Part shown: positions 1 through 36,345 of the stretch, piece after piece
How the letters are laid out: every line of letters begins with the position of its first letter
How positions within the stretch are numbered: the stretch's first letter is position 1
Virus genome (UHGV): UHGV-0073579
DNA length: 36,345 bases
DNA from: a virus
Strand: one strand, 5' to 3'
Position numbers and translations under genes: made by a program
Notes under the pieces: model-generated
What the model saw: only the letters and a program-made list of their open reading frames with translations
The model's database searches: none
What the model was told of the DNA's origin: nothing

Positions 1-610
1 GCTGACCCGGTATTCTCTCAAATAAAAAACGAGCATTTTTAAATCGACTGACATCTGGAAGAGTTGATACTTTAAAAGTAAGCCCTCGCCCATCTATCTT
101 TTCACCACCTGTTGCAACAGAAAGTAATTCTGATAGAGCTGATGTATCATCATGAACACCATCACCAATAGCCCCCCAACCTCTTACATCATAACTGTCT
201 CTCCATCTTGCTATCTGAAGTTTTGGGTATTTATTCGCTCCATCTGGGTCTTCTAATTGCTGCCGTAACTGATCAGGATCATACTTCAGCACATTCGGAA
301 AATAGAACTGCTGCACACCATATGCATCATAAACAGCCATAGAATGGCCCTGTACAGTAACGAATTTGGCAATCTGTCCGTTATATACCGGATATCCAGC
401 AGCGTTAATGATGATTGGTTGCGAAACAGGAACGTGAGAACCGTCTTCATTCTCCACATAAACCTGAATCTGGTTTTCAGGATTTACTGGGTCAGTGTCA
501 ATTTTACCGATATAAATCTTTCCATTAGCTACGGCTTTAAAAGAACGAGCCATAGTGAAGAGTTGCGAAGGCATGCTTACCACAACATTGGCATTTATTG
601 AATCTGTCAT
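1..610 (-). CDS. Tailspike protein, N-terminal part (gene continues beyond window start)
   Basis: Minus-strand ATG at 610..608 with GGAG 9 nt upstream; translation [14 protein letters not shown]...[38 protein letters not shown] matches the conserved P22-type tailspike head-binding domain; the downstream part diverges; no stop before position 1. Confidence 0.85.
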
Positions 611-666
611 TTAATTTGCTCCAGATACAAGGAATCACCGAAGCATGGCTACGATGAATTTTGGGC

Positions 667-693
667 ATAAAAAAACCCAGCCGAAGCTGGGTT
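667..693 (-). terminator. Rho-independent terminator after ant
   Basis: Hairpin cccagc-cgaa-gctggg followed by a T-run on the minus strand (A7 on plus). Confidence 0.55.
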
Positions 694-710
694 GTCGCGT
701 TGGTTATCTG

Positions 711-1640
711 TCAGTAGTTATGTACTGAAGGAGGTAATTCTTTATTCTTAAGTCTCATCCATGCGGAAAGATTCGTTGGTCCGTCTGGCTCATTGATATC
801 AACATCTCGTGTGTGGTTTATTAAAACGTCTCTTGCCATTCCGATAACATACGAGAACTCATGGCCATAGTCGTAGCATCTGCCGGAATAGTTCGATTGA
901 ATTTGTTTTAGCGCCGGATACAGTTCGCGGAATAATGCCTGTGAGCGGTTGGCATAATCCCATAACCATACAAGGCTGTTTGCTTCTTTTGCAGAAAGCT
1001 CGTTGGTTTTCTTCTCTTGTTTGCCGATGAACTCGCCTTCAAGCGGAACGCGAGCTGCAAGTGACAGAGCTTCGGTAAACTGCTCATCGCTGATTTCTTT
1101 GTATGAACATCCAAAATGGGATTTCAGTGACGACCACATGGTGATCATCGCCTTAGCCTGTTTTTCCTTTGGCAGAGACTGACCGCGACTCATGACGAGT
1201 TGTTTAATGGCTTCCTGCTGTTCAGTGGTGATTTTACCCGGCAACGCCTTTTTAGCTTTGCGTGGGTTAACTACATGGCCTTTAGTCCAGTATTCGTAGA
1301 GCACATCGTCACACTCTTCCTGATACTGGATTACCTTGTCGCGGATTTCAGGGCGGACTTTGTTAGGGCTAATGGTTTGCAGCCAACCTGCAAGTTTGCG
1401 AAGTGCCAAACAAATAATCTCACGGCGCTGTTCATCACTAGGAAGCTGCATTGTGATTTTCACAATGGAGGTTTTAAACCGCTGCTTCATTTTCGTAAAC
1501 TGTGAAGCCCAATCCATACCCATGCCTTCAACGATAGGTTTCATTGGGGTATACGGTTCGCCGTTGTGATTGACAACATAAAGCTCTGCGCCGTGGAATG
1601 GTACATTGATAGTAGATACTGCTGTTGCTATACTTTTCAT
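711..1640 (-). CDS. ant: Antirepressor Ant
   Basis: 309-aa ORF; N-terminus [41 protein letters not shown] as recalled for P22 Ant; lies downstream of arc and opposite mnt. Confidence 0.8.
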
Positions 1641-1673
1641 GTCGTTAATTCCTATGCGTGGTTTTACGATACC

Positions 1674-1720
1674 GAAGCCCTGACTGTTCCCGCAGTTGGG
1701 GCTTCACTGTTTTGATTTCT
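1674..1720 (+). terminator. Plus-strand hairpin plus T-rich tract between ant and arc (possible terminator of a sar-like antisense RNA)
   Basis: gaagccc...gggcttc stem followed by actgttttgatttctttg on the plus strand; no T-run on the minus strand. Confidence 0.35.
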
Positions 1721-1873
1721 TTGCCGCATCAAGCATCACTTCTGAAAACGTGCGCTTGCCACTGAATACTCTTTCTCTTCTCAATTTTTCGTTCGTGCCA
1801 AATGATTCGCCATGAACAAAATTTGGTCTTAAAATGGTAATCGCAATCTCTTTGACTACTGCATCCAAGCGAA

Positions 1874-2026
1874 TCACACCGTTACCCCCTCTCTCTTCAG
1901 GCTGTCTATCAGGCGCTTGATAACCTCTGAGTTAAACGACCTGCACTCTTCCTTTGCCCTGCTACCGATAGCATCCTTTAACGACTGCGGCATCCTTACC
2001 AAAATCTTACTTATTTCTTTCTCCAT
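1874..2026 (-). CDS. arc: Arc-like ribbon-helix-helix repressor
   Basis: Internal ATG at 2026 with GGAGGG RBS; 50 aa MEKEISKILVRMPQSLKDAIGSRAKEECRSFNSEVIKRLIDSLKREG resembles Arc (..NGRSVNSEI.. motif); the track ORF start at 2062 is probably upstream of the real start. Confidence 0.7.
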   Translation of the reverse strand: MEKEISKILVRMPQSLKDAIGSRAKEECRSFNSEVIKRLIDSLKREGVTV

Positions 2027-2062
2027 GTTACCCTCCACACAAACAACTCTTTTCGAATACAA

Positions 2063-2140
2063 AAGATAGCAAAGTGAGTATATCTAGTCAAAATTTTTTT
2101 GCATACACTTTGATATCAAATTGAATACCAAAGGTGTGAT
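2063..2140. promoter_or_regulatory. Divergent arc-ant / mnt promoter-operator region
   Basis: 78-bp AT-rich interval between divergently oriented arc (minus) and mnt (plus); by analogy to P22 Pant/Pmnt; individual operators not resolved. Confidence 0.4.
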
Positions 2141-2389
2141 ATGGCAAAGGGTGTGTCAATTTCTCCAACTACGGTAAGAATCCCTGAATCTTTACGCGAG
2201 GCTCTTGCTGTCAGAGCATCAAAAAATGGTCGCTCTGTTAACTCCGAGATCGTCATGATTTTGCAAGCCGCGATTGATGAAGATAGGTCGCCAAAGTCAG
2301 TTGAGTCATTTGCTCAGCAAGAAGCTGACAAATTCAAAGAGGCGCTGCTTGAGACGCTAAAGACCATGTATGGTAAGGATGAAAAATAA
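2141..2389 (+). CDS. mnt: Mnt-like ribbon-helix-helix repressor
   Basis: 82 aa; KNGRSVNSEIVMILQAAID and C-terminal FKEALLETLKTMYGK resemble P22 Mnt; divergent from arc. Confidence 0.75.
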   Translation: MAKGVSISPTTVRIPESLREALAVRASKNGRSVNSEIVMILQAAIDEDRSPKSVESFAQQEADKFKEALLETLKTMYGKDEK

Positions 2390-2925
2390 TGCTGCACACA
2401 ATTCATTTCTTATGCCCCGTTAACACTGCCACTGTTGGGCAACTTCAGAACCACTGTCTCACCGCATTATCTCAAGGCGCAACTGAATTAAATATCCATA
2501 TATCAAGTCAGGGAGGGGAAACTGCCGCTGGCTTTACTGCGTATAACTTTCTTAAGTCACTCCCTGTTACCGTTAGAACTCACAACATAAGCAATGTTGA
2601 ATCCATAGCTAATATCGTTTTCCTGGCTGGCTCAGAACGTTTCGCAAACCCATTATCAAGATTCCTGTTACATCCTCTATTATGGGGCTTTGCCTCCCCA
2701 GCCGCCGACCATGCCAGATTGAGAGAGTACGGGAAATGCCTCGATAACGATCTTGATCGCTTCGTTGAGACGTTCAATATCGACATCGGAACCCATATTA
2801 GGTGGGCATCCCTGATAGCAGACTCGACCATTTTGGATGCTAACAAGGCTCTTGAGCATGGCATAATTAATTCCATAAAAACTGCAAGGCTGGCATCCAA
2901 TCAGGCAAACTGGTGGGTTGTTTGA
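2389..2925 (+). CDS. ClpP-fold (S14-like) serine protease homolog
   Basis: 178 aa; start overlaps the mnt stop (TAATG); ISSQGGETAAGF / SNVESIANIVFLAG / RFLLHPL segments align to ClpP INSPGG / AASMG / MIHQP, with candidate Ser and His retained. Confidence 0.65.
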   Translation: MLHTIHFLCPVNTATVGQLQNHCLTALSQGATELNIHISSQGGETAAGFTAYNFLKSLPVTVRTHNISNVESIANIVFLAGSERFANPLSRFLLHPLLWGFASPAADHARLREYGKCLDNDLDRFVETFNIDIGTHIRWASLIADSTILDANKALEHGIINSIKTARLASNQANWWVV

Positions 2926-2952
2926 TGGGTAAATCATGATTACTCCTTATAA

Positions 2953-2977
2953 AAAACCCACCTGACGGTGGGTTTTA
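2953..2977. terminator. Bidirectional terminator between convergent operons
   Basis: aaaaacccacc-tgac-ggtgggtttt: GC-rich hairpin flanked by A-run and T-run. Confidence 0.6.
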
Positions 2978-3400
2978 TTAGTGCTTGTATAGCTTGAACT
3001 CCCTGTCGAGCCATAAGACATAAAAAGTGGCTCCTATCTTATAACCAACCATAGGTGCCTTAGAGCAAAATCTGAACGCAATGAAATCCACATCTTGAGT
3101 AACATGCTTAGGAATCGGAGCCTTTATCGCGTTTCTGGCAATTTTTTCCGTCCCAAGCCCGTGTTTATCAGATTTTCGTATCTCATCCCATGACATCTGA
3201 CTTAACCTGAACAGCCTATCTGCAAATGCTGCCTTTTCATGCTTTTGGCAGCAATCTAGGCAATACCCCTTTTGTAGGTATCTAAGAGAAAATACAGGCG
3301 GACTTTTGTCTACATCATGAGATTCGTGATGGATAGAGAGGCCAACAGTAGCAGAGCTCTCTTTATCCCTCTGTTTTATTCTTCCCTTAACTCTAGACAT
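2978..3400 (-). CDS. Hypothetical 140-aa protein, coupled to the Panacea-domain gene (candidate toxin/effector)
   Basis: ORF starts 5 nt after the upstream gene's stop; basic N-terminus, Cys/His cluster (HHESH...CLDCCQKH); no family recognised. Confidence 0.5.
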   Translation of the reverse strand: MSRVKGRIKQRDKESSATVGLSIHHESHDVDKSPPVFSLRYLQKGYCLDCCQKHEKAAFADRLFRLSQMSWDEIRKSDKHGLGTEKIARNAIKAPIPKHVTQDVDFIAFRFCSKAPMVGYKIGATFYVLWLDREFKLYKH

Positions 3401-3405
3401 ACACG

Positions 3406-3849
3406 TCAGTTAATTAACGTTTTGAAAAAACCTTTCATAGAATCAAGTGTGATTTCTTGGCTAACCGCACCCTCAATGTAAGCATCTTTCCATGGCTGCT
3501 CTTCGTGAGTCATATTGCGCAGTTTCCAGGCAGAAAACTGACCATAAACTTTATACACCTCATCCAGCAATTCAATTTCATCTTCACTGAATTTTTTAGC
3601 GTCAAAGTTTTCTGGCGCAGGTAAAGCTCCGTTACCACAGTCCCTATATTTACGATACAATTCAGGAACTACTGGCCCATGCATCCAGGCTTCAATTTTC
3701 TCATTAAATAGCGGCTTACCCAGAAGAACCAGAGAAAACCCTTGGGCATAATACGTCAACTTCTGAATTTTTAGGTTAGAGATAATGTCGCCACTTTCTT
3801 CATCGCAATGCGCCAAGAAGTAGTCGGCGACATCAAAACAAGTGAGCAT
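3406..3849 (-). CDS. Panacea-domain (DUF4065; SocA/GepA-like) protein
   Basis: N-terminal DVADYFL...KIQKLTYYAQGFSLVLLGKPLFNEKIEAWMHGPVVPELY pattern typical of DUF4065; start chosen at the ATG with GGAGG 7 nt upstream. Confidence 0.7.
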   Translation of the reverse strand: MLTCFDVADYFLAHCDEESGDIISNLKIQKLTYYAQGFSLVLLGKPLFNEKIEAWMHGPVVPELYRKYRDCGNGALPAPENFDAKKFSEDEIELLDEVYKVYGQFSAWKLRNMTHEEQPWKDAYIEGAVSQEITLDSMKGFFKTLIN

Positions 3850-4223
3850 AAACATACCTCCATCTTGATAGCCGCAGCTATGTATACAACTGTGTCAAGT
3901 TGCATTTAATACCATAACAAAGCTGTCATCAATCCTTCAGAGGCTAACTTACAACCACTTTCTCGACACGTTTAAATCATTACGTTTCACATTTACTGCA
4001 TTTTCGCCGAAGTTACCTATAAGGTAATGTCACATTTCCTGCAAGTTTCATGCAATGTTGAAAAGTGAGCTATTCACTTTTCTATGACACTAAACACCAA
4101 AAATAGCACTTTTTGCTAAATCATTAGTCCAAGTTGTGGATGGTTTGTCGTTGACACGTTTTCACACACCACTCCACCAATACAGTATCATCTGGTATCC
4201 TGCTCAAAACTAAGGAGGTTGGT

Positions 4224-4451
4224 GTGAAGCGATGGTTCCTCATAATTACTGTTTTCGCGATCATTTACACTATTTTCCCTGCATTAAAAGCACCAATGCA
4301 AATAATTTCGCTAGCAATAATTGCAATTGGTGCTTTCATTGCAGTAGCCGTACTTGTGTTTAAGGTTTTAAAGTTTTTAGTTTGGCTATCAAAAGATGAT
4401 GGATGCAAAGTTCATCAAGAAAAAGAAGGCAAAATAACCAAAGTTGACTAA
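4224..4451 (+). CDS. Small predicted membrane protein (two hydrophobic helices)
   Basis: GTG start with strong RBS taaggagg 5 nt upstream; 75 aa with two hydrophobic stretches; divergent from the Panacea operon. Confidence 0.55.
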   Translation: MKRWFLIITVFAIIYTIFPALKAPMQIISLAIIAIGAFIAVAVLVFKVLKFLVWLSKDDGCKVHQEKEGKITKVD

Positions 4452-6571
4452 CTGTCACTAGCGAGCCATGTAATAATCCCCGTGCGGGCAATGGTTTTTG
4501 CTTCATCTGTTGATAAGGTTTTCTCCCATCTCTTAAATGCCCCAGATTGCATCAGTTTCCTTTCTATTACGCGTCTCACTTCTGCTCTGTCTACTGGTGC
4601 GTTTTGCAGGCGAAATAGCATTGATTTAAACTCAGGAGAAGACAGTAGAGCATCAGCAGCCTTTATCCTGCTTGTTTTCCCTGACATCAATGCTGACGTT
4701 ATCACCCCTGTTGCACCTACACCAGGAAGACCAGATAAGCTTGTAATACCTTCCGCCGCAGCGGCTTTTGAGGCTATTCCATAAATTTTTGCGAGACTAC
4801 CCTTTTCTTTCAGAAAGTTATTAACTTGCTGATCCACAAGACTACTAGCATACTGCTTACCAGTATTGAGTCTATTCATAGCCTTAGCTGCTTGATAAAT
4901 CGTATCAAGGCGCTTTGATGCATCTGTGCCAATAGCATCACGGAGAGCCTTCATATTGGCCCCATTGCGTGACATTCCGTTATACCATTTTACAAATCCA
5001 TCAACTCCTAATTGCTGACCAGGTGATTTGGCATAGCTGGTAAATGCTTTATTCATTGAGGTGAGCGCAACTTCCTGCCGCATATCCTTTGGAATCGACT
5101 TCATTAATTGCCTAAAGTCGCCACCGTTTCCTTTTGCCATATTAACAACAGCACTTTCAACTTTTGGAATTGCTGATTGCTGAAGTTTTCTACCCAAGAC
5201 GGTTACAGCATCATCTTCAATGGATTTTCGTTTTTTTACCAACTCCTTACCAAGCGTCCATAATTCCCCTGCGCCATATTTTTCTGCGACAGCCTGTTGG
5301 TCATCTGTTATGGCTGCATATAACTTTTTAAGAACACCTGTTTCTTCATCCTTGAATGGACCAGAGCCTTTGCCAATAGCTTGTCCAACCTGCTTTCTAG
5401 CGAGATCTAAACGCCCATACGTTGGCAAGGTGTTTGGATCAAGTCGGTTCAATGTCCGCTTCATTATTGGAGATAATTCATCAATTCCACCTATGTCATC
5501 AGCAAAATCCTCTAAAAAATTCAATGTATTAGTTGCCTCAATCCGGTCTCTTACAGGAACCTTTTCGGCAATTTTGTTGTAGATGTTATCTGACTGATTT
5601 TGTAATGATGAAATGGTTTTATCAAAATTATCTGCAAGCCTGTCAGAAACCAGTTGCTTATCAAGGCTTCCCCCAAATGAAGTTATCATTTCATCAGCTT
5701 TTCTTCCTAATTCAGTAATAAAACGCTTATGCGCCTCACTAATCTCTGTTCCAGGGAGACTTGCCACTGCATTATCAAGAGCCCTGACAGCAGGATTATT
5801 AGAGATCATGCCAGGAGTGGCATAATTTTCCAGTTCTAGCTCACGAATAGCATTTATCGCGTTAAAATCAGGATTAACTTCATCGGCGAAATCTTGAATA
5901 GCTCGTTGCCCGCCGATAAATTTATTGTCCATTGCGCCAGCAGCTTTCTTTAACGTTGCTTTAGATGATTTACTACCCATCCCTACGGATGAGCGATAAA
6001 TATCTCCGGCACTATTTTTAATTTTTCCTGCAATCTTCCCAAACGCTGGACCAACAATCTCTGCTACAGGGCCAGCCACAGCGCCAATAGCAGCTCCAGA
6101 AGCAACATCGCTATTTGTTCCATTGGCTACAATAGCCCCTTCTCCAGCACCAAGCCCTGCGGCGGCAGCCAGCCTTGCCGCCCCTTTCGGAACCTGAGAA
6201 ATAATCCCACCACCACTAACAAATGGTGCTGCTTGTCCAACGAACTCACCAACATCTTGTGCGGTTGATGGTTTTGCCGCTAACTTCTGCTGTAGAGACT
6301 GAATTGCGGCTTGCTCTTCTGGTGTCATATCCTGAAATAGACCAACACCTTTACCAACATCCATCAATCCACTGAGAACGCCATACATAAAACGGTCGAA
6401 GCCGTTAGCATTATTAACAACATTTTCCTGTCTGGAATTTTCCTCTGGTGAAACCAAAGGTGATTGCTGCTGCTCTGCTTGGGAATCAAGCACAAAACCA
6501 TCAGGAAGCTGTGAGTTATCAGGCTGATTATCGAGAACAAATCCTTCGGGTAAACCTACATCGGTTGCCAT
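4448..6571 (-). CDS. Ejection (internal) protein, P22 gp16-like
   Basis: 707-aa ORF immediately downstream of the gp20-like gene in the conserved gene order; Gly/Ala-rich. Confidence 0.65.
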
Positions 6572-7899
6572 TGTCCGTTCCTATAAATGAGTTTCTGACC
6601 AGTTTTAGGGTTCGTTGCCGTCGCGCCTTCTGATATCCAACTTGGCGCAGCTTTTGTCTGCCCATTACCACCTTGTGGTGTAGGCTGCGCTGGGACATCG
6701 TCAAATAGCTTGGCCTTCCTTCTCCCTAAGCTTTTTTTTAGCCCTTGAGGAATAGTATCTCCATACGTATCCAGATATTCGTCTACCTGCTGGTTAAACT
6801 GCTGCCCCATAGCGTTGGCGTTAATTTTGGCTGCGTTAACAATGTTATCCCTCGCTTCCTGTGACAAGCCATTCCCTGCATTAAGCTGGTCTACATATCC
6901 TTTTATCTGCCCCCATATGCCATCAGAGCGCATGACCTGAACCTGTTCACCTTCGCGAACAACTGACTGAGGGTCGAGAGACTTCATGTAATTAAAGATA
7001 ATCCCAAGTTGGGCAGCGCCAGTATTTACCTTGCTAAGGGCTTGCAGAGAGTTTGCCGCCGCTCTGACAGAGTTATAATTTTTGCCAAAATTGGTAATAT
7101 CAGAATTTAATCCCTTAATTAAGTCTGCTGACGGCTTACCTTTTTGCCCCAGCTCCATTAGCTTCAATCCCATCTCATCTGAGTGCATTTGTGCCCGCTG
7201 AGCCCTGTCTAGTTGAGCGTTCTGGATATTTGCCCATCCTCTCGCATTCTCCATATCAGCCTGACGGATGCTTTCATCCAATCGCCCTTTCTCAAGTTGG
7301 CGACCAACCATCTTATCCTGATAATCCAGCATTTTATCCGGACCAACAGCCCCTAGCGTCATAGTAGTCAGCATGTGTGATAGCTGCTCTGGATTCTGGA
7401 TACCTGTCTGAATCATCCAGTCAGCATTAGCGCCAACGCGATTTAACCTGTCCTTGTTGTCAGTAATGAATTTACTGTAGGCTTCCGGTCCCTGAGAAAG
7501 AGCGACGTTAGCCCTCATGGCTAAATCGCCCATATCGTTGCGTTGCTGATCATTAAGACCGGAAAACGCCTGTTGTGCCTGTGCAACAAACGCTGGATTT
7601 TCCTGGGCAAACTTAAATAGTCCCGATGGATCACCAGAAGCCCATGCATCAGCGTGAACCTTATTGAACGCACTAATAGCTTTCTGTTGCTGTTCCTGAT
7701 TGTAAATATCAGCAACTCCAGCCAGACCACGTAACGCGGTCAGACCAACGTTATTTGCACCTGAGCGAGCCAGTTCATTGTTTTCGCGGATCAGACCAAG
7801 CGTTGCGTTAATGTCGCTTGCCTTTGGCGCATTCTCATTTTGCGCACCGATGCCAGCAAGAAACCCACCAGAATTAATACCCTGTTGCCACGTAGCCAT
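6556..7899 (-). CDS. Ejection protein, P22 gp20-like
   Basis: 447 aa; position between gp7-like and gp16-like genes; sequence recalled as gp20-like. Confidence 0.8.
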
Positions 7900-7909
7900 T
7901 GATTACCCC

Positions 7910-8602
7910 TTAAAACAACGAGCCAAGCAGACCAAGACCAGCACCGATACCAGCACCCCACGGAGTTGATAGCTCGAGAGCACTGGCTATGCCACCACCC
8001 AAAAGTGCACCGGATGCAGCACCACTAACCCCCTGCTGCAATGCTGACGGTCGGTTGGCGTTTGCCGCAGCCAGCGCCGCGCTTTGCTGTGAAATCTGAC
8101 TCATGTTGTTGGCATATGTTTGCCCGGCGTTTGCCTGTCCCTGAAGAGCGCCAAGACCGATATTTGCCAGGTTGTTGTAATTGTTCATTTGTCCAGATAG
8201 CCATTGCTGACCAAGCGTTGGTGCGATTGTTGCTAACTGATTACTGGTTGCGGTGGAACCCAATCCACCTGTTGCTTCCGCTGCCGCCAGACTCTGATAG
8301 CGAGCCTGACCAGCAAGATCTTTGTACTGCTGAGAGTTGTAATACTGGTTAAGTGCCTGACCTTGCCCCTCCAGAGACGATAAGTTCTCGAGGCTGCCGA
8401 CATACTTCTCAGCCAGAGGAGTAAACGGTTTCAGGTTGTTCATGATGGTGTTGAACTGCTGATTTTGCAGGTCTGCGGCATACTTCTGAGCTTCTGCGGC
8501 ATACTTTGCACTTTTATCAGAACTGCCACCTTTCCCGCCTTTTTCAGGGTAATAAGGTTCCTCGCCGCGCAGTTTTCTGCCCAGCTTAAATGCATATAAC
8601 AT
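7910..8602 (-). CDS. Ejection protein, P22 gp7-like
   Basis: 230 aa; MLYAFKLGRKLRGEEPYYPEKGGKGG N-terminus and Gly-rich C-terminus ...TPWGAGIGAGLGLLGSLF match P22 gp7. Confidence 0.85.
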   Translation of the reverse strand: MLYAFKLGRKLRGEEPYYPEKGGKGGSSDKSAKYAAEAQKYAADLQNQQFNTIMNNLKPFTPLAEKYVGSLENLSSLEGQGQALNQYYNSQQYKDLAGQARYQSLAAAEATGGLGSTATSNQLATIAPTLGQQWLSGQMNNYNNLANIGLGALQGQANAGQTYANNMSQISQQSAALAAANANRPSALQQGVSGAASGALLGGGIASALELSTPWGAGIGAGLGLLGSLF

Positions 8603-8604
8603 GG

Positions 8605-9060
8605 CTATCTCCCGTGATTCAGGAAGTCGATTAGTTCTTCGCGTGTTGCGCTGTAAAAAGTCACGTCATCCACGCCTTTGAAGTATTTCTTGATGGTTCC
8701 TACACGCTTAAGGCCAATCATTGCGCAGTACATCTGACCGTGGCGGAATTTGCGCGCAGCGAACGATGTGACGCACTGAACGGTGGTGTTAGTCAGAATG
8801 TATCGCCAGAACGCCAGCCCGATTTCCTTGCTGAAGCCGCGAATCTCTGGCAGGTACATGGCGTGGCAATCGAATGTCAGCGGCTGAATCTCCTGATAGT
8901 AAACAATGCCGCCGAACTGTCCGTGCACGTTAACCTCAAAGTAACGGCATTCAGGTTTGTAGTCGTATCCATCACCGTTGTTGCTCCCGGCGATAATGTC
9001 AGGGTGATTTCCTACTGCTTCTATCAGGTCGATGTTTCGCGTTGGTTTGAATGTAATCAT
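8605..9060 (-). CDS. P22 gp14-like head/ejection-associated protein
   Basis: 151 aa; position between tail needle and gp7 genes. Confidence 0.65.
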   Translation of the reverse strand: MITFKPTRNIDLIEAVGNHPDIIAGSNNGDGYDYKPECRYFEVNVHGQFGGIVYYQEIQPLTFDCHAMYLPEIRGFSKEIGLAFWRYILTNTTVQCVTSFAARKFRHGQMYCAMIGLKRVGTIKKYFKGVDDVTFYSATREELIDFLNHGR

Positions 9061-9761
9061 CAGTCAATCAGCCCATGTAATCTAAGTGCCGTTTCAATCG
9101 CCAGAATACGCTGCCGCGCCTGCTGCAAACCTGTAGCGAGAGCCGCGACTTCGGATTGTGTGTACGTAGTGCCGACCGTGTATGACTGGTTAGCGTTGAA
9201 TGAGCCAAGAAGAGGTGTACCTGTGGCTGCAGTCCATCCGGTATTTCTTGCTCCAACAACCTGAATTCCATCAACTGAATATGATGTTTTTACATCCAGC
9301 GGTGACGCAAGAGACTGCGATTCGGTTACGGTTTTCGATACGTAATCACTCTTAATGCCAGAGACATCGTTTTCTACGTCATCCAGTCTTTGGTCAACAG
9401 TGACCAGATGCGCCTGAATATCGATAACCTCATCCAGCAAGTAATCAACATCGCTACGCAGTACGACTATCTTCCCTTCGGCAGTTGTTAACCTGACCTC
9501 AAGTAGATTTATCGCTTTTGTGTTTTCGGTGATTCTTGCGTCGTGATCAGCCAGTTCGACATCCTGTTCATCGTTTTTTACCTGGGCATCGTAAGCGCCC
9601 TGACCAGCCTGATTTGCCTTCCCGGCAATTGCGCCGACATCAGCCCCCTGATTAATGACATACAGCAGGTAAGACTGGCTGAATATATTGCGTGGAAGGA
9701 TTGATGTATCGAGTCGTGTAGCCTGAATTGTTACCGGCTCATTGAGATTCGAATCAGCCAT
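9060..9761 (-). CDS. Tail needle protein, P22 gp26-like
   Basis: 233 aa; [25 protein letters not shown]...[21 protein letters not shown] matches gp26 at both ends. Confidence 0.9.
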
Positions 9762-11179
9762 TACTCAATCCTTATCTGGCAACCAGACAGAGTGACAGGT
9801 GACTTCGTGATAACGCGCAATTTGAAGCCGACATTTTTCCTGATGCGCCCTACTCGCTTCCACAAAACACGTTTGTCGTAAACGAACGGTTCATTCTGCT
9901 CAATCATCTGCTCACGCCCGTAATTGATGCCGTCAGTGGTTGCAGAGAGAAAAAGGCGGTCAGCATACTGAGCGACACCAGTCGATGATTCAACTTCCAG
10001 ATCAAAACATCTGGCGTTCTCAGCTTTGAAGAGTGGTGTAAACAACAGGTGTTCTTGCTGTAGCCCATACTGGCTGCTGATATCGAACTGCAATTTGCCG
10101 ATAACCGATTCCAGCTTATCGCCGCACGTTATCTGATTGCCTTCGTAAATGAAGTCGATAGCGCGGTACACATCGTCATACAGGCCTGTTTTCAGCACAC
10201 ACCATTGCGGACCATTGGCGCTTGAAGATGCGTCGTACACGAGGACGTGACGCGGAAGGTGGATAATCAGCAACTCATGAGCATCAAATCGCAGAGACTC
10301 CATCACGCCATCAGCCAGTTCATCAGCAGTGTAGGAGCGGAGGATTTTCTCAATGCTCGCGCTGGCGATTGGTGACACCTGACCGGAGCCGATGATGTAT
10401 ACAGACGGCGCACCTGTTGCCGGATTGCTGATGAACGCATAAGAATCAGCGAATGGCGTTTTGCAGTAAGTCCCAGCAATACCTTTCTGTACCATCAGCG
10501 ATGGCTGCGCGACATACAAAGCAGCACCAACTGTAGTTGCGCCTGTCAGGGAGAAATATTCAATCGTCGATGAACCAAAGCAGACGATAAAGTCTCGCCA
10601 TGTACCTATGCCGATGATGCCGTCAGGCTGAGACTCAGCACGATATTGTGCGCTGTAACGGTCAGGATGCGATTCGTCTTCAAGGTCAGTGATAAACCAT
10701 GAATCAGTGCCGTCTTTTGACCACGCATAACGCCCACGCAAGCGCGTAATGTCGCGGACTGAGCCTAACTCATACTGCGTGAATCCACTGTCTGTAGGCC
10801 AGTTTGAGACGGTTTTAACCGTGCCATCATAGCGATACTCGACCAGTTGACCATTAACGCCTACAGCCTGAGATGTTCGACCATGCGCCATTGATACGCG
10901 ACCACTTCCGGCGACGTCACCTACTTCGCTTTCGCCTTTGTAGAGCTTGCCGCCACACACACGATAAACAGCATTCTGCGCCATGTTGTACTCGACGCCG
11001 CGCGATACGCCGTTCACATCAGAACGTTTGGCAATGCCCGGGAATGAGCGAAGATATCCGCTACTGTTGAGGATTTCTTTGGGGGTAGCCAACATATTCA
11101 CTGGCAGATAGTCGATATAGTCGGCGTTTCGAAAGTCTTTGCCGACACCTTTCATAAGCGGAAGTTGCTGAATCGGCAT
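9761..11179 (-). CDS. Tail accessory / portal-closure protein, P22 gp10-like
   Basis: 472 aa; [48 protein letters not shown]... is near-identical to recalled P22 gp10. Confidence 0.9.
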
Positions 11180-11188
11180 TTATTCACC

Positions 11189-11650
11189 TCACGTACTCGG
11201 ATCATCTTTCTCGATGTAAAACCGATTCCACGTAAACGCGCTTTTGTTACCACTACCGCGAGGCATGTCATTTCGCCGCTCAAGTGGTGGTATTTTGGTT
11301 AAAGCGATGCAGATTGTCTGATATGCACTGTCAGCAGCGGTAAGGAGAGCGTCTGACGGCTGAATGACGTTATCCATGCACACTTGCACAGCGAGTTTCA
11401 AAGCGACGCCATCATTTGCCCATGCAGGGATACCTGAATCATCGTCAGGTAACGGCATGATGCCGTTTTCTGTATCAGCAAACTGATACCCAAGCTCGAT
11501 ACCTTTAGCCTGCCATGCTGCCATCATGTCTTCGAGGTCATTAATGGCATCTTCAATTGCCTGAGGTTCAGCATCTGTCAACGTGGCATTGGAATACAGC
11601 CCAGCTTTTCGTAAAGCCTTTAGAACGAGATCACCCTTCGTTTTCGCCAT
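11189..11650 (-). CDS. Head-tail adaptor, P22 gp4-like
   Basis: 153 aa; KTKGDLVLKALRKAG...ATLTDAEPQAIEDAINDLEDMMAAW resembles gp4. Confidence 0.8.
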   Translation of the reverse strand: MAKTKGDLVLKALRKAGLYSNATLTDAEPQAIEDAINDLEDMMAAWQAKGIELGYQFADTENGIMPLPDDDSGIPAWANDGVALKLAVQVCMDNVIQPSDALLTAADSAYQTICIALTKIPPLERRNDMPRGSGNKSAFTWNRFYIEKDDPST

Positions 11651-11819
11651 CTTCTTCCGCCTTAGCCACTTTTTGCTTCGTTGCGGTTTCTTCAGGAGTT
11701 TTTACCCAGCCTTTTTTCAGGTGAGATTTAACTTCTTCGTCATCAACAATGATGTAATCGACAGCAAACTGACCACAGGTGATCATGTTGCCCGGCTTAT
11801 AGAGCATTGTTCGTGCCAT
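11631..11819 (-). CDS. Small hypothetical protein downstream of coat gene
   Basis: ATG at 11819 with GGGAGAAG RBS, placed just after the coat terminator; 62 aa; the longer track ORF reads through the terminator hairpin. Confidence 0.4.
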   Translation of the reverse strand: MARTMLYKPGNMITCGQFAVDYIIVDDEEVKSHLKKGWVKTPEETATKQKVAKAEEDGENEG

Positions 11820-11828
11820 TGTCTTCTC

Positions 11829-11855
11829 CCAATAAAAATGGGGCCGAAGCCCCAC
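11829..11855 (-). terminator. Rho-independent terminator after coat gene
   Basis: ggggc-cgaa-gcccc hairpin followed by a T-run on the minus strand. Confidence 0.55.
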
Positions 11856-11860
11856 CTAAA

Positions 11861-13114
11861 TTACTGCCCGGCAATAACGATGCCCGTATATTCAGGAACC
11901 AGTACAGAGCAACCGTACAGAGTGGTGAAACGCGCAGTGGTTACGCCTTTGATGTGGTCGAAGGAGTAAGACATGATCAGCGTAGCGCCCTGCTCGGTGG
12001 TTGCCGTCATTACCTGTGGACCCTGACCAGTCGGGAACGCCAGTTTGCCGTACATCAGCTCAACAGAACCATCAGCCCAGAACAGGTTAGCAGGTGCTGC
12101 GTTCTTGTTGAGAATGGTGATTGCTGCTGATTCTGCCGGTTTGGCATCGACGTTTGCATATGGACGACTCGCAACATCGGTATTTTCAACAGGGAGAATC
12201 TTTGGAGAGATTGTTACGGTAGTTCCGCTAACAGCCAGAACACGGAATACCTGCGGTTGCCCGGTGGTATCTTTTGTGATCTGGTGTACGGAATTCACAC
12301 CGGCAATGGTGAACGCATCACCAACCTGCAAGCCAGATGCAGATACCGTAATAGTCCCCTGTCGGTTATCAACTGGCATACCATTTGAATCTTTCGCTTC
12401 AACCTTGTGTTCAGGTTGGCCTGATACTGTCAAGGATTCAGCGCTTCCTTTCGGTAATCGACCAGAAATATCGGTCTTGTAGCTATCAAAGGAAGCAACC
12501 GGAGGGATCTGCGCTTTTTCGTATGCTGTCAGGGTTGCGCCCTGAGCATAGGCACGGTGACCAAGCTCGCCAGCAAGGTCTTTGTAGTTGAAGGGGTTCC
12601 AGAAAGAGCGACGATTGATACCCTGCGGTACACCAATCGCCGTCATGGTGGCATCAATACCTGCCGCACAGTTCCACAAATCACGGCCCTGTGTGCCTGT
12701 GGTTGAGTCAGCCATCGTGATCACGTTAGTAGCACGCTGCGTGACCATGGAAATCAGGTCCGAGTCAATCTGTGCAGCAAGGCGCATACCTGCGGCGCGA
12801 CCAGCTTCAGTTTTATGTTCCGGGTCACGCATTTCACGCGCATCCAGAGTGTACAGAATGTTTTTCGGCTCCTTGAACACAGAAGGAACAAGGCGCTGAA
12901 CCAGTGCTGTTGGCGTTTTGCCGCTGAGGTCTAGGCCCTCCTCAATGTTCATGTGGTAATGCTGCGGACGATACAGAACATCACCTGCTCGCTGCATTGC
13001 TGTATCACCGGGACGGAATTTTTTAGCGTTACGGGAAACTACGCAGGCGGCCTCAAAGCCTTCAACGTAGTTTTCGAACATGATTTCAAGGTCTTTTGCT
13101 AATTGGTTAGCCAT
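11861..13114 (-). CDS. Major coat protein, P22 gp5-like
   Basis: 417 aa; position after the scaffold gene; segments such as ANLFWADGS resemble P22 coat. Confidence 0.85.
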   Translation of the reverse strand: MANQLAKDLEIMFENYVEGFEAACVVSRNAKKFRPGDTAMQRAGDVLYRPQHYHMNIEEGLDLSGKTPTALVQRLVPSVFKEPKNILYTLDAREMRDPEHKTEAGRAAGMRLAAQIDSDLISMVTQRATNVITMADSTTGTQGRDLWNCAAGIDATMTAIGVPQGINRRSFWNPFNYKDLAGELGHRAYAQGATLTAYEKAQIPPVASFDSYKTDISGRLPKGSAESLTVSGQPEHKVEAKDSNGMPVDNRQGTITVSASGLQVGDAFTIAGVNSVHQITKDTTGQPQVFRVLAVSGTTVTISPKILPVENTDVASRPYANVDAKPAESAAITILNKNAAPANLFWADGSVELMYGKLAFPTGQGPQVMTATTEQGATLIMSYSFDHIKGVTTARFTTLYGCSVLVPEYTGIVIAGQ

Positions 13115-13132
13115 GCTTAATGCTCCGATAGG

Positions 13133-14026
13133 TTATTTTTTTGCCTTTTTAGCGGCGAAATACGGCGTCCAGTCACCAGTTTCCAGCGCCTTGGCTTTCA
13201 GTTTGTCGAGGTTATTGATTACTGCGCCGTTGCTCCCCTTAACTGTCGGGGTTGTGGCTGCCGTGGTTTTTGCTTTTGGCATGATTCTGGCCTTCGATTC
13301 GATACGTTCCAGCAGACGACCAATTGCTACGGGGTTGGTAGCTTCTGCCAGTTGCTTGCGCAGTTCAGCGTTGCGACCAAGCGCCAGAACAACGATTTCC
13401 GGCTTCTCTGACTCAAGAAGGATCATGTCCTGAATATGAACAGGAACATCTTCGCGTACAGCCTGCTCTGCATCCTGGTAGCCAGCCACTTTCAGTGCTT
13501 TTACTCTCTGCATGTAATTGGCTGCTTTCTGCTGAAGCGTTGCGGTACGCGCCTCTTCCTCTCGTTTCCGCTCTCGTACTTGCTCCTGATATTTGCCGTT
13601 ATCCTCTGCCCACTTAGCCATGCGTTGCTGATAGATTTCTTCATCGAAACCGATGTCCTCATCATCCAGTTTTGGCATTCGCGGTGGTTGAGTGATTACC
13701 GGCTGCTGCTCGACGGGTTTCTGAGACTGACGCATCAGCTCTTTCAGCTCGCGGTCTTTCTCTTTAATCGTCTTGCGCAGGTGTTTTACCAGTCCATGCT
13801 CTGCGCCATCTTCGCTGGTTGGCGAATCCAGCTTTTCGTCACCAAAGTAGAATTCCTGTTCTGATTCGTCGTCATCAGTTTCAGTAGCTTCCTCTACATC
13901 ATTGCCGGATGACTCACTGCCATCTTCTGTTTCGACTTCTTCAGCCAGTTCGACATCATCAGGAATCTGCTCTGATGTATCGGTTTCGATTTCAACTTCT
14001 GGTGTGTTTTCTGCCATCTGGTCCAT
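13133..14026 (-). CDS. Scaffolding protein
   Basis: 297 aa, very acidic N-terminus, predicted coiled coil, basic C-terminal tail; sits between portal and coat genes. Confidence 0.65.
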   Translation of the reverse strand: MDQMAENTPEVEIETDTSEQIPDDVELAEEVETEDGSESSGNDVEEATETDDDESEQEFYFGDEKLDSPTSEDGAEHGLVKHLRKTIKEKDRELKELMRQSQKPVEQQPVITQPPRMPKLDDEDIGFDEEIYQQRMAKWAEDNGKYQEQVRERKREEEARTATLQQKAANYMQRVKALKVAGYQDAEQAVREDVPVHIQDMILLESEKPEIVVLALGRNAELRKQLAEATNPVAIGRLLERIESKARIMPKAKTTAATTPTVKGSNGAVINNLDKLKAKALETGDWTPYFAAKKAKK

Positions 14027-14116
14027 TTGTTACCCCTGTTTACTCGATGTTCAGCCCATCGGAAGGCAATAGGGTGCCAGGCCTCATAAAGACAGCCATT
14101 GCACGTTATGGGTTAA

Positions 14117-16315
14117 TTACTGCTGTGGTTGTTGCTGAGTTGATTTTTGCAGGATGCTGCTGATGTCCATGCGCTGCGCATGGCCCTGCGCCTGACTTTT
14201 CAGGACAAGCTCTGCATCAGCACGGGCATTATCTCCTTGCTGTTGCTGGAACTGTCCGAGCAGTTTCAGCGCCTCACGGATATCAGATTTTTGCTGGCTA
14301 TCGGCAGATGCGAGGATTTTCACAACATTTGCCGCAGCAACCTGAGCATCCGTCTGTGCCTGGAATGCTTTAACCTGAATGGCTGCTTGTTCGTTCTGCG
14401 CTTTCTGCAATTCAGCCTGACCAGCAAGAAGCTGACCTTGCGCTGCAATCATAGCCGGATCCGGCTGACTGGCCTGTTGTTGTTTCGCCTGCTCAACCAT
14501 CTGCTGTTCTTCTGGCGTTCTCGGCTTGATAACTCCAGACAGAATCAACTGATTGCGGTTGTATTCTTTCAGGTCGTCCATCCCTTCGCCGTCCATATTG
14601 TCGAGAATAAGAGACGACACAAGGTCGTGTTTCGGCGTTCCGGGCGGGATAAGTGCCAGCATGGAAAGTAACGACTTAACCGTTGCATCACGGCGAGTAG
14701 CGAACGACTGACCGACATCGACAGTCACTTCATAGTTACCCTGCGAAAGGTCATTAAGCGCGATAACCTGCCCTGTCTGACGGTCAACCACTTCACCAGT
14801 CATCAGCGCCACGTCATCGCTGCCGTCCTCATTAACGATACGCATCGGCGTATCACTGCCATAGACCTCACGCGCCATAGAAAGCCACACAACGCCAGCG
14901 CGGCGCATGGATTTAGCCATGTTGTCCATGTAGATATAGGACTGCGTGTCCATCCGGTTAAAGATGCTATCAACGGTATCGGTGGCGACGTTGCTCGGCA
15001 TGTTCTCAAACTGCGACGCACCTGTAATTTGCTGAATAGCCGTTCCGGTGTACTGCAATAGCCCGGCAAGAGCTGGCGGCATTTGTGTCGGAGGTGTATA
15101 ACTGCTGACCTGAGCATGCGCAGTAATATCTCCGTTTTTGTTTTTCAGACTGACCATCGGCAGGAACGCCGGGCGCTTTTTGTTGCGCTCCGCCCAATGA
15201 GTGGCAAGAGGACCAGGAATCATGTCAACATCAACTACAGGAATGCCATCGCCGCCAGCCTGAGTAGCGTTATCTGCAATCATGGAAACCATCAGGTTCT
15301 CAAGACGCTGTGCATCCATCGCTTTTGCTGCGTGGCCTTCGATTCGCTCCTGATTATCAACAAATGAACGACGCCCATATACCGGGATGAGAGGAATATG
15401 TTCGCCCGGAATACGCTTCGGTTCTTCCAGCCATTCAGCGCCAGACAGAAGACCGCAATAAACTCGGCGTTTCTTCACTGTCCGCTCACCAATCAGTTCG
15501 AATGCGCCATCGGTCAGCTCGTCGACAATATCTTTGATTTGATCTTCATCATAGATTGCCGTTTCTCCGCTAACAGGGTTACGCCATGCTGTGAGCTTCA
15601 CCTTCTCTACGCGAACTTCGTAGTAGCGTCCAACATAGATGGCATCAGGCGTTGACCAGTCATACTGAGTACCAGTGTTATCACGAGAAAGGCTTGCCGC
15701 GATGGAATCAGGGTATTCAGCCTCGAACGCTTTAGGCGTCATGGAAAACATTTCCATAGCCCACATAGCATCAGATCGGTCATATTGCTTGCTGTCCTGA
15801 TCGAAGAAGACGCATGTCGCTGGGTCGTAAACAGGAAGAAGACTGATGCGTCGCTGATCGTTACTCGGATCCATTTCATCTTCGTAATCGGCACACATGC
15901 GGAAACAACCGAATCCGCCCGTTACAGCATCATCAAATGCGTTATCACACGCTTCGCCACCGGATGTTTCCTGATAGTCAGCGCGGAATTTGCCGTTCAT
16001 CTTTTCGGCTAACGCTTCCGATGCCTTATCGTCCTTCGGCCTGAATTTAACGCTGATGCGATTCTGTCGATACTCGCCAATGATGCGATCACATTCACGG
16101 GCAATCTTATTTAGTTCAAAGCGCGGGTAATGCTCAAACCTGCCTTCATCAAATGAGTAACCAGCGTTTGTGCTGCCTTCCCACTGTGCGCCGGACACCC
16201 GGACGAAACGTTGAGCCTCAATAATCTGCTCACGCATATCCTGCGTTGCTGACCAGGCATTATCAAAGTTGCACAGCACCTTGCGATGCCAGTCAGTCAT
16301 CTTTTTTTCTGCCAT
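14117..16315 (-). CDS. Portal protein, P22 gp1-like
   Basis: 732 aa; GEHIPLIPVYG motif and long Gln/Ala-rich C-terminal helix (TPEEQQMVEQAKQQQ...AQGQLLAGQAELQKAQN) as in P22 portal. Confidence 0.9.
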   Translation of the reverse strand: MAEKKMTDWHRKVLCNFDNAWSATQDMREQIIEAQRFVRVSGAQWEGSTNAGYSFDEGRFEHYPRFELNKIARECDRIIGEYRQNRISVKFRPKDDKASEALAEKMNGKFRADYQETSGGEACDNAFDDAVTGGFGCFRMCADYEDEMDPSNDQRRISLLPVYDPATCVFFDQDSKQYDRSDAMWAMEMFSMTPKAFEAEYPDSIAASLSRDNTGTQYDWSTPDAIYVGRYYEVRVEKVKLTAWRNPVSGETAIYDEDQIKDIVDELTDGAFELIGERTVKKRRVYCGLLSGAEWLEEPKRIPGEHIPLIPVYGRRSFVDNQERIEGHAAKAMDAQRLENLMVSMIADNATQAGGDGIPVVDVDMIPGPLATHWAERNKKRPAFLPMVSLKNKNGDITAHAQVSSYTPPTQMPPALAGLLQYTGTAIQQITGASQFENMPSNVATDTVDSIFNRMDTQSYIYMDNMAKSMRRAGVVWLSMAREVYGSDTPMRIVNEDGSDDVALMTGEVVDRQTGQVIALNDLSQGNYEVTVDVGQSFATRRDATVKSLLSMLALIPPGTPKHDLVSSLILDNMDGEGMDDLKEYNRNQLILSGVIKPRTPEEQQMVEQAKQQQASQPDPAMIAAQGQLLAGQAELQKAQNEQAAIQVKAFQAQTDAQVAAANVVKILASADSQQKSDIREALKLLGQFQQQQGDNARADAELVLKSQAQGHAQRMDISSILQKSTQQQPQQ

Positions 16316-16316
16316 A

Positions 16317-17732
16317 TCAACCTACACCACAAGGAATTGAGTAACTGGAATAGTCGGGTTGCGCAGCCGACTCCGGGCAATGCATACACATCATCATCGC
16401 ATCAGCCAGGTTAGGAGATGGAATACCGAGCTTCTGCTTCATTTCGACCTTAGTCATTAGCTCCAGCTTCCCGTTGTTATTGAATTTGCGCTGAATCTGC
16501 GTCAGTTCTGCAAACAGCTTCTCCAGCATCTTCTCGCCTATCGCTTCTTTGTCGAAGCTCAGCATGTCGTCGGGGTCTGCATACTCACCGTGGACAACCG
16601 CCCGATATGTCAGATACAGCCTGTCAGCCAGTGCGTAATAGAATTGCGCTCGCTTATTGCGGAATACATCGCCAATAGTGCGAACGTTGTCGCCCTGTAC
16701 GACTTCATCAGCCCATGCTCCAGCCTGATATGGTGCATCTTCATCAAATGGCGATTCGCTGCCCTTGAACATCGTGGCGGTGATTTTCTTACCGGAGAAC
16801 GCTTCCGTTGTCTGTCTGCGTAGCCCTGCACCGACACCATCACCATCCCACAAGTAGTGGTCAGCACCGTCTTCAATCGCCAGCGAAGTAGCCCAGTCAG
16901 CCCCCTCGTTGATGTCCATCAGCAGACCTTCGGCAATGCGCTTAACTACCGAACCGTGACGCGATGCATAACCTTTAGCATCCGGCCCTGTATCTGACGG
17001 GTCATGAGCAGAAACAACAGCGCCTTTCGCTTTCCATCCTAGTTTCTTGTGCGCATCGGTTGCGGCTTCAAGCCATTCACGTTTGATGATTGCCATATCA
17101 CTTGCGCTTACTGGCTCACCAAGCCAGATGTGACGATACAGTGTCGGATTTCTGCGTTTACACTCTTCCATCTCCAGACGGAGAACTTCAGGAAAGTGCG
17201 GGTTGTCGGTGTAGTTCACCGTCAGCAGACAAATATCATCGGGAGGATTTACGACGAATCGCTGATAGGTATCGTCGAGGATGTTTTTCGGGTTAAAGCT
17301 CACCCATATTTCGGAAAACGGCTTGCGGATGGTTGGTATCAGGATATCCCACGATTCCTTCGTTACCGCTTCCGCTTCTTCCACCCAGCAGATATCAATG
17401 CCTTCGAGCGATTTAATCTTCGTCGGGTTGTTTTTGATGCCGTAGAACATGAATTCAGCATTCGTTCCGAGATGACGAATCATTGAACGCTGAATTTCAA
17501 ACTCAGCCGAATACCCTTCCCGCTCTATGGTGTCTTCAAGCAGTCGGATTACCGAATCGCTGATACTGTTTTGCAGTTCACGAGCGCAAAGAATACGCAC
17601 AGGCTGCCGACGTGCCGCCTCAACAAGCAGCCTCGCAATTGCCCATGATTTACCGCTACCTCGACCGCCTTTGGCGACTTTGTAGCGATGCGCCTCAATG
17701 AACGGTTCAAAGATAGGATTAATCGAGGTCAT
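16317..17732 (-). CDS. Terminase large subunit
   Basis: 471 aa; Walker A KGGRGSGKSWA near the N-terminus; downstream of TerS. Confidence 0.9.
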   Translation of the reverse strand: MTSINPIFEPFIEAHRYKVAKGGRGSGKSWAIARLLVEAARRQPVRILCARELQNSISDSVIRLLEDTIEREGYSAEFEIQRSMIRHLGTNAEFMFYGIKNNPTKIKSLEGIDICWVEEAEAVTKESWDILIPTIRKPFSEIWVSFNPKNILDDTYQRFVVNPPDDICLLTVNYTDNPHFPEVLRLEMEECKRRNPTLYRHIWLGEPVSASDMAIIKREWLEAATDAHKKLGWKAKGAVVSAHDPSDTGPDAKGYASRHGSVVKRIAEGLLMDINEGADWATSLAIEDGADHYLWDGDGVGAGLRRQTTEAFSGKKITATMFKGSESPFDEDAPYQAGAWADEVVQGDNVRTIGDVFRNKRAQFYYALADRLYLTYRAVVHGEYADPDDMLSFDKEAIGEKMLEKLFAELTQIQRKFNNNGKLELMTKVEMKQKLGIPSPNLADAMMMCMHCPESAAQPDYSSYSIPCGVG

Positions 17733-18151
17733 TTTCCGAATAGAGTACTCATCGGTGATGTTTCAATCTGGATTGCGCCGCCGTCCTTACCGACAAGCTC
17801 GTTAGTTACCTTGTCGCCATACTTACGGGGATTCATTCTGGCCAGCGCCCATTTGCGGGTATCAACGCGAAGTCTTGCCTTTGCCACCTCAGCAGCATCT
17901 GGAATCGCATTGTCAGCAATTTCGAATATCTCTTCGAAAATAGAATCAGCTCGTGCCTCAGTTGCCTTCGCGTACTTGTCGCGAAAATCCTCATGCTTTG
18001 CCAACCAGCGGAAAACAGTGGACTTATCCGGCATACCAGGACGCTTACATACTTTCAGCAAACTTTCGCCAGAAGAAAGCAACGAGCAGATATCGTCAGC
18101 CACCTCCGGCATATAATCAGAGGGGCGACCAGCTTTTGGTTCAGTCGCCAT
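17729..18151 (-). CDS. Terminase small subunit (Sf6 gp1-like)
   Basis: MATEPKAGRPSDYMPEVADDICSLL... recalled as Sf6-type TerS; start at third codon (18151) by RBS spacing. Confidence 0.8.
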   Translation of the reverse strand: MATEPKAGRPSDYMPEVADDICSLLSSGESLLKVCKRPGMPDKSTVFRWLAKHEDFRDKYAKATEARADSIFEEIFEIADNAIPDAAEVAKARLRVDTRKWALARMNPRKYGDKVTNELVGKDGGAIQIETSPMSTLFGK

Positions 18152-18355
18152 ATTCATCTCACTTAATTGTCATTTCAGGCTGAGGACTCTTTCGCGCTTT
18201 CAATCAATGACTGCTTTAGCAATTCGAGTGTGCCAATCGCCTCACATAAACTGATTTCACCATCGTAATCATGAATGACGCTTTCCAGCCGATCGTATAG
18301 CTCTTGAGTAATTGGGAATTTCTTCTCCTTACCCAAATTGATTACGCGGCTCACA

Positions 18356-18598
18356 TCATGCTCCGGTGGTGAACAGGTCTAACGCTTCCTTCGATTTACG
18401 CACCGCTTCAAATGTGCGGATCGTGATATCCGAATTAGCGCCGCCTGATTGGAAGTGAATTTTGAATAGCTCAAGCTTCAACTCGTCAGTACCAATGAAC
18501 TGAAATGCTTCTTCTGCGGCTGCGTTCTGGTTCATGACCAGTTTATAAATCTCTAACTGGAATTTCTGTTCTTCAGTCATGGGAATAATCTCTGCCAT
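18356..18598 (-). CDS. Hypothetical protein
   Basis: 80-aa ORF with GGAG RBS, between lysis and terminase genes. Confidence 0.45.
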   Translation of the reverse strand: MAEIIPMTEEQKFQLEIYKLVMNQNAAAEEAFQFIGTDELKLELFKIHFQSGGANSDITIRTFEAVRKSKEALDLFTTGA

Positions 18599-19045
18599 TG
18601 TTGGCTCCGTTTATCCGTTAAAAGGGATATCAGTTAAGATATCCCGTGTAGGGTATAAGCCATTGTCGAGACCACTCATTGAATGGCCTCTGCAATAACC
18701 GATGTCTTTCCATCAGTCCGCCACCACAAAGAATCTTTTTTGCCATAAGGCTGGAGGTTCATCTTTCAGTGGCTGCCAGTGTTATTTCCCCACTTTCTGG
18801 CTTGGGTTGTTTCGCTGTACTGCCGTAACTGGTTACCCAGAATAAATTTTGGTTTCATTATCAAGCCCATCCGTAGATAGGCTTTGTAATGAACTGGCTC
18901 TTATCTCAACGCAGCCCCTTACCGCGCGCCAGATGCTCAATATCAAGCATCAGCAATGAGATGTTTAATCTGGATTCACTCCAGAAGTGATCACCACCCT
19001 GTCTACAGAGCCAGATGTGAAGGATGATGAGTAAAATTATCGCTA

Positions 19046-19483
19046 TCATCGAAGGCATTGCGTCCTGATGTATTCCTGCAGGTAGTTAACCTGCGCGGTT
19101 ATCCTGTCGATTCCACTTCGGAGACGGTAATAATTGAGTTCAGCATCTGCTGTAAGTCTTGGGCTTTCTCCATCGCCCATGCTGCTGGCTCTGGTCGTTG
19201 ACTTTGCACAGGTGGCAGCGACTTGCAGGCGCTTACGCCCAGCAGAAACATCAGCACGGAGACTTTCGATAGTCGCGTTAGCATCAGCAAGTTCCTTTGT
19301 GTATCTGGCGTCAAGTTCTGCTACATCACGTTGACGCTTCTGCATGTCAGCGATAATGGATGCGGCCTTATCACGCTGCTCTTTGTAGGTAATGGCGTTA
19401 TCACGGTAATGATTAACAGCCCATGACAGACAGACGATGATGCAGATAACCAGAGCGGAGATAATCGCGGTTACTCTGCTCAT
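19046..19483 (-). CDS. Rz: Rz i-spanin
   Basis: 145 aa; [35 protein letters not shown]-terminal TM segment as in lambda Rz. Confidence 0.85.
19099..19284 (-). CDS. Rz1: Rz1 o-spanin lipoprotein (embedded in Rz, +1 frame)
   Basis: First ATG at 19284; signal peptide [20 protein letters not shown] with lipobox-like VSAC; Pro-rich mature part. Confidence 0.6.
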
Positions 19484-19956
19484 ACCTCAATCTCTCTGAC
19501 CGTTCCGCCTGCTTCTTTAAATTTTGCAATCAGGTTGTCAGCCTTATGCTCGAACTGACCGTAACCAGCCCCCGGCAGTGAAGCCCAGATATTGCTGCAA
19601 CGGTCTATTGCCTGACGGATATCACCGCGGTCAATCATCGGTAAAGCGCCACGCTCTTTAATCTGCTGCAATGCCACAGCGTCCTGGCTTTTCGGAGAGA
19701 AGTCTTTCAGGCCAAGCTGCTTACGGTAGGCATCCCACCAACGGGAAAGAAGCTGGTAACGTCCGGCTGCTGTTGATTTGAGTTTTGGGTTTAGCGTGAC
19801 AAGTTTGCGAGGGTGATCGGAGTAATCAGTGAATAGCTCTCCGCCAACAATGACGTCATAACCATGATTTCTGGTTTTCTGTCGTCCGTTATCAGTTCCC
19901 TCTGACCACGCCAGCATATCGAGGAACGCCTTACGTTGATTATTGATTTCCACCAT
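19480..19956 (-). CDS. R: Endolysin, lambda R-type lytic transglycosylase
   Basis: 158 aa; [39 protein letters not shown] essentially lambda R. Confidence 0.92.
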
Positions 19957-20263
19957 CTTCTACTCCGGCTTTTTTAGCAGCGAAGCGTTTGATAAGCGAA
20001 CCAATCGAGTCAGTGCCGATGTAGCCGATGAACACGCTCGTTATATAAGCGAGATTGCTACTTAGTCCGGCGAAGTCGAGAAGGTCACGAATGAACCAGG
20101 CGATAATGGCGCACATCGTTGCGTCGATTACTGTTTTTGTAAACGCACCGCCATTATATCTGCCGCGAAGGTACGCCATTGCAAACGCAAGGATTGCCCC
20201 GATGCCTTGTTCCTTTGCCGCGAGAATGGCGGCTAACAGGTCATGTTTTTCTGGCATCTTCAT
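19940..20263 (-). CDS. S: Holin, lambda S-type with dual-start motif
   Basis: 107 aa; [34 protein letters not shown] essentially lambda S; Met1-Lys2-Met3 dual start. Confidence 0.92.
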
Positions 20264-20387
20264 GTCTTACCCCCAATAAGGGGATTTGCTCTATTTAATT
20301 AGGAATAAGGTCGATTACTGATAGAACAAATCCAGGCTACTGTGTTTAGTAATCAGATTTGTTCGTGACCGATATGCACGGGCAAAA

Positions 20388-20417
20388 CGGCATGAGGTTG
20401 CGCTAACAACCTCATGC
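20388..20417 (-). terminator. 12-bp perfect-stem hairpin (candidate tR-prime-like terminator/attenuator)
   Basis: ggcatgaggttg-cgctaa-caacctcatgcc; followed on the minus strand by GTTTTG. Confidence 0.3.
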
Positions 20418-20505
20418 CACCCGCGTTCACGAAGGTCATGTGTAGAAGGCCGCAGCGTAACTATCACTGATGAATTCAGGATAGCCAGTGGCTACTGCTC
20501 AGTTA

Positions 20506-20581
20506 TGGTGCTGGTTAACGGACTTGAACCGCTACCCATTCGCTTACAAGGCGACTGCTCTACCATTGGAGCTAAACCAGC
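20506..20581 (-). tRNA. tRNA-Thr (anticodon UGU)
   Basis: Hand-folded 76-nt cloverleaf: acceptor GCTGGTT/AACCAGC, D-arm GCTC-CAATGGTA-GAGC, anticodon loop CTTGTAA, T-arm AGCGG-TTCAAGT-CCGTT, 3' ACCA; one G-A mismatch in anticodon stem. Confidence 0.6.
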
Positions 20582-20586
20582 ATGTT

Positions 20587-20661
20587 TGGCGGGACAGCGT
20601 GGACTCGAACCACGATAAGAAGGTTAACAGCCTTCCGTAATGACCTTTATATGACTGACCC
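20587..20661 (-). tRNA. tRNA-like element, Asn-type anticodon arm (GUU), aberrant D-arm; possibly a pseudo-tRNA
   Basis: T-arm CGTGG-TTCGAGT-CCACG and anticodon arm GAAGG-CTGTTAA-CCTTC match tRNA-Asn; acceptor has one T-T mismatch; D-stem does not pair. Confidence 0.4.
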
Positions 20662-20752
20662 AAATAAAAAAAGCCACCGTTGCAACTTAAGAGTCACTAA
20701 CGGCAGCTTATGCGAATAGTGTTGCTCATTTGCTCAATGATGTCAACACGTT

Positions 20753-21241
20753 CTATGCTACATGTTTAATTTTCTCTACACGTTTCCGGTTTTTAAACGC
20801 ACTATCCAGAACCGGATAAATCATAAACAACGAGGCATTGAGGATTTCGTCAACTTCCCGGCGACAGGTTGCGAGCGATGGTTTTTGAATGCGCCCGCCG
20901 CCCCGGCATAACATCTTGCGAGGTCTTGCGACACGATGATAGTAAGATGCAATGGCGTGCTTGGAAGATCCATGAGCGTAGTAGCTGAGGAGGATGCCAA
21001 ATGCTTTCTTGTCAATGTACATGACGGAATCGACGACCTGAGAAATCAACATTCCATCATCATCATTGCACATTGGCCTTGTCATAACTCTTCCCGGCTC
21101 TACGCTCTCCATGAACTTCGCTATTACGCTGCTCATGCGCTTTTCCAGACGACCTGAATAAACCCATGCGCCCCACAGTTCAAGCCAGCCATTCAGCCAC
21201 TCGTGCTGTTCTTTGGTGAGGTTTAGTTCTCTTATGCTCAT
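20753..21241 (-). CDS. Antitermination protein Q-like
   Basis: 162 aa; lies between the nin region and the tRNA/lysis block; family assignment from memory and position. Confidence 0.6.
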   Translation of the reverse strand: MSIRELNLTKEQHEWLNGWLELWGAWVYSGRLEKRMSSVIAKFMESVEPGRVMTRPMCNDDDGMLISQVVDSVMYIDKKAFGILLSYYAHGSSKHAIASYYHRVARPRKMLCRGGGRIQKPSLATCRREVDEILNASLFMIYPVLDSAFKNRKRVEKIKHVA

Positions 21242-21426
21242 CGTCTTCCCCTTTTGCCCTGTTTGACCATCAGGACGCCGTTAACTATTACGTGACGCTC
21301 GCCTTTGCTGTCTCGGTTGTACTTGAGCACTGTTCCTCTTGCGCAGGAAAGCATCCTCGCAACTTCGGTCTGATTGCCTCGTGTCTGAATAAGAAGATCT
21401 GGTATCGTTTGAATTGTGGCGTTCAT
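21238..21426 (-). CDS. ninH: NinH-like protein
   Basis: 62 aa; IPDLLIQTRGNQTEVARMLSCARGTVLKY resembles lambda NinH. Confidence 0.75.
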   Translation of the reverse strand: MNATIQTIPDLLIQTRGNQTEVARMLSCARGTVLKYNRDSKGERHVIVNGVLMVKQGKRGRR

Positions 21427-21785
21427 ACGCTCTCCAGTTCGGTGATTTTTATTCCAAGCCGTCCGCCTGGTACTTTCACACCACGAATTACGCGAATGTC
21501 ATCGAATTGCTCGTCGTCTTCCGCAAATCCGGCGTGGATAAGGGAGTCGAGTAAACCTTTCAGGATGTTGTCGAGGTCGCGGCGGCGGGAGTCTGGAACG
21601 TCTGCGATAACTTTGATGCGGAGTCGTGATTTGGTGAAAATGTCTAACTTAAGTTGGCGGATAATTTGCTGAACGTCTTTTCGGTATTTCTGGCCTTTAT
21701 CGCTGATGTAATATTGGCTTCCCCGTCTTCGCCAGTAGGTGTTCACCGACGGCGGGTATGGAAGCACAAACTGATATTCGTTCAT
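21423..21785 (-). CDS. rusA: Holliday junction resolvase RusA
   Basis: 120 aa; LPYPPSVNTYW...DSRRRDLDNILKGLLDSL...GGRLGIKITE matches RusA. Confidence 0.9.
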   Translation of the reverse strand: MNEYQFVLPYPPSVNTYWRRRGSQYYISDKGQKYRKDVQQIIRQLKLDIFTKSRLRIKVIADVPDSRRRDLDNILKGLLDSLIHAGFAEDDEQFDDIRVIRGVKVPGGRLGIKITELESV

Positions 21786-22060
21786 TGGACAAACACCCTC
21801 CCATTGTTAACCAATTTTTTGAGGGTAAGCACAATGGCCCGATCCATTTCAGCCCTTCGCTCTTCCCTGCTCATATCTCTCCCATTATCAATTCTTGAAT
21901 GACAATCAACACATAGCGCAGCAGTAAGGCAATCATCTACTTTAATCCCAACCCCCTTCCCTTCATTTCTGTGAGCGGCCTGAACTCCGTATCTTCCGCA
22001 AAGAACGCAAAATTCAATATCCCTGACTGCCTGAAGCCATTTTTTGCTTCTAAACATCAA
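21782..22060 (-). CDS. Cys-rich small protein (DUF1364-like), commonly paired with rusA
   Basis: 92 aa with CVLC...C...CVDCH cysteine pattern; ends 4 nt inside the rusA start. Confidence 0.5.
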   Translation of the reverse strand: MMFRSKKWLQAVRDIEFCVLCGRYGVQAAHRNEGKGVGIKVDDCLTAALCVDCHSRIDNGRDMSREERRAEMDRAIVLTLKKLVNNGRVFVQ

Positions 22061-22559
22061 TCCCCTCCAAAAAACGTCGGTACGCTGATTTGTTTTTTAT
22101 GTTGCACACTGTCTGCGCACAAACACCAAATTCTTTGGCTATATCTCTGTATTTGCCTTTTGATTTATATATTGATTTCACTTGTTCTGGCGTTAGTTTG
22201 CAGAAGTGATGATTAAAACCATGAACAAGCAACCCGGAATCAAATCCATGTTTAGCATTTTCTGTTCGCGTTACCCACTCGAGATTTTCAACTTTATTAT
22301 TAAGTTTATTTCCATCCTTGTGATTAACTTCCGGTTTGCCATCTGGGTTATCAATAAATACTTCTGCAACAATTCTGTGAACCATTTTATATGATGGTCT
22401 TTTCCCGCCACCTGGATACAGACCGACAAATGCATATCCTCCTGGTTTAATACCATGAGATAATTTTTTTGATTTACGGCATGAAATGATGTCTCCATTT
22501 TCAGTTACTTTATATATACCCTCAAAGCCGGGGATATCTTTTTCTTTAACATCACTCAT
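22050..22559 (-). CDS. HNH homing endonuclease (NUMOD4-like N-terminus, C-terminal HTH)
   Basis: 169 aa; GFEGIYKVTENGDIIS; HNH core EVNHKDGNKLNNKVENLEWVTRTENAKHG. Confidence 0.85.
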   Translation of the reverse strand: MSDVKEKDIPGFEGIYKVTENGDIISCRKSKKLSHGIKPGGYAFVGLYPGGGKRPSYKMVHRIVAEVFIDNPDGKPEVNHKDGNKLNNKVENLEWVTRTENAKHGFDSGLLVHGFNHHFCKLTPEQVKSIYKSKGKYRDIAKEFGVCAQTVCNIKNKSAYRRFLEGIDV

Positions 22560-22728
22560 CGTCTTCTTCCTCGTACATTGAGCTATTCGGATCGCTCATC
22601 AGTTCTGCGCAGCAGTGCTCACACACGTGAACTTCCAGCACATGCAGCTTCTGACCGCAGTTAGCGCACGTTAAAGCTCGCTCGACGCTTTCTTTCTGGT
22701 ATTGAAGAGATTGGGATGGACTAAGCAT
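22552..22728 (-). CDS. ninF: NinF-like protein
   Basis: 58-aa ORF below the track cut-off, translated by hand: [58 protein letters not shown]. Confidence 0.7.
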   Translation of the reverse strand: MLSPSQSLQYQKESVERALTCANCGQKLHVLEVHVCEHCCAELMSDPNSSMYEEEDDE

Positions 22729-23146
22729 TATTAGCGTCCTGCATCATGAGAAAGACAATCATGGCGGCGCGGAGAGGCGATTCGCCACAGAAGTAGTAGC
22801 CAGGAATATTTTCCCATTCCCAACAACCTTCCTCTAAATCACCTCCTGACCATGCGCACCATTCTTTTTCCGCTGTCATCCACATAGTGCTGATTTTGCT
22901 TTCAGTGATAATTGGCCACGCGTATTCAGGATTATTGCAAGGATTGAAGCAATTCCCGTTTGAAGAACGGAAGCCATTAATATCCCTTTTTTGCGTCTGC
23001 CAAATAGGACCTCTTTCGTCAGTGGGGATCTCAGAATCGAAGTCTGCTTCGTCATCAGGTATGAAGAAATGCTCCTCCATATCTAAAGCCTCACATACTC
23101 GTCTGTTAATTTCAAAATCACTTAACTGTGAATAATCCATTGTCAT
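22721..23146 (-). CDS. NinX-like (DUF2591-type) protein
   Basis: [25 protein letters not shown]...; start chosen at the ATG overlapping the ninE stop (ATGA); alternative start 6 nt downstream has better SD spacing. Confidence 0.55.
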
Positions 23147-23319
23147 TTCCTCGCACGATGTCTTAGCCACCGGATATCCCACAGGTGAGCCGTGTAATTG
23201 AAGGTTTTTACGTCAGATTCTTTTGGGATTGGCTTGCGTTTATTTCTGGAGCGTTTCGTTGGAAGGTATTTGCAGTTTTCGCAGATTATGTCGGTGATGC
23301 TTCGTCGCTGTCGTCTCAT
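23143..23319 (-). CDS. ninE: NinE-like protein
   Basis: [52 protein letters not shown] recalled as lambda NinE; start directly after the ninB stop. Confidence 0.65.
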
Positions 23320-23756
23320 GCCGCCCTGTCTCCCCATCTTGCTTTCCACTCCAGAGCCAGTCGAGCTTCGTCTGACCACTTAACGCCACGATCTGTACCG
23401 AATGCCTGTATAAGCTCTAATAGCTCCGCAAATTCGCCTACACGCATCCTGCTGGTTGACTGGCCTATTACCACAAAGCCATTCCCGGCAAGGTTAGGAA
23501 CAACGTCCTGCTGCTTTAATGCTGCGGTAAACACACACTTCCAGCTTTCTGCATCCAGCCAGCGACCATGCCATTCAACCTGACGAGAGACGTCACCTAA
23601 GCAGGCCCATAGCTTCCTGTTTTGGTCTAAGCTGCGGTTGCGTTCCTGAATGGTTACTACGATTGGTTTGGTTGGGTCTGGAAGGATTTGCTGTACTGCG
23701 TGAATAGCGTTCTGCTGATGTGCTGGAGATCGAATTTCAAAGGTTAGTTTTTTCAT
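23316..23756 (-). CDS. ninB: NinB recombination mediator (Orf family)
   Basis: [56 protein letters not shown] essentially lambda NinB; start at internal Met with GGAGAGG RBS. Confidence 0.9.
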
Positions 23757-23769
23757 GACTTTCCTCTCC

Positions 23770-23804
23770 CCCAAATAAAAAGGCCTGCGATTACCAGCAG
23801 GCCT
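23770..23804 (-). terminator. Rho-independent terminator after replication operon (tR2-like position)
   Basis: aggcctgc-gattacca-gcaggcct hairpin followed by TTTTTATTTG on the minus strand. Confidence 0.55.
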
Positions 23805-23833
23805 GTTATTAGCTCAGTGATGTAGATGGTCAT

Positions 23834-25714
23834 TTAATACTCCGTCACGTTTTCCTGTCGCCACGCCTCGTCATATTCCGATTTCGGCATATTGGCGATG
23901 TAGCTATATGGCGATCCTGATTCAAGTTGCAGGAACTGGTGCGATTGCTCGTCAAGGAACAACGGGACACCACCTTCCCAACCTTCGCCGTTACGTTGTT
24001 TTTCAAGCATCAAAACAGATGCCGGAGATGCCAGTAGCTGTTCGTCCTTCTCTGACATCTTTTCACCACTCTGAACTCTCTGTAACGCTCTCTCGCGAGC
24101 CTTGTTACGCCAGATGATAAAAAGGTTGTCTGTCAGGTCTGTTATCGCTCCAGAGCCTTTTACGTCCATTTTCCCGGTTGGTTTTTCTTCGCTGTCTCCT
24201 TTTCTGGAGTGAGTAACGAGAATGACGTGGGAGTTTGTTTTGTTTTTGAAGTCACAAATCGAGTCAACAAATGCTTTCTGCCCGTTATAGTCATCGTCAC
24301 CTATGCCGCATTTCATCAGGCTGTCGATGATGAATAACTGGATGCCGTATCGGCGGCGAGCGTAGTCGAATATTTCGATCAGCCTGTCGGCTTTCGCCGT
24401 TCCGGTCAGGCCAAACACCCAGAGTCTTTCGTCATAAAATTTAAATGCAGAGTCAATTTCCAGCACTGGCGGCATCTTGCAGCACGTTGCCTGACGGGTA
24501 AGTCGCTTAAGGAGAATACCAGGCTTCAGCTCAAGTGACGCGATGCATGTCTTCACACCCTGACGCATTGCCTCAAGTGCCATATGCCCGACAACCTCCG
24601 TTTTTCCGTGACCGTTCACACCATTGACCAGCGTCAACTCTGCCTCACGGAACTGGAATTTATCTGCCAGAGATTCCCACGGTGGATTAAACAGATACTG
24701 CTGCTTGCCGTAGAAAGCGTTGATAGTGTCCTGGTAAAACTCTCGCGCGCTGTAGAGTTCTTCAGGGTCGAAGTAGGATGCCGTGCCGATGTACTGCCAG
24801 ATTTCATCCTCGGTAACACCGTTCATCAGGCATTCGTTGATGTCTTTGTACGGCAGAGTAACAAGACGGCAACGATGTTCACCGAGTCGGCTTGCGATTT
24901 CCCTTGCGGCTTCACGACCAACATCATCAACGTCCATCGAGATGAATATTTCCTCAAACCTGTCGAGGTTGTGATACTCAAACTCAATCCACTGTTGCTT
25001 AGCGCCTTTTCCTCCACCAAACGGCACGGATAACGCCGAGATGCCGTATTGCGCATAGCTCATACAATCAATTTCGCCTTCGCAAAGCACAACCGCCCTC
25101 ACGCCAGCGTCCAGAGCCTGCCATCCGAACAGACAAGGTTCACAATCACCTTCTGCCATAATGACTTTCTTCCCGTCCGGGCGCTCAGTGCTGATTCGCT
25201 TGACCTGCAACAACTCACCATCGCGTTTGTACGGAAGCACCAGTGCATCAAGTTCTCGTTCTCCATTCCACACCTTGCCGCTGACAACCTCGTAGCGCTT
25301 TACGACTTCTGGCGATATGCCACGCGATTGCAGGTACTCAAGATGGGATTCTGTTCTGGTAACGTAGCGGGCTATTTTCTTGCGATCAGGTCTGGAGAAT
25401 TTCTTCTCACGTTTGGCATCGAAATGGTGATCGTCATCCTTGATACCGAGAAATGCTTTCGCTTCCTGCATAGCCTGATGCAGGTTAATTCCACGACATG
25501 CCATCCACAAATCAAGCATGTCACCGCCGTCTCCCTCAGCGAAATCAGCCCATTTTTTCTTGCCGCTAAGATTGACCTTAAGGCTGTTTCCCTTGTCACC
25601 ATTGACGTTACCGGCAACCCACTCATGCCCCTCTTTCTTGCCGTTTGGCAACAGGTGCGGAGCCACCCTGTCAACCTGCGCCCAAAGCAGGTCGCTAAGT
25701 TCACTTGGCGTCAT
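23834..25714 (-). CDS. Bifunctional primase-helicase (Toprim domain plus SF4/DnaB-like ATPase)
   Basis: 626 aa; Toprim-like CEGEIDCMSYAQYGI; Walker A VNGVNGHGKTEV; Walker B LFIIDSLMK. Confidence 0.8.
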   Translation of the reverse strand: MTPSELSDLLWAQVDRVAPHLLPNGKKEGHEWVAGNVNGDKGNSLKVNLSGKKKWADFAEGDGGDMLDLWMACRGINLHQAMQEAKAFLGIKDDDHHFDAKREKKFSRPDRKKIARYVTRTESHLEYLQSRGISPEVVKRYEVVSGKVWNGERELDALVLPYKRDGELLQVKRISTERPDGKKVIMAEGDCEPCLFGWQALDAGVRAVVLCEGEIDCMSYAQYGISALSVPFGGGKGAKQQWIEFEYHNLDRFEEIFISMDVDDVGREAAREIASRLGEHRCRLVTLPYKDINECLMNGVTEDEIWQYIGTASYFDPEELYSAREFYQDTINAFYGKQQYLFNPPWESLADKFQFREAELTLVNGVNGHGKTEVVGHMALEAMRQGVKTCIASLELKPGILLKRLTRQATCCKMPPVLEIDSAFKFYDERLWVFGLTGTAKADRLIEIFDYARRRYGIQLFIIDSLMKCGIGDDDYNGQKAFVDSICDFKNKTNSHVILVTHSRKGDSEEKPTGKMDVKGSGAITDLTDNLFIIWRNKARERALQRVQSGEKMSEKDEQLLASPASVLMLEKQRNGEGWEGGVPLFLDEQSHQFLQLESGSPYSYIANMPKSEYDEAWRQENVTEY

Positions 25715-25821
25715 GATTCCCTCAGATTGAGATTTTTAAACCAGAAATCGACAAACGAAATACTTAACCAGCCGTGGTTATAACCAGCGACCAGTAGCGA
25801 TTTGATTTTTGATTTCATGGT

Positions 25822-26682
25822 TCACCTGTCGAAAAACACGTAGCCAGTTTTCGATACGGTGATTGCGGATGATGGTTTGGATTGTGGTTGAATAGTTTCT
25901 GGCTTCTCGTCGTTCCAGCGTTGACCGTTCAGGTAGCTCGATGGTAACAACCTGTCGAATCCGAACTGCTTACCATTCCTGCATGCGATGTCTTCTGCCA
26001 GCATCGTGGCAAACTCGCTTGCCGTACCCCTGGTAGTTTTACGCCATTCCCTGAACTGTGTTCTGAATGCCGAAGCTGCGTTTTTCTTCCCGGCTTTCCG
26101 CATGCCTGCACACCAGAATATTTCCTCGAATGCCTTGTCGGTTTCTTCGTGACGGTCATGTGATTTTTCACACTCCGTCCGAACACTTTCGGACATAGTG
26201 TTTTTATTATTTCTTTTTTCTTTTGTAATAGTTTCTTTTGTGTGTCCCTGTTTTGGTGACAGCGCTGTCACCGTTTTGGTGACACTTTTTGTCACCAATG
26301 TAGTGACATTATCACCAGAGTAGTGACACCCTTCTATTTGCCATTCCTCGATGTTCTTGTTAGGACCGATTTGCTGGCCTTCGCGAAGGATAACCTTCAT
26401 CGCGATAAGCTCATTCTTGGCCTTGTTTACCTTCTGTCTTGGCAGCCTGGTAATTTGAGCTAACTGACTATCAGAGATGCGATCCATCTTTTTACCGTAG
26501 CCGTATGTTTTACGGCATATGGCGTGGGCAACCTTGCTCTGATTTTTCGTTAAATCTGCGCCGATAAGCTCTTCATACAGGGCATTTGCAAGACGGGTAT
26601 AACCATCTTCAACTTCTGCCACACGACGCTCCACAGGCCGTTGTGAAGGCCTTAAATGTGTTACGGTTGCAAGATTACTCAT
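25822..26682 (-). CDS. Replication initiator, lambda O-like N-terminal domain with a different C-terminus
   Basis: N-terminus ...[56 protein letters not shown] resembles lambda O; iterons lie inside the gene. Confidence 0.8.
26195..26335. repeat. Candidate replication origin: iteron array plus AT-rich tract inside the O-like gene
   Basis: At least six GGTGACA/TGTCACC units within about 26250-26330, next to an AT-rich stretch at about 26195-26245. Confidence 0.6.
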
Positions 26683-26821
26683 GACCTTTCTCCTTCTGCA
26701 TCAGCTTCACTTTTTCCAACTCAGCCCGGAATCGACCAGGCTGCTTGAAGCTGGACAGGAAGCGATCACGTAGTATGTGTTTGTGAATTTTGTCCTGGTA
26801 AGGACTGAGTTGTTTTGTCAT
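26675..26821 (-). CDS. Small ORF (48 aa) between cII/c1 and the replication initiator
   Basis: ATG with AGGAG 7 nt upstream; [48 protein letters not shown]; stop overlaps the O-like start; below the track cut-off. Confidence 0.4.
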
Positions 26822-26855
26822 AATGACTCCTGTGGATTGATCCAGTCTTTCTACA

Positions 26856-27134
26856 TCAGGCCTCGAAGAATTCGCAGTTCTTCGGGGCTTTTTCTTTTGT
26901 CAGCATTCTGGCTACTTTCTTAGCCAGTTCCGCCAACTCCTCGTCTTCAACACCCCACTCCAGTACAGCCAGAAGCATGGCCATCTTTGGGATAAAGCTG
27001 TCTTTCCATCGCGAAATTTGCGATTCATTGATCCCTAATGCATCAGCAACCTTTCGCTGACCACGTACAGCAATTCGATTCAGGATGTTGCTTGTAATTG
27101 CATTCGCTTTCTTGCGAGTACTTGTAAGTTCCAT
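26856..27134 (-). CDS. cII: CII-type transcriptional activator (P22 c1-like)
   Basis: Start at internal Met: [61 protein letters not shown]. Confidence 0.8.
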
Positions 27135-27192
27135 ATGTAAGTATTTCCTTAACAAATAAGAAGTTATGCGCATCAACTTATGCGCGTTGTAT

Positions 27193-27236
27193 TCCCGCAT
27201 TTCGGCGGGAATGAGGACCATGACTGTTAAAGAGCA
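27193..27236 (-). promoter_or_regulatory. nutR (boxA plus boxB hairpin)
   Basis: Minus-strand tgctctttaacag (boxA-like), spacer, then hairpin tcccgc-cgaaat-gcggga; same elements as at the nutL site. Confidence 0.6.
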
Positions 27237-27242
27237 ATTTGC

Positions 27243-27428
27243 TTATGCCGCTTTGCGGTAAGCGCTTTCTTGATACTTCAGGGCGCCAGCTGTAACGACT
27301 TCCAGTCGATAGGCGTCTTTCTCTGGGATGACTTCCTTCCACTGAGAGACTGCTGCGTCGCTAATGCCTAACGCTTTAGCTACAGCACGCTGGGTTCCGA
27401 AGTGGTCGATAACATCTTTCTTGTACAT
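27243..27428 (-). CDS. cro: Cro repressor (P22-type)
   Basis: 61 aa; MYKKDVIDHFGTQRAVAKALGISDAAVSQWKEVIPEKDAYRLEVVTAGALKYQ essentially P22 Cro. Confidence 0.9.
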   Translation of the reverse strand: MYKKDVIDHFGTQRAVAKALGISDAAVSQWKEVIPEKDAYRLEVVTAGALKYQESAYRKAA

Positions 27429-27508
27429 AGACTCGCTCCGAAATTAAAGAACACTTAAATTATCCACTAAAGGAATCTTAAGTCAAGTTTATTTAAGATG
27501 TCTTAACT
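27429..27508. promoter_or_regulatory. OR operator region with pR and pRM
   Basis: Three about 18-bp operator-like sites with ATTTAAG...CTTAAAT half-site symmetry between divergent cro and c2. Confidence 0.65.
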
Positions 27509-28159
27509 ATGAAAACTCAATTGATGGGAGAGCGCATTCGCGCTCGGAGAAAAGAACTCAAGATCAGGCAGGCCGCACTTGGAAAGATGGTCGGCGTGTC
27601 TAATGTTGCCATATCTCAGTGGGAACGCTCTGAGACAGAGCCAAATGGAGAGAATCTTCTCGCCCTGGCTAATGCGTTGAAGTGTTCCCCTGACTATCTG
27701 ATGAAAGGAGAGGAAAGTCTTTCAAACATTGCCTATCACAGTAGGCATGATCCAAGAGGGTCATACCCTCTGATTAGCTGGGTGAGCGCAGGATGCTGGA
27801 TGGAAGCTGTAGAACCATATCATAAGCGTGCAATAGATAACTGGTACGATACAACCGTAGACTGTTCAGAAGATTCGTTTTGGTTGGACGTGAAGGGAGA
27901 CTCAATGACGGCTCCGGCCGGTCTCAGTATCCCTGAAGGAATGATAATACTCGTCGATCCTGAAGTAGAGCCGCGTAACGGGAAACTGGTAGTTGCAAAG
28001 CTCGAAGGAGAAAACGAGGCAACTTTCAAGAAGTTAGTTATTGATGCAGGCAGGAAGTTTCTAAAACCACTTAACCCACAATATCCGATGATCGAGATCA
28101 ACGGAAACTGCAAAATCATCGGCGTAGTTGTCGATGCAAAACTAGCAAACCTTCCATAA
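27509..28159 (+). CDS. c2: Prophage repressor, P22 C2-type (HTH plus S24 autoprotease domain)
   Basis: 216 aa; MKTQLMGERIRARRKELKIRQAALGKMVGVSNVAISQWERSETEPNGENLLAL... and C-terminal ...GDSMTAPAGLSIPEGMIILVDPEVEP... essentially P22 C2. Confidence 0.95.
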   Translation: MKTQLMGERIRARRKELKIRQAALGKMVGVSNVAISQWERSETEPNGENLLALANALKCSPDYLMKGEESLSNIAYHSRHDPRGSYPLISWVSAGCWMEAVEPYHKRAIDNWYDTTVDCSEDSFWLDVKGDSMTAPAGLSIPEGMIILVDPEVEPRNGKLVVAKLEGENEATFKKLVIDAGRKFLKPLNPQYPMIEINGNCKIIGVVVDAKLANLP

Positions 28160-28185
28160 GGGGGCATTCGCCCCTTTTTTTTATT
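28160..28185 (+). terminator. Rho-independent terminator after c2
   Basis: ggggc-attc-gcccc hairpin followed by T8. Confidence 0.55.
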
Positions 28186-28204
28186 TCCTTTAAAAATCAA
28201 AGCC

Positions 28205-28285
28205 AAACTTAAGTTACGGAAGAAAATTTAAGTTTTCTTCAAAAATACTCTTGACCATTAATTAAAGAGATCTTAAATTTAAGCC
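28205..28285 (+). promoter_or_regulatory. pL promoter with OL operators
   Basis: -35 TTGACC, 17-bp spacer, -10-like TAAATT; overlapping operator-like site attaaagagatcttaaat and a second upstream. Confidence 0.5.
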
Positions 28286-28324
28286 ATCAGCAGGACGCTG
28301 GAAGCCAAACGGAACAGATTGGCA

Positions 28325-28366
28325 GGCTCTTTAACATTGATGGGATTGTCCCGCCGAAATGCGGGA
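28325..28366 (+). promoter_or_regulatory. nutL (boxA plus boxB hairpin)
   Basis: ggctctttaaca followed by hairpin tcccgc-cgaaat-gcggga; boxB is the exact reverse complement of the element at 27193-27210. Confidence 0.6.
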
Positions 28367-28679
28367 ACCAAAGAGTAGTTGGCTTTGGGGTGACGTGAAG
28401 TGCAGCTGCACGACGGCAACCGGAAGATAAGCACCCGGCGCGTCACCGCCAAAGTCAATTCCATAGGCGTTATGCAGCCGCCACCATATTCAAGAAAGCT
28501 GCACAAGAGGTAGGAGGATTTATGTGAATGCATAACTTCAAAACCGAGGTTAATTAAATCTCTCGATCCGAGCATCGACCTATTAGGTGGCGAGATGCTC
28601 TTTCTGCCCCTCAGTTCGAGGGGCCAGAAACCACTTTGCAATCACTATCAATTCCAAAGTTGTTTCATCGGAGGTCAAC

Positions 28680-28979
28680 ATGACAGTAGTCATTACATAT
28701 CTGGCTGACGATAACGCCAGAAATCGCCGCAGAGCACGCAGACAGGCTCAACGTGAACAGGCAATGCAAGAGCAGCGACTGGCGCGAAAGATTGCGCTAA
28801 AGCTCTCTGGTTGCGTCAGAGCAGATAAAGCAGCATCACTCGGAAGCCTTCGCTGCAAGAAGGCAGAAGAAGTCGAGCGTAAACAGAATCGTATTTACTA
28901 CCGCAAGCCACGCAGTGAAATGGGTGTGACTTGTGTTGGTCGCCAGAAAATGAAATTAGGCAGCAAACCACTTATTTGA
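28680..28979 (+). CDS. N-like antiterminator with arginine-rich motif
   Basis: Start at internal ATG with GGAGG RBS; MTVVITYLADDNARNRRRARRQAQREQAMQEQRLARK; first gene after pL and nutL. Confidence 0.7.
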   Translation: MTVVITYLADDNARNRRRARRQAQREQAMQEQRLARKIALKLSGCVRADKAASLGSLRCKKAEEVERKQNRIYYRKPRSEMGVTCVGRQKMKLGSKPLI

Positions 28980-28990
28980 GAGGAATTAAT

Positions 28991-29614
28991 ATGTCATCAA
29001 TCCGCTTAACTACGAGAATGAAAGAGAAAATCGCTCGTAACGCTTTAATTAAGTCTGGGGTTTTCACTGAACTTGAAGAAGTAACAAAGTTAAAGAACCA
29101 GCTTGCACTTGACGCCAGAGTTATTGCGTTTGGCGGTAAAAAGAAAACTGAGGAAGTGGATCAGTTATCATCCAGGTTAGTAGCTATAAGTGAAGAACTT
29201 GAAAAGATGGGATGTTCATTTTACTCATACGATGTTCGTTCTACTTCAATTTATCTGACTGTATCTGGCAGAAGGGTTGGATGGCATTCATATGGGAAAG
29301 ACGGCAACGGCGAAGATATATTGCTCCCTACTCCAACCAAAGATAAATGCATGTTTGATGCAGAACACGAAATAACAAAAAGGTTTGATGAAATCTGCGC
29401 ATTGCAACAAAAACTTGAAGCCAAGAAAAAGGATATCGAATCAAATGTATGGGCTGCTTTGAACTCAGTCACAACAGTTAAGCGACTTATTGAAGTTTGG
29501 CCTGAAAGCAAAGAATTGCTACCAAAAGAAGCAGACAAAGCAAGTACAGCACTTCCTGCTTTACGGGTAGAAGATTTGAATAAGATGATTGGACTTCCTT
29601 CCGAGTCCGCATAG
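28991..29614 (+). CDS. Hypothetical 207-aa protein, first gene after N
   Basis: ATG at 28991 with GAGAGGAA RBS; no family recognised. Confidence 0.55.
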   Translation: MSSIRLTTRMKEKIARNALIKSGVFTELEEVTKLKNQLALDARVIAFGGKKKTEEVDQLSSRLVAISEELEKMGCSFYSYDVRSTSIYLTVSGRRVGWHSYGKDGNGEDILLPTPTKDKCMFDAEHEITKRFDEICALQQKLEAKKKDIESNVWAALNSVTTVKRLIEVWPESKELLPKEADKASTALPALRVEDLNKMIGLPSESA

Positions 29615-29838
29615 TCGGCCTTTATTTTTGGCACTAACAACAGAATAAACACTGCACTGTGTATTCATTCCAACGAGTGAATACACGGAGCAATGTCGCT
29701 CTTAACTAAACAGGAGCCGACTTGTTCTGATTATTGGAAATCTTCTTTGCCCTCCAGTGTGAGGGCTTTTTTATATGCATACCAATAACGCTTCACTCGA
29801 GGCGTTTTCGTTATGCAATCAAATATAAGGAGTTACCC

Positions 29839-29973
29839 ATGATGCACTTTCAGCTCGCGGGTAGCGGCGTCATGTCCGCTTTCTACCCGCACGAATCTGA
29901 ATTATCACGCCGAGTTAAACAATTAATCAGAGCAGCAAAGAAACAACTGGAGGCGTTATGCGCAATGAAATAG
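29839..29973 (+). CDS. cIII: CIII-like protease inhibitor
   Basis: Start at internal MM; MMHFQLAGSGVMSAFYPHESELSRRVKQLIRAAKKQL parallels lambda CIII MQYAIAGWPVAGCPSESLLERITRKLRDGWKRL. Confidence 0.6.
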   Translation: MMHFQLAGSGVMSAFYPHESELSRRVKQLIRAAKKQLEALCAMK

Positions 29974-30110
29974 CCATTAATCACCAGATGCTTCGTGCGG
30001 CACAAAACAAAGCAGTAATAGCCAGATTTATTGGTGATTCAAAAATGTGGCTTGAAGCAAATAAAGCGATGAAATCAGCTATCAACCTTCCGTGGTATCG
30101 CAGGAAATGA
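29958..30110 (+). CDS. kil: Kil-like small protein
   Basis: 50-aa ORF below the track cut-off; GGAGG RBS; ...AVIARFIGDSKMWLEANKAM... resembles lambda Kil ...ATFIGDEKMFREA... Confidence 0.45.
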   Translation: MRNEIAINHQMLRAAQNKAVIARFIGDSKMWLEANKAMKSAINLPWYRRK

Positions 30111-30185
30111 GTTTTACAGATAACTGGTCAGACGAAGAATTCATTCGTCAGATGAAAGATTTAATCGGTAACGAAGGAGATATTC

Positions 30186-30356
30186 ATGTCACTTGCAACC
30201 ACAGTGAAGGAGAGCAAGTTACAGAGACGCATGTACACGCAGAAAGCTCTCTGGTATCGCCATAATGGTGACCGCGAAGGAATGCGGGTATGCCTTAATT
30301 TGTCCAGAGTCGAAGTATTAAACCAGCGTTATTTCCTTGGGCCATGTCCATTCTGA
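30186..30356 (+). CDS. Small ORF (56 aa) immediately upstream of the recombinase
   Basis: ATG with GGAG 8 nt upstream; overlaps another 52-aa ORF (30107-30265) in a different frame; unclear which is expressed. Confidence 0.3.
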   Translation: MSLATTVKESKLQRRMYTQKALWYRHNGDREGMRVCLNLSRVEVLNQRYFLGPCPF

Positions 30357-30364
30357 GGTGAATT

Positions 30365-31072
30365 ATGGATTTGAATAAATTCGATGAGCCATTCAGCCCT
30401 GAAGATATCGAATGGCGAATACAGCAAAGCGGTAAAACACGCGATGGCAAAGTGTGGGCTATGGTGCTGGCTTATGTCACGAACCGGGCAATCATGAAAC
30501 GCCTGGACGATGTTTGCGGCAAAGCAGGATGGCGCAATGAATACCGCGATATTCCCAACAACGGAGGCGTTGAATGCGGCATATCAATCAGGATTGATTC
30601 CGAATGGGTAACCAAATGGGATGCTGCTGAAAACACGCAGGTAGAAGCCGTCAAAGGTGGTCGTTCCGGTGCAATGAAGCGCGCTGCCGTTCAGTGGGGA
30701 ATCGGTCGGTATCTGTATAACCTTGAGGAAGGTTTTGCACAAACATCTCTCGATAAAAAGCAGGGATGGCACAGGGCAAAACTCAAGGATGGAACAGGAT
30801 TTTACTGGCTCCCTCCATCGCTGCCGGGATGGGCAATCCCAGCATCAGATAACAAATCACCACCAGAAAATACCAACCAGAAATCTCCATCGGTTGACTG
30901 CGAACAAATCCTGAAAGACTTCAGCGATTATGCATCGAAAGAAACTGACAAGAAAAAACTCATCGAGCGTTATCAGCGTGACTGGCAATTAATGGCTGGC
31001 AATGAGGATGCGCAGGCTAAATGCGTTCAGGTAATGAACATCAGAGTTAACGAGCTAAAACAGGCGGCATAA
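30365..31072 (+). CDS. ssDNA-annealing recombinase: Rad52/Sak-like N-terminal domain with Erf-like C-terminal tail
   Basis: 235 aa; Rad52-type GIGRYLY motif; C-terminus ...YASKETDKKKLIERYQRDWQLMAGNEDAQAKCVQVMNIRVNELKQAA matches the recalled P22 Erf C-terminus. Confidence 0.75.
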   Translation: MDLNKFDEPFSPEDIEWRIQQSGKTRDGKVWAMVLAYVTNRAIMKRLDDVCGKAGWRNEYRDIPNNGGVECGISIRIDSEWVTKWDAAENTQVEAVKGGRSGAMKRAAVQWGIGRYLYNLEEGFAQTSLDKKQGWHRAKLKDGTGFYWLPPSLPGWAIPASDNKSPPENTNQKSPSVDCEQILKDFSDYASKETDKKKLIERYQRDWQLMAGNEDAQAKCVQVMNIRVNELKQAA

Positions 31073-31588
31073 ATGGCAAGCAGAGGCGTAAATAAGGTGA
31101 TCATTATTGGTCGCCTTGGGCATGATCCAGAAATCAGATATTCACCATCAGGAACGGCATTTGCAAACATTACAGTTGCTACGTCAGAACAATGGCGTGA
31201 TAAGCAAACTGGAGAGCAAAAGGAGCAGACGGAGTGGCACCGTGTGGTAATGAGCGGGAAACTGGCAGAAATTGCCAGCGAATATCTGCGAAAAGGCTCT
31301 GAGGTTTATCTTGAAGGCAAATTGCGGACAAGAAAATGGCAGGATCAAAGCGGACAGGATAGGTTCACTACCGAAGTCATCGTGGGCGTTGGTGGAACCA
31401 TGCAAATGCTTGGTGGAAAGCAAGGAGGCAATGAACAGTCTTCACCTCAGCGAAATAACGGTCAGCAACAAAGACAGCAATCTCAGCAGCAGGGGAATCA
31501 CAGCGAACCACCTATGGATTTTGACGACGATATACCCTTTGCACCAGTAACTCTCCCCTTCCCTCGTCACACTATTCACGCAATTTAA
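31073..31588 (+). CDS. ssb: Single-stranded DNA-binding protein
   Basis: 171 aa; OB-fold N-terminus, Gln/Gly-rich linker, acidic C-terminal tip DFDDDIPF. Confidence 0.9.
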
Positions 31589-31596
31589 GGACTTAC

Positions 31597-32145
31597 ATGA
31601 ATCACTTAATGGTTGACCTTGAAACAATGGGCAACGGACCATACGCGCCAGTTATTTCTATTGGGGCGGTGTTCTTTGACCCGAATACCGGAGAAACAGG
31701 AGAAGAGTTCTCGGTAAATATCTCGCTTGAGTCATCAATGCGATATCGGGCGCGTCCTGACGCTTCAACGATTTTATGGTGGATGGAACAGAGTGAAGAA
31801 GCCAGAAAATCGCTAACCAGCAACACTCAGGAGCTTTCAACGGCTCTTTCATGGTTATCTGAATTCATCATAAAGAACGCTAACCACAAATTCGTTCAGG
31901 TTTGGGGGAATGGAGCATCATTTGACTGCGTTATTCTCCGCAACAGTTATTCGCTGACAGGGCAGCCAGTTCCGTGGCAGTGGTGGAATGACCGCGACGT
32001 AAGAACAATCGTCGAGCTTGGAAAGGTAATAGGATTCGACCCTAAGCGAGATATGCCATTCAAAGGAACTCGCCACAACGCGCTTGATGATGCCATCCAC
32101 CAAGCCAAATACGTTTCAGCAATCTGGAAAAAATTAGCTAAATAA
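31597..32145 (+). CDS. DnaQ-like (DEDDh) 3'-5' exonuclease
   Basis: 182 aa; MVDLETMGN (Exo I), FDCVILRN, HNALDDAIHQA (Exo III) motifs. Confidence 0.75.
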   Translation: MNHLMVDLETMGNGPYAPVISIGAVFFDPNTGETGEEFSVNISLESSMRYRARPDASTILWWMEQSEEARKSLTSNTQELSTALSWLSEFIIKNANHKFVQVWGNGASFDCVILRNSYSLTGQPVPWQWWNDRDVRTIVELGKVIGFDPKRDMPFKGTRHNALDDAIHQAKYVSAIWKKLAK

Positions 32146-32161
32146 TCAACAGGAGAAAAAC

Positions 32162-32455
32162 ATGCCAGCGCCTCTGTATGGTGCAGATGACCCACGCCGC
32201 TGTTCCGGCAATTCCGTATCGGAGGTGCTGGATAAATTCAGAAAAAACTACGATCGGATAATGTCGCTACCGCAGGAAACGAAAAAGGAAAAGGAATTTC
32301 GCCATTGTATATGGCTTGCAGAGAAAGAAGAACGCGAGCGAATTTACCAGACATCAATCCGACCATTCCGCAAAGCCACATATACCCACTTCCCTGAAAT
32401 TGACCCGCGCCTGCGTAATTACCGCTCACGCTATGGCGCTATCAGTAATGACTGA
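32162..32455 (+). CDS. Hypothetical protein
   Basis: 97-aa ORF in the early-left operon. Confidence 0.45.
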
Positions 32456-32465
32456 GGAATTTACT

Positions 32466-32633
32466 ATGAGAGGACTTGCATACAATCCCGGCATTCTTCC
32501 GGCAGAAATGATTATTCGCCAACGCGTAAAGCCAATGCCATCGAGAGAGGAATTGCTTAAGAGAAATTCTTTTCCATCAGTGAATCAAAACAAATATCTG
32601 AATGCGATGTGGCGCAAAGGAGGCAACCAGTGA
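32466..32633 (+). CDS. Small hypothetical protein
   Basis: ATG at 32466 with GAGGAA RBS; 55 aa. Confidence 0.4.
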
Positions 32634-33154
32634 GCAAGATTGATTATCAAAAGCTTCGTGAAATTGCTGAAAAAACAAAAATTGCTGGTGAAGCACCTGT
32701 AATGCCTTTCGATCAGCGAATTAATGCGCTTAACGATTTTATGAAGCACTTTTCGCCAGATATCGCGCTGGCATTGTTGGATGAACGGGAAAGGAACCAG
32801 CAATACATCAAATCCCGCGACCAGGAGAACGAGGATATTGCGCTAACGGTAGGGAAGCTGCGCGTTGAGCTTGAAGCAGAAGAGAAAACATCAGCAGCTA
32901 GACTTGAGGCGCTCGACCGCACCCACAAAATGTTCCAACGGGAACAATGCAGGGCAGAGGCCGCAGAGAAGCGTATTGCTGAACTGGAAGCGCGGGAAGT
33001 TCAATTACCGACTCGCTACGACCTTCGATATGGACACCCGATAAATGCAGATGAGCGACAAGTCATGATACCTAAAGAAAATGGCAGTTGGCTTTACCTG
33101 ATTGACCTAGAACACGCATTACGCGTCGCTGGCATTCGCATCAAAGGAGAGTGA
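32630..33154 (+). CDS. Coiled-coil protein, Ea22-like
   Basis: GTG start overlapping the upstream stop (GTGA), AGGAGG RBS; central coiled coil. Confidence 0.45.
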
Positions 33155-33155
33155 G

Positions 33156-33671
33156 ATGGCGTTAACACACCGCGAACTCTGTCAGATTGCGTACAAGTTC
33201 CTTAAGCGCAACGGGTTCAAGGTTTGCTTTCATGACCGCTTTATAGCTGTAACCAGTACCGGAGAACAGCCAGATGCTATGGGATTCAGAAATTCAGCAT
33301 CATGCTTGATAGAGGCGAAGTGTTCTCGTGCTGACTTGTTGGCAGATAGAAAAAAGCGTTTCCGTAAAAATCCGTCTCTTGGAATGGGCGACTGGCGATT
33401 CTTTATTAGTGAGCCGGGAATTATTTCAGTTGAGGATTTACCTCCCGGCTGGGGATTACTTCACGTTGTTAACGGAAGAGTACGGAAAGTACATGGATGG
33501 CCCAAGGGGAATTGCTGTTGGGGTAATCCTGACGATAAGCCATTTACTGGGAATAAGCAGGTTGAATGCGATTACATGTTATCTGCATTAAGGCGCATGG
33601 AGCTAAGAGGACACCTTAATGAAATATATGACGGTGTAATTGTTAATAAGAAAGAAGGAAACGCGGCATGA
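33156..33671 (+). CDS. Hypothetical protein with PD-(D/E)xK-like nuclease motif
   Basis: 171 aa; ...GEQPDAMGF...(17 aa)...CLIEAKCS fits a D...E-x-K nuclease signature. Confidence 0.45.
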   Translation: MALTHRELCQIAYKFLKRNGFKVCFHDRFIAVTSTGEQPDAMGFRNSASCLIEAKCSRADLLADRKKRFRKNPSLGMGDWRFFISEPGIISVEDLPPGWGLLHVVNGRVRKVHGWPKGNCCWGNPDDKPFTGNKQVECDYMLSALRRMELRGHLNEIYDGVIVNKKEGNAA

Positions 33672-34051
33672 CAACTTTAACCGACAAAGAAATGATTAAA
33701 GAAATCAAAGAGCGCATAGGCAGCCTGGACGTGCGAGACAATATTGAGCGCCGGGCTTATGAAATTGCGCTGGCATCGCTGGAATCCGAACCTGTAAGCC
33801 AAACTTACAAGTTGAACGAGCTGTCGGGCAACTCTCCGGTAATTCCGGATGGTTGGATAAGCTGTAGTGAGCGGATGCCGGAAGAAACGGGTGACATTAT
33901 TGTTGTTTCGGATGGCATTGTAATGTCCGGGATTTCTTATTCTCGTCGTGACGGGTTCTATATAGCCGCATTGGAGTACGACGACGATGAACCAATTGGC
34001 GGTGTAACCCACTGGATGCCACTACCAGAACCGCCGCAGGAGGTGAAGTGA
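33668..34051 (+). CDS. DUF551-domain protein
   Basis: 127 aa; C-terminal ...GGVTHWMPLPEPP typical of DUF551. Confidence 0.65.
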   Translation: MTTLTDKEMIKEIKERIGSLDVRDNIERRAYEIALASLESEPVSQTYKLNELSGNSPVIPDGWISCSERMPEETGDIIVVSDGIVMSGISYSRRDGFYIAALEYDDDEPIGGVTHWMPLPEPPQEVK

Positions 34052-34486
34052 TGGACTCCTTCGCGAAATATACGATTATTGACTGGATAGCATTCCTTCA
34101 GGTTTTGCTCATCTGGTTTTATATGGCTTACAGGAGTGGACAGTGGATTGTCAGTGTAGCCTGTAGCAAGTGATGGCGTTGGTGGAACCGAAAGAATAAA
34201 AAAGCGCTGGCCTTGGATTCGTTTTACGAAGCATTCAATCTTAACAGTCTTCAGCCTGGTTCTGTCGTTGTAGTCACCACTCAAAGTGGCATGACCATTC
34301 AGATTCATAAACCAAAAGAGGAAAAATGATGTGGCCTATATGTGTTAATTGCGGACGGATGTGCCTATCTGGATGGTGCCGAAAGTGCGACAAATGCACG
34401 AAGCAAAGACAATAACAATCCTCGCACTCGCGGGGATTTCTTTTATCTGAACTCGCTACGGCGGGTTTTGTTTTATGGAGATGATT

Positions 34487-34786
34487 ATGGCTTGTTCAAC
34501 ATTCAACCCTTTAACGTTACAGAAATACCATCCAGACCCTGAAGATTTATGCTCACTGTGTGGCGGAAATCATGGTAAAGCCGCCATGATCGAATGTAAG
34601 GACAAAATCCACATATGCCTTAATTGCGTTGATATCCTCGTTGATATCAAAAATGAAAGAGAAGATAAAAAGCGTAGCGAGGCTATTCGCGCCTTAGATT
34701 CATGGATGCGAGATGGGTATAGTGCTGCGCAAATTTATGACTTAGCAATATCAAAAGGCGAAATACCAGGTGTGCGAATCGAATAA
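34487..34786 (+). CDS. Hypothetical Cys-containing protein
   Basis: Start at the ATG with GGAG 8 nt upstream; CSLCGGNHG...CLNCVD pattern. Confidence 0.45.
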   Translation: MACSTFNPLTLQKYHPDPEDLCSLCGGNHGKAAMIECKDKIHICLNCVDILVDIKNEREDKKRSEAIRALDSWMRDGYSAAQIYDLAISKGEIPGVRIE

Positions 34787-34806
34787 GAAGCGCACTCAAG
34801 CATCTT

Positions 34807-34989
34807 TTGGAGAAATCACTAATGCACTTCCGAGTTACAGGTGAATGGAATGGAGAGCCATTTAACAGAGTTATCGAAGCAGAGAACATCAACGACTGCT
34901 ACGACCACTGGATGATATGGGCGCAGATAGCACATGCAGACGTAACCAATATTCGAATTGAAGAACTGAAAGAACACCAAGCCGCCTGA
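34807..34989 (+). CDS. Small hypothetical protein upstream of xis
   Basis: 60-aa ORF with GGAG RBS; followed by a terminator hairpin. Confidence 0.4.
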   Translation: MEKSLMHFRVTGEWNGEPFNRVIEAENINDCYDHWMIWAQIAHADVTNIRIEELKEHQAA

Positions 34990-35003
34990 TGGCGGTTTTT
35001 TCT
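34978..35003 (+). terminator. Rho-independent terminator upstream of xis
   Basis: gccgcc-tgat-ggcggt hairpin followed by T6. Confidence 0.5.
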
Positions 35004-35028
35004 TGCGTGTAATTGCGGAGACTTTGCG

Positions 35029-35247
35029 ATGTACTTGACACTTCAGGAGTGGAACGCACGCCAGCGACGCCCAAGAAGCCTTGAAACAGTTCGTCGATGG
35101 GTACGCGAGTGCAGGATATTCCCTCCTCCGGTTAAGGATGGAAGAGAGTATCTGTTCCACGAATCAGCGGTAAAGGTTGACTTAAATCGACCAGTAACAG
35201 GTAGCCTTTTGAAGAGGATCAGAAATGGGAAGAAGGCGAAGTCATGA
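35029..35247 (+). CDS. xis: Excisionase Xis (lambda-type)
   Basis: 72 aa; MYLTLQEWNARQRRPRSLETVRRWVRECRIFPPPVKDGREYLFHESAVKVDL essentially lambda Xis; overlaps int start. Confidence 0.95.
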   Translation: MYLTLQEWNARQRRPRSLETVRRWVRECRIFPPPVKDGREYLFHESAVKVDLNRPVTGSLLKRIRNGKKAKS

Positions 35248-36295
35248 GCGCCGGGATTTACCCCCTAACCTTTATATAAGAAACAATGGATATTACTGCT
35301 ACAGGGACCCAAGGACGGGTAAAGAGTTTGGATTAGGCCGAGACAGGCGAATCGCAATCACTGAAGCTATACAGGCCAACATTGAGTTATTTTCAGGACA
35401 CAAACACAAGCCTCTGACAGCGAGAATCAACAGTGATAATTCCGTTACGTTACATTCATGGCTTGATCGCTACGAAAAAATCCTGGCCAGCAGAGGAATC
35501 AAGCAGAAGACACTCATAAATTACATGAGCAAAATTAAAGCAATAAGGAGGGGTCTGCCTGATGCTCCACTTGAAGACATCACCACAAAAGAAATTGCGG
35601 CAATGCTCAATGGATACATAGACGAGGGCAAGGCGGCATCAGCCAAGTTAATCAGATCAACACTGAGCGATGCATTCCGAGAGGCTATAGCTGAAGGCCA
35701 TATAACAACAAACCCGGTCGCAGCCACTCGCGCTGCAAAATCAGAGGTAAGGAGATCAAGACTTACGGCTGACGAATACCTGAAAATTTATCAAGCAGCA
35801 GAATCATCACCATGTTGGCTTAGACTTGCAATGGAACTGGCTGTTGTTACCGGGCAGCGAGTTGGTGATTTATGCGAAATGAAGTGGTCTGATATCGTAG
35901 ATGGATATCTTTATGTCGAGCAAAGCAAAACAGGCGTAAAAATTGCCATCCCAACAGCATTGCATGTTGATGCTCTCGGAATATCAATGAAGGAAACACT
36001 TGATAAATGCAAAGAGATTCTTGGCGGAGAAACCATAATTGCATCTACTCGTCGCGAACCGCTTTCATCCGGCACAGTATCAAGGTATTTTATGCGCGCA
36101 CGAAAAGCATCAGGTCTTTCCTTCGAAGGGGATCCGCCTACCTTTCACGAGTTGCGCAGTTTGTCTGCAAGACTCTATGAGAAGCAGATAAGCGATAAGT
36201 TTGCTCAACATCTTCTCGGGCATAAGTCGGACACCATGGCATCACAGTATCGTGATGACAGAGGCAGGGAGTGGGACAAAATTGAAATCAAATAA
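35225..36295 (+). CDS. int: Tyrosine integrase Int (lambda-type)
   Basis: 356 aa; MGRRRSHERRDLPPNLYIRNNGYYCYRDPRTGKEFGLGRD... through ...HLLGHKSDTMASQYRDDRGREWDKIEIK essentially lambda Int. Confidence 0.97.
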   Translation: MGRRRSHERRDLPPNLYIRNNGYYCYRDPRTGKEFGLGRDRRIAITEAIQANIELFSGHKHKPLTARINSDNSVTLHSWLDRYEKILASRGIKQKTLINYMSKIKAIRRGLPDAPLEDITTKEIAAMLNGYIDEGKAASAKLIRSTLSDAFREAIAEGHITTNPVAATRAAKSEVRRSRLTADEYLKIYQAAESSPCWLRLAMELAVVTGQRVGDLCEMKWSDIVDGYLYVEQSKTGVKIAIPTALHVDALGISMKETLDKCKEILGGETIIASTRREPLSSGTVSRYFMRARKASGLSFEGDPPTFHELRSLSARLYEKQISDKFAQHLLGHKSDTMASQYRDDRGREWDKIEIK

Positions 36296-36345
36296 TGATT
36301 TTATTTTGACTGATAGTGACCTGTTCGTTGCAACAAATTGATAAG
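36296..36345. other. attP P-prime arm with Int arm-type binding sites (core lies just beyond the window end)
   Basis: tgattttattttgactgatagtgacctgttcgttgcaacaaattgataag matches the recalled lambda attP P-prime arm; contains AGGTCACTAT and CAGTCAAAAT arm-site motifs in reverse complement. Confidence 0.85.

Follow-up and report, generated by a model that had tools for sequence, protein, structure and literature searches.

The first 610 nt of the window (the whole 36,345-nt stretch of DNA analysed here) appear to hold, on the minus strand, codons 1–203 of an endosialidase tailspike gene of the CUS-3 type, which belongs to a P22-like (Lederbergvirus) prophage. The predicted protein joins a P22-type head-binding domain to a K1F-like module at a junction near residues ~113–121, and the complete enzyme would cut the polysialic acid of the K1 capsule. 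We give this reading a probability of about 0.94. The observation in the earlier note on this DNA, a conserved head-binding domain followed by a divergent receptor-binding region, was confirmed; it needed correction only in the strand, which is minus, and in the nature of the sequence past the head-binding domain. The features of the region, in window coordinates, are as follows.

1 to 610, minus strand: 5′ part of the tailspike gene, codons 1–203, cut at the window edge (translation and tblastn).
2 to 172, minus strand: endosialidase N-terminal extension, residues 147–203 (Pfam PF12218 and PDB matches).
173 to 268, minus strand: linker, residues 115–146, already part of the endosialidase module (alignment to K1F gp17, CUS-3 and 683R2).
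248 to 274, minus strand: module junction, residues ~113–121 (end of homology to most other P22-like tailspikes).
269 to 601, minus strand: Head_binding (virion attachment) domain, residues 4–114 (Pfam PF09008, PDB matches and identities).
619 to 622, minus strand: Shine-Dalgarno sequence GGAG, with an 8-nt spacer to the ATG (direct reading).
666 to 693, minus strand: predicted intrinsic terminator (tANT-like) between ant and the tailspike gene (terminator scan).
711 to 1640, upstream of the tailspike gene: ant (P22_AR_N and P22_AR_C domains).

Direct reading places the minus-strand ATG at window 610–608, and its frame leaves the window at the left edge after 203 codons. The remaining ORFs listed within 1–610 are short shadows in other frames, and the 29-residue segment quoted in the earlier note corresponds to residues 135–163 of the minus-strand tailspike ORF. 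The terminator scan found an 8-bp stem with 5 G-C pairs (window 693–674) followed by TTTTTAT. The late region upstream of the tailspike has the P22 order, with ant, arc, the sar RNA, homologs of gp16, gp20 and gp7, and the needle and stabilisation genes. The tailspike gene thus closes a P22-like late region, coming after the ejection-protein genes and the ant moron.

The head-binding match is not due to chance. Residues 4–114 matched PF09008 at E 9e-66 (219.7 bits against a cut-off of 24), covering profile positions 3–113 of 113, and the PDB sequence matches were to the head-binding domains of Sf6 gp14 and P22 gp9 (E 2e-65 to 8e-46). Over residues 1–114, identity was 112/114 (98%) to HK620, 109/114 to CUS-3, 105/114 (92%) to Sf6 and 86/114 (75%) to P22, which bears out the assignment of the first ~110 residues to a P22-type head-binding domain in the earlier note. 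The epsilon34 genome paper (PMC2629481) gives the same domain as aa 1–115. Thirty different PHROG tailspike families were matched by this domain, which marks it as a widespread adaptor carried by many receptor modules. Given its 75–98% identity to structurally characterised domains, it is predicted to form a trimeric dome on the tail hub. A single-sequence AlphaFold2 model of the 203 residues was unusable (mean pLDDT 38.8, pTM 0.25).

Past the head-binding domain, the sequence departs from P22 as had been claimed: the P22 alignment ends at about residue 114, and identity to HK620 falls to 5/32 over the linker (residues 115–146). Over the same 32 residues, identity was 31/32 to CUS-3, 28/32 to 683R2 and 18/32 to K1F gp17. 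The K1F gp17 alignment begins at window residue 115 (K1F residue 214), so the endosialidase module starts right behind the head-binding domain. Residues 147–203 matched the endosialidase N-terminal family (End_N_terminal, PF12218) with 103.8 bits (cut-off 26.3, E 3.9e-30) over profile positions 1–57 of 67. In the full-length protein this domain spans residues 147–213, and the window edge falls 10 residues short of its end. PDB matches to the extension were to the K1F (1v0e, 3gvl) and phi92 (4hiz) structures at E 1e-15 to 2e-14; together with CUS-3, these are phage endosialidase tailspikes of family GH58. The extension is identical to that of CUS-3 at 57/57 residues and to that of K1F gp17 at 34/57. 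When all 203 residues were searched by tblastn, they were 97% (197/203) identical to CUS-3 siaK1 and 98% identical to vB_EcoP-720R6. The receptor-binding part was said to lie outside the window, and this is mostly so, with the catalytic propeller beginning at residue 214.

Where most other P22-like tailspikes part company with this one is well defined. Megablast matches of HK620, E212, Sf101, Kapi1 and 611R6 start at window 251–269, and the nucleotide identity to HK620 drops from ~93% to 57% at gene nt 331–361. A match to the 610 nt was present in 1,163 of 5,426 complete E. coli genomes; in 155 of these it covered at least 80% of the length, with the same junction. The other ~1,000 match the head-binding part only; among the 30 matches listed for E. 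coli genomes, such matches mostly end at window 248–274. Judged from these alignments, residues ~113–121 are a recombination junction for the exchange of receptor modules among P22-like phages, in agreement with the domain-swap point that had been proposed directly past the head-binding domain, since homology to P22, HK620 and Sf6 ends there.

Divergence from CUS-3 changes at the same place, with 30/342 differences (8.8%) at gene nt 1–342 against 9/2607 (0.35%) at nt 343–2949 (Fisher p 2e-21). This contrast indicates that the head-binding segment came from a P22-like lineage other than that of CUS-3. The earlier note had named uniform identity to a single known tailspike as the result that would speak against a breakpoint. 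In protein sequence the identity is close to that, with CUS-3 at 97% over the window part and at 98.8% in a full-length comparison with the PA45B version, but the breakpoint is still visible in the nucleotide sequence.

To see the rest of the gene, we relied on public contigs. An exact-match look-up with the window's Ant protein led to four of them (L014–L017), all with 0 mismatches to window 1–11640. Complete tailspike genes are present in L014 (981 aa) and L015 (982 aa), and their 5′ ends are identical to the stretch in the window. The other two contigs stop within the tailspike gene, L016 at nt 1985 and L017 at nt 632, and their cut genes show endosialidase domains as far as the contig end. 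The full-length Pfam architecture consists of Head_binding, End_N_terminal, End_beta_propel with an inserted End_beta_barrel, End_tail_spike and a Peptidase_S74 chaperone. The catalytic domains, which lie beyond the window, were matched in the L015 and PA45B genes by PF12217 (E 1.6e-233) and PF12195 (E 2.9e-46). The stalk and chaperone of the genes with an identical prefix, likewise beyond the window, were matched by PF12219 (E 8e-78) and PF13884 (E 1.6e-10). This identical prefix amounts to the first 610 nt for PA45B and to 11.6 kb for L015.

Over residues 115–981 the full-length protein is 64% identical to K1F gp17. All five K1F catalytic residues H350, R549, E581, R596 and R647 are conserved, as H251, R457, E489, R504 and R555, and so is the self-cleavage dyad S911/K916, as S819/K824; all of these positions lie beyond the window. 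The list of K1F catalytic and cleavage residues was taken from PMC12632334.

These features suggest how the protein would work. By homology to the P22 and Sf6 structures, residues 1–114 would form a trimeric domain through which six tailspike trimers dock on the tail hub. From residue 115 onward would follow the endosialidase module homologous to K1F gp17, first the linker and then the extension (147–213). Outside the window, a six-bladed beta-propeller sialidase with its inserted beta-barrel, a triple-beta-helix stalk and a self-cleaving C-terminal chaperone would complete the protein; these later domains are known from the public contigs that match the window over 11.6 kb. The enzyme would bind and cleave the alpha-2,8-polysialic acid of the E. 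coli K1 capsule, an activity shown for CUS-3 and K1F, and so the phage would be able to tunnel through the capsule. The C-terminal domain would aid trimer folding and then be cut off at S819, as solved structures of homologs imply. The gene may be expressed by late-operon transcription that reads through the ant moron, a mechanism proposed for P22 and discussed in PMC2629481. The earlier note had the downstream module set host specificity through O-antigen or capsule. A surface polysaccharide still fits, namely the K1 polysialic-acid capsule, but the O-antigen does not.

The best-surviving alternative, although we consider it improbable, is that the tailspike gene is a defective remnant, internally deleted or truncated, that gives no working tailspike. 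It draws on E. coli Es_ST80_L1_NDM_10_2017 (NZ_CP031215.1), the sole complete genome identical to the window over 35 kb (window 1–35016). The ST80 tailspike (WP_114710104.1) is annotated as 888 aa and is without residues 282–375 of the CUS-3 and PA45B proteins (94 aa, or 282 nt in-frame), a gap that takes away part of the propeller and 51 of the 83 barrel positions. The intS gene of ST80 is also split by an IS110-family element. However, gene nt 844, where the 282-nt gap opens, falls exactly on the first position of the circular record (L002 1–843 joined to L004 1–1824). The same genome has a second, Uetakevirus-type endosialidase gene (NZ_CP031215.1 5041410–5042185), which would create a long repeat. 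Because of these two facts, the gap is probably an artefact of assembly or circularisation within the repeated endosialidase module, and we rejected biological inactivation by in-frame deletion as its explanation. Moreover, the gene is intact in L014 (981 aa) and L015 (982 aa), neither of which has a mismatch to the window across 11.6 kb.

A switch to another receptor module just beyond residue 203, at a further junction outside the window, is less probable still. Minor junctions do occur nearby: similarity to the 683R2 and Gally tailspikes extends from residue 1 to ~150–160 and is then lost, and ZX5-type genes are near-identical only from gene nt ~525. Against such a switch, residues 147–203 are identical to CUS-3 at every position, and all four contigs without a mismatch over 11.6 kb show endosialidase domains to their limit, with the full architecture in the two complete genes.

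The least credible alternative is the one closest to the earlier note, which saw the start of a pectate-lyase-like beta-helix behind the head-binding domain: a fusion to a right-handed beta-helix depolymerase, as in P22, Sf6 and HK620, that would probably be specific for O-antigen. A motif of 13 to 15 residues does resemble the N-terminal motif of PF12708-family beta-helix enzymes, and residues 142–164 gave a sub-threshold PF12708 match (E 0.046), but this match reached only 14 bits against a cut-off of 27, covered only the 23 residues around the GxGDGxxDDT motif (profile positions 4–26 of 213) and occurs equally weakly in K1F gp17, whereas the endosialidase extension family PF12218 scored 103.8 bits over residues 147–203. 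Alignments to Sf6 and epsilon34 extend to residues ~168–170. We rejected this extension as beta-helix homology since the head-binding domain accounts for it: BLASTP of residues 115–203 alone against the Sf6 beta-helix part found no significant similarity (E 0.15) and left the motif unaligned. All window-identical public contigs that reach beyond residue 213 run into a beta-propeller sialidase. A GxGDGxxDDT motif behind a head-binding domain is thus insufficient for calling a beta-helix.

With the CUS-3-type endosialidase as the preferred reading, the surrounding prophage can be considered. Pfam searches placed a lambda-type xis (about 35029–35247) and int (35225–36295) on the plus strand of window 35017–36345, and many genomes have the identical Int beside ybhC. 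In ST80, torI and host csc genes take the place of the lambda-type xis and int; on this comparison, the integration module is swapped relative to ST80, and ST80 was rejected as the source of the window. The window's combination of backbone and xis/int was absent from the complete E. coli genomes in the collection.

Uetakevirus-type endosialidase genes or prophages were found in 85 complete E. coli genomes, including several named K1 strains. The left edge of the window lies 85 nt into the ZX5-type repeat (window 1–85 corresponds to gene nt 525–610), and the metagenome contig L017 ends 22 nt beyond the window edge, at gene nt 632. The position of these contig ends near the repeat boundary suggests that assemblies break there. 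Assembly breakage caused by a second, near-identical endosialidase gene is also the probable reason that the window itself stops at gene nt 610. Duplicated endosialidase modules may break or distort assemblies at the tailspike gene in this way.

In L014 (11031–16095; GCA_012860115.1, contig DABEEN010000011.1), the last ~15 residues of the 981-aa tailspike differ. After the tailspike come a holin, a GH19 endolysin and a DUF2514 gene in the ZX5 order, and then host genes for a MASE1-EAL protein and ppx. This contig looks like a recombinant of two prophage types through their shared endosialidase gene. Two near-identical modules of ~2.4 kb in one genome would offer a recombination substrate between otherwise unrelated podovirus lineages, and L014 has the appearance of such a product. 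We therefore put forward, tentatively and with the odds somewhat against it, a wider picture: a K1-specific P22-like prophage in which the argW/IntS-TorI module of CUS-3 was swapped for a lambda-type int/xis by ybhC, in a genome that also carried a prophage of the Uetakevirus type whose endosialidase module is nearly identical. This shared module of ~2.4 kb would serve as the recombination substrate between the two podovirus lineages, and the linker and GxGDGxxDDT region (residues ~115–160) would provide extra crossover points.

Several other features of the prophage were observed along the way. Rfam detected a sar antisense RNA (76.6 bits) at window 1642–1708 on the plus strand. It faces the start of ant, an arrangement also found in P22 and epsilon34, so immI-type control of ant appears intact. 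The ant moron also contains a gene for a ClpP-like protease subunit (2389–2925, plus strand; PF00574, E 5e-12) that adjoins an Arc/Mnt-like repressor gene (2141–2389); P22 is without a ClpP-like gene at the equivalent position. On the minus strand lie a 140-aa ORF (2978–3400) and a Panacea-domain (SocA-like antitoxin) gene (3406–3855). The 140-aa ORF is immediately downstream of the Panacea-domain gene in the same orientation and is unannotated in two RefSeq genomes. It matches PHROG 8366 (unknown function) end to end and has no Pfam match; it could be the toxin partner in a PanA-type toxin–antitoxin pair of the ant moron.

At the position of the P22 gp16 ejection protein, the window encodes a 707-aa protein (4448–6571, minus strand) that has no Pfam match and that differs from its PA45B and CUS-3 versions. 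Ejection proteins are hypervariable, and the difference agrees with this. Two adjacent phage-borne tRNA genes, tRNA-Thr(TGT) and tRNA-Asn(GTT), lie at 20506–20661 on the minus strand, upstream of the lysis genes.

K1-capsule E. coli are the main cause of neonatal meningitis, and phage endosialidases are in use as reagents and under consideration for therapy. The tailspike described here would direct its phage to such strains. For CUS-3 and K1F, publications of 2005–2007 already covered the architecture, the enzyme family and the exchange of modules by P22-like and T7-like phages. That the tailspike is a K1-capsule endosialidase is a real but ordinary finding, already known because the CUS-3/K1F module exchange is on record, as a passage of the review PMC5380687, citing Stummeyer 2006, indicates. 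The new elements are small: a slightly different head-binding allele and another prophage backbone.

Among known systems, P22 gp9, Sf6 gp14 and HK620 gp9 share the head-binding domain and the gene position, and their similarity to the window tailspike is undetectable past residue ~120. Their receptor parts are right-handed beta-helix O-antigen endoglycosidases, unlike that of the window tailspike. P22, epsilon34 and HK620 have an annotated terminator at the equivalent position between ant and the tailspike gene, and the annotated order in P22 and epsilon34 (ant, terminator, tailspike) is that of the window.

Up to residue ~160, the vB_EcoP-683R2 and Gally tailspikes are ~90% identical to the window tailspike, a stretch that takes in the head-binding domain, the endosialidase-type linker and the first part of the GWGAIxDG motif. 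From there they diverge (683R2 at L005 3001–5400) into a 799-aa protein without endosialidase domains, whose sole other match past the shared part is a weak one to a five-bladed propeller receptor-binding family. The crossover point in these tailspikes is a second one, and the receptor module behind it is uncharacterised. The Uetakevirus-type vB_EcoP_ZX5 (QTH80017.1) shares the endosialidase module, with 9 mismatches in 2,429 nt from gene nt ~525, whereas its N-terminal ~190 residues are unrelated and serve for attachment to another type of virion.

K1F gp17 (endoNF; PDB 1V0E and 3GVL) is homologous from window residue 115 to the C-terminus, but it has a T7-type tail-fibre N-terminus and a Tail_spike_N domain where the window tailspike has the P22 head-binding domain. 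The K1F passage of PMC5380687 likewise describes a T7-type rather than a P22-type N-terminus. The same review lists the CUS-3 endosialidase and, in a passage citing Stummeyer 2006, states that CUS-3, HK620, Sf6 and P22 share the N-terminal domain and that the catalytic part of CUS-3 is an endosialidase in common with K1F. CUS-3 is a K1-specific Lederbergvirus (PMC11990801, PMC3046976), and its GenBank record gives a direct assay as the evidence for endo-alpha-sialidase activity, with PMID 16689790 as the source. The CUS-3 prophage of E. coli RS218 is the closest counterpart in our comparison: its siaK1 (ABQ88383.1) has the same two-module architecture and likewise comes after ant in the late region of a P22-like phage. 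The window prophage differs from it in the content of the ant moron and in carrying a lambda-type int/xis in place of the IntS/TorI argW module.

Follow-up and report, generated by a model that had tools for sequence, protein, structure and literature searches.

What is encoded between the arc and ant genes of a P22-like prophage of Escherichia coli, and which strand of that stretch carries the function? We address this question for the 36,345 nucleotides of the UHGV virus genome UHGV-0073579 (hereafter the window), for which a preliminary description had noticed a hairpin between the two genes and proposed that it terminates a small antisense RNA resembling sar of phage P22.

In P22, sar pairs around the ribosome-binding site of the ant mRNA, which blocks translation of the antirepressor, and acts together with the repressors Mnt and Arc in favour of lysogeny (PMC12197685, PMC7968456, PMC13397905, PMC2629481, PMC11016777). 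The P22 RNA measures 68/69 nt (PMC12197685), its transcript has been detected by small-RNA sequencing of P22, and the primary work on it is that of Liao et al. 1987, Wu et al. 1987 and Schaefer & McClure 1997 (as cited in PMC2629481). sar is thus a regulator known since 1987, with a curated Rfam family and annotated homologues.

Here, we report that positions 1606-1722 of the plus strand very probably constitute the sar gene of a P22-like (Lederbergvirus) E. coli prophage, made up of the promoter Psar, an antisense RNA of about 70 nt and an intrinsic terminator, through which Ant would be limited and lysogeny favoured. We further describe the small genes that alternate at its terminator, one of which, here named ORF57, occupies most of the apparent arc-ant spacer.

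Genomic context of the locus

The left end of the window holds a complete P22-type immI ("ant moron") with mnt, a Pant-like promoter, arc and ant. The ant gene (711-1640, minus strand) encodes an antirepressor of 309 aa (Pfam P22_AR_N, 4e-45, and P22_AR_C, 5e-30; phrog_245 anti-repressor Ant, 1.6e-97) and arc (1874-2026, minus strand) a 50-aa Arc-family ribbon-helix-helix repressor (Pfam Arc, 5e-12). Divergent from arc lies a gene for an mnt-like ribbon-helix-helix repressor of 82 aa (2141-2389, plus strand; Pfam Arc, 1e-10, and FitA-like_RHH, 2e-8). A promoter scan placed the Pant-like promoter of the arc-ORF57-ant operon at 2063-2091 on the minus strand (TTGACT, 17-nt spacer, TATCTT with TG), a position that agrees with Pant of P22 and epsilon34, and the inverted repeats overlapping it are candidate operators. 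The segment 1500-2140 is 100% identical in at least 17 chromosomal prophages of human E. coli isolates, such as PA45B and UPEC129, and the closest phage records, phiv205-1, CUS-3 and epsilon34, belong to Lederbergvirus.

Judged by ORF sizes and synteny only, the window (1-36345) resembles a nearly whole P22-like prophage in reverse. The 5' end of the tailspike gene (about 1-610, minus strand) is followed by the ant moron and by injection, tail and head genes, and further on by terminase and lysis genes, tRNAs, the replication and immunity C genes and an integrase-sized ORF at 35225-36295 (plus strand). The two tRNA genes, tRNA-Thr (tgt) and tRNA-Asn (gtt), are adjacent at 20506-20661 (minus strand).

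Other genes of the ant moron deserve mention on their own account. A 178-aa ClpP-like protein (2389-2925, plus strand; Pfam CLP_protease, 5e-12), which PGAP names "ATP-dependent Clp protease proteolytic subunit", has an ATG that overlaps the mnt stop (ATGA, 2386-2389), an arrangement under which this protein and the lysogenic repressor Mnt would be expressed together; in some relatives the ant moron also includes a small gene of the ClpX-zinc-finger-like type. On the minus strand, a SocA/Panacea-domain antitoxin-like gene (3406-3855; Pfam, 2e-24) is followed 6 bp downstream by a 140-aa ORF (2978-3400; phrog_8366, 1e-75) that bears weak similarity to PADLOC NsnC and NCBIfam MAG6450 and is not annotated in the RefSeq record of PA45B. 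The two genes (2978-3855) have the look of a toxin-antitoxin or defence pair. The ClpP-like gene and the 140-aa ORF converge on a G+C-rich hairpin (AAAAAACCCACCTGACGGTGGGTTTTAT, 2938-2983, both strands) with A-runs and T-runs on its flanks, which resembles a bidirectional terminator. Weak Rfam matches to rteR, STnc420, sroH and Phe_leader, all far under their gathering scores, were rejected; the last three (2938-3043) arise from this hairpin after the ClpP-like gene.

Identification of the sar gene

When the whole window was compared with Rfam at gathering thresholds, sar and the two tRNAs alone reached threshold. The sar family (RF00262) matched the plus strand at 1642-1708 over model positions 1-68 of 68, with 76.6 bits (E 2.5e-15). 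Since the gathering score of the family is 43 bits, the element belongs to the sar family by its covariance model, and with such an E-value chance is no longer an issue for the hairpin. The proposal of a sar-like RNA is thereby borne out, as is the comparison with P22 suggested along with it: the element is 81% identical to the annotated P22 sar and shares its layout of promoter, RNA and terminator.

Each of 16 fetched relatives is matched by the same model at the equivalent position. The scores are 97.8 bits for P22 and 95.6 bits for epsilon34; CUS-3, phiv205-1, S.Kent 1-2-1, EC.P3, TL-2011b, 611R6, Kapi1, PhiR12_1, Emek, SPN3UB, a Klebsiella aerogenes prophage and one metagenomic contig are likewise above the gathering threshold, and the match in Edwardsiella phage GF-2 is sub-threshold. 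The records of P22 (BK000583) and epsilon34 annotate sar, Psar and the terminator in the arrangement seen in the window. The chromosome of E. coli PA45B (NZ_CP021288.1) is 100% identical over sar, and its RefSeq record displays the flanking CDSs only, with no sar feature.

A plus-strand promoter had been anticipated near 1590-1640, and the promoter scan found a Psar-like site at 1606-1634 (plus strand), in the first codons of ant. It combines TTGATA, a 17-nt spacer and a TG-extended -10 TATACT (10 of 12 consensus positions, with TG), and its position is that of the annotated Psar of P22 and epsilon34; like Psar, it lies in the 5' end of ant and is convergent to Pant. The extended -10 TTGCTATACT and the ant ATG are invariant in the 16 aligned relatives, where the flanking ant coding sequence diverges, and the motif TTGCTATACT recurs in 94 of 106 IMG/VR loci among the matches listed. 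A second plus-strand site at 1807-1835, within ORF57 (9 of 12 positions, no TG), was set aside as a chance occurrence, regional shuffles giving 1.8 ± 1.4 such sites.

The annotated +1 of P22 falls 7 nt after the -10, and the same spacing applied here gives a predicted sar +1 at G1641, 1 nt upstream of the ant ATG (1640). The transcript had been expected to start inside the 5' end of ant: this holds for the promoter hexamers, whereas the predicted +1 is just outside the gene, so that sar would cover the ant leader and ribosome-binding site and not the ant coding sequence. The predicted RNA (1641-1712, plus strand; about 72 nt), with a 5' end placed by homology to P22 and a 3' end in the U-run, folds as a whole into two stem-loops (-28.3 kcal/mol, z = -4.7).

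The terminator and the predicted 3' end of the RNA

Stem-loop II, the intrinsic terminator hairpin, spans 1674-1705 on the plus strand, one base more than the 1674-1704 first described. Its 14-bp stem includes three G·U pairs (1681·1698, 1682·1697 and 1687·1692) and closes a 4-nt loop; on the plus strand it is followed by ACTGTTTTGATTTCTTT, within a U-rich tail (ACUGUUUUGAUUUCUUU, 1706-1722) whose bases, read on the minus strand, are the last codons of ORF57 (KKSKQ*). Across both strands of 1400-2400, this hairpin is the single terminator-like site. Such a pattern scan is not significant in itself (1 found against 0.7 expected in shuffles), and the significance of the hairpin thus rests on its fold z-score and on the Rfam match.

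The two strands differ markedly in folding. The plus-strand hairpin reaches -23.4 kcal/mol (z = -6.2), a value equalled by none of 200 shuffles, against -17.7 kcal/mol (z = -3.4) for the minus-strand one, which contains a 2x2 internal loop and lacks a U-run. Because the three G·U pairs turn into A·C mismatches on the other strand (U1681·G1698 and G1682·U1697 being the pairs whose loss lowers the folding energy there), the hairpin is a terminator on the plus strand only, in keeping with the original observation of a hairpin and T-rich tract restricted to that strand. The same wobble pairs, G·U on the plus and A·C on the minus strand, are found in nearly all relatives. The element thus has the two stem-loops of the sar family, the 3' one being a rho-independent terminator on the sar strand alone.

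A lack of conservation of the hairpin in related phages had been named as something that would refute the proposal. Stem-loop II hardly changes between phages of Salmonella, E. coli, Klebsiella and Edwardsiella, and for that very reason yields no covariation. The T-run behind it is kept whatever gene lies there, the Lys/Glu-rich final codons of these genes supplying it (IMG/VR census, among the matches listed); as the genes are unrelated, this is independent evidence that termination on the plus strand is under selection. By analogy with the 3' end in P22, termination would occur at about 1711-1714, the predicted 3' end lying in the U-run 1710-1713. The terminator does lie between arc and ant, as had been stated, but the predicted end of the RNA falls on the last codons of ORF57 rather than in a spacer.

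A probable small gene between arc and the terminator

The distance from the arc stop (1874) to the ant start (1640) is indeed 233 bp; most of it, however, is taken up by ORF57, an open frame of 57 codons (1704-1877, minus strand), which leaves a truly intergenic stretch of 63 bp (1641-1703). ORF57 begins with a GTG that overlaps the arc stop by 4 nt (GTGA), is preceded at 5-6 nt by an SD-like GAGGGGG, and ends in a TGA to which the sar hairpin contributes its final two bases and the adjoining position the third.

We consider it plausible that ORF57 is coding, and lean towards this reading. No other frame is open throughout the segment, either in E. coli or in the Klebsiella aerogenes prophage, where ORF57 lies between arc and ant with 86% amino-acid identity. 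It matches phrog_17642 (PHROG 17642; E 1.3e-43), occurs in 21 IMG/VR contigs and carries the label hypothetical both in the phiv205-1 record (QGF19908.1) and in the PGAP annotation of RefSeq (WP_000620145.1). Its SD-like sequence and its 4-nt overlap with the arc stop, which is also the coupling of the unrelated orf73 and orf89 in the same slot, speak against the alternative of non-coding DNA (leader or remnant) at 1704-1877, with ORF57 as an artefact of annotation.

That alternative, rather unlikely in our estimation, draws on several observations. The start codon is GTG; Pfam, NCBIfam and PADLOC gave no match; and a scan of 185,579 species-representative genomes detected no homologue. Searching 1.84 billion representatives with a profile returned close relatives plus four repeat proteins only (one of them with an FG-GAP-like repeat), and the latter were rejected as spurious since many weak repeated stretches inflate their E-values. 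The AlphaFold2 model has a mean pLDDT of 54 and no confident fold. Substitutions, at about 13 non-synonymous to 5 synonymous, look neutral-like, a ratio drawn from the only 5 DNA variants known. Frameshifted or duplicated variants also exist (P0001, P0004, P0006 and P0008), and three IMG/VR loci among the matches listed retain a 12-codon remnant (VIRLDAAKKSKQ), apparently produced by a deletion between two "LDA" repeats.

Stem-loop I and the strand of the structure

In minimum free energy folds, the 5' part of the predicted RNA forms stem-loop I (1641-1670, plus strand), whose loop region holds the anti-Shine-Dalgarno UUCCU (1649-1653). Its stem varies with the class of ant leader: GUCGU...ACGAU in the window and CUS-3, GUUGGU...ACUGAC in P22, GUCAAUA...UGUUGAU in EC.P3 and Kapi1, and GUCGA...UUGAC in SPN3UB. 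Individual folding of 32 distinct 5' domains produced an outer stem with nucleotide 1 paired in every one of them, built from at least 10 different stem sequences.

RNAalifold applied to the MAFFT alignment recovered hairpin II only and missed stem I, as a one-column offset separates the sequence classes; stem I was recovered by per-sequence folding and a trimmed alignment. In that alignment (15 types), which is biased towards structure as each sequence was trimmed by its own fold, standard pairs fill 94% of the cells, compared with 81% in shuffles. Both sides have changed in three of the five pairs, none of 500 shuffles reaches the covariation score, and slid registers collapse.

The element is therefore conserved and covarying as well as strand-specific in its terminator, but stem I covariation is symmetric between the strands and could be explained equally by a structure needed in the complementary ant leader. 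This opens the possibility that the hairpin acts chiefly through the other strand, as a leader structure of the ant mRNA (an RNase III or stability element, or a fold presenting or masking the ant ribosome-binding site), the plus-strand RNA being incidental. Beyond the symmetry of stem I, the minus-strand RNA does fold better than shuffles, and hairpin II is conserved far above what a terminator needs. Nevertheless, since almost every relative has G·U pairs on the plus strand where the minus strand has A·C, the strong hairpin is that of the sar strand; a leader structure gives no role to the invariant plus-strand extended -10 or to the kept plus-strand T-run; and sar of P22 is an experimentally established RNA. 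We thus regard this explanation as very unlikely. A structure in the ant leader would more probably come on top of sar than replace it.

A variable cassette slot at the terminator

At least eight unrelated small genes lie between arc and sar in different P22-like phages, among them ORF57, a ClpX-zinc-finger-like protein, a membrane protein, orf73 (in Emek and 611R6), orf80 and orf74; the membrane protein, of 89 aa (TM orf89), is that of EC.P3 and S.Kent 1-2-1. The overlap between cassette and arc stop is 4 nt in the annotated relatives checked and 8 nt in the Klebsiella prophage.

A census of the slot covered at least 106 usable IMG/VR loci with the exact hairpin, a redundant sample. Among the matches listed, the sar terminator is adjoined by an Arc-like gene in 54 loci, a Cys4 small protein in 21, ORF57 in seven, orf73 in six, orf89 in five, the 12-aa deletion remnant of ORF57 in three, orf80 in two, orf74 in two, and a different 57-aa ORF, possibly of the ribbon-helix-helix type, in one; no ORF was found there in five. 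One Cys4 type matches Pfam zf-C4_ClpX (4e-11). In nearly all cassettes of the listed matches, the end of the hairpin supplies the TGA, and every cassette finishes with Lys/Glu-rich codons, the source of the sar U-run.

ORF57 is linked to at least four different classes of sar stem I and ant leader. Near-identity of the window extends over 1519-1706 with CUS-3 and over 1625-2200 with phiv205-1, and the overlap of the two segments is best conserved at the hairpin. As the first similarity stops at 1706 and the second starts at 1625, the hairpin behaves as a recombination joint between modules, a status that probably follows from its conservation.

One could go further and take the 35-nt hairpin for a mere conserved boundary or linker, kept without RNA function where recombination shuffles ant alleles and upstream cassettes, as the segments shared with CUS-3 and phiv205-1, the several leader classes linked to ORF57 and the "boundary sequence" annotated in CUS-3 from 10 bp beyond the ant start, which takes in most of sar, might suggest; we find this hardly credible, since it leaves the promoter, the two-stem architecture, the Rfam match, the T-run and the P22 experiments unexplained, and a recombination joint is compatible with sar.

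Retaining sar as the function of the element, we tentatively propose that its invariant 32-nt terminator hairpin also serves as a fixed docking point for the immI cassette slot, and that ORF57 is a real protein, synthesised alongside the antirepressor within minutes of infection; this combined proposal is possible rather than probable. ORF57 mRNA would then be under the control of Mnt and Arc, and possibly of sar through duplex-directed cleavage.

Proposed action of sar and comparison with known systems

The target under sar can be read from the sequence: the ant Shine-Dalgarno AGGAA (1649-1653, minus strand) lies 8 nt upstream of the ant ATG (1640-1638), and the target takes in both this motif and the 8-nt spacer to the ATG. 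The RNA is thus antisense to the ribosome-binding site and leader of ant, inside an immI that includes Arc and Mnt, and its complementarity to ant is complete because it is encoded on the opposite strand of the target DNA.

From the genetics and biochemistry of P22, we infer that sar is made in the window prophage and represses ant translation. Transcription would begin at about G1641, beside the ant start codon, and run antisense through the ant leader, giving an RNA complementary to the arc-ORF57-ant mRNA from position -1 of ant to the last codons of ORF57. Stem-loop I would present the anti-Shine-Dalgarno, and stem-loop II with its U-run would end the transcript. Pairing would hide the ant ribosome-binding site and block translation of the antirepressor. 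Ant synthesis after infection would be limited in this way, which may favour the establishment and maintenance of lysogeny beside the repressors Mnt and Arc. Transcripts from Pant are expected to read through into ant, since A·C mismatches weaken the hairpin of the mRNA strand and no U-run follows it.

P22 sar (RF00262) is the closest known counterpart, with the same covariance-model family, the same place in immI and the same antisense relation to the ant ribosome-binding site. Both have Psar in the first ant codons with the same TTGCTATACT extended -10, a +1 adjoining the ant ATG and two stem-loops, the terminator hairpins differing by one loop base only; the sizes compare as 68/69 nt in P22 and about 70 nt, as predicted, in the window. 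They differ in stem-loop I (GUUGGU...ACUGAC in P22 against GUCGU...ACGAU), in line with a different ant leader, and in the tail, CUUUACG in P22 against the longer U-run UGUUUUGAUUUCUUU. Furthermore, the 3' end overlaps the arc stop in P22 and the ORF57 stop in the window, and P22 is a Salmonella phage whereas the host of the window is E. coli. CUS-3 (CP000711) is 100% identical over 1596-1706, which includes promoter, stem I and hairpin II, but a Cys4-type small ORF instead of ORF57 abuts its terminator, and the stretch from 10 bp beyond the ant start is annotated solely as a boundary sequence.

More distant systems share the principle. The c4 RNA is processed from its target's own transcript and is not made from a convergent promoter. 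It belongs to a separate RNA family, for which the Rfam scan at gathering thresholds gave no match anywhere in the window. Like P22 sar, c4 of P1/P7 (immI of P1) is a small RNA that blocks translation of the antirepressor gene ant by pairing around its ribosome-binding site (PMC12197685). OOP of lambda and RNA-OUT of IS10 are short cis-encoded antisense RNAs with their own promoter and intrinsic terminator that overlap the gene they regulate at its end or its ribosome-binding site (PMC5415839, PMC3134472). Both are unrelated to sar in sequence; moreover, OOP targets the 3' end of cII and promotes decay, whereas sar covers a ribosome-binding site within a polycistronic mRNA.

Implications

The sar finding carries little weight beyond annotation: sar is unannotated in RefSeq records of E. 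coli prophages and in CUS-3, yet recognisable there with high confidence. Novelty, of a mild kind, is confined to the slot that holds cassettes next to the sar terminator and to ORF57, itself uncharacterised. In the lineage of the window, the arc-ant "spacer" is one of several alternative small-gene cassettes placed exactly at the sar terminator, and the slot offers a modest lead towards early-expressed accessory proteins of phages.

Follow-up and report, generated by a model that had tools for sequence, protein, structure and literature searches.

What does a ClpP-like protease subunit do in a virus in which its gene directly follows the repressor gene mnt? The question is raised by the virus genome UHGV-0073579, a P22-like E. 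coli prophage, which we analysed over its full length of 36,345 nucleotides (hereafter, the window). The gene is the second of a two-gene unit headed by an mnt-type ribbon-helix-helix (RHH) repressor gene (positions 2141–2389, + strand; 82 aa). The product of the latter is an Arc/Mnt RHH protein (Pfam Arc PF03869, E 9.6e-11), named "Arc family DNA-binding protein" in RefSeq. Opposed to mnt are arc (1874–2062, − strand), a 57-aa ORF, and ant (711–1640, − strand), which encodes P22_AR_N/C domains. Judged by these genes, the ant–arc–mnt region is a P22-type immI region. The divergent arc/ant and mnt genes flank a control region (2063–2140) that presumably holds Pant and Pmnt together with operator-like palindromes, among them an imperfect palindrome of 36 bp with its centre at 2114/2115 and a pair of CACTTTG motifs in inverted orientation. 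A consensus promoter scan of this region detects a sigma-70-like site on the − strand (2091→2063) and no Pmnt promoter. The function of the region is presumed by analogy with the P22 immI paradigm.

The ClpP-like gene (2389–2925, + strand) encodes a 178-aa protein and, as a preliminary description of the sequence had stated, begins on the mnt stop codon. In the sequence TAATG, the TAA of mnt (2387–2389) and the ATG of the ClpP-like gene (2389–2391) have a single base in common. A Shine-Dalgarno-like AAGGA is positioned at 2375–2379, 9 nt upstream of the ORF. The arrangement shows that the ClpP-like gene is translationally coupled to mnt. Mnt is the lysogeny-maintenance repressor in P22, and from the P22 immI paradigm we infer that lysogens transcribe the ClpP-like gene together with mnt. 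In Gally, another P22-like prophage (of strain LF82), lysogens transcribe the mnt region, and its transcription is induced 40-fold in macrophages (PMC9928086). The mnt of Gally is not the mnt of the window; the published primers for the Gally mnt deletion are absent from the window.

Domain, structural, and conservation evidence assigns the 178-aa product to the ClpP family of serine peptidases as a short subunit, in agreement with the ClpP-fold homolog proposed in the preliminary description. The protein matches Pfam CLP_protease (PF00574) over residues 24–165 (E 4.8e-12; 46.6 bits, above the gathering score of 20.2) and PDB chain 9uxt_A over residues 3–175 (E 2.8e-35). The AF2 model has a pLDDT of 91.8 and a pTM of 0.88. 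In a Foldseek comparison with the PDB, the model is best superimposed on 9UXT chain A (TM 0.93, rmsd 1.7 Å), followed by about 50 canonical ClpP chains with TM values of about 0.82 (range 0.80–0.83), including 0.82 for E. coli ClpP. As modelled, the product has the ClpP α/β fold with the handle helix. A library-wide HMMER search with thresholds of E ≤ 1e-30, ≤ 1e-10, and ≤ 1e-3 returns 8, 539, and 2720 clusters, respectively, indicating a narrow close family within a large set of ClpP-like proteins. The NCBIfam equivalog and subfamily models of ClpP all fail (22–41 bits against cut-offs of 228–361). In a neighbour-joining tree without bootstrap support values, the Enterobacterales and Chromobacterium sequences form one clade, every examined member of which is in a prophage, and this phage clade groups with short-ClpP clades of Massilia and Pseudomonas.

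Two of the three catalytic residues of ClpP are retained. In BLASTP and HMMER alignments, Ser72 (VESIA; codon 2602–2604, + strand) aligns with Ser97 of E. coli ClpP (AASMG; mature numbering), and His95 (LLHPL; codon 2671–2673, + strand) aligns with His122 (MIHQP), as had been noticed by eye. Ser72 is the predicted nucleophile and His95 the predicted general base, and both are invariant in 32 of 32 family members. The third triad residue, Asp171, is missing. The equivalent position is occupied by Ser146, which is variable (Ser, Ala, or Gly among the 32 homologs; Ser, Ala, or Pro across the family) and is followed by Thr147, nearly invariant among the 32 homologs. The oxyanion-hole glycines are kept (SSxGG, compared with NSPGG in E. 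coli ClpP). Overall, the similarity to E. coli ClpP (S14) in fold, aligned Ser and His, and oxyanion-hole glycines is accompanied by only 27% identity and by the loss of Asp171, the flanking Arg170 and Arg172, and the hydrophobic pocket discussed below. Comparison with the Pectobacterium ortholog gives a dN/dS of 0.077 (pN 0.116, pS 0.664); in the other pairs compared the synonymous sites are saturated and pN is at most 0.36. These substitution patterns show that the protein is under strong purifying selection.

The features with which ClpP contacts its unfoldases are not retained. In canonical ClpP, gating of the pore and contact with the unfoldase are the task of the N-terminal axial loops and helix A. 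The N-terminus of the 178-aa protein aligns at about residue 39 of the E. coli ClpP precursor, leaving 38 residues missing, and the axial loops and helix A are therefore absent. Residues 60, 82, 90, 114, and 189 of E. coli ClpP form, according to the ClpP–ADEP and ClpX literature, the hydrophobic pocket for the IGF/LGF loop and for ADEP. All five positions are polar in the 178-aa protein (Y60N, F82S, I90H, L114N, and L189K) and are conserved as polar in the phage clade, where the position of F82 is Ser in 13 of 14 sequences and Thr in one, and L114N is invariant. The alignment thus shows replacement of the hydrophobic docking residues by polar ones. Lacking the triad Asp, the axial loops, the hydrophobic pocket, and an equivalog-level score, the 178-aa protein is, by its sequence, not a canonical housekeeping ClpP.

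Among characterised proteins, the one closest by both sequence and model is PpClpP1 of Pseudomonas plecoglossicida, the N-terminally truncated ClpP whose cryo-EM structure, published in 2026, is 9UXT (PMC12900304). PpClpP1 is a homotetradecamer with an axial pore of 42.7 Å and a "triad" of Ser73, His96, and Pro151, and its catalytic efficiency is 13-fold below that of its canonical paralog (PMC12900304). Alanine substitution of the catalytic Ser73 or His abolishes activity, and substitution of Pro151 by Ala or Asp leaves about 60% of it (PMC12900304). PpClpP1 does not bind ClpX, but assembles with the canonical ClpP2 into a stable heterotetradecamer, the activity of which is higher whether ClpX is present or not (PMC12900304). 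The phage protein and PpClpP1 (178 and 183 aa) are alignable end to end and have the same N-terminal truncation. Their Ser and His residues correspond (72/95 and 73/96), the third position is not Asp in either, and features for ClpX docking are missing in both, as far as the sequence of the phage protein indicates. The two proteins differ in that identity is about 40%, and Ser146-Thr147 (Ser/Ala-Thr in the phage clade) takes the place of Pro151-Arg. In addition, the 14-mer and the hybrid of PpClpP1 were seen experimentally, whereas the phage protein is known here from its sequence and a single-chain model. The clade of PpClpP1 is chromosomal in Pseudomonas, Azotobacter, and Stutzerimonas, where the gene adjoins KGG stress-protein and DUF6555 genes. 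The Massilia/Oxalobacteraceae clade (about 45% identity) is chromosomal as well, beside purine-catabolism genes. We therefore rejected the possibility that PpClpP1 itself is prophage-borne. The clade of the window, in contrast, is carried by phages and, in E. coli, fused to mnt.

The concept of a second ClpP isoform also applies to the accessory paralogs of other bacteria (P. aeruginosa ClpP2, Listeria ClpP1, Mycobacterium ClpP1P2, and those of Streptomyces). Such paralogs are weak or inactive alone and work in a mixed particle with the isoform that binds the unfoldase. All of them belong to the host, the triad of most is complete or nearly so (Asp or Asn), and none is known from a temperate phage. 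P. aeruginosa ClpP2 also lacks ClpX-binding elements, as cited in PMC12900304.

Phage-encoded ClpP-superfamily domains are otherwise familiar as head-maturation proteases (NF045542 and phrog_94; fusions with scaffold or capsid in Stx/HK-type phages), and the gene is annotated as such in the GenBank record of phiv205-1. In accordance with that annotation, the best PHROG match of the 178-aa protein is phrog_94, "head maturation protease" (E 1.5e-21). The NCBIfam head-maturation model NF045542, however, fails (49.6 bits against a cut-off of 120), and the genomic context refutes a role as prohead protease. The genes of head-maturation proteases lie on the late strand, between those for portal and capsid, and many are fused with one for scaffold or capsid, whereas the gene in the window is antisense, solitary, and outside the head module. 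The P22-type late operon of the window (− strand) is complete and encodes large terminase, portal, scaffold, coat, adaptors, needle, and ejection proteins. The genes for the first four of these are contiguous, and the operon contains none for a protease. Proteolysis is not part of the maturation of P22-type capsids. Among loci with identified flanking genes, no homolog lies between portal and capsid genes or elsewhere in a head module. Some carriers have their own Peptidase_S78 prohead protease, as does the Citrobacter prophage L066 in its head module. The gene is therefore found in phages that either do not need a head protease or already have one. The preliminary description had reached the same view from the strand and position of the gene, and we regard a prohead protease as scarcely tenable.

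Downstream of the ClpP-like gene lies a bidirectional hairpin (2953–2976) resembling an intrinsic terminator. Its sequence, AAAACCCACC-tgac-GGTGGGTTTT, forms a 10-bp G+C-rich stem with A and T runs on the flanks. A simple terminator scan does not call it; the support comes from folding of the RNA of 2926–2985, which yields the 10-bp stem with a total energy of −18.5 kcal/mol (z = −3.2). On the other side of the hairpin are a 140-aa ORF (2978–3400, − strand) and, upstream of that ORF, a Panacea gene (3406–3855, − strand; Panacea domain E 2.2e-24), which together look like a toxin-antitoxin pair of the PanA/PanT type. The 140-aa protein has no relative in the PDB and only weak, sub-threshold matches to MAG6450 and NsnC. 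The preliminary description had placed the ClpP-like gene convergent to the Panacea gene and suggested a functional link. The two units are indeed convergent, but the gene that directly faces the ClpP-like gene is the 140-aa ORF.

SocA, to which Panacea is similar, is a ClpXP adaptor in Caulobacter, and convergent, adjacent units in the window could be read as an adaptor-type toxin-antitoxin module, in which the ClpP-like protein is the dedicated protease partner of the Panacea gene and its 140-aa neighbour. The distribution largely refutes this reading. The Panacea pair adjoins the ClpP-like gene in only 6 of 32 viral contigs in which the latter is at least 97% identical, and each unit also occurs alone. 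The mnt–ClpP unit occurs without the pair in Pectobacterium, in APEC O1, where a YafO-family pair takes its place, and in the lambda-like PhiR12 phages. Conversely, the pair is present and the ClpP-like gene absent in phage Emek, whose mnt precedes other small ORFs, and in Pseudomonas phages. In phiv205-1, the ClpP-like gene is 98.9% identical to that of the window and the adjacent 140-aa gene only 57.5%, indicating a mosaic joint at the terminator. The homology of the window to the PhiR12 phages likewise stops at 2972, and the hairpin forms the mosaic boundary on the right side of the ClpP cassette. Because the pair assorts independently of the ClpP-like gene, a link to Panacea or to the 140-aa protein is unsupported, and we consider it very unlikely.

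The family is found in 115 IMG/VR viral contigs and, besides E. coli, in prophages of Klebsiella, Citrobacter, Proteus, Pantoea, Pectobacterium, and Chromobacterium. Of 5426 complete E. coli genomes, 128 (2.4%), among them APEC O1, CE10, and UPEC strains, carry the gene at an identity of at least 99%, always beside an Arc-family gene. All E. coli copies are chromosomal; a search of plasmids gave no match. To call a ClpP-like protease of this kind unusual, as had been done, is thus an overstatement, considering this frequency, the RefSeq annotation as a Clp proteolytic subunit, and the availability of a homolog with a cryo-EM structure (PMC12900304).

The mnt-coupled form also occurs in six phage records and in a P22-like prophage of Pectobacterium (80% identity). 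In all 32 IMG/VR loci with a ClpP-like gene of at least 97% identity, an mnt-like gene ends on the ClpP start. The Mnt proteins encoded upstream are 36–100% identical to that of the window and represent at least five N-terminal RHH types or alleles; only the final 13–25 codons (ETLKTMYGKDEK) are common to these otherwise diverse variants. DNA identity to the window climbs to 90–100% from 2314–2350, compared with only 20–60% in the upstream part of mnt in the same loci. The mosaic boundary on the left side of the ClpP cassette is the conserved junction (2314–2391, + strand), composed of the mnt 3′ end, the AAGGA, and the TAATG overlap. In the lambda-like PhiR12 phages, as in about 10 IMG/VR contigs, an inserted ant–arc–mnt–ClpP cassette (window 670–2972, 93% identity) separates tail genes K and L. 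The backbones of the mnt–ClpP cassette are therefore P22-like immI regions and a lambda-like tail operon. The fidelity of the fusion across alleles and backbones could reflect selection for co-expression with the lysogeny-maintenance repressor. Alternatively, it could result from recombination at the conserved mnt 3′ end following a single insertion.

An RHH gene that overlaps the next gene by one base resembles the architecture of a type II toxin-antitoxin locus, with Mnt as the antitoxin and the ClpP-like protein as the toxin. Most family members, however, are solitary, without an upstream RHH gene, and those of the chromosomal clades are solitary as well. Moreover, the ClpP-like gene is 97–100% identical while its Mnt partner ranges from 36 to 100%. 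The toxin reading is contradicted by this distribution and is hardly credible.

The stand-alone members (identity of 75% or less) are lone genes, antisense to their neighbours, in at least six other genome slots. These include the interval from the lysis cassette (Rz/spanin/LysC) to HNH or the small terminase in prophages of Klebsiella, Citrobacter, Leclercia, E. coli, Rahnella, and Enterobacter; the interval between N and erf/ssb in Proteus; the interval of the tape measure and DNA-circularisation genes in Mu-like Pantoea phages; and positions near baseplate or tail-fibre genes. Among the lone loci with enough flanking sequence (n = 33), both flanking genes are on the opposite strand in 25, and in none do both share the strand of the ClpP-like gene. 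LexA boxes upstream of the stand-alone homologs are sporadic weak matches at most.

By its patchy presence, varied slots, antisense orientation, and own terminator-like hairpin, the ClpP-like gene has the sequence characteristics of a prophage moron. Lambda bor, which lies antisense immediately behind Rz, and P22 sieA, located between gene 16 and mnt, occupy the same genome slots in the same antisense manner, are patchy in related phages, and are presumed to be expressed in lysogens. They differ in that they encode membrane, exclusion, or serum-resistance proteins and not a cytoplasmic protease subunit. By analogy with P22 and from the coupling to mnt, the ClpP-like gene is probably expressed from the repressed prophage.

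Taken together, we favour, with a probability of roughly 0.55, the reading that the gene encodes an accessory short ClpP of the PpClpP1 type that is expressed in the lysogen, hybridises with host ClpP, and alters Clp proteolysis, without a role in the virion. The reading builds on the fold, the Ser/His pair, the losses of the N-terminal region, the Asp, and the pocket, and the coupling to mnt, and extends from these by analogy. The product would be a self-compartmentalising peptidase subunit with Ser72 and His95 as the active residues. By the P22 immI paradigm, it would be transcribed with mnt in the lysogen. By homology with PpClpP1, it would assemble into heptameric rings and tetradecamers with weak peptidase activity alone, would be unable to dock ClpX or ClpA, and would pair its ring with a ring of the host housekeeping ClpP. 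The hybrid particles would have altered, probably enhanced, ClpXP/ClpAP-dependent degradation. The genomic context suggests a mobile moron that would alter host proteolysis in favour of the lysogen or the prophage, and that would have neither a part in virion assembly nor a partnership with the neighbouring toxin-antitoxin pair. Several points weigh against this reading. PpClpP1 and the phage protein are only about 40% identical and differ in the residue at the third position. The consensus scan detects no Pmnt promoter, no PADLOC anti-phage defence model matches, and the literature searches found no paper on a prophage short ClpP. In Pseudomonas and Massilia, the chromosomal relatives have stress or metabolic genes of the host as neighbours, and the role taken on by the phage clade may be a different one.

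The main rival is a stand-alone peptidase without a gate, in which open-pore homotetradecamers act on peptides, unfolded proteins, or nascent proteins independently of host ClpP and unfoldases. Such an enzyme could possibly clear specific small phage or host proteins, or serve as an activated anti-phage or abortive-infection effector. The missing N-terminal loops and docking pocket fit this alternative, and slots such as the immI/sieA region and the lysis–terminase gap are typical of prophage defence and exclusion genes. The homotetradecamers of PpClpP1, with their 42.7 Å pore, are active, though weakly (PMC12900304). However, this intrinsic activity is low and is raised in the hybrid with canonical ClpP, the 178-aa protein matches no PADLOC anti-phage defence model, and no partner or sensor gene is conserved beside the ClpP-like gene across the compared loci. 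We judge a stand-alone peptidase to be rather improbable. The same losses, together with the hybrid formation of the homolog, would also suit a poison or decoy subunit that caps a face of host ClpP with a ring not binding ClpX or ClpA. Host Clp proteolysis would then be lowered or redirected, and phage or antitoxin proteins would be stabilised. Nevertheless, the sole hybrid tested is more, not less, active with ClpX (PMC12900304). On account of this behaviour, a dominant-negative cap is less likely than an open-pore peptidase, and we consider it improbable indeed.

Literature searches for ClpP-like morons of prophages or phages, for defence roles, and for heterotetradecamers found nothing relevant, and we found no description of a prophage accessory ClpP ring in the searchable literature. 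A Tn-seq preprint on Pectobacteriaceae mentions ClpP and ClpX only in connection with Rosmer toxins. Databases already list the gene, under loose or wrong annotations. At the protein level, it is a new, phage-borne branch of the family characterised in 2026 (PpClpP1 type). Annotations as "head maturation protease" in phage records and as "ATP-dependent Clp protease proteolytic subunit" in RefSeq are corrected accordingly, and the PpClpP1-type enzymes gain a mobile, phage-borne branch. Because selection on the protein is strongly purifying and a close structural template exists, the hypothesis of hybrid particles with host ClpP is directly testable. The result is a clear, testable lead on the manipulation of host proteolysis by prophages, not a new kind of molecule.

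More tentatively, and with clearly less confidence than in the reading favoured above, we suggest that temperate phages of Enterobacterales captured a host short ClpP whose ring hybridises with host ClpP and re-programmes ClpXP/ClpAP in lysogens, and that in E. coli this function is hard-wired to Mnt. If true, the payoff could be stabilised lysogeny, or buffering of toxin-antitoxin or defence modules that are controlled by proteases. It could alternatively be the destruction of labile proteins of superinfecting phages, such as replication proteins of the lambda O type. Host proteases are known targets of phages, which inhibit or exploit them. The captured ClpP would, if the suggestion is true, represent a new class of lysogenic conversion, in which a protease subunit is hijacked rather than a protease inhibited.

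In a comparison of mnt positions 2314–2389, which run into the start of the ClpP gene, with loci L076–L108, the N-terminal DNA-binding domains of Mnt are highly divergent (36–100% identity). All of them carry the same C-terminal tail (ETLKTMYGKDEK) and are followed by the same ClpP gene, so recombination breakpoints are concentrated within the 3' end of mnt. Upstream of mnt, the arc–mnt intergenic region contains an imperfect palindrome of 36 bp (2097–2132, centre 2114/2115) and inverted CACTTTG half-sites 29 nt apart (2065–2117). Both are candidate operators for Arc/Mnt in this immI allele. On the other side of arc, the stretch up to ant contains a 57-aa ORF (1704–1877, minus strand; phrog_17642, E 1.3e-43), which overlaps the arc stop codon and is conserved among E. 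coli P22-like prophages.

At L013 (phage PhiR12_1), L086, and L089–L102, the complete immI cassette (ant, arc, mnt, and ClpP) is also found, located between genes K and L of a tail operon of the lambda-like type. The inserted cassette keeps its divergent layout, with mnt and ClpP running against the tail genes.

The stand-alone homologs, lone ClpP-like genes of other prophages, have a conserved leader in common, despite a protein identity of just 55–75%. In the 140 nt upstream of the homologs at L004, L010, L066 (a Citrobacter prophage), L068, and L015, the leader comprises a terminator-like hairpin at the upstream side, a palindrome (ATGAAwwwwwTTCAT) that coincides with a plausible -35 element or lies immediately before it, and a short hairpin (ACCC-N5-GGGT) ~20 nt 5' of the ATG. 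At one locus the short hairpin has GCC/GGC instead, with the change in one arm compensated in the other. Conservation of the leader among proteins this diverged suggests that the stand-alone moron carries along its own regulated promoter.

Downstream of the ClpP gene, the Panacea (SocA-like) gene (3406–3855, minus strand; PF13274, E 2.2e-24) is separated by 5 nt from the 140-aa gene that follows it (2978–3400, minus strand; phrog_8366). The two look like a PanA/PanT-type toxin–antitoxin pair; matches of the 140-aa protein to MAG6450 and PADLOC NsnC are weak and sub-threshold. The pair, independently of the ClpP gene, is also carried by Salmonella phage Emek and by Pseudomonas phages. One identical E. 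coli record (L075) has no RefSeq annotation for the 140-aa ORF. A very hydrophobic 75-aa ORF (4224–4451, plus strand), with two or three membrane spans predicted by eye, lies antisense in the gap that separates the Panacea gene from the gp16-like ejection gene. It is "hypothetical" in the EC.P3 and RefSeq annotation. In P22 this slot is occupied by sieA. The ORF is a candidate for an exclusion gene or a moron.

In Pseudomonas chromosomes (L070–L073, two groups), a gene of the clade of PpClpP1, the characterised short ClpP of P. plecoglossicida, occurs in synteny with genes for KGG-repeat stress proteins and with a DUF6555 gene. This synteny hints that the host version belongs to a stationary-phase or stress regulon, a possibility that goes undiscussed in the PpClpP1 paper (PMC12900304).

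What the first reader, a model, noticed from the sequence alone, without database searches (positions are those of the whole stretch)
4224..4451. Small two-helix membrane protein with strong RBS, divergent from late genes
A 75-aa ORF with a GTG start and near-consensus SD (TAAGGAGG) encodes two hydrophobic segments separated by a short loop, with a charged C-terminal tail. Its position next to the ejection-protein gene, on the opposite strand to the late operon, is where P22 carries sieA. Small membrane proteins at such positions often mediate superinfection exclusion by blocking DNA entry.
Basis: partly seen in the sequence, partly recalled or inferred. Interest (0 to 1): 0.5.

Follow-up and report, generated by a model that had tools for sequence, protein, structure and literature searches.

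The report
Small membrane gene in sieA slot
A real 75-residue, two-helix membrane-protein gene sits in a P22-like E. coli prophage exactly where phage P22 keeps its superinfection-exclusion gene sieA and uses the same ribosome-binding cassette, but it is unrelated to SieA and its suspected role in blocking other phages is untested.

Summary
Window 4224-4451 (+) is a 75-codon GTG-start ORF behind TAAGGAGG. It encodes two hydrophobic helices, a 6-residue turn and a charged tail.

It is a real gene:
- It matches phrog_7294 over its full length.
- It is annotated WP_000832789.1.
- dN/dS is 0.27 against a 57%-identical homologue.
- It is AT-rich: 35% GC against 47% for the window.

A 33-nt block (4194-4226: GGTATCCTGnnCAAAACTAAGGAGGTTGGTGTG) is identical upstream of P22 sieA itself. 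In a sample of 126 P22-like loci, the same block precedes 11 unrelated cargo ORFs. Nine or ten of the 11 carry an N-terminal membrane or signal segment.

ORF75 is therefore an allelic replacement of sieA. It is not a SieA homologue: no BLASTP, hhalign or PHROG similarity, 2 hydrophobic segments rather than 3 TM helices, and no FxRYPxEAxxFNK motif. It is an orphan family confined to this slot. It always abuts one gp16 ejection-protein type, with the two stop codons overlapping.

Its function is not shown. My best guess, at about 40%, is a SieA-like but non-homologous inner-membrane block of phage DNA entry. Interest is moderate.

The parts
4224..4451 (+). ORF75: CDS for a 75-aa predicted inner-membrane helical hairpin. 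TM1 is about aa 4-21 (nt 4233-4286), the turn PALKAP is aa 19-24, and TM2 is about aa 25-46 (nt 4296-4361). An amphipathic stretch KVLKFLVWLSK and a conserved charged tail (aa 57-75, nt 4392-4448) follow.
   Evidence: Full-length match to phrog_7294, E = 3e-49. Annotated WP_000832789.1 'hypothetical protein' in NZ_CP031215.1. dN/dS 0.27 against L128.
4194..4226 (+). Conserved 33-nt translation-initiation cassette and recombination junction, GGTATCCTGCTCAAAACTAAGGAGGTTGGTGTG. It contains the SD (4211-4218) and the GTG start, and it is shared with P22 sieA and with unrelated cargo genes.
   Evidence: Invariant in alignment A1 of six loci including P22 sieA. It precedes 11 unrelated ORF clusters. 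Megablast hits in E. coli genomes start at window ~4193. 229 of 5426 genomes match only this block or more.
4161..4191 (+). Candidate sigma-70 promoter TTCACA-19 nt-TATCAT, at the position that corresponds to the annotated putative PsieA of P22. This is weak evidence.
   Evidence: My own hexamer scan gives 10 of 12 matches but a 19-nt spacer. The tool's consensus scan found no + strand promoter in 3700-4800. P22 PsieA is annotated at -31 to -61 from the sieA start.
3856..4193 (+). AT-rich (38% GC) intergenic upstream module between the Panacea-domain gene and ORF75. It is an exchangeable module found upstream of other cargo genes too.
   Evidence: 95-97% identical in phages Emek and phiv205-1, where a different gene follows the GTG. 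Upstream types and cargo types assort freely.
4448..6571 (-). Context: 707-aa gp16-position ejection ('DNA transfer') protein gene, last gene of the late-operon ejection cluster. Its stop codon overlaps the ORF75 stop.
   Evidence: Synteny with gp7, gp20 and gp16. About 23% identity to P22 gp16 over a 271-residue local alignment, E = 0.043. All ORF75 loci examined abut this same gp16 type with the same overlap.
2141..2389 (+). Context: mnt-like Arc-family repressor gene, on the same strand as ORF75. In the commonest ORF75 sub-lineage, ORF75 is the last gene of a co-directional string headed by this gene.

Best explanation
ORF75 is a prophage 'moron' cargo gene that occupies the sieA slot of a P22-like E. 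coli prophage.

The product is predicted to be a 75-residue inner-membrane helical hairpin. By the positive-inside rule it is N-in/C-in, with only a 6-residue periplasmic turn. Its most conserved part is a juxtamembrane amphipathic stretch plus a charged cytoplasmic tail, LSKxDxCKVxQExxGKITKVD.

It is translated from the same 33-nt Shine-Dalgarno/GTG cassette that P22 uses for sieA. It lies on the mnt strand, antisense to late transcription, so it is most likely made in the lysogen.

The most likely job is SieA-like in effect but not in ancestry. Sitting in the inner membrane, it would prevent the ejection-protein conduit of an incoming P22-like phage from delivering DNA into the cytoplasm. 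gp16 is the component that inserts in the inner membrane.

Shown here: the gene is real and under purifying selection; the hairpin architecture; nucleotide-level identity of the slot with sieA; non-homology to SieA; orphan status.

Inferred: membrane location and topology, expression in lysogens, exclusion activity, and the target.
For: 1. Slot identity. The 33 nt ending in the GTG are identical to P22 sieA. Cargo is exchanged precisely at this junction.
2. ORF75 is found behind the P22 PsieA-type upstream sequence in several loci. Conversely, sieA is found behind the window-type upstream sequence in 3 of 12 loci.
3. Of the 11 unrelated cargo clusters in the slot, 9 have an N-terminal hydrophobic or TM segment by a Kyte-Doolittle threshold. 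A tenth looks like a signal peptide by eye. Only one is soluble. The one characterised cargo is SieA, an inner-membrane blocker of P22-like DNA injection (PMC10883804).
4. Each locus has one cargo ORF between the cassette and gene 16, with a gap of -4 to +63 nt in most. This is an allelic, mutually exclusive arrangement.
5. Orientation. It is co-directional with mnt. In the most abundant sub-lineage (P0006, 619 contigs) it is the last gene of an Arc(mnt)-92aa-186aa-ORF75 string. In L128 it follows the ClpP-like gene after 56 nt.
6. It has moron hallmarks: 34.6% GC against 46.9%. All cargo classes are 35-43% GC against 45% for the loci.
7. Its architecture is the same as T4 Imm (83 aa, two hydrophobic segments, charged C-tail), a known injection-blocking immunity protein.
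8. Selection is purifying on the protein, and strongest on the tail.
Against: - There is no experimental or expression evidence of any kind.
- There is no similarity to SieA, T4 Imm or any defence model.
- The periplasmic loop is only about 6 residues, so it could not contact periplasmic gp20 in the way proposed for SieA.
- SieA's conserved cytoplasmic motif is absent.
- One cargo family in the slot is soluble, so the slot is not strictly an 'envelope' slot.
- The consensus scan found no + strand promoter or terminator. My best promoter candidate has a 19-nt spacer.
- Among close alleles dN/dS is about 0.3-1.8, but on very few substitutions, and all 13 differences between the two sub-lineages fall in the first 34 codons. 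This says little about constraint.
- The invariable linkage to one gp16 type may be mere physical adjacency.
Confidence: 0.4

Rival explanations
1. A lysogenic-conversion or host-fitness factor unrelated to phage exclusion. A small inner-membrane protein would modulate a host transporter, sensor kinase or envelope property, in the manner of the small membrane regulators of E. coli. It would be carried as a moron because it benefits the lysogen.
For: A YobH-family small protein is an alternative cargo in the same slot; the only YobH tie to E. coli seen here is that PGAP names this E. coli prophage protein 'YobH family', and a chromosomal E. coli yobH is my own knowledge. Most cargo families have no known function. 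The conserved part of ORF75 is a cytoplasmic tail, which could dock on a host protein.
Against: ORF75 has no relatives outside P22-like phages in 1.84 billion representative proteins. It is strictly tied to the ejection-gene end of the ant moron. The only characterised occupant of the slot is an exclusion protein (PMC10883804).
Confidence: 0.2
2. A membrane-damaging effector: an abortive-infection or toxin-like small hydrophobic protein that depolarises the inner membrane when induced or triggered, rather than blocking entry.
For: There is a weak hit to a PADLOC '4TM effector' model, E = 0.052. The protein is a small hydrophobic hairpin. In this window the neighbourhood holds a Panacea-domain toxin-antitoxin-like pair.
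Against: The hit is far below significance. ORF75 occurs without the Panacea pair, and with three different upstream neighbours, so it is not part of a fixed multi-gene system. A near-consensus SD on a constitutively placed gene is unexpected for a toxin that has no partner.
Confidence: 0.12
3. A holin or antiholin-like lysis-timing protein: a class II holin architecture of two TM helices and a charged C-terminal tail.
For: The architecture matches class II holins (own knowledge). There is a weak PHROG hit to a holin/anti-holin family, phrog_14607, E = 0.083.
Against: The prophage has a complete separate lysis cassette: lambda-family holin, GH24 endolysin and Rz-type lysis protein. ORF75 is antisense to the late operon, in the immI/ant moron, far from the endolysin. 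There is no significant holin family match.
Confidence: 0.05
4. A decaying or functionless hitch-hiker ORF, kept only because it is welded to the 3' end of gene 16.
For: dN/dS is near 1 among close alleles, on few substitutions. There is one frameshifted copy, L154. The family is narrow.
Against: Frame, length, start codon and tail are conserved at 57% protein identity, with dS about 1.07 and dN/dS 0.27. Two independent translation-initiation solutions (GTG with the sieA cassette; ATG with its own GGGAGG) preserve the same N-terminus. 22 of 23 IMG/VR copies are intact.
Confidence: 0.08

Closest known systems
P22 SieA (superinfection exclusion A; phrog_7745; types A, B and C of Leavitt et al. 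2024, PMC10883804)
   Same: Same genomic slot at nucleotide resolution: an identical 33-nt SD/GTG cassette, between gene 16 and the immI genes, on the strand opposite the late operon. Both are AT-rich. Both are predicted inner-membrane proteins with a cytoplasmic C-terminal tail.
   Different: No sequence or profile similarity. 75 aa against 162-164 aa or more. Two hydrophobic segments against three or four TM helices. The FxRYPxEAxxFNK motif is absent. There is almost no periplasmic exposure. Function is untested.
T4 Imm (immunity to superinfection, 83 aa)
   Same: Similar size and the same architecture, as read from the sequences: two hydrophobic segments followed by a charged C-terminal tail. 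Imm blocks entry of superinfecting DNA (record annotation; PMC11436027).
   Different: No sequence similarity. No Imm-family entry appears in the Pfam output at E <= 1. Imm is an early gene of a virulent phage, not a prophage moron.
The 'ant moron' of P22-like phages (Villafane et al. 2008, PMC2629481)
   Same: ORF75 lies in this known hyper-variable region between genes 16 and 9. The region was already described as being in rapid flux: ten types in sixteen genomes, with genes of unknown function such as HK620 hkcB and epsilon34 gene 14.
   Different: That paper, as far as I read it, describes gene-content variation. It does not describe the invariant 33-nt initiation cassette, or the near-universal envelope targeting of the cargo that follows it.
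HK97 gp15 moron (Cumby et al. 2012, J Bacteriol 194:5012; paper not held, so details are from memory)
   Same: A small prophage-expressed inner-membrane moron protein that blocks DNA entry of related phages. It resembles a host small-protein family (YebO). Here a YobH-like protein is an alternative cargo.
   Different: A different phage type (siphovirus), a different locus and no demonstrated homology. I could not re-read the paper.
Class II holins and pinholins (e.g. phage 21 S21; own knowledge)
   Same: About 70 aa, two TM helices, N-in/C-in, charged C-terminal tail.
   Different: The location and strand are wrong. A separate complete lysis cassette is present. There is no significant family match.

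Membership tests
SieA family (P22 SieA types A/B/C; phrog_7745) | Detectable sequence homology to SieA | tested here: not met
   BLASTP against P22 SieA gives a best E of 3.5. hhalign of the ORF75 family against the SieA type A alignment gives probability 0.1%. The PHROG scan at E <= 1 does not list phrog_7745, whereas SieA itself hits it at 9e-109. Types B and C were not tested directly.
SieA family (P22 SieA types A/B/C; phrog_7745) | About 160-200 aa with three (type A) or four predicted TM helices | tested here: not met
   75 aa with two hydrophobic segments. SieA properties are taken from PMC10883804.
SieA family (P22 SieA types A/B/C; phrog_7745) | Conserved cytoplasmic motif FxRYPxEAxxFNK near the C-terminus | tested here: not met
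   The motif is absent from the ORF75 sequence and from all 18 family members. It is present in P22 SieA as FGRYPGEANGFNK.
SieA family (P22 SieA types A/B/C; phrog_7745) | Located between the gene 16 and gene 9 homologues of a P22-like prophage | tested here: met
   The same 33-nt initiation cassette is used as for P22 sieA.
SieA family (P22 SieA types A/B/C; phrog_7745) | Blocks DNA injection by P22-like phages only; escape maps to gp16/gp20 | not testable with these tools
   Needs plating, K+ efflux and escape-mutant experiments.
T4 Imm family (Pfam Imm_superinfect; family name from memory) | Sequence homology to Imm | tested here: not met
   BLASTP finds no alignment at E <= 100. The Pfam scan at E <= 1 lists only DUF3754 at 0.083.
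T4 Imm family (Pfam Imm_superinfect; family name from memory) | About 80 aa, two hydrophobic segments, charged C-terminal tail | tested here: met
   Compare the sequences. This shows a shared architecture only, not membership.
Moron (independently expressed insert in a phage operon; Hendrix/Juhala definition as quoted in PMC2629481) | Present or absent, or replaced, among otherwise syntenic relatives | tested here: met
   11 alternative cargo clusters occur at the same junction.
Moron (independently expressed insert in a phage operon; Hendrix/Juhala definition as quoted in PMC2629481) | Deviant base composition | tested here: met
   34.6% GC against 46.9% for the window. All cargo classes are 35-43% GC.
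Moron (independently expressed insert in a phage operon; Hendrix/Juhala definition as quoted in PMC2629481) | Own promoter and terminator | tested here: inconclusive
   The tool scan gives no + strand consensus promoter, and only a weak terminator-like site at 4655-4672, inside gene 16. A candidate TTCACA-19-TATCAT lies at the PsieA-equivalent position.
Class II holin / pinholin | Encoded in the lysis cassette next to the endolysin, in the late operon | tested here: not met
   The lysis cassette (holin, GH24 endolysin, Rz-like) is annotated elsewhere in the prophage. ORF75 is antisense to the late operon.
Class II holin / pinholin | Match to a holin family model | tested here: not met
   Only phrog_14607 at E = 0.083. 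No Pfam holin family matches.
Panacea (PanA) toxin-antitoxin module | Obligate co-occurrence of ORF75 with the Panacea-domain gene | tested here: not met
   ORF75 homologues occur without any Panacea gene, in L128 and in L156-L160. The E. coli matches break at the cassette, upstream of ORF75.

The most novel reading that the evidence does not exclude
The sieA slot of P22-like phages may be a dedicated cassette-exchange site. An invariant 33-nt promoter-proximal SD/GTG linker would let at least 11 non-homologous envelope proteins be swapped in as alternative blockers of the ejection-protein DNA conduit. ORF75, at 75 aa with almost nothing outside the bilayer except a cytoplasmic tail, would be a minimal injection blocker. 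It would act on the membrane-inserted gp16 channel, or on a host inner-membrane cofactor, from within the membrane or the cytoplasmic face. The panel of cargoes would then give a natural toolkit for dissecting how podovirus DNA crosses the inner membrane.
Probability: 0.25. Interest if true: 0.65.

Novelty: new variant of a known kind. Interest (0 to 1): 0.4.

Why it matters
How short-tailed phages move DNA across the inner membrane, and how SieA stops it, is unresolved. Leavitt et al. 2024 note that it is hard to see how SieA interactions survive such ejection-protein diversity.

If ORF75 and its slot-mates are alternative exclusion proteins, they would be independent, very small probes of the same step. 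They would also explain why two thirds of sequenced P22-like phages lack sieA. The conserved 33-nt linker is a concrete example of a module-boundary sequence that mediates cargo exchange.

If ORF75 has no exclusion activity, it is just one more uncharacterised moron in a region already known to be hyper-variable.

Tried and rejected
- **Family scans of ORF75.** Pfam, NCBIfam and PADLOC gave only sub-threshold noise: DUF3754 at E = 0.083, a PADLOC '4TM effector' at 0.052, and nothing in NCBIfam.
- **Homologue searches.** The word-indexed search of 5.8 billion proteins found only relatives at 84% identity or more. Exhaustive phmmer against 1.84 billion representatives found only its own cluster, one 57% homologue and a spurious 722-aa repeat protein. 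No distant relatives were available for a deeper profile.
- **Structure.** The AF2 model is a plain helical hairpin. Foldseek against viral structures gave no hit with E < 6. A PDB sequence-profile search gave nothing. I ran no further search on a two-helix model.
- **Direct comparisons.** SieA, T4 Imm, P22 orf59a, the 62-aa two-TM cargo and the YobH-like cargo all gave nothing. The only shared feature is the first residues, MKRW, with the YobH-like cargo.
- **Multi-gene system with upstream neighbours.** Rejected, because the neighbours differ: Panacea pair here, ClpP-like in L128, and 92-aa plus 186-aa unknowns in L156-L160. The 186-aa protein is not ClpP-like.
- **Holin.** Rejected on location and on the presence of a full lysis cassette.
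- **Taxonomic range of the cassette.** Two scans of the one-genome-per-species collection, with the 33-nt and then a 22-nt pattern, found nothing. Range therefore rests on IMG/VR, the E. coli genomes and source names (E. coli and Salmonella).
- **Literature.** No paper mentions WP_000832789 or phrog_7294. The HK97 gp15 paper is not held. A 2026 E. coli HS phage preprint has nothing on this locus.

Full report
**1. What the window is**

The stretch 3900-4700 is 100% identical to E. coli Es_ST80_L1_NDM_10_2017 (NZ_CP031215.1). It is 99.5% identical to phages EC.P3 and E212.

The annotation of that genome shows a P22-like (Lederbergvirus-type) prophage. On the - strand the window holds, in order:
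- the tailspike gene, cut by the window start;
- ant (711-1640);
- a small ORF and arc;
- much further along, the late genes gp16-type (4448-6571), gp20-type (6556-7899), gp7-type (7910-8602), and so on.

On the + strand it holds sar RNA (1642-1708; Rfam RF00262, 76.6 bits), an mnt-like Arc-family gene (2141-2389), a ClpP-like gene (2389-2925) and the ORF in question. Between the ClpP-like gene and the ORF lie two - strand genes: a Panacea-domain protein (3406-3855; PF13274, E = 2e-24) and a 140-aa partner (2978-3400). This is the 'ant moron'/immI region of P22-like phages (PMC2629481).

**2. The observation**

- The ORF runs 4224-4451 (+): GTG start, 75 codons, TAA stop.
- TAAGGAGG lies at 4211-4218, 5 nt before the GTG.
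- A Kyte-Doolittle scan shows two hydrophobic stretches, about aa 4-21 and 25-46/56, joined by PALKAP.
- The tail [29 protein letters not shown] carries 7 K/R and 5 D/E.
- K/R counts are 2 at the N-terminus, 1 in the loop and 7 at the C-terminus. The positive-inside rule therefore gives N-in/C-in (inference).
- AlphaFold2 on an 18-sequence alignment gives helix 2-17 and helix 19-68, with mean pLDDT 75.

The description is therefore correct. The only slip is the word 'divergent'. The ORF converges on gene 16, and their stop codons overlap.

**3. Is it a gene?**

- With the ORF's own base composition, 75 stop-free codons have probability of about 0.003.
- The ORF matches phrog_7294 end to end, E = 3e-49, function unknown.
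- PGAP annotates it as WP_000832789.1.
- The full ORF is in 34 of 5426 complete E. coli genomes and in 23 IMG/VR contigs. 22 of those are intact and L154 is frameshifted.
- It is also in Salmonella (source names; phage S.Kent 1-2-1).
- Exhaustive phmmer over 1.84 billion representatives finds only one more cluster, P0022, which is 57% identical and also 75 aa.
- P0022's gene (L128) keeps the GTG, the length and the position. Against the window, dS = 1.07 and dN = 0.29, so dN/dS = 0.27. For the last 19 codons dN/dS is 0.11.
- The invariant or near-invariant residues cluster in L49-K50-F51-L52 and in LSKxDxCKVxQExxGKITKVD.

So it is a real, protein-coding orphan family, and its tail is its most constrained part.

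Among close alleles there are too few changes to say much. All 13 differences between the two sub-lineages lie in the first 34 codons. That looks like a mosaic junction inside the gene.

**4. The slot**

I aligned the 220 nt around the start codon from six sources: the window, a YobH-like locus (L003), phage Emek, phage phiv205-1, phage epsilon34 and P22 sieA. The block GGTATCCTGnnCAAAACTAAGGAGGTTGGTGTG is invariant in all six. Similarity stops at the GTG or a few codons after it.

Together with the loci already fetched, this gave 126 complete ORFs starting at that GTG. They fall into 11 BLAST-unrelated clusters:

| Cluster | Loci |
|---|---|
| 107-109 aa, N-terminal TM plus coiled coil (epsilon34 gp14 / HK620 hkcB type) | 38 |
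| 129 aa, signal-peptide protein (Emek orf129) | 25 |
| SieA, 164 aa | 12 |
| ORF75 | 12 |
| 62 aa, two-TM protein (unannotated in phiv205-1) | 11 |
| 116 aa, four-segment protein | 6 |
| 140 aa, soluble protein | 5 |
| 149 aa, TM-anchored protein | 5 |
| 103-106 aa, TM protein | 4 |
| 68 aa, YobH-like | 4 |
| 99 aa, apparent signal peptide | 4 |

- Nine clusters pass my hydrophobicity threshold, a tenth looks like a signal peptide by eye, and one is soluble.
- All are AT-rich: 35-43% GC against 45% for the loci.
- Apart from SieA (phrog_7745), none has a known function in Pfam or PHROGs.
- Each locus has one cargo ORF. In most loci it ends within -4 to +63 nt of the gene 16 stop.
- The roughly 40 nt upstream of the block come in at least five types, and these assort freely with cargo. 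ORF75 is found behind the P22 PsieA-type sequence, the window type, the epsilon34 type and two others. sieA is found behind the window type in 3 of 12 loci.

The counts are therefore illustrative.

229 of 5426 complete E. coli genomes match the query 4190-4451, 34 of them over the whole ORF; in the listed rows the other matches cover only roughly the first 40 nt, that is, the cassette.

**5. Other arrangements of ORF75**

- The most abundant sub-lineage is P0006 ('MKQW...'; 619 contigs, 1108 index blocks). It starts with ATG behind its own GGGAGG.
- In that sub-lineage it is the last gene of a co-directional string: Arc-family (mnt) gene, 92-aa gene, 186-aa gene, ORF75, with a 28-nt gap before ORF75.
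- In L128 it follows the ClpP-like gene after 56 nt.
- The upstream partners are unrelated to one another. ORF75 is therefore not part of a fixed multi-gene system, and not part of the Panacea pair.

What never changes is the downstream neighbour. All 28 loci checked have the ORF75 stop overlapping the stop of a long convergent ORF, 710 or 718 open codons where not truncated. In the cross-tabulation, ORF75 pairs only with gp16 C-terminal class 2 (12 of 12). That class also occurs with the YobH-like cargo (3) and the soluble cargo (1). The L128 gp16 is 78% identical to the window's, while ORF75 is 57% identical, so the pair has diverged together. I cannot separate functional coupling from physical linkage.

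**6. Comparison with known families**

SieA is a 162-164 aa inner-membrane protein with three predicted TM helices. It is necessary and sufficient to block DNA injection by P22-like phages. Escape changes map to the C-terminal parts of gp16 and gp20. Types A, B and C share a cytoplasmic FxRYPxEAxxFNK motif. Only 22 of 66 sequenced P22-like phages have sieA (PMC10883804).

ORF75 shares the slot and nothing else:
- BLASTP gives E = 3.5.
- hhalign gives probability 0.1%.
- There is no phrog_7745 hit.
- The motif is absent.
- It is half the size, with two hydrophobic segments rather than three TM helices.

T4 Imm (83 aa) has the same two-segment plus charged-tail layout but no sequence similarity.

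Class II holins share the layout too. However, the prophage has its own holin/endolysin/Rz cassette, and ORF75 is antisense to late transcription.

[quoted passage not shown] In the sections I read, I did not find the invariant initiation cassette or the envelope bias of its cargo described.

**7. Mechanism**

My best-supported reading is as follows. ORF75 is a prophage-expressed inner-membrane hairpin that acts as a functional analogue of SieA. It would interfere with the inner-membrane step of DNA delivery by incoming P22-like phages.

The steps shown are gene reality, predicted architecture, slot identity and non-homology. The steps inferred are expression in lysogens (from strand, mnt-operon placement and the shared sieA cassette and upstream sequences), membrane topology, and the exclusion activity itself.

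With a 6-residue periplasmic turn, it could only act within the bilayer or through its conserved cytoplasmic tail. The target would therefore have to be membrane-inserted gp16 or a host inner-membrane factor, not periplasmic gp20. I put this reading at about 0.4. The rivals are:

| Rival | Confidence |
|---|---|
| Host-physiology modulator | 0.2 |
| Membrane-damaging abortive or toxin-like effector | 0.12 |
| Functionless hitch-hiker | 0.08 |
| Holin-like | 0.05 |

**8. Verdict**

The gene is an already-catalogued but uncharacterised orphan, sitting in a region known to be variable, so by itself it is moderately interesting.

The added value is the demonstration that it is an exact allelic replacement of sieA behind a shared 33-nt cassette. 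It is one of about eleven mostly envelope-targeted alternatives. This turns 'why do most P22-like phages lack sieA?' into a directly testable question.

Noticed in passing
window 2978-3855 (- strand): A two-gene operon sits inside the ant moron, divergent from ORF75. It encodes a Panacea/SocA-like antitoxin-domain protein (3406-3855; PF13274, E = 2e-24) followed 5 nt later by a 140-aa protein (2978-3400; phrog_8366) with a weak PADLOC NsnC hit (E = 1.8e-7). It looks like a PanA-type toxin-antitoxin or defence pair. It is shared with phage Emek and other loci.
   Followed up: partly
window 2389-2925 (+ strand): A 178-aa ClpP-like serine-protease-fold gene (PF00574, E = 5e-12) directly follows the mnt-like repressor gene, with overlap of stop and start. 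It is also present in L128 and phiv205-1, where it is annotated 'head maturation protease'. A ClpP-like gene in the prophage-expressed immI operon is odd and unexplained.
   Followed up: no
L006 (phage phiv205-1, MN340231.1), locus ~3322-3510: An unannotated 62-aa two-TM ORF (MKKKFVNVAKCAIFIFF...) starts at the same conserved GTG. It recurs in 11 sampled loci (phrog_21338). ORF75 itself is likewise unannotated in phage E212 (MZ043897.1).
   Followed up: partly
window 4194-4226, and loci L008-L127: Upstream promoter-region types (at least five) and cargo types (11) recombine freely on either side of the invariant 33-nt block. The block behaves like a module-boundary 'linker' for homologous exchange. 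Three cargo families (ORF75, YobH-like and the 99-aa protein) also share the first four residues, MKRW.
   Followed up: yes
L154 (IMGVR_UViG_3300045988_091342), ~1580-1821: A copy of the MKQW-type ORF75 carries a 1-nt deletion in codon ~14. It is the only disrupted copy among the 23 IMG/VR relatives.
   Followed up: partly
L156-L160 (e.g. CP194313.1), locus 5875-7228: In the commonest ORF75 lineage the gene follows two conserved unknowns: a 92-aa protein (phrog_4231) and a 186-aa protein (phrog_5820) with a weak coiled-coil hit. Both lie in the mnt-headed string. Their function is unknown.
   Followed up: partly
window 20506-20661 (- strand) and 1642-1708 (+ strand): The prophage carries tRNA-Thr(TGT) and tRNA-Asn(GTT) between the Q antiterminator and the lysis genes. 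It also has a full-length sar antisense RNA (Rfam RF00262, 76.6 bits) opposite the arc-ant junction, so the immI circuit appears intact.
   Followed up: no
window 4224-4325 versus 4326-4451: All 13 nucleotide differences between the MKRW and MKQW sub-lineages of ORF75 fall in the first 102 nt, and none in the last 126 nt. This suggests a recombination junction inside the gene, or that the 3' part travels with the adjoining gene 16 end.
   Followed up: partly

Follow-up and report, generated by a model that had tools for sequence, protein, structure and literature searches.

The phage 21-type tRNA-Asn/tRNA-Thr cassette in the late operon of a P22-like Escherichia coli prophage, with a rare D-stem allele of the tRNA-Asn gene

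Stx phages carry small tRNA arrays downstream of the late promoter pR′, between Q/pR′ and the lysis and toxin genes, where they are read by Q-modified polymerase, and a tRNA embedded in an mRNA is generally expected to be excised. The array of 933W, ileZ-argN-argO, consists of rare-codon Ile and Arg isoacceptors and belongs to a different sequence family, unlike the Asn and Thr genes studied here. Closer to the present locus, the SfI genome paper, which cites the ileX-near-stx case, described one or both of a tRNA-Asn and a tRNA-Thr gene at the same site in Sf6, ST64T, PS3 and phage 21 (PMC3636060), and phage L has an Asn(GUU) gene together with a Leu(UAA)-type gene there, while P22 is without any (PMC8022706). 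In the RNA-seq analysis of a BTP1 lysogen, the two tRNA genes were set aside from the list of genes with TPM > 100 (PMC7067206), which implies that they are among the highly expressed loci.

A function in counter-defence has been assigned to the Thr member. The tRNA-Thr of phage 21 ("tRNA-Thr21") protects cells from P2 Old, resists cleavage in vitro and restores ACA decoding in vivo, and its resistance was attributed to a "shorter anticodon stem" together with C28U/G42A (PMC12445682). The Thr(UGU) of HK446 gave strong counter-defence versus Old and E. coli thrU did not; the preferential Old targets are listed as Thr, Gly, fMet, Val and Pro, a list that opens with Thr(UGU) and Gly(UCC) and does not name Asn (bioRxiv 10.64898/2026.07.10.737580), and host Asn(GUU) was cut by Old in vitro more slowly than thrU (PMC12445682). 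The PARIS nuclease AriB cuts E. coli Lys(UUU), Thr(UGU) and, less well, Asn(GUU) between nucleotides 40 and 41, at a site adjoining a U36-A-A-U39 motif, and the Lys, Thr and Asn variants of phage T5 jointly neutralise PARIS (PMC12409363). HepS of Gifsy-1 cleaves Thr, Ile and Ser tRNAs (PMC13043305).

The stretch analysed here (the window; 36,345 nt of UHGV virus genome UHGV-0073579) is a P22-like prophage whose nearest phage relatives are E212, CUS-3, HK620 and Sf101. The sar antisense RNA, a marker of the P22-type immI region (ant/arc/mnt), lies at 1642-1708 on the plus strand (Rfam RF00262, 76.6 bits) and confirms this affiliation, and over 8 kb the window matches a prophage of E. coli ST80 strain Es_ST80_L1_NDM_10_2017 at 100% identity. 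The features surrounding the two tRNA genes are as follows.

20753..21241, minus strand: Q antiterminator gene of phage 21 type (162-aa ORF), directly upstream of the late promoter
20711..20746, minus strand: late promoter pR′, with the −35 element TTGACA at 20741-20746 and transcription start near 20711
20723-20738, minus strand: Q-binding elements ATTGAGCA/AATGAGCA
20662..20709, minus strand: leader terminator tR′, composed of a hairpin (20671-20709) and a U-tract (20662-20670)
20587..20661, minus strand: tRNA-Asn(GUU), 72 nt plus encoded CCA, discriminator G73 (ARAGORN, Rfam, PGAP)
20652, within tRNA-Asn: base of the rare allele A10
20582..20586, minus strand: 5-nt spacer AACAU between tRNA-Asn and tRNA-Thr
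20506..20581, minus strand: tRNA-Thr(UGU), 73 nt plus encoded CCA (ARAGORN, Rfam)
20264..20505, minus strand: lambda-type leader upstream of the holin gene, 242 nt
19940..20263, minus strand: holin gene of the lambda S family, the first late-operon protein gene downstream of the tRNAs

The positions of the pR′ features were transferred base for base from the annotation of phage 21, which is 99% identical along this stretch and in which pR′, the QBE, a sigma-dependent pause element and tR′ precede tRNA-Asn and tRNA-Thr. The label "antiterminator Q family protein" is given to Q both in phage 21 and in the E. coli prophage identical to the window, and the holin is annotated as "phage holin, lambda family" in that prophage; the location between Q and the lysis genes, proposed earlier from the letters alone, is right. 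The terminator tR′, annotated as such in phage 21 and Sf6, has a fold energy of −20.2 kcal/mol (z = −4.86; 0/200 shuffles as stable), and G1 of tRNA-Asn directly adjoins the end of its U-tract (20662). The annotated pR′ and tR′ both escaped a simple promoter/terminator scan, which gave no hit at 20200-20800; its thresholds were too strict, and this negative result carries no weight. On the downstream side, the leader at 20264-20505 is 93-96% identical to the S-upstream region of lambda, HK75 and others. With phage 21-like sequence upstream and lambda-like sequence downstream, the cassette thus lies at a mosaic joint of the late-regulation and lysis modules.

The same leader contains a 13-bp hairpin at 20389-20418 (minus strand) followed by GUUUUG, and a 61-nt segment containing it has a fold energy of −29.4 kcal/mol (z = −4.3). 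This hairpin is a possible secondary late terminator by its predicted fold, and if it acts as one, read-through of tR′ may yield the tRNAs without the lysis genes. Further upstream, in the nin region, a 169-aa ORF at 22050-22559 (minus strand), whose counterpart in the identical prophage is labelled a NUMOD4 motif-containing HNH endonuclease, resembles a homing-endonuclease insertion.

When ARAGORN was run as the sequence-only reading had proposed, exactly two tRNA genes were called within the 36-kb window, Thr(tgt) and Asn(gtt), both on the minus strand. The Rfam RF00005 covariance model scored them at 61.5 bits (Thr) and 47.4 bits (Asn) versus a gathering score of 29, confirming two adjacent minus-strand tRNA-shaped sequences at 20506-20661. 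PGAP, whose annotation of the identical 156 bases in E. coli CP031215 was used in place of tRNAscan-SE, reported tRNA-Asn and tRNA-Thr without a pseudogene flag. The Thr gene has a fully paired acceptor stem (7/7), an anticodon stem with four of five pairs (G27.A43 at its top), the loop CUUGUAA, a 4-bp D-stem and C where A14 is usual. Its minimum-energy fold is the cloverleaf and, together with ARAGORN and Rfam, upholds the tRNA-Thr(UGU) proposed for the proximal element.

The other element had been described as Asn-type but aberrant, with a D-stem that does not pair and a mismatched acceptor stem. ARAGORN, Rfam and PGAP all call it tRNA-Asn(GUU), and its anticodon stem (5/5 pairs; loop CUGUUAA), its T-arm (CGUGG-UUCGAGU-CCACG) and the G18 G19 of its D-arm are intact. 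The acceptor mismatch is real, being U4.U69 in a stem with 6/7 pairs. In the covariance-model alignment, the D-stem (10-13/22-25) reads AUAU/UUAC, in which A10.C25 and U13.U22 are unpaired and only U11-A24 and A12-U23 pair; the D-stem is therefore poorly paired, as had been noticed, but two pairs do form. The in silico minimum-energy fold of this RNA is not a cloverleaf. Since two tRNAs are called by both programs, and by PGAP as well, the pseudo-tRNA reading fails the refutation test proposed with it, and it keeps some likelihood for the window copy only, on account of G10A. The suspected hand-folding error was not one either, as the fold itself was not wrong, but a trait of the whole family and a change private to the window, G10A, had been run together. 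An attP site or integration remnant was also considered as the source of the tRNAs and rejected, as both genes are full-length with CCA and lie between Q and holin with no adjoining integrase.

Judged by its alignments, the window pair is the Asn-Thr cassette of phage 21, Sf6, SfI and BTP1, already known and already annotated. Megablast found the region in 93 phage records, with tRNA-Asn and tRNA-Thr annotated in these four phages and many more, and the Sf6 record labels the genes "similar to phage 21". The window is 99.1% identical to phage 21 over 317 nt and matches it at 155/156 positions across both tRNAs; its Thr gene is 100% identical to tRNA-Thr21 and to the HK446 tRNA-Thr, its Asn gene is identical to the known cassette at 74/75 positions, and the spacer reads AAUAU in about half of the relatives. 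The cassette occurs in 369 of 5426 complete E. coli genomes (~7%) and also in genomes of Escherichia albertii, Shimwellia and Phytobacter, with Asn standing alone at the slot in Phytobacter.

Several of these occurrences deserve separate mention. The same cassette lies behind three late-promoter modules, namely the phage 21 type, the lambda type (HK446) and a third type. HK446 has both tRNA-Asn and tRNA-Thr directly after a lambda-type pR′/tR′ (positions 401-556 of its analysed segment, L207), and neither gene is annotated in its GenBank record; the 2026 work on P2 Old states that HK446 encodes "a single" Thr(UGU) tRNA (bioRxiv 10.64898/2026.07.10.737580), and the Asn gene thus seems to have been overlooked. 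The assembly of E. coli Origami2-DE3, a DE3 laboratory strain (NZ_CP084529.1, 4562137-4562292), carries the G10 form between Q and a phage 21-like holin/lysozyme/Rz/bor set, so common expression strains may hold extra tRNAs. Two short contigs binned to Segatella copri and Collinsella metagenome-assembled genomes contain the cassette at full identity, and these are most likely mis-binned phage contigs.

To decide whether the tRNA-Asn is degenerate, its features have to be separated into those of the family and those of the window. In an alignment with phage 21, Sf6 and ST160, the window gene shows a single difference, A10 where all others have G10, and the family consensus D-stem is GUAU/UUAC, with G10-C25, U11-A24, A12-U23 and U13.U22. 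An identical D-stem with U13.U22, preceded by the same U8 C9 and accompanied by a similar 8-nt D-loop, occurs in E. coli glyT (tRNA-Gly2, UCC), which shows that a stem of this type is functional; outside the D-arm, glyT is unrelated to the phage gene, and the likeness may reflect shared ancestry or convergence. Klebsiella phage KP13-16 has C13-G22 at the position of the phage U.U, which confirms the register of the D-stem, and a pattern search of IMG/VR found many otherwise divergent phage tRNA-Asn genes with the same D-arm.

Among 44 distinct Asn-family sequences, 92.7% of the cells were in standard pairs, 15 of the 21 pairs had changed on both sides, and the covariation score was reached by 0/500 shuffles; when the partners were slid by 1-3 columns, pairing fell to 35-52%. 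The D-stem was fixed by the search pattern in this set, so its invariance there is not evidence. The three other stems showed strong compensatory changes, and this covariation shows that tRNAs built with this D-arm behave like functional ones. Compensatory changes were found for Thr as well (G5U with C68A; U3C/A70G and U6C/A67G in Klebsiella). The U4.U69 mismatch is kept in the lambdoid subgroup whose sequence starts GGGU, with U.G or U.C in a few copies, while other Asn subgroups have U-A, C-G or U-G at 4:69, and it is a conserved trait of that subgroup.

Nucleotide diversity was further compared over 103 lambdoid copies, and amounted to 0.008 for Asn (positions 28-72), 0.013 for Thr and 0.066 for the next 60 nt, so that the Asn gene is no less conserved than Thr; upstream values were left out of account, since a differing T-run length and different promoter modules inflate them. 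The Asn gene, eight times less diverse than its downstream flank, full-length with CCA and with a single lesion in the window, shows none of the relaxed constraint, truncation or flank-like diversity that mark a pseudogene. By this comparative evidence the phage tRNA-Asn family is an ordinary tRNA family and not a pseudo-tRNA; its odd shape would be a conserved working architecture for which a pseudogene flag is unwarranted.

G10A, on the other hand, is private to very few copies. It was found in 0/123 other copies from the first viral scan and the reference phages and in 0/6 species-representative genomes, and an exact search returned one IMG/VR contig and two of the 369 cassette-bearing E. 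coli genomes. One of these two is the window's own prophage, and the other comes from Galapagos wastewater and has a different nin region, in which the HNH endonuclease ORF is absent (origins of the carriers: one UK, one Galapagos). A10 is therefore a real but rare allele, occurring in at least two mosaic backgrounds, and PGAP annotates both E. coli copies as tRNA-Asn without a pseudogene flag. With A10 in place of G10, the Rfam score falls from 55.3 to 47.4 bits, an 8-bit cost, the D-stem pairs are predicted with a probability of 0.001 where G10 gives ~0.44, and the minimum-energy fold changes to one that is not a cloverleaf; only pair probabilities were used, as the energies of the exact cloverleaf are uninformative (−13.8 kcal/mol for A10 versus −12.8 for G10). 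Because G10A leaves two A-U pairs in the D-stem, the window copy is probably a weakened allele (hypomorph) according to these predictions; its occurrence in two different prophage backgrounds means that it may instead be harmless.

Next, the anticodon arms of both tRNAs were compared with those of their host counterparts at the positions reported to matter for Old (a paired CNG at 28-30/40-42) and AriB (UAAU at 36-39).

Host thrU: 28-30/40-42 CUG/CAG; 36-39 UAAU
Window Thr: 28-30/40-42 UCG/CGA; 36-39 UAAG (G39)
Host asnT: 28-30/40-42 CGG/CCG; 36-39 UAAU
Window Asn: 28-30/40-42 AAG/CUU; 36-39 UAAC (C39)

Both motifs are present in the two host tRNAs and neither is present in the two window tRNAs, each of which shares its anticodon with a host tRNA cut by defence nucleases (Old, AriB and HepS for Thr; AriB for Asn). 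The window Thr also shows the features to which the resistance of tRNA-Thr21 was attributed, namely the G27.A43 mismatch and the U28-A42 pair. For Asn, the absence of the Old and AriB recognition motifs suggests that it could be a nuclease-resistant replacement too; motif loss is weak evidence here, as the anticodon stems differ at many positions anyway, and some wider family members carry UAAUCA, the preferred AriB site, so that motif loss is no family-wide signature. The cassette is without a tRNA-Lys(UUU), the main AriB target, and alone could therefore not defeat the characterised PARIS system. HepS was considered as a driver and set aside as unlikely for a P22-like phage, since it is triggered by siphovirus tail-tip proteins; it would be possible for siphovirus carriers such as phage 21.

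The relatives mark the tRNA slot as a recombination hot spot. In six of them, Asn is followed by a hybrid Thr and a glyT-like Gly(UCC); in the hybrid, the 5′ half is of phage type and the 3′ half resembles E. coli thrU, echoing the host thrU...glyT operon, and in one further relative the 3′ half is identical to that of the host. The hybrid is not called by ARAGORN and scores 49 bits with Rfam. Most hybrid copies read UCAUC, not UCAGU, at positions 39-43, which would remove the CNG motif and leave a shorter stem; these are the two changes to which resistance to P2 Old has been attributed. In two other relatives, ~75 nt after tR′, the 5′ part of tRNA-Asn is fused to a glyT-like 3′ end with a broken acceptor stem (Rfam 32.6 bits); this is a genuine tRNA remnant, which probably arose by deletion between neighbouring tRNA genes at the shared T-loop. 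The second gene of Salmonella phage ST160 (positions 681-749 of the analysed segment, L003), found also in L and ST64T, keeps the Thr acceptor, D and T arms and has its anticodon arm replaced; it has no ARAGORN call and an Rfam score of 42.1 bits, its anticodon was read as UAA (Leu) in phage L (PMC8022706), and it resembles a Thr scaffold on which the anticodon has been switched. Downstream of Q in Klebsiella phage ST16-OXA48phi5.2 (positions 601-920 of the analysed segment, L004), there is an Asn-Phe-Thr-Arg(UCU) array, whose Asn and Thr show compensatory stem changes compared with the E. coli forms.

Three other explanations of the locus have to be weighed. The window Asn gene might be dead, with G10A wrecking the D-arm so that the transcript is misfolded and degraded and Thr alone works. 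The rarity of the allele, the loss of 8 bits, the collapse of predicted D-stem pairing, the non-cloverleaf minimum-energy fold and the G10-C25 pair seen in all 43 other family sequences (in a set where the search pattern fixed the D-stem) all point that way. Nevertheless, the copy stands 18 bits over the Rfam threshold, is called by ARAGORN and PGAP, carries no second lesion and shares its allele with a different mosaic prophage; A.C beside two intact pairs, with the G18 G19/T-loop contacts intact, may be tolerated, and in silico folds of unmodified tRNAs are a poor guide, as the minimum-energy folds of E. coli asnT and glyT also miss the D-stem. On this balance we regard a dead Asn gene as rather improbable. 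Far less probable still is that the tRNA shapes serve mainly as RNA-processing signals that free the late mRNA of its leader and terminator and define where the lysis message starts, with decoding as a by-product. The cassette fits between the tR′ leader and the holin mRNA nearly without spacers at its two ends, which would suit this, but the anticodon loops, discriminator bases, CCA and identity elements are conserved, the stems show the covariation of functional tRNAs, ACA is decoded in vivo by the Thr tRNA (PMC12445682), and lambda, P22 and many lambdoid phages have the same late operon without a tRNA. The related suggestion of a tRNA-derived processing signal separate from a tRNA found no supporting evidence.

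More weight belongs to codon supply, by which the tRNAs would only top up the host pool for heavily used late codons with no link to defence. The codon check proposed from the sequence gave a mixed answer in this respect. ACA makes up 30% of the Thr codons in the window versus 10% in a K-12 sample (15 versus 5.4 per thousand codons, p ~1e-18), SfI shows the same ACA bias (PMC3636060), and in the coat gene of phage L, 24 of 25 Asn codons are AAC (PMC8022706). However, the ACA enrichment is found in early as well as late genes, the Asn bias is slight (4.4% versus 3.8% of codons, with an AAU share of 48% versus 37%, window versus K-12 sample), and AGG, AGA and AUA are enriched 4-10 times, yet the cassette has no matching tRNA. 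The significance of the Asn tRNA was "not clear" to the SfI authors (PMC3636060). Moreover, thrU in trans did not rescue cells or phages from Old while the phage Thr did (PMC12445682; bioRxiv 10.64898/2026.07.10.737580), which indicates that for Old sequence matters and not dose alone. Codon supply is thus a real but partial explanation, and as the only one it seems unlikely to us, if somewhat less so than a dead Asn gene.

We therefore favour, with a probability of about 0.8, a two-gene cassette at the start of the late operon in which tRNA-Thr is a nuclease-resistant replacement, tRNA-Asn is likely the same and A10 is probably a weakened form. In this reading, the Asn-Thr cassette, which heads the late operon of the P22-like prophage and lies directly after the tR′ U-tract, would be transcribed from pR′ upon read-through of tR′, fully once Q acts. 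Host tRNA-processing enzymes presumably excise both tRNAs from the late transcript, and no CCA addition would be needed as CCA is encoded. The Thr, identical to tRNA-Thr21, stands in for thrU, the sole ACA-reading tRNA of the host and a preferred target of Old and AriB; its shortened anticodon stem (G27.A43) and altered cleavage motif would let it resist nucleases of the Old/AriB type, and it also adds decoding capacity where phage use of ACA is three times that of the host. The Asn, a normal member of a large phage family, would most likely replace host tRNA-Asn(GUU), and G10A, by removing G10-C25, would make the window copy a weakened allele and not another kind of element. Gene identity, position, conservation and covariation, Thr function and the rarity of G10A come from the present data or the papers cited.

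A bolder extension, which we put forward tentatively and hold to be a little likelier than codon supply alone, is that temperate lambdoid and P22-like phages may use the two tRNAs as one counter-defence module, of which Asn(GUU) would be the second half. If true, Asn and tRNA-Thr21 would replace exactly the two non-Lys host tRNAs depleted by Toprim tRNases of the PARIS/Old type, and the strict conservation of an Asn tRNA without a codon-usage rationale would be explained; the two anticodons of the cassette, UGU (Thr) and GUU (Asn), are those of the secondary targets of PARIS AriB. More remote is the idea that G10A is itself an escape change versus a nuclease reading the D-arm. In any case, the G10A lineage offers a natural D-stem mutant that could be used as a ready-made hypomorph for probing the role of the Asn tRNA. 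For annotation the case is routine, both tRNA genes being called by current pipelines, and the cassette resides in widely used phages (21, Sf6, BTP1 and HK446).

Compared with known systems, the window cassette agrees with those of phage 21, Sf6, SfI, BTP1 and HK446 in gene order, the 5-nt spacer and the start right after the tR′ U-tract, and differs from that of phage 21 in having A10 instead of G10 and in being followed by a lambda-type holin leader instead of the phage 21 pinholin cassette. With the Lys(UUU)/Thr(UGU)/Asn(GUU) set of T5 it shares two of three anticodons, and U39 of the AriB motif is absent in both sets; unlike T5, it is without a tRNA-Lys, and its two genes show only a distant relationship to their T5 counterparts. 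The more than 20 tRNAs of T5, a virulent phage, are served by dedicated promoters, whereas the window belongs to a temperate phage with two tRNAs in its late operon. In its proposed role the window cassette would act in the manner of the replacement tRNAs of T5 and T4 and would represent a minimal temperate-phage form made of two late-operon genes.

What the first reader, a model, noticed from the sequence alone, without database searches (positions are those of the whole stretch)
22050..22559. Free-standing HNH homing endonuclease inserted in the nin region
A 169-aa protein with a complete HNH motif and C-terminal HTH lies between ninF and the DUF1364/rusA genes, overlapping both neighbours by a few codons. 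Free-standing HNH endonucleases are mobile selfish elements; its presence inside an otherwise lambda-like nin block suggests a homing-mediated insertion and a local recombination hotspot. Codon composition is visibly more AT-rich than its neighbours.
Basis: partly seen in the sequence, partly recalled or inferred. Interest (0 to 1): 0.5.

Follow-up and report, generated by a model that had tools for sequence, protein, structure and literature searches.

The report
Mobile HNH nuclease gene in prophage
A small AT-rich gene in the nin region of a P22-like E. coli prophage encodes an I-HmuI-type HNH endonuclease, a common kind of selfish phage passenger gene; it is rare among relatives and is always found next to a small nuclease gene, with which it appears to move as a pair.

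Summary
Window 22050-22559 (minus strand) is an intact 169-aa ORF with NUMOD4 and HNH_3 domains. A confident model matches I-HmuI over its whole length, including a C-terminal helix-turn-helix. Its GC is 0.365 (GC3 0.27), against 0.44-0.50 in the neighbouring genes. It overlaps ninF and the downstream gene by 8 nt each.

The gene is sporadic. It occurs in 2 of 405 phage records that match the ninX-rusA query, and in 34 of 5426 complete E. coli genomes, whereas ninF occurs in 1694.

The interpretation needs refining, because this is not a clean single-gene insertion. The HNH gene is linked to the 91-aa YbcO/DUF1364-like gene downstream, here called D*. Together they form a 765-bp block that replaces the usual gp66-type DUF1364 gene exactly between the ninF stop and the rusA start.

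Relatives of 58-75% identity sampled in Escherichia, Salmonella, Klebsiella, Citrobacter and metagenomes sit next to D* or another gene of that superfamily. Most relatives above about 59% identity carry the first 15 codons of a gp66-type gene fused to their start. D* itself usually occurs without the HNH gene.

Degenerate copies exist. Endonuclease activity, target site and homing are untested. This is an uncharacterised member of a known kind, of modest interest.

The parts
22050..22559 (-). Gene for a 169-aa I-HmuI-like HNH endonuclease (NUMOD4 + HNH_3 + C-terminal HTH)
   Evidence: ORF. Pfam. PHROG 59 'HNH endonuclease', E = 7.6e-51. PDB 1U3E by sequence and by fold. PGAP names the 100%-identical DNA in NZ_CP031215 'NUMOD4 motif-containing HNH endonuclease'.
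22416..22541 (-). NUMOD4 N-terminal beta-sheet DNA-binding module (aa 7-48)
   Evidence: Pfam PF07463, 29.2 bits against a cut-off of 23.4. The model shows strands at aa 6-8, 16-19, 24-26 and 43-47.
22254..22388 (-). HNH_3 beta-beta-alpha-metal catalytic motif (aa 58-102). N79-H80 are encoded at 22320-22325 and N101 at 22257-22259.
   Evidence: Pfam PF13392. The alignment to I-HmuI places H80 opposite its His75 and N101 opposite its Asn96. N79, H80, N101 and H104 are invariant in 44 homologues.
22062..22190 (-). C-terminal helical / helix-turn-helix DNA-binding domain (aa 124-166)
   Evidence: Model helices at aa 124-132, 137-144, 148-155 and 161-166. The whole-length Foldseek match to 1U3E, plus weak hits to sigma-4, resolvase and NarL HTH domains.
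21782..22057 (-). D*: a 91-aa divergent YbcO/DUF1364/DUF968-type His-Me-finger gene that is the constant partner of the HNH gene. Its ATG (22057) and Shine-Dalgarno sequence (GGAGGGG) lie inside the HNH 3' end.
   Evidence: ORF. Sub-threshold DUF968 and YbcO hits. PHROG 131. Linked to the HNH gene in 34 of 37 E. coli genomes and in all sampled relatives of 60-75% identity.
21786..22550 (-). 765-bp block (HNH + D*) with no homology to ninF-bearing relatives that carry a gp66-type DUF1364 gene in this slot
   Evidence: blastn breakpoints are 22551 and 21785 against phiv205-1 and 683R2, and 22546 and 21785 against HK97.
22552..22728 (-). ninF, the upstream neighbour. Its last 8 nt (ATGAGTGA) contain the HNH start codon. 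The same ATG starts roi and other cassettes in relatives.
   Evidence: Pfam NinF. Junction comparison.
21423..21785 (-). rusA, the downstream neighbour, where homology with relatives resumes
   Evidence: Pfam RusA. blastn.

Best explanation
The ORF encodes an I-HmuI-type HNH (His-Me finger) DNA endonuclease. It is a free-standing homing-endonuclease-type selfish gene.

It belongs to a clade found in enterobacterial lambdoid and P22-like prophages that is specialised on the small YbcO/DUF1364-type nuclease slot of the nin region. In this window it forms a promoter-less two-gene cassette: the HNH gene plus D*, a divergent 91-aa YbcO-like gene. The cassette occupies the position that a gp66-type DUF1364 gene holds in most relatives.

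Proposed mechanism (inferred):
1. The gene is transcribed with the early-right operon and translated by coupling to ninF.
2. The monomer binds a long asymmetric site through its NUMOD4 sheet and C-terminal HTH.
3. It nicks or cuts cassette-free alleles of this slot in a co-infecting or resident lambdoid phage. The most likely site is the 5' end of gp66-type genes, around codons 10-16.
4. Recombinational repair copies HNH together with D*. The target gene is replaced by an uncleavable functional substitute. This resembles intronless homing and marker exclusion in T-even phages.

What is shown: the domain architecture, conserved catalytic residues, sporadic distribution, foreign base composition, the HNH-D* linkage, the fused gp66 remnants and the decayed copies.

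What is inferred: the enzyme activity, the target site and the gene conversion.
For: Architecture: NUMOD4 + HNH_3. I-HmuI is the best sequence match and the only significant fold match, over 165 of 169 residues. The catalytic N-H...N...H residues are invariant. dN is 0.25-0.35 while dS is saturated, so selection has been purifying over long periods.

Selfish-element signature:
- GC3 is 0.27, in the lowest 0.07% of windows.
- The gene is in 2 of 405 phage records that match the ninX-rusA query.
- It is in 34 of 5426 E. coli genomes, against 1694 with ninF and 955 with gp66-type genes.
- It occurs in different replication-module backgrounds.
- One copy has a 330-nt in-frame deletion and one is truncated.
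- The region has no promoter, terminator, intron or flanking repeats.

Slot specificity:
- All sampled relatives of 60-75% identity are followed by a D* homologue of 62-79% identity. This holds whatever lies upstream (NinF, 81-, 82- and 100-aa ORFs, a methylase, DUF1367) or downstream (RusA or Q).
- More distant relatives abut RecA_dep_nuc/DUF968 or YbcO genes.
- D* is usually HNH-free: only 1 of 56 species-representative loci has the HNH gene. NUMOD4-HNH genes below 50% identity are not D*-linked.

Target hint:
- Most of the retrieved relatives above about 59% identity begin with MANLRKEARGRECQV or a close variant, which is the gp66 N-terminus.
- The corresponding 45-nt remnant travels with the cassette behind three unrelated upstream genes.
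- In strain QML220601 an independent illegitimate junction lies at gp66 codon 10. There roi is retained and a ninF 3' remnant is carried in.

Precedents: T4 Seg and Mob intronless homing and marker exclusion (PMC2988022). An HNH homing-endonuclease gene fused in frame to a resident gene's N-terminus in phage epsilon34 (PMC2629481).
Against: - No activity, target or conversion data exist for this protein or any close relative.
- There is no isogenic empty site. The three HNH-free copies of this D* allele have an unrelated upstream module.
- All block boundaries coincide with gene boundaries, as in ordinary lambdoid mosaicism.
- HNH and D* divergence is roughly parallel (70/78, 64/62, 60/64%). 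This fits long co-inheritance as well as it fits repeated homing.
- The metal-ligand Asp74 of I-HmuI is Asn here. It is invariant in the clade, but the substitution is untested.
- The gp66 remnant could instead derive from a deletion that fused an upstream YbcO gene to the HNH gene. The Basfia order YbcO-HNH-RusA makes this possible.
- This window's copy has no remnant at all.
- E. coli genome counts are inflated by clonal redundancy.
Confidence: 0.6

Rival explanations
1. Passive mosaic module. HNH-D* is just one of many alternative nin-region cassettes, shuffled by ordinary homologous and illegitimate recombination at gene boundaries. The endonuclease no longer drives, or never drove, its own spread in these phages.
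For: - Breakpoints lie exactly at gene boundaries, and every nin gene junction is a breakpoint in some comparison.
- The slot after ninF holds roi, 70-aa and 89-aa ORFs, ninG or other HNH genes in relatives.
- All these cassettes use the same ATGAGTGA start.
- HNH and D* have co-diverged.
- The cassette is rare rather than sweeping.
Against: - The catalytic and DNA-binding residues are strictly conserved, and most copies are intact (32 of 34).
- The persistent association with one gene superfamily across genera, with changing flanks, is hard to obtain by random shuffling.
- The illegitimate junction in QML220601 retained roi, although homologous ninF lay upstream.
Confidence: 0.2
2. Competition or exclusion weapon. 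The nuclease mainly serves its phage by nicking the DNA of co-infecting or superinfecting lambdoid phages. This would resemble the I-HmuI-like nickase NixI of Vibrio PLE. Gene conversion would be a by-product.
For: - The fold is that of I-HmuI, a nicking enzyme.
- A paper title and abstract describe an I-HmuI-like nicking effector used against a phage (PMC9410903, listed).
- PADLOC contains 'HEase' models that match the protein, E = 9.7e-25.
- The gene sits in an early operon, so the protein would be present during replication.
Against: - PADLOC labels the matching models simply as homing endonucleases, and no defence-system partner lies nearby.
- The gene is in the early-right operon, so it is probably silent in the lysogen. 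It is therefore not a classical prophage exclusion gene.
- Its rarity and decayed copies argue against strong benefit to the host phage.
Confidence: 0.12
3. Functional partner in phage DNA metabolism. The HNH protein would work with D*, RusA and NinB in recombination, or with terminase in packaging, as HK97 gp74-type HNH proteins do.
For: - It is tightly linked and translationally coupled to a putative nuclease gene, next to rusA and ninB.
- Many phages need an HNH protein for packaging (abstract of PMC3592412, listed).
Against: - The terminase gene lies about 4.3 kb away, beyond Q, two tRNA genes and the lysis genes. The phage is P22-like.
- The family is HNH_3/NUMOD4, not the terminase-associated HNH type.
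- About 98% of ninF-bearing loci, and most D* genes, lack the HNH gene.
- Phages with truncated copies persist.
Confidence: 0.05

Closest known systems
I-HmuI (Bacillus phage SPO1 DNA-polymerase intron; PDB 1U3E)
   Same: Same size (169 aa against 174 aa) and the same three-part architecture: an N-terminal NUMOD4 sheet, an HNH beta-beta-alpha-metal motif and a C-terminal HTH. Sequence match E = 8.9e-19. Fold match over 165 columns. The catalytic His and Asn align.
   Different: About 29% identity overall. Free-standing rather than intron-encoded. Asn replaces the metal-ligand Asp74. The host is a temperate P22-like coliphage. The target and the type of cut (nick or double-strand break) are unknown.
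T4 free-standing homing endonucleases (Mob HNH and Seg GIY-YIG; intronless homing and marker exclusion)
   Same: A promoter-less intergenic cassette embedded in an existing operon. Sporadic among related phages. Adjacent to a conserved gene that is the likely target. Flanking DNA is expected to be co-converted (PMC2988022).
   Different: Here the neighbouring gene is not a slightly polymorphic resistant allele. It is a gene only 27% identical to the usual occupant of the slot, so the whole target gene would be replaced. Most clade members are translated as fusions to the first 15 codons of the displaced gene.
Salmonella phage epsilon34 gene 31 (in-frame fusion of the eaE N-terminus to an HNH homing endonuclease)
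   Same: A P22-like phage in which an HNH homing-endonuclease ORF is fused in frame to the N-terminus of the resident gene at its insertion point (PMC2629481). This parallels the gp66'-HNH fusions in this clade.
   Different: A different operon (early-left), a different resident gene, and a different HNH lineage (its relatives are in Lactobacillus phages). No companion replacement gene was described.
Other nin-region HNH_3/AP2-type genes of lambdoid prophages
   Same: AT-rich (GC 0.35-0.45), sporadic, free-standing HNH genes wedged at nin gene junctions: gp66|rusA in MS6192, ninF|ninG in ETEC1703, Q|holin in AH19B041, ninB|ninD in SEN22.
   Different: Only the HNH core is detectably similar (blastp E from 2e-10 to 0.13, aligning 25-69 residues). 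They show no NUMOD4+HTH architecture and no D* linkage.

Membership tests
I-HmuI-like HNH homing endonucleases (Pfam HNH_3 with NUMOD4; His-Me finger group 2) | HNH_3 beta-beta-alpha-metal motif with the catalytic His and the metal-binding Asn | tested here: met
   PF13392 scores 42.2 bits, above the 24.8 cut-off. H80 and N101 align with His75 and Asn96 of 1U3E. They are invariant in 44 homologues. Asp74 of I-HmuI is Asn79 here, also invariant.
I-HmuI-like HNH homing endonucleases (Pfam HNH_3 with NUMOD4; His-Me finger group 2) | Modular DNA-binding domains flanking the nuclease (N-terminal NUMOD4 sheet, C-terminal HTH) | tested here: met
   PF07463 scores 29.2 bits, above the 23.4 cut-off. 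The model has pLDDT 93.5 with C-terminal helices. Foldseek matches 1U3E over 165 columns with probability 1.00.
I-HmuI-like HNH homing endonucleases (Pfam HNH_3 with NUMOD4; His-Me finger group 2) | Site-specific nicking or cleavage of a long target in endonuclease-free alleles | not testable with these tools
   This requires purified protein and substrates: the gp66-type 5' region, HNH-free D* loci and the enzyme's own locus.
Free-standing homing endonuclease genes (intronless homing) | Not inside an intron or intein; an own ORF between intact host genes | tested here: met
   No Rfam intron in the window. ninF, D* and rusA are intact ORFs.
Free-standing homing endonuclease genes (intronless homing) | Sporadic presence or absence among otherwise homologous genomes, with foreign base composition | tested here: met
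   2 of 405 phage records. 36 places against 2117 ninF places in E. coli. GC3 0.27.
Free-standing homing endonuclease genes (intronless homing) | A cognate empty site: the same flanks on both sides without the gene | tested here: inconclusive
   On the right, HNH-free D* at 98.5% identity exists in 3 genomes, but with an unrelated left flank. On the left, ninF-bearing genomes carry gp66-type or other cassettes instead of D*. No isogenic pair was found.
Free-standing homing endonuclease genes (intronless homing) | Endonuclease-dependent, super-Mendelian inheritance with co-conversion of flanks | not testable with these tools
   This needs phage crosses. The only indirect hints are the illegitimate junctions in the gp66 5' end.
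Terminase-associated HNH proteins (HK97 gp74 type) | Gene adjacent to terminase/cos; HNH (PF01844)-type zinc-binding motif | tested here: not met
   By the annotation of a record about 97% identical to the window, the terminase gene lies about 4.3 kb away beyond Q, tRNA and lysis genes. The Pfam family is HNH_3, and the protein has no CxxC pairs.
Transposon or IS-borne nuclease | Terminal inverted repeats or target-site duplication flanking the unit | tested here: not met
   There are no direct repeats, and only one weak internal inverted repeat, in 21300-23300.

The most novel reading that the evidence does not exclude
The HNH gene and D* may form a 'target-replacement' homing cassette. In this reading an I-HmuI-like endonuclease cuts the 5' end of the common gp66/YbcO-type nuclease gene of lambdoid phages. 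It spreads by replacing that gene with itself plus a non-homologous, uncleavable functional substitute (D*). A 15-codon stub of the victim gene remains as its own translation start. This would be a homing element that carries a spare copy of the function it destroys, conserved across several enterobacterial genera.
Probability: 0.3. Interest if true: 0.55.

Novelty: new member of a known kind. Interest (0 to 1): 0.3.

Why it matters
Free-standing homing endonucleases have been studied mainly in T-even and other virulent phages. Their role in shaping the mosaic genomes of temperate lambdoid phages has been little tested.

If this clade cleaves gp66/YbcO-type genes and drags a substitute gene along, it would give a concrete, testable mechanism for one class of non-homologous 'allele replacement' at lambdoid gene boundaries. 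It would also provide a new I-HmuI-type enzyme with a defined natural target.

As it stands, this is an uncharacterised but recognisable member of a very common family, and PGAP already names it correctly in RefSeq genomes.

Tried and rejected
- NCBIfam gave no hit for either protein.
- A sequence search of the PDB with the D* profile found nothing meaningful.
- The IMG/VR scan with the HNH alignment returned almost only relatives below 50% identity. None is D*-linked, so it added no further contexts for the clade.
- dN/dS could not be computed because dS is saturated. Only dN and two D* ratios (0.14 and 0.18) were obtained.
- I looked for a gp66-like N-terminal motif upstream of HNH-free D* genes in 56 genomes. 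There is none, so the remnant belongs to the HNH gene, not to D*.
- An intron-encoded origin is rejected (no Rfam intron).
- A transposon origin is rejected (no terminal repeats).
- A packaging HNH role is rejected (far from terminase, different family).
- The best E. coli record (NZ_CP031215) is 100% identical in the HNH, ninF and D* genes. It differs from the window at 967 of the 36345 positions compared, so the window comes from a close relative, not from that record.
- The sigma-70 promoter and intrinsic-terminator scan found nothing above chance around the gene.
Full report
1. What is there

Window 22050-22559 holds an intact 169-aa ORF on the minus strand. The gene order on that strand is: toprim primase-helicase, ninB, ninE, ninX, ninF (22552-22728), the ORF, a 91-aa gene (21782-22057), rusA (21423-21785), ninH, Q, tRNA-Asn, tRNA-Thr.

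A record about 97% identical to the window is an E. coli P22-like prophage. PGAP annotates the same gene there as 'NUMOD4 motif-containing HNH endonuclease'. The window also carries the P22 sar antisense RNA.

The ORF's ATG lies inside the last 8 nt of ninF (ATGAGTGA). Its last codons contain the ATG and the GGAGGGG ribosome-binding site of the 91-aa gene. No promoter or terminator was found above chance. The gene is therefore a promoter-less, translationally coupled member of the early-right operon.

2. What the protein is

Pfam gives HNH_3 (42.2 bits) and NUMOD4 (29.2 bits), both above their cut-offs. PHROG 59 'HNH endonuclease' matches at E = 7.6e-51. The only solved relative by sequence is I-HmuI (1U3E), at E = 8.9e-19. 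In that alignment H80 falls on the catalytic His75 and N101 on the metal ligand Asn96.

An AlphaFold model built from 44 homologues has pLDDT 93.5. In Foldseek it matches 1U3E over 165 columns at E = 2.2e-10. The remaining hits are weak and fall on HTH domains.

N79, H80, N101 and H104 are invariant in the 44 sequences. Asp74 of I-HmuI is Asn here throughout the clade. dN to relatives is 0.25-0.35 while dS is saturated, so the protein has evolved under constraint.

3. Composition and distribution

GC is 0.365 and GC3 is 0.27. The neighbours have GC3 0.39-0.56. Only 0.07% of 510-nt windows in the 36 kb are as AT-rich.

In the phage collection, 405 records match the ninX-rusA query, but only two (Louie and Dewey) contain the gene. 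In 5426 complete E. coli genomes it occurs 36 times in 34 genomes. By comparison, ninF occurs 2117 times in 1694 genomes, and the gp66-type DUF1364 gene 1058 times in 955 genomes.

Two of the 34 copies are degenerate:
- AH19B041 has a 330-nt in-frame deletion that leaves 59 aa.
- EA7 is truncated to 94 aa.

There is no intron and no flanking repeat. All of this fits the life cycle of a free-standing homing endonuclease gene.

4. The unit is two genes, not one

Compared with ninF-bearing relatives (HK97, phiv205-1, 683R2), homology ends at window 22551/22546, just past the ninF stop. It resumes only at 21785, the rusA start. The 765-bp foreign block therefore contains the HNH gene and the 91-aa gene.

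That gene, here called D*, is only 27% identical to HK97 gp66. It fails the Pfam thresholds for YbcO/DUF1364 and DUF968. It does carry the CxxC...H...CxxCH pattern of that His-Me-finger group, which was classified as group 7 in PMC5714182.

The D* allele occurs in 37 E. coli genomes, and 34 of them have the HNH gene directly upstream. The other three (RM8082, NCTC9104 and DETEC-S565) have a different NinF-family gene overlapping D*. In RM8082 and NCTC9104, similarity to the window begins at D* codon 4-5, at window 22048. DETEC-S565 was not fetched, but its blast match starts at the same query position. No isogenic empty site was found.

In QML220601 the order is ninF, roi, the first 10 codons of a gp66-type gene, then HNH-D*-rusA. 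Just upstream of the HNH start lies a stretch of about 26 nt that resembles the ninF 3' end.

5. The linkage is old and specific to this slot

Homologues of 60-75% identity were located in E. coli, Salmonella, Klebsiella aerogenes, Citrobacter koseri and metagenome contigs. In every one the next gene is a 91-aa D* homologue of 62-79% identity, overlapping by 8 or 14 nt. The upstream gene varies (NinF, 81-, 82- and 100-aa ORFs, a 658-aa methylase, DUF1367). The downstream gene is either RusA or a Q-like antiterminator.

More distant members abut other genes of the same superfamily:
- RecA_dep_nuc/DUF968 downstream (P0021, P0025).
- A full gp66-type YbcO downstream (P0037).
- A gp66-type YbcO upstream, in Basfia (P0044).

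NUMOD4-HNH genes below 50% identity in 79 IMG/VR contigs have no D* neighbour.

The converse does not hold. D* relatives in 56 species-representative genomes have the HNH gene in only one case, Superficieibacter. Phages SEN22, HK225 and ENT47670 carry D* alone.

So the HNH gene implies D*, but D* rarely implies the HNH gene. This is the pattern expected for an endonuclease gene tied to a particular host gene.

6. Remnant of the displaced gene

Most of the retrieved relatives above about 59% identity start with MANLRKEARGRECQV or a close variant, which is the N-terminus of gp66-type proteins, fused in frame to the NUMOD4 domain. Five of the retrieved relatives in that range lack it. Weaker relatives of 44-55% identity have unrelated N-terminal extensions instead.

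In three E. coli contigs the 45-nt remnant is 85-93% identical to HK97 or phiv205-1 gp66. It lies immediately behind three unrelated upstream genes, so the remnant moves with the cassette. The composite occupies exactly the gp66 slot, from start codon to rusA start.

HNH-free D* loci have no such motif. The window's own copy lacks the remnant and instead uses the ATG inside ninF.

The QML220601 junction at gp66 codon 10 is a second, independent illegitimate junction. It lies in an imperfect ACG(C/A)GGA microhomology, about 15 nt from the clade-wide junction. It retained roi, although a homologous crossover in ninF was available.

I read these two junctions as a hint that breaks occur in the gp66 5' end. 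That would make it the likely target of the enzyme. This is inference only. A deletion fusing an upstream YbcO gene to the HNH gene, starting from the order seen in Basfia, could also have created the remnant.

7. Mechanism proposed

By analogy with I-HmuI and with T4 Seg and Mob genes (PMC2988022), the proposed sequence is as follows. The protein is made early in lytic growth. It binds a long asymmetric site and nicks or cuts cassette-free alleles of this slot in a co-infecting or resident lambdoid phage. Recombinational repair then copies HNH together with D*. In the closely related record, this prophage type encodes a Rad52-family annealing protein, SSB, NinB and RusA.

An in-frame fusion of an HNH homing-endonuclease gene to the N-terminus of a resident gene has been described in P22-like phage epsilon34 (PMC2629481).

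My confidence that this is an I-HmuI-type endonuclease gene of the free-standing homing class is about 0.9. That it spreads, or spread, by homing: about 0.6. That the target is the gp66 5' end: about 0.3.

8. Rivals

- Ordinary mosaic shuffling without endonuclease drive (0.2). Every nin gene boundary is a breakpoint in some comparison, and the post-ninF slot holds many alternative cassettes.
- An inter-phage competition nickase, like PLE NixI (0.12). PADLOC matches only its generic 'homing endonuclease' models.
- A role with D* and RusA, or in packaging (0.05). This is disfavoured by the distance from terminase, the different family, and the absence of the gene from about 98% of ninF loci.

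The claim of a special local recombination hotspot is not supported beyond the general mosaicism of the nin region.

9. Verdict

The gene is an uncharacterised member of a well-known family, already correctly named in RefSeq. Several unrelated AT-rich HNH genes sit at other nin junctions in relatives, so an endonuclease gene in this region is not surprising.

The added value from this analysis is threefold: the conserved HNH-D* pairing, the fused gp66 stub, and the resulting testable prediction of a target site.

Noticed in passing
window 20506-20661 (minus strand): Two phage-borne tRNA genes, tRNA-Asn(GTT) and tRNA-Thr(TGT), lie between the Q antiterminator gene and the lysis genes. The same pair is annotated in relatives such as MS6192 and Es_ST80.
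   Followed up: partly
window 1642-1708 (plus strand): An Rfam sar RNA (P22 immI antisense RNA) matches at 76.6 bits. In the closest record this region also has Arc-family genes, an antirepressor, a Clp protease subunit and a Panacea-domain protein. This marks the element as P22-like.
   Followed up: no
window 3868-4522: This is the only other stretch of the window as AT-rich as the HNH gene (510-nt GC at or below about 0.375). By the closest record it lies near the Panacea-domain gene. It may be another recently acquired cassette.
   Followed up: no
L170:2088-2612; L171:1936-2502; L007:4033-4545; L157:466-1047; L010:1996-2544: Other free-standing HNH_3-type genes, mostly AT-rich (GC 0.35-0.45), sit at other junctions of lambdoid nin and late-regulatory regions: gp66|rusA, ninF|ninG, Q|holin, ninB|ninD, and one downstream of ninB. 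They resemble the window's protein only in the HNH core.
   Followed up: partly
L005:2329-2767 and L157:1341-1776: In the HNH-free D* loci (E. coli RM8082 and NCTC9104, Salmonella phage SEN22), a divergent 'NinF family' gene overlaps D* by 23 nt, and D* has two extra N-terminal residues (MAIYRSS...). This is a different way of coupling the same two gene families.
   Followed up: partly
window about 28990-29615 (by correspondence with L156:6732-7355): The closest annotated record has an 'Nmad5 family putative nucleotide modification protein' gene in the early-left region, next to anti-RecBCD, exonuclease, SSB and Rad52-family genes. It was not examined in the window itself.
   Followed up: no
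L167:1711-2974 (Basfia succiniciproducens prophage): A 55%-identical relative of the HNH protein lies downstream of a full-length gp66-type YbcO gene and upstream of rusA. This is the opposite order to the enterobacterial cassettes, and it is a possible ancestral arrangement for the gp66'-HNH fusion.
   Followed up: partly

Follow-up and report, generated by a model that had tools for sequence, protein, structure and literature searches.

The initiator gene and its operon

The DNA analysed here, referred to as the window, is a 36,345-nucleotide stretch of virus genome UHGV-0073579. Its minus strand carries, in the direction of transcription, a pR-like promoter, cro, cII, orf48/DUF2740 (48 codons), and an O-like replication initiator gene, followed by a 35-codon open reading frame, a gene for a 626-residue Toprim/DnaB-type protein, and NinB; the repressor gene lies on the strand opposite to cro–cII–orf48–O. 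This minus-strand gene set is a lambdoid phage's early-right operon. The candidate promoter (TTGACT-16-GATAAT; 27459–27486, minus strand), which lies upstream of cro–cII–orf48–O on the same strand, was recognized by pattern match to the consensus only. When 1.2 kb of the replication region (25700–26900) was used as a query, the window was found to be 99% identical to phages Sf101 and mEp043.

The O-like gene (25822–26682, minus strand) encodes 286 residues and contains the whole of the origin described below. Pfam Phage_rep_O matched residues 20–114 (1.2e-37, 128.8 bits; cut-off 28.7), and TIGR01610, the NCBIfam model for the N-terminal domain of phage replication protein O, scored 105.3 bits (cut-off 45.5), both matches thereby exceeding the curated cut-offs. 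The N-terminal origin-binding domain segment (residues 1–116; 26335–26682, minus strand) was assigned from this profile match and from the co-variation reported below, and it includes a putative recognition helix situated just after a conserved DRIxDSQL motif. By BLASTP, the protein is 49% identical to lambda O over residues 1–157 and 45% identical to P22 gp18 over residues 1–159, with no similarity past residue 157 or 159, respectively; a preliminary description of this DNA had likewise called the C terminus unlike that of lambda O. The C-terminal domain segment (residues ∼158–286; 25822–26211, minus strand) belongs to PHROG 33384 and is presumed to be a docking domain for the primase-helicase. 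A PDB sequence search with the O protein returned no solved structure, the best match (E = 0.8) being irrelevant.

Anatomy of the iteron array

The repeat unit within the O-like gene is a 19-bp dyad, TGTCACC-N5-GGTGACA, present in four copies between 26243 and 26328. In gene order, iteron 1 (26310–26328; sense strand TGTCACTACTCTGGTGATA) has one mismatch to the search pattern, iteron 2 (26290–26308; sense strand TGTCACTACATTGGTGACA) has none, iteron 3 (26266–26284; TGTCACCAAAACGGTGACA) is a perfect dyad with none, and iteron 4 (26243–26261; TGTCACCAAAACAGGGACA) has one mismatch and a degenerate arm on its AT-proximal side. The pattern used for these assignments was TGTCAC-N7-GTGACA, with mismatches counted over the 12 specified positions. 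Start-to-start spacings are 23, 24, and 20 on the plus strand (20, 24, and 23 in gene order), or roughly two helical turns, and the array occupies codons ∼119–147 of the 286, between the N- and C-domain segments.

The exact word GGTGACA/TGTCACC occurs four times within 26255–26296 and eight times in the whole 36-kb window, compared with 3.4 occurrences expected from shuffles. Scanning the whole window for the dyad with up to two mismatches gave five matches against 1.39 expected; four of the five fall within 86 bp, for which a Poisson estimate from the scan rate gives a chance probability of ∼5e-12. The preliminary description had counted at least six copies of a GGTGACA/TGTCACC unit at this place. 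The location stands, as does the count once a single mismatch is allowed, because the array consists of eight half-sites (four exact, three with one mismatch, and one with two). The unit does not stand: a 7-mer repeat was ruled out, since both the repeat search and the dyad scan return four in-register 19-mers. Exact GGTGACA words at 25519 and 25594 were considered as extra O sites and rejected. These are isolated half-sites arising from Gly-Asp codons at the start of the primase-helicase gene, and one of them is also found in ES18, whose iterons are of the lambda type; both were counted as chance or coding occurrences.

The AT-rich tract and palindrome

Adjoining the iterons is an AT-rich tract (26200–26242), the presumed DNA-unwinding element, which aligns with the AT-rich regions of lambda and ES18. 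Its G+C content is 15% over 26200–26239, in agreement with the strongly AT-rich neighbour stretch reported earlier, and the iterons and tract all lie inside the initiator reading frame, again as reported. Directly past the tract is an inverted repeat absent from the preliminary description (26170–26201; 14-nucleotide arms at 26170–26183 and 26188–26201, separated by a 4-nucleotide gap). Folded as single-stranded DNA, this element gave −11.9 kcal/mol with z = −6.6. It is shared with ES18, and a hairpin at the same position was obtained for most of the related loci folded, lambda included, with z values ranging from −0.2 to −6.8. No known RNA family was detected by Rfam within the origin region. 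Along the direction of transcription, the order is iterons, AT-rich tract, and palindrome, which is likewise the order in ori-lambda.

Megablast matches to the window end at 26210 for PhiR12 and at 26255 for ES18; because of these end points, the exchange of N- and C-terminal modules can be placed in or beside the AT-rich tract, which is the mosaic crossover zone between them. The AT-proximal degenerate arm of iteron 4 and the start of the tract are nearly alike in the lambda class, the window class, and a single Aeromonas locus, giving a near-common junction sequence of ..CAGGG(G/A)(G/C)ACACAAAAGA.. and a conserved degenerate arm of ..CAGGGACACACAAAAGA...

Conservation of the iterons among relatives

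A divergent set of loci was assembled from a scan of one genome per species, with N-domain identities from 100% to about 53%; about 30 diverged relatives were compared, and five iteron classes were found. Lambda itself came up as a contaminant in many assemblies (e.g. L117). The 12 window-class loci analysed, with N-domain identities down to 66%, represent Escherichia, Citrobacter, Pseudescherichia, Proteus, Xenorhabdus, Photorhabdus, Providencia, Enterobacter, and Huaxiibacter. All keep the TGTCAC/GTGACA arms, including the loci from the last six of these genera, with N-domain identities of only 66–76%. The repeats are thus retained in diverged homologous initiators; their lack of conservation had been named beforehand as an outcome that would refute the origin reading. 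The 5-nucleotide spacers and the linkers between iterons are variable, and information content is 1.2–2.0 bits in the arms and 0.5–1.1 bits at the five spacer positions. Iteron number also varies slightly, from three in a Photorhabdus locus to five in two Enterobacter/Huaxiibacter loci, a variation reminiscent of Stx phages, which have six iterons (PMC7466680).

Third codon positions were compared across seven diverged genes. Mean pairwise identity was 0.86 for the arms, as against 0.47 for the sequence coding the N-domain; the spacers (0.73) and the AT-rich tract (0.71) were intermediate. Across its four copies, the iteron word is read in frames 0, 2, 2, and 1. Since the same word is read in three frames, the constraint on the arms acts on the DNA and not on a peptide repeat. 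The window and a Proteus phage show 100% identity over iterons 3 and 4 and the AT-rich tract, with flanks at about 70%, and recent recombination, rather than selection, could account for part of the conservation seen in the arms and tract.

Joint variation of the iteron arms and the putative recognition helix

Iteron arms were found to co-vary strictly with the putative recognition helix across the five classes. Helix LPVKRCNEAKLELVRM accompanies arms ATCCCTC..GAGGGAT in lambda, ES18, and loci from six other species, and the helix peptide of the window accompanies TGTCACC..GGTGACA in the window and its relatives. Arms TGTTACC..GGTAACA are found with helix ISRPKANIAKNELI in Rosenbergiella and Symbiopectobacterium, and with a variant helix in Yersinia; TGTCCCA..GGGACA occurs with LSRKAVNFAKNTLIRM in Aeromonas, and TTTACC..GGTAAA with APTKCSTAKNELIRM in P22. 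The arms change as a set when the helix changes, at constant geometry. This strict co-variation lends indirect support to specific binding of the iterons by the initiator. In the loci cross-scanned with the window-class and lambda-class iteron patterns, no cross-hits were obtained, in keeping with the earlier statement that the iteron sequence differs from that of lambda. Origin-binding "specificity types" of the N-domain are already known in P22-like phages (PMC2629481).

A broader joint reading of these data may be offered tentatively, although we judge it doubtful as a whole. Here, at least five mutually orthogonal N-domain/iteron pairs (which may be those of lambda, the window class, TGTTACC, TGTCCCA, and P22) would share one invariant scaffold and a degenerate-arm junction element. 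The scaffold may consist of the 20/24/23 spacing together with a last iteron starting 20 nucleotides before the AT-rich tract. On the same reading, and speculatively from its conserved sequence, the degenerate arm of iteron 4 may be a functional element where the O complex meets the unwinding element, not a weak or decayed half-site; it may, for example, be where one O subunit moves from duplex to single-strand contacts. If true, a recognition code could be read for this helix-turn-helix domain, and a set of compatible replicons would be at hand.

The C-terminal domain and its proposed primase-helicase partner

Between the O-like gene and the primase-helicase gene lies the 35-residue open reading frame (25711–25818, minus strand), a homologue of ES18 gp60 belonging to PHROG 21848. 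The 626-residue protein that follows (23834–25714, minus strand) is a bifunctional primase-helicase resembling T7 gp4, as indicated by Pfam, PDB, and PHROG matches. Toprim_2 matched residues 209–296, and AAA_25 and DnaB_C matched residues 355–594, the DnaB_C match (23.8 bits) being under the Pfam cut-off of 27. Against the PDB, T7 gp4 (5ikn/6n7i/1q57) was matched at about 1e-23 over residues 191–539, covering the TOPRIM and helicase domains, as was Twinkle; PHROG 239, "DNA primase/helicase", was matched at 1.9e-171. With a TOPRIM primase domain fused to a DnaB-family (RecA-fold) helicase domain, the protein is of the T7 gp4 type (SF4). The gene is not Phage_lambda_P, and no P, DnaC, or DnaB-like gene was found among the open reading frames and Pfam matches of the replication module of the window. 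As similarity to lambda O ends at residue 157 and the downstream gene is not P, the module is therefore assigned to the ES18-type sub-module and not to the O/P module.

Comparison across loci links the type of O C terminus to the gene that follows. The window C-terminal type was followed by the primase-helicase in eight of eight loci, five with window-class and three with lambda-class iterons, and in none of the loci with other C-terminal types was the primase-helicase next door. The lambda C-terminal type precedes P, each of three further types precedes a DnaB-like helicase of its own, and one precedes a DnaC/IstB-like or P-like protein. In all loci typed for both features, the C-terminal type predicts the partner gene, and it sorts independently of the N-domain; ES18 represents a natural swap, combining lambda-type iterons with the window-type C terminus and primase-helicase. 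The suggestion in the preliminary description that the C terminus fits recruitment of the phage-encoded primase-helicase is supported by this linkage. Overall, the comparison of modules supports a two-module model of O, a model that reportedly dates to lambda/phi80-type hybrid studies.

Proposed mechanism and alternative explanations

Taken as a whole, the locus is very probably where vegetative replication of a P22-like, temperate lambdoid phage or prophage starts, an origin homologous to ori-lambda and placed within the initiator gene. The original interpretation as an origin is supported, by comparison only. The mechanism proposed draws on the lambda-type system (PMC7466680, PMC8022706, PMC2629481). 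By homology to lambda O, dimers of the O-like protein would bind the four 19-bp dyads through the N-terminal Phage_rep_O domain, and the resulting O–iteron nucleoprotein complex would destabilize the adjacent AT-rich tract of ∼43 bp. The C-terminal domain of O would then recruit the T7 gp4-like primase-helicase encoded two genes downstream, a contact suggested by gene linkage only, and this enzyme, once loaded on the melted DNA, would prime synthesis, such that the lambda P/host DnaB/DnaG route would be bypassed. The pR-like promoter would drive transcription into the origin. The 35-residue open reading frame or host factors could also play a role.

Three other explanations were weighed. The repeats might be a by-product of a repetitive peptide linker between the two domains, with no function at the level of DNA; the linker encoded by the array is indeed of low complexity and rich in V, T, and K, and iterons 2 and 3 are in the same reading frame. 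Against this, the four copies of the word occupy three frames, each unit has dyad symmetry, for which a peptide repeat gives no reason, and the arms switch together with the N-domain helix while geometry stays fixed. With third-position identity in the arms also far above that of the flanking coding sequence (0.86 versus 0.47), a peptide-repeat artefact was ruled out on frames and third-position conservation, and we regard it as barely credible. A second alternative, that the origin is as described with helicase loading still proceeding through host DnaB and the phage protein acting only as a primase or in a later role at the fork, is very unlikely. It can draw on the sub-threshold DnaB_C score (23.8 versus 27 bits) and on other lambdoid modules with the same N-domain, in which host DnaB is brought in by P-like or DnaC-like loaders; it has to be set against a T7 gp4/Twinkle match that spans both the TOPRIM and the helicase domains, a module devoid of P, DnaC, or DnaB-like genes, and the finding that all loci with the window C-terminal type have no loader gene between O and the primase-helicase.

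It is also conceivable, and in our view improbable, that O-bound iterons serve mainly in regulation or titration (as a means of autoregulation, of controlling copy number, or of excluding related phages) and that the primase-helicase starts at a site of its own. Some primase-helicases, such as P4 alpha, do recognize their own origin, which counts for this possibility. Plasmid iterons also serve in copy control, and cloned copies of ori-lambda inhibit phage growth (PMC3349717, PMC4488673). The exact adjacency of AT-rich tract and palindrome to the iterons, just as in functional ori-lambda, speaks against a mainly regulatory role, and the strict linkage between O C-terminal type and primase-helicase argues for joint action of the two proteins. 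Furthermore, the helicase is of the T7 gp4 type (SF4), in which no DNA-binding origin domain was detected, and the vicinity of the replication genes showed no second array of repeats. An origin of the ori-lambda type, served by the phage primase-helicase, accordingly remains the preferred reading.

Distribution and significance

The iteron class was found in 14 phage records, representing about ten distinct phages, in at least 369 IMG/VR stretches, and, as an origin type, in 181 of 5426 complete E. coli genomes (about 3%). The 80 loci returned by the IMG/VR scan are nearly identical and inform on prevalence only, not divergence. The matched phage records list no origin feature at the position of the match, and those of Sf101 and PhiR12_1, inspected individually, contain no rep_origin. 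In the searchable literature, the iteron sequence is printed nowhere, the five text matches being to unrelated primers, and neither for this sequence nor for those of Sf101 and mEp043 were binding or origin-activity experiments found. An origin is not discussed in the Sf101 paper, which states only that the replication module resembles that of mEp043; a lambdoid mosaicism paper and a paper on a Chi-rich lambdoid phage contain nothing on this origin.

Origins embedded in O-type genes are already known, and lambda, P22, and L are known to differ in iteron type. The sole novelty is the repeat sequence, in an element that is otherwise ordinary and of a well-understood, lambda-type build; understanding of lambdoid origins is unchanged, and the finding will not surprise a specialist. 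It does allow the origin to be annotated in Sf101, mEp043, SEN22, and related phages, and in E. coli prophages. The loci compared also constitute a natural experiment in which the iteron follows the N-domain and the helicase or loader gene follows the C-domain, with crossover at a conserved AT-rich tract. Several apparently orthogonal origin/initiator pairs of the same geometry are thereby made available for studies of DNA recognition or for compatible replicons.

Comparison with known origins

Several phages share the array almost unchanged: Sf101, mEp043, SEN22, vB_EcoP-720R6, and PhiR12_1-5 carry it at 98–99% identity, and in the first four the entire module of the window is present. The PhiR12 phages differ in that the N-domain and iterons of the window (98.6% identical) are joined to a lambda-type O C terminus and P.

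The reverse combination is seen in ES18 (gp59 and gp61, a putative primase/helicase), epsilon34, and g341c, which have the C-terminal half of O, the AT-rich tract, and the palindrome in common with the window. The ES18 module includes the 35-residue open reading frame and the primase-helicase as well, with ∼94% DNA or protein identity in the shared parts. It differs in its lambda-type N-domain and iterons, with the mosaic joint at the boundary between iteron 4 and the AT-rich tract. The ES18 record places a rep_origin inside gp59, annotated "similar to lambda ori". On alignment, the four lambda-type iterons of ES18 (TCCCTC..GAGGGA) fall in register with the four dyads of the window, and the AT-rich tracts align base for base. 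A plus-strand spacing of 23, 24, and 20 is common to the window and to ES18, PhiR12_1, and a Proteus phage; with the conserved GPNKN codons as the reference point, loci of the lambda, window, and Aeromonas classes all show 20, 24, and 23, and in all three classes the last iteron starts 20 nucleotides ahead of "ACAAAAGA".

P22 gene 18, proposed at the outset for comparison, contains an annotated rep_origin (NC_002371) of identical geometry, with four dyads of ∼19 bp spaced at 20, 24, and 23, an AT-rich tract that starts with "ACAAAAGAC", and a palindrome rich in G+C; the orf48 and oop region upstream is also shared. The differences lie in the iteron, TTTACC-N5-GGTAAA in P22, and in the C terminus, which belongs to the type that goes with a DnaB-like helicase (gene 12) and not with a primase-helicase. 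P22 and L have iteron types of their own (PMC8022706).

In lambda, O binds to four iterons midway along its own gene, beside an AT-rich tract (PMC7466680). Ori-lambda and the origin of the window are alike in lying inside the initiator gene between two domain segments, in having four 19-bp dyads spaced at 20, 24, and 23, in the 20-nucleotide distance to "ACAAAAGA", and in an alignable AT-rich tract of ∼40 bp followed by an inverted repeat, which in the window sits where ori-lambda has the palindrome at its right edge. They differ in the arms (ATCCCTC/GAGGGAT in lambda and TGTCACC/GGTGACA in the window) and in the putative recognition helix, that of lambda being VKRCNEAKLELVRM. The C-terminal domains of the two O proteins, of which that of lambda binds P, are unrelated, with P in lambda and the primase-helicase in the window. 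The earlier description had spoken of an architecture that parallels lambda ori; because of the shared geometry, the aligned AT-rich tract, and the identity of the N-domains, the relation is one of homology and not mere analogy.

Origin variation in related loci

Among loci carrying TGTCACC..GGTGACA iterons, as the window does, the number of copies was not fixed; three were present in Photorhabdus kayaii and five in both an Enterobacter MAG and Huaxiibacter (L094, L096, and L098). The latter two have their fifth copy on the promoter-proximal side of the array, with a distance of 18 nt to its neighbor. In two further loci, from Symbiopectobacterium purcellii (L103) and Providencia alcalifaciens (L093), the O-like gene ends inside or shortly past the origin. 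The S. purcellii sequence is unrelated from within the fourth iteron onward; that of P. alcalifaciens meets an early stop past the AT tract. With their breakpoints at the origin, these two loci resemble prophages in decay.

The scan of bacterial genome contigs also returned exact lambda O/ori sequences in dozens of "genomes" of unrelated bacteria (L115–L139, L143, and L146), including Bradyrhizobium, Paenibacillus, Helicobacter, and Mycobacterium. The carriers were short contigs, contigs of ∼48 kb, or vector-like fusions, and these entries are contamination by lambda control DNA or cloning vector. In Aeromonas piscicola (L108), the O-like gene is adjoined by a downstream ORF, from about nt 2200, for a DnaB-like helicase. 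An intein-like stretch, which includes LLADGSWVEMGKIQVGDHV, breaks this helicase directly past the Walker-A motif (GARPKMGK).

Genes and RNA elements around the initiator gene

Between O and the T7 gp4-like primase-helicase gene of the window, a 35-aa ORF (25711–25818, minus strand; PHROG 21848) is a homologue of ES18 gp60; its stop overlaps the start of the primase-helicase gene. Eight loci share this module type, defined by the O C terminus, and in seven of them an ORF-sized gap of ∼110 nt separates O from the primase-helicase gene; in ES18, the ORF in this gap is annotated as gp60. Toward its 5′ end, the primase-helicase gene of the window contains two isolated GGTGACA words (25519–25525 and 25594–25600), which fall on Gly-Asp codons. 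One of them recurs in ES18, whose iterons are of the lambda type, so the two words are unlikely to be O sites.

Elsewhere in the window, the Rfam model for sar RNA matched 1642–1708 (plus strand; 76.6 bits). In P22, sar belongs to the immI (ant) region as its antisense RNA, and the match is in keeping with a P22-like phage. Neighboring genes for tRNA-Thr(TGT) and tRNA-Asn(GTT) at 20506–20661 (minus strand) may represent phage-borne tRNAs or an attachment-site region.

The start of O is overlapped by a 48-aa DUF2740 ORF (26675–26821, minus strand), a homologue of P22 orf48. It is labeled "tail protein" in RefSeq and PHROGs, which looks like a propagated misannotation, the gene sitting in the early-right operon. 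Just upstream of O, on the strand opposite to cII/orf48, lies a strong hairpin of 15 pairs resembling an intrinsic terminator (26858–26890, plus strand), with a T-run extending to about 26900. The annotated oop terminator of P22 aligns with it, the flanks being conserved and the stem sequences unlike, which marks the element as an oop-like antisense RNA.

Follow-up and report, generated by a model that had tools for sequence, protein, structure and literature searches.

Putative nutL and nutR sites of the HK620 specificity type flanking the immunity region of an E. coli P22-like phage

Described systems and the HK620 match

Pairs of an N peptide and a boxB hairpin have been described for lambda, P22 and phage 21, and the E. 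coli rrn leader carries a boxA in a system without need for N or boxB. The rrn boxA reads UGCUCUUUA (ugcucuuuaacaa with its spacer; Table 1 of PMC2724277) and the lambda boxA reads CGCUCUUA; N is more active when the lambda boxA is changed to the consensus, and an AUU trinucleotide in the spacer is critical for NusA binding (PMC2724277). The boxB of lambda is a 5-bp stem capped by a GAAAA or GAAGA pentaloop (PMC2724277), that of P22 (gp24/boxB, PDB 1A4T) has a GACAA pentaloop with a looped-out C, and the CUAACC hexaloop of phage 21 (boxB peptide–RNA structure, PDB 1NYB) forms a GNRA-like UAAC turn with a flanking noncanonical C-C pair (PMC12550061). In the literature on P22-like phages, new N-termini of N have been taken to imply new boxB specificities (PMC2629481), and identical boxB sites have been taken to imply shared specificity (PMC8022706). 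For phage HK620, the GenBank record of 2001 (AF335538.1) lists the features "nutL; putative N-utilization leftward" and "nutR; putative N-utilization rightward."

The window considered here (the whole 36,345-nt stretch of viral DNA that was analyzed, UHGV-0073579) belongs to an E. coli P22-like phage, with N7, IME10, CUS-3, Gally, and JEP4 as its closest relatives. Two boxA–hairpin units flank its immunity region in inverted orientation, and both correspond to the annotated HK620 sites: HK620 nutL is identical to the window over 42 of 42 nt, and HK620 nutR differs only at the base before GCTCTTTAACA. Residues 1–56 of the HK620 N protein, including the entire arginine-rich motif, are the same as in the window, so that on both counts, the match of nutL and nutR to AF335538.1 and the shared motif, the window is of HK620 type. 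The two phages differ outside these elements, as the N tail of HK620 is P22/H-19B-like (ending CLPNVAIYAAGYRKSKQLTAR) whereas that of the window is phage 21/lambda-like (ending SEMGVTCVGRQKMKLGSKPLI), and between the sites HK620 carries another immunity cassette, with a cI of 238 aa and an extra gene. The elements are therefore already known, the same pair being annotated, as putative, in HK620, and their identification in the window is correct but ordinary. A search with the nutL–N segment indicates that this N type is common to HK620, HK140, HK630, mEpX2, mEp213, ECP1, several Stx phages, and others. Among the papers searched, none contains the boxB sequence or the motif sequence, and none discusses the HK620 nut sites.

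The window shares with lambda the boxA–spacer–boxB order, the placement of the sites past pL and past cro, and a homologous N C-terminus (PDB 6GOV); however, the lambda boxA is one U short of the consensus whereas the window boxA equals it. The window phage is itself P22-like (Lederbergvirus relatives, sar RNA, ant), and the start of the P22 gp24 motif resembles that of the window in following an N-A-[KR]-x-R-R pattern, but the P22 boxB differs in both sequence and loop length. The rrn leader matches the window closely at boxA, the nutR boxA UGCUCUUUAACA corresponding to the rrn boxA plus the first spacer bases, although the window adds a phage-specific hairpin and an N protein. Compared with known boxB sequences, the window hairpin is unlike the pentaloops of lambda and P22 and has the hexaloop geometry of phage 21 with another loop sequence. 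We consider it about 90% probable that the two hairpins act as functional nutL and nutR sites for the N protein of this phage, in lambda-type antitermination of the HK620 specificity type.

Nut-like elements and their genomic context

The first-pass annotation of this DNA had placed a hairpin preceded by a boxA-like element downstream of cro on the minus strand and downstream of pL on the plus strand, and both units lie where it put them (Table 1). The 18-nt hairpin TCCCGCCGAAATGCGGGA occurs in only two copies in the 36-kb window, against an expectation from shuffled sequence of 0.04 (three or fewer mismatches allowed), and boxA GCTCTTTAACA occurs in only two places (27225-27235 on the minus strand and 28326-28336 on the plus strand). 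The further claim that the boxB copies are exact reverse complements is borne out by the repeat finder, which returned them as a perfect 19-nt inverted repeat (27192-27210 / 28349-28367). Their description as identical nut sites stands for the hairpin and boxA but not for the sites as a whole, as the spacer between boxA and hairpin is 14 nt long at nutR and 12 nt at nutL and differs in sequence, and the base preceding boxA is T (U in RNA) at nutR and G at nutL. Folding of the two RNAs predicts a 6-bp stem with a 6-nt loop (-9.7 kcal/mol), the stem being lengthened at nutR to 8 bp (AUUCCCGC/GCGGGAAU) over 27191-27212. The first 9 nt of the nutR boxA are those of the E. coli rrn boxA, a match that makes it a predicted full consensus site for NusB/NusE; the nutL boxA GGCUCUUUAACA lies 5' of the hairpin on the transcript, as expected of a lambda-type boxA, and AUU is present in both spacers. 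The nut family is absent from Rfam, and a permissive Rfam search of 27100-28720 gave no match; at the gathering threshold, a search of the whole window returned the sar RNA and two tRNAs and nothing else.

Table 1. Features of the early control region and flanking terminator-like hairpins, in window coordinates
Feature	Position	Strand	Sequence, evidence, or context
Q	20756-21241		
Strong intrinsic-terminator-like hairpin with U tract	23781..23804	-	Past primase-helicase gene, ahead of nin region and Q; prediction
cII	26856-27134	-	ORF, Pfam
tR1-region candidate hairpin	27168..27185	-	GCGCAU-AAGUUG-AUGCGC plus U-rich stretch; between nutR and cII; HK620 tR1 annotated here; prediction
boxB of nutR (putative)	27193..27210	-	RNA UCCCGC-CGAAAU-GCGGGA; identical to annotated HK620 nutR; stem covariation
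boxA of nutR (putative)	27225..27236	-	RNA UGCUCUUUAACA; homologous to annotated boxA-R of phage 21
cro	27243..27428	-	Pfam P22_Cro, E 8e-28; first gene of rightward operon; nutR after stop codon
pR-like promoter	27459..27486	-	TTGACT-16-GATAAT; promoter scan
cI/C2 repressor	27509..28159	+	HTH and Peptidase_S24; bracketed by the two nut sites
cI/C2 repressor terminator	28158-28177		
pL-like promoter	28251..28279	+	TTGACC-17-TAAATT; within repeated operator-like sequences; aligns with phage 21 pL/OL region
boxA of nutL (putative)	28326..28336	+	GCUCUUUAACA, G in front; homologous to phage 21 boxA-L
boxB of nutL (putative)	28349..28366	+	RNA UCCCGC-CGAAAU-GCGGGA; within the 42/42-nt identity to HK620 nutL
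N	28680..28979	+	99 aa; arginine-rich motif at residues 8-30
Two tandem terminator-like hairpins	29749..29806	+	Past N and Nmad5-domain gene; candidate tL1; prediction
Further leftward-operon terminator-like hairpins	34417-34468 and 34979-34998		Ahead of int; consensus prediction

The units occupy the places expected of nutR and nutL, as the first-pass annotation had proposed, and correspond by homology to the elements that the phage 21 record (OL657228) lists as boxA-R/nutR and boxA-L/nutL. The ORFs and their Pfam matches make this a standard lambdoid immunity region (Table 1). A promoter scan of the region found the pR-like (27486..27459, minus strand) and pL-like sites only, both at the expected places. 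Downstream of pR, boxA-R begins 7 nt beyond the cro stop codon; boxA-L lies ~40 nt beyond the pL start, a distance equal to that of the annotated boxA-L in phage 21, and the nutL unit lies ~310 nt ahead of N. From the placement of pR and pL it follows that each boxA–hairpin unit would be transcribed in the sense orientation, with one site per divergent early operon, past pL ahead of N and past cro ahead of cII. Within the N leader, the variable segment 28460-28664 was considered as a multicopy mobile element and rejected, its median being one place per carrying E. coli genome.

The product of the gene at 28680-28979, called an arginine-rich N-like protein in the first-pass annotation, carries the core DNARNRRRARR at residues 11–21. 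Its motif (ARNRRRARR) and that of lambda (AQTRRRERR) share the pattern A-x-x-R-R-R-x-R-R, although the window N has no Trp aligned with lambda Trp18. Its assignment to the N family was confirmed by a match to PHROG 271, "anti-termination protein N-like" (E 4.8e-37), and residues 62–99 (AEEVERKQNRIYYRKPRSEMGVTCVGRQKMKLGSKPLI) align with lambda N residues 74–110 of PDB 6GOV (E 2.5e-4), which supports a putative lambda-like contact of the N C-terminus with RNA polymerase. The Pfam model PF25694 (N_peptide) scores 20.2 bits (E 8.4e-4), under its gathering threshold of 27.9 bits; this model is narrower than the biological N family, and the protein reaches significance against both PHROG and PDB.

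Association of hairpin loop and arginine-rich motif

Phage 21, for which we used OL657228 with its annotated boxA-R, nutR, boxA-L, and nutL as the reference, offers an informative comparison, and its annotated nut features align position for position with the window elements. The cI terminator, the operators, pL with the 40 nt between it and boxA, the boxA, and the leader beyond the hairpin are near-identical in the two phages, as are residues 34–99 of N; residues 1–33 of N have been replaced, and along with them both hairpins only. The genome layout, the boxA, and the geometry of a 6-bp stem with a hexaloop are shared, whereas the loop is CUAACC in phage 21 and CGAAAU in the window, the stems are unrelated (CUCAAC-CUAACC-GUUGAG and UCACCU-CUAACC-GGGUGA in phage 21, with the window hairpin the same at both sites), and the arginine-rich motif is another one (GTAKSRYKARRAELIAERR in phage 21, DNARNRRRARRQAQREQ in the window). 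The window is accordingly not of phage 21 type, having neither the CUAACC hexaloop nor the GTAKSRYKARR motif but CGAAAU with DNARNRRRARR. Replacement of the RNA-binding peptide together with its two presumed targets, while the surroundings stay otherwise constant, is the outcome expected of a specificity pair, and the near-isogenic phage 21 background constitutes a clean natural experiment that illustrates the movement of N specificity modules.

To extend the comparison, loci were drawn from IMG/VR by N protein, from bacteria at one genome per species (a contig scan with an N alignment, which gave five loci), from assemblies with divergent N (protein search), and through a DNA pattern combining boxA and loop. 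The first IMG/VR scan returned near-identical N only and hence no stem variation; hairpin diversity was supplied by the divergent N proteins and the boxA-plus-loop pattern, and a tblastn with a divergent N lost the arginine-rich part of the query to low-complexity masking. Among the resulting 142 nonredundant loci, many of which are close relatives, such that counts are not independent events, the HK620/window motif type occurs with a CGAAAU loop (once UGAAAU) at all 108 nutL sites detected and with CGAAAU or CGUAAU at 89 of the 93 nutR sites detected. The phage 21 motif type occurs with a CUAACC-type loop at 32/32 nutL and at 26/26 detected nutR sites, and in none of the 142 loci are the HK620 and phage 21 types mixed. 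The HK620-type association at nutL also holds in the loci retrieved by protein or annotation, and therefore not selected by loop (60/60). The four nutR exceptions (loops CUUAAA, UCAU, and CUCUAU) look like mis-picks of the hairpin finder, e.g., of operator sequence. One locus with N and without nut sites (L038) was rejected as a counter-example: its N is fused at the ribosome-binding site to virion genes, and it is a rearranged prophage or a chimeric contig.

The pairing of motif and loop is independent of the remainder of the N protein, at least five C-terminal tail types being found with each motif type, and of the immunity cassette, the distances between the hairpins being ~1140, 1682, 1725, 2270–2276, and 2847 nt. 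Even in highly divergent N proteins (such as MTIVMTILASDNARNRRRAKRAAEREQ...CLPEIALFNAGYRKSQAITAK) the core DNARNRRRA[KR]R and the loop are kept while the stems are changed. Indeed, divergent loci carry paired stem substitutions around a retained loop (CUCCGC/GCGGAG, CUCCAC/GUGGAG, UUCCGC/GCGGAA, GCUCCCAC/GUCGGAGC, and CCCUGC/GUGGGG). Over 16 distinct hairpins, a small set gathered in part with a loop-fixing pattern and in part with a stem filter, which favors pairing, 86.7% of cells are paired, and in five of eight pairs both partners change (16 cells). The observed covariation score was reached by none of 500 shuffles, and pairing falls to 35–62% when the 3' partner is slid as a control. The co-replacement of motif and hairpin relative to phage 21, together with the association across the 142 loci, argues in favor of the first-pass proposal that the hairpin is the recognition RNA for the N-like protein.

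These results also bear on whether the inverted pair acts mainly as DNA, providing "boundary" homology for exchange of the cI/cro cassette by recombination rather than an RNA signal. Such a role would fit the observation that immunity regions of five or more different lengths are enclosed by the same nutL and nutR sequences, as well as the CUS-3 record, in which the pL–N interval is labeled "boundary sequence"; however, it leaves unexplained both the compensatory stem substitutions with a fixed loop and the match of boxA to the NusB/NusE site, and the hairpin type follows the arginine-rich motif of N, not the flanking DNA. We regard it as improbable as the main function. Any boundary role is best understood as a by-product of nut-site conservation rather than a competitor of nut function, and the conserved sites may serve as incidental recombination points in the exchange of immunity cassettes. 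Still less probable is that the hairpins are real RNA elements bound by another factor (through Nun-like exclusion or by a host protein) while N recognizes something else. HK022 Nun is known to bind lambda boxB (PMC4124055), and the annotation of a related phage, mEp235, lists a Nun-like protein as well as N, but the window shows no Nun-like gene in the pL–N interval and the perfect association of motif type with loop type points to N itself.

Antitermination model and loop architecture

We hypothesize that the pR (minus strand) and pL (plus strand) transcripts would each carry a consensus boxA followed by the boxB hairpin, whose loop and upper stem would be bound by the N-terminal arginine-rich motif of N (core DNARNRRRARR). 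In this model of nut function, boxA would be bound by NusB/NusE(S10), the spacer and N by NusA, and RNA polymerase would be engaged by the lambda-like C-terminus of N. The modified polymerase would pass, rightward, the tR1 region and the 23781-23804 terminator (which resembles lambda tR2 in position) ahead of the nin region and Q and, leftward, the terminators at 29749-29806 and beyond; these terminator calls are consensus predictions, an approach by which Rho-dependent sites are not predictable. RNA binding, Nus-factor dependence, and terminator readthrough are what we infer for the locus. The least probable reading, that the hairpins are themselves terminators or attenuators (tR0/tL0-like) opening each early operon, draws on their being G+C-rich and early in their operons and is rejected for want of a U tract after either one (the following sequences are AAUACAACG and ACCAAAGAG); they are also absent from the terminator-scan output, their stem is just 6 bp, and their phage 21 homologs carry a nut annotation. 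As putative nut sites, the two units locate the switch that would let early transcription reach the replication, recombination, and Q genes, and beyond that they represent textbook lambdoid biology. Their assignment corrects the public records of N7 and CUS-3, the nearest relatives examined, which are without annotated nut sites.

Variants of the loop point to a possible common architecture for the HK620-type hairpins. Among the matches listed in the loop-variant scans, most are chance and a handful are genuine nut-like sites: U-GAAA-U at nutL and C-GUAA-U at nutR of one locus (L088), C-GAGA-U at nutL of a second (L512), upstream of an N with SDNSRNRRKARR, and C-GCAA-U at three nutR-like sites for which N lies beyond the fetched stretch. 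Among those listed in genuine nut context, GNRA is kept at loop positions 2–5, with a pyrimidine at position 1 and U at position 6, which on thin evidence suggests that the window loop C-GAAA-U may be a genuine GNRA tetraloop with a pyrimidine-U mismatch as its closing pair. The HK620-type loop would then have the same architecture as that of phage 21, where the UAAC GNRA-mimic is closed by the C-C pair. A literature search for a biochemical study of the Y-GNRA-U boxB class found none, and we see an even chance that the HK620-type pair (DNARNRRRA[KR]R with Y-GNRA-U) is a fourth, biochemically uncharacterized class of N-peptide/boxB interaction after those of lambda, P22, and phage 21. If orthogonal to these three known pairs, the HK620-type pair would be a ready-made additional peptide–RNA tethering tool.

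Immunity cassettes between conserved nut sites

Among the IMG/VR loci that we collected (L004-L083 and L096-L272), immunity regions of at least five sizes are bracketed by the same gene for the putative antitermination protein N and the same pair of boxA-boxB sites, nutL and nutR, so that the junctions of immunity-cassette mosaicism fall at the conserved nut sites. One locus, L038, has over its positions 1-3300 neither an immunity region nor nut sites: there, virion-gene DNA (equivalent to window 7689-10529) is joined directly to the N gene at its ribosome-binding site, and the locus is a defective rearranged prophage or a chimeric contig.

Other N types and boxB loops

A third type of N is encoded by a Pseudocitrobacter faecalis locus (L091); its N-terminus (MTNREHKKLLRAIRHQQQLRDN...) differs from those of the other types and its C-terminal tail is the same. 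The hairpins that follow the boxA sites of this locus, at 1715 (-) and 3005 (+), are GGCCUGAUUCGGGCC and GGGCUGUUCCGGCCC and are also unlike those of the other types; this N and its hairpins look like another specificity pair. Rare loop variants besides the CGAAAU loop of the window include CGAGAU, in a nut-like context at approximately 1251-1378 (-) of L512, upstream of an N gene with the motif SDNSRNRRKARR, and CGCAAU, at three nutR-like sites (L402, L489, and L428) for which the N gene lies beyond the fetched stretch.

Structures in the N leader

The hairpin directly 3' of nutL (-40.7 kcal/mol; z-score -5.3) is conserved in phage 21, and the changes between the two sequences preserve its pairs. 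Its candidate counterpart in the lambda N leader is the structure through which RNase III and N translation control operate. The variable segment that follows is common to the window, CUS-3 (whose record labels its counterpart "bsq5; boundary sequence"), and HK140; N7, phage 21, HK620, and most IMG/VR loci are without it. An imperfect direct repeat, TCAATTCCA, stands on both sides of the segment, and within the segment are two hairpins; their stem sequences are not the same in CUS-3 as in the window, yet the pairing is kept. Of 5426 complete E. coli genomes, 159 carry the segment, with a median of one location in each.

Neighboring elements of the early, nin, late, and immI regions

In the window, N is followed by a gene for an Nmad5 (nucleotide modification associated domain 5) protein; in CUS-3, N7, and phage 21, ral lies at or near the same position. 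The strong hairpin antisense to cII is similar to the terminators of oop-like antisense RNAs, and window 711-1708 constitutes a P22-type immI region, in which the antirepressor gene adjoins a sar antisense RNA.

Features of the window beyond the nut sites
Feature	Position	Strand	Remarks
Antirepressor gene	711-1640	-	P22-type immI region
sar antisense RNA	1642-1708	+	Rfam, 76.6 bits
Two tRNA genes	20509-20661	-	Start of late region, just downstream of Q antiterminator gene (20756-21241)
HNH/NUMOD4 homing-endonuclease-like gene	22053-22559	-	Inside nin region
Strong terminator-like hairpin	26858-26890	+	15 pairs and U tract; antisense to cII 3' end
85-nt hairpin	28377-28460	+	N leader, directly 3' of nutL
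Variable segment, ~205 bp	28460-28664	+	N leader, between nutL and N ribosome-binding site
Nmad5 protein gene	28991-29614	+	Directly 3' of N; E 3.7e-72
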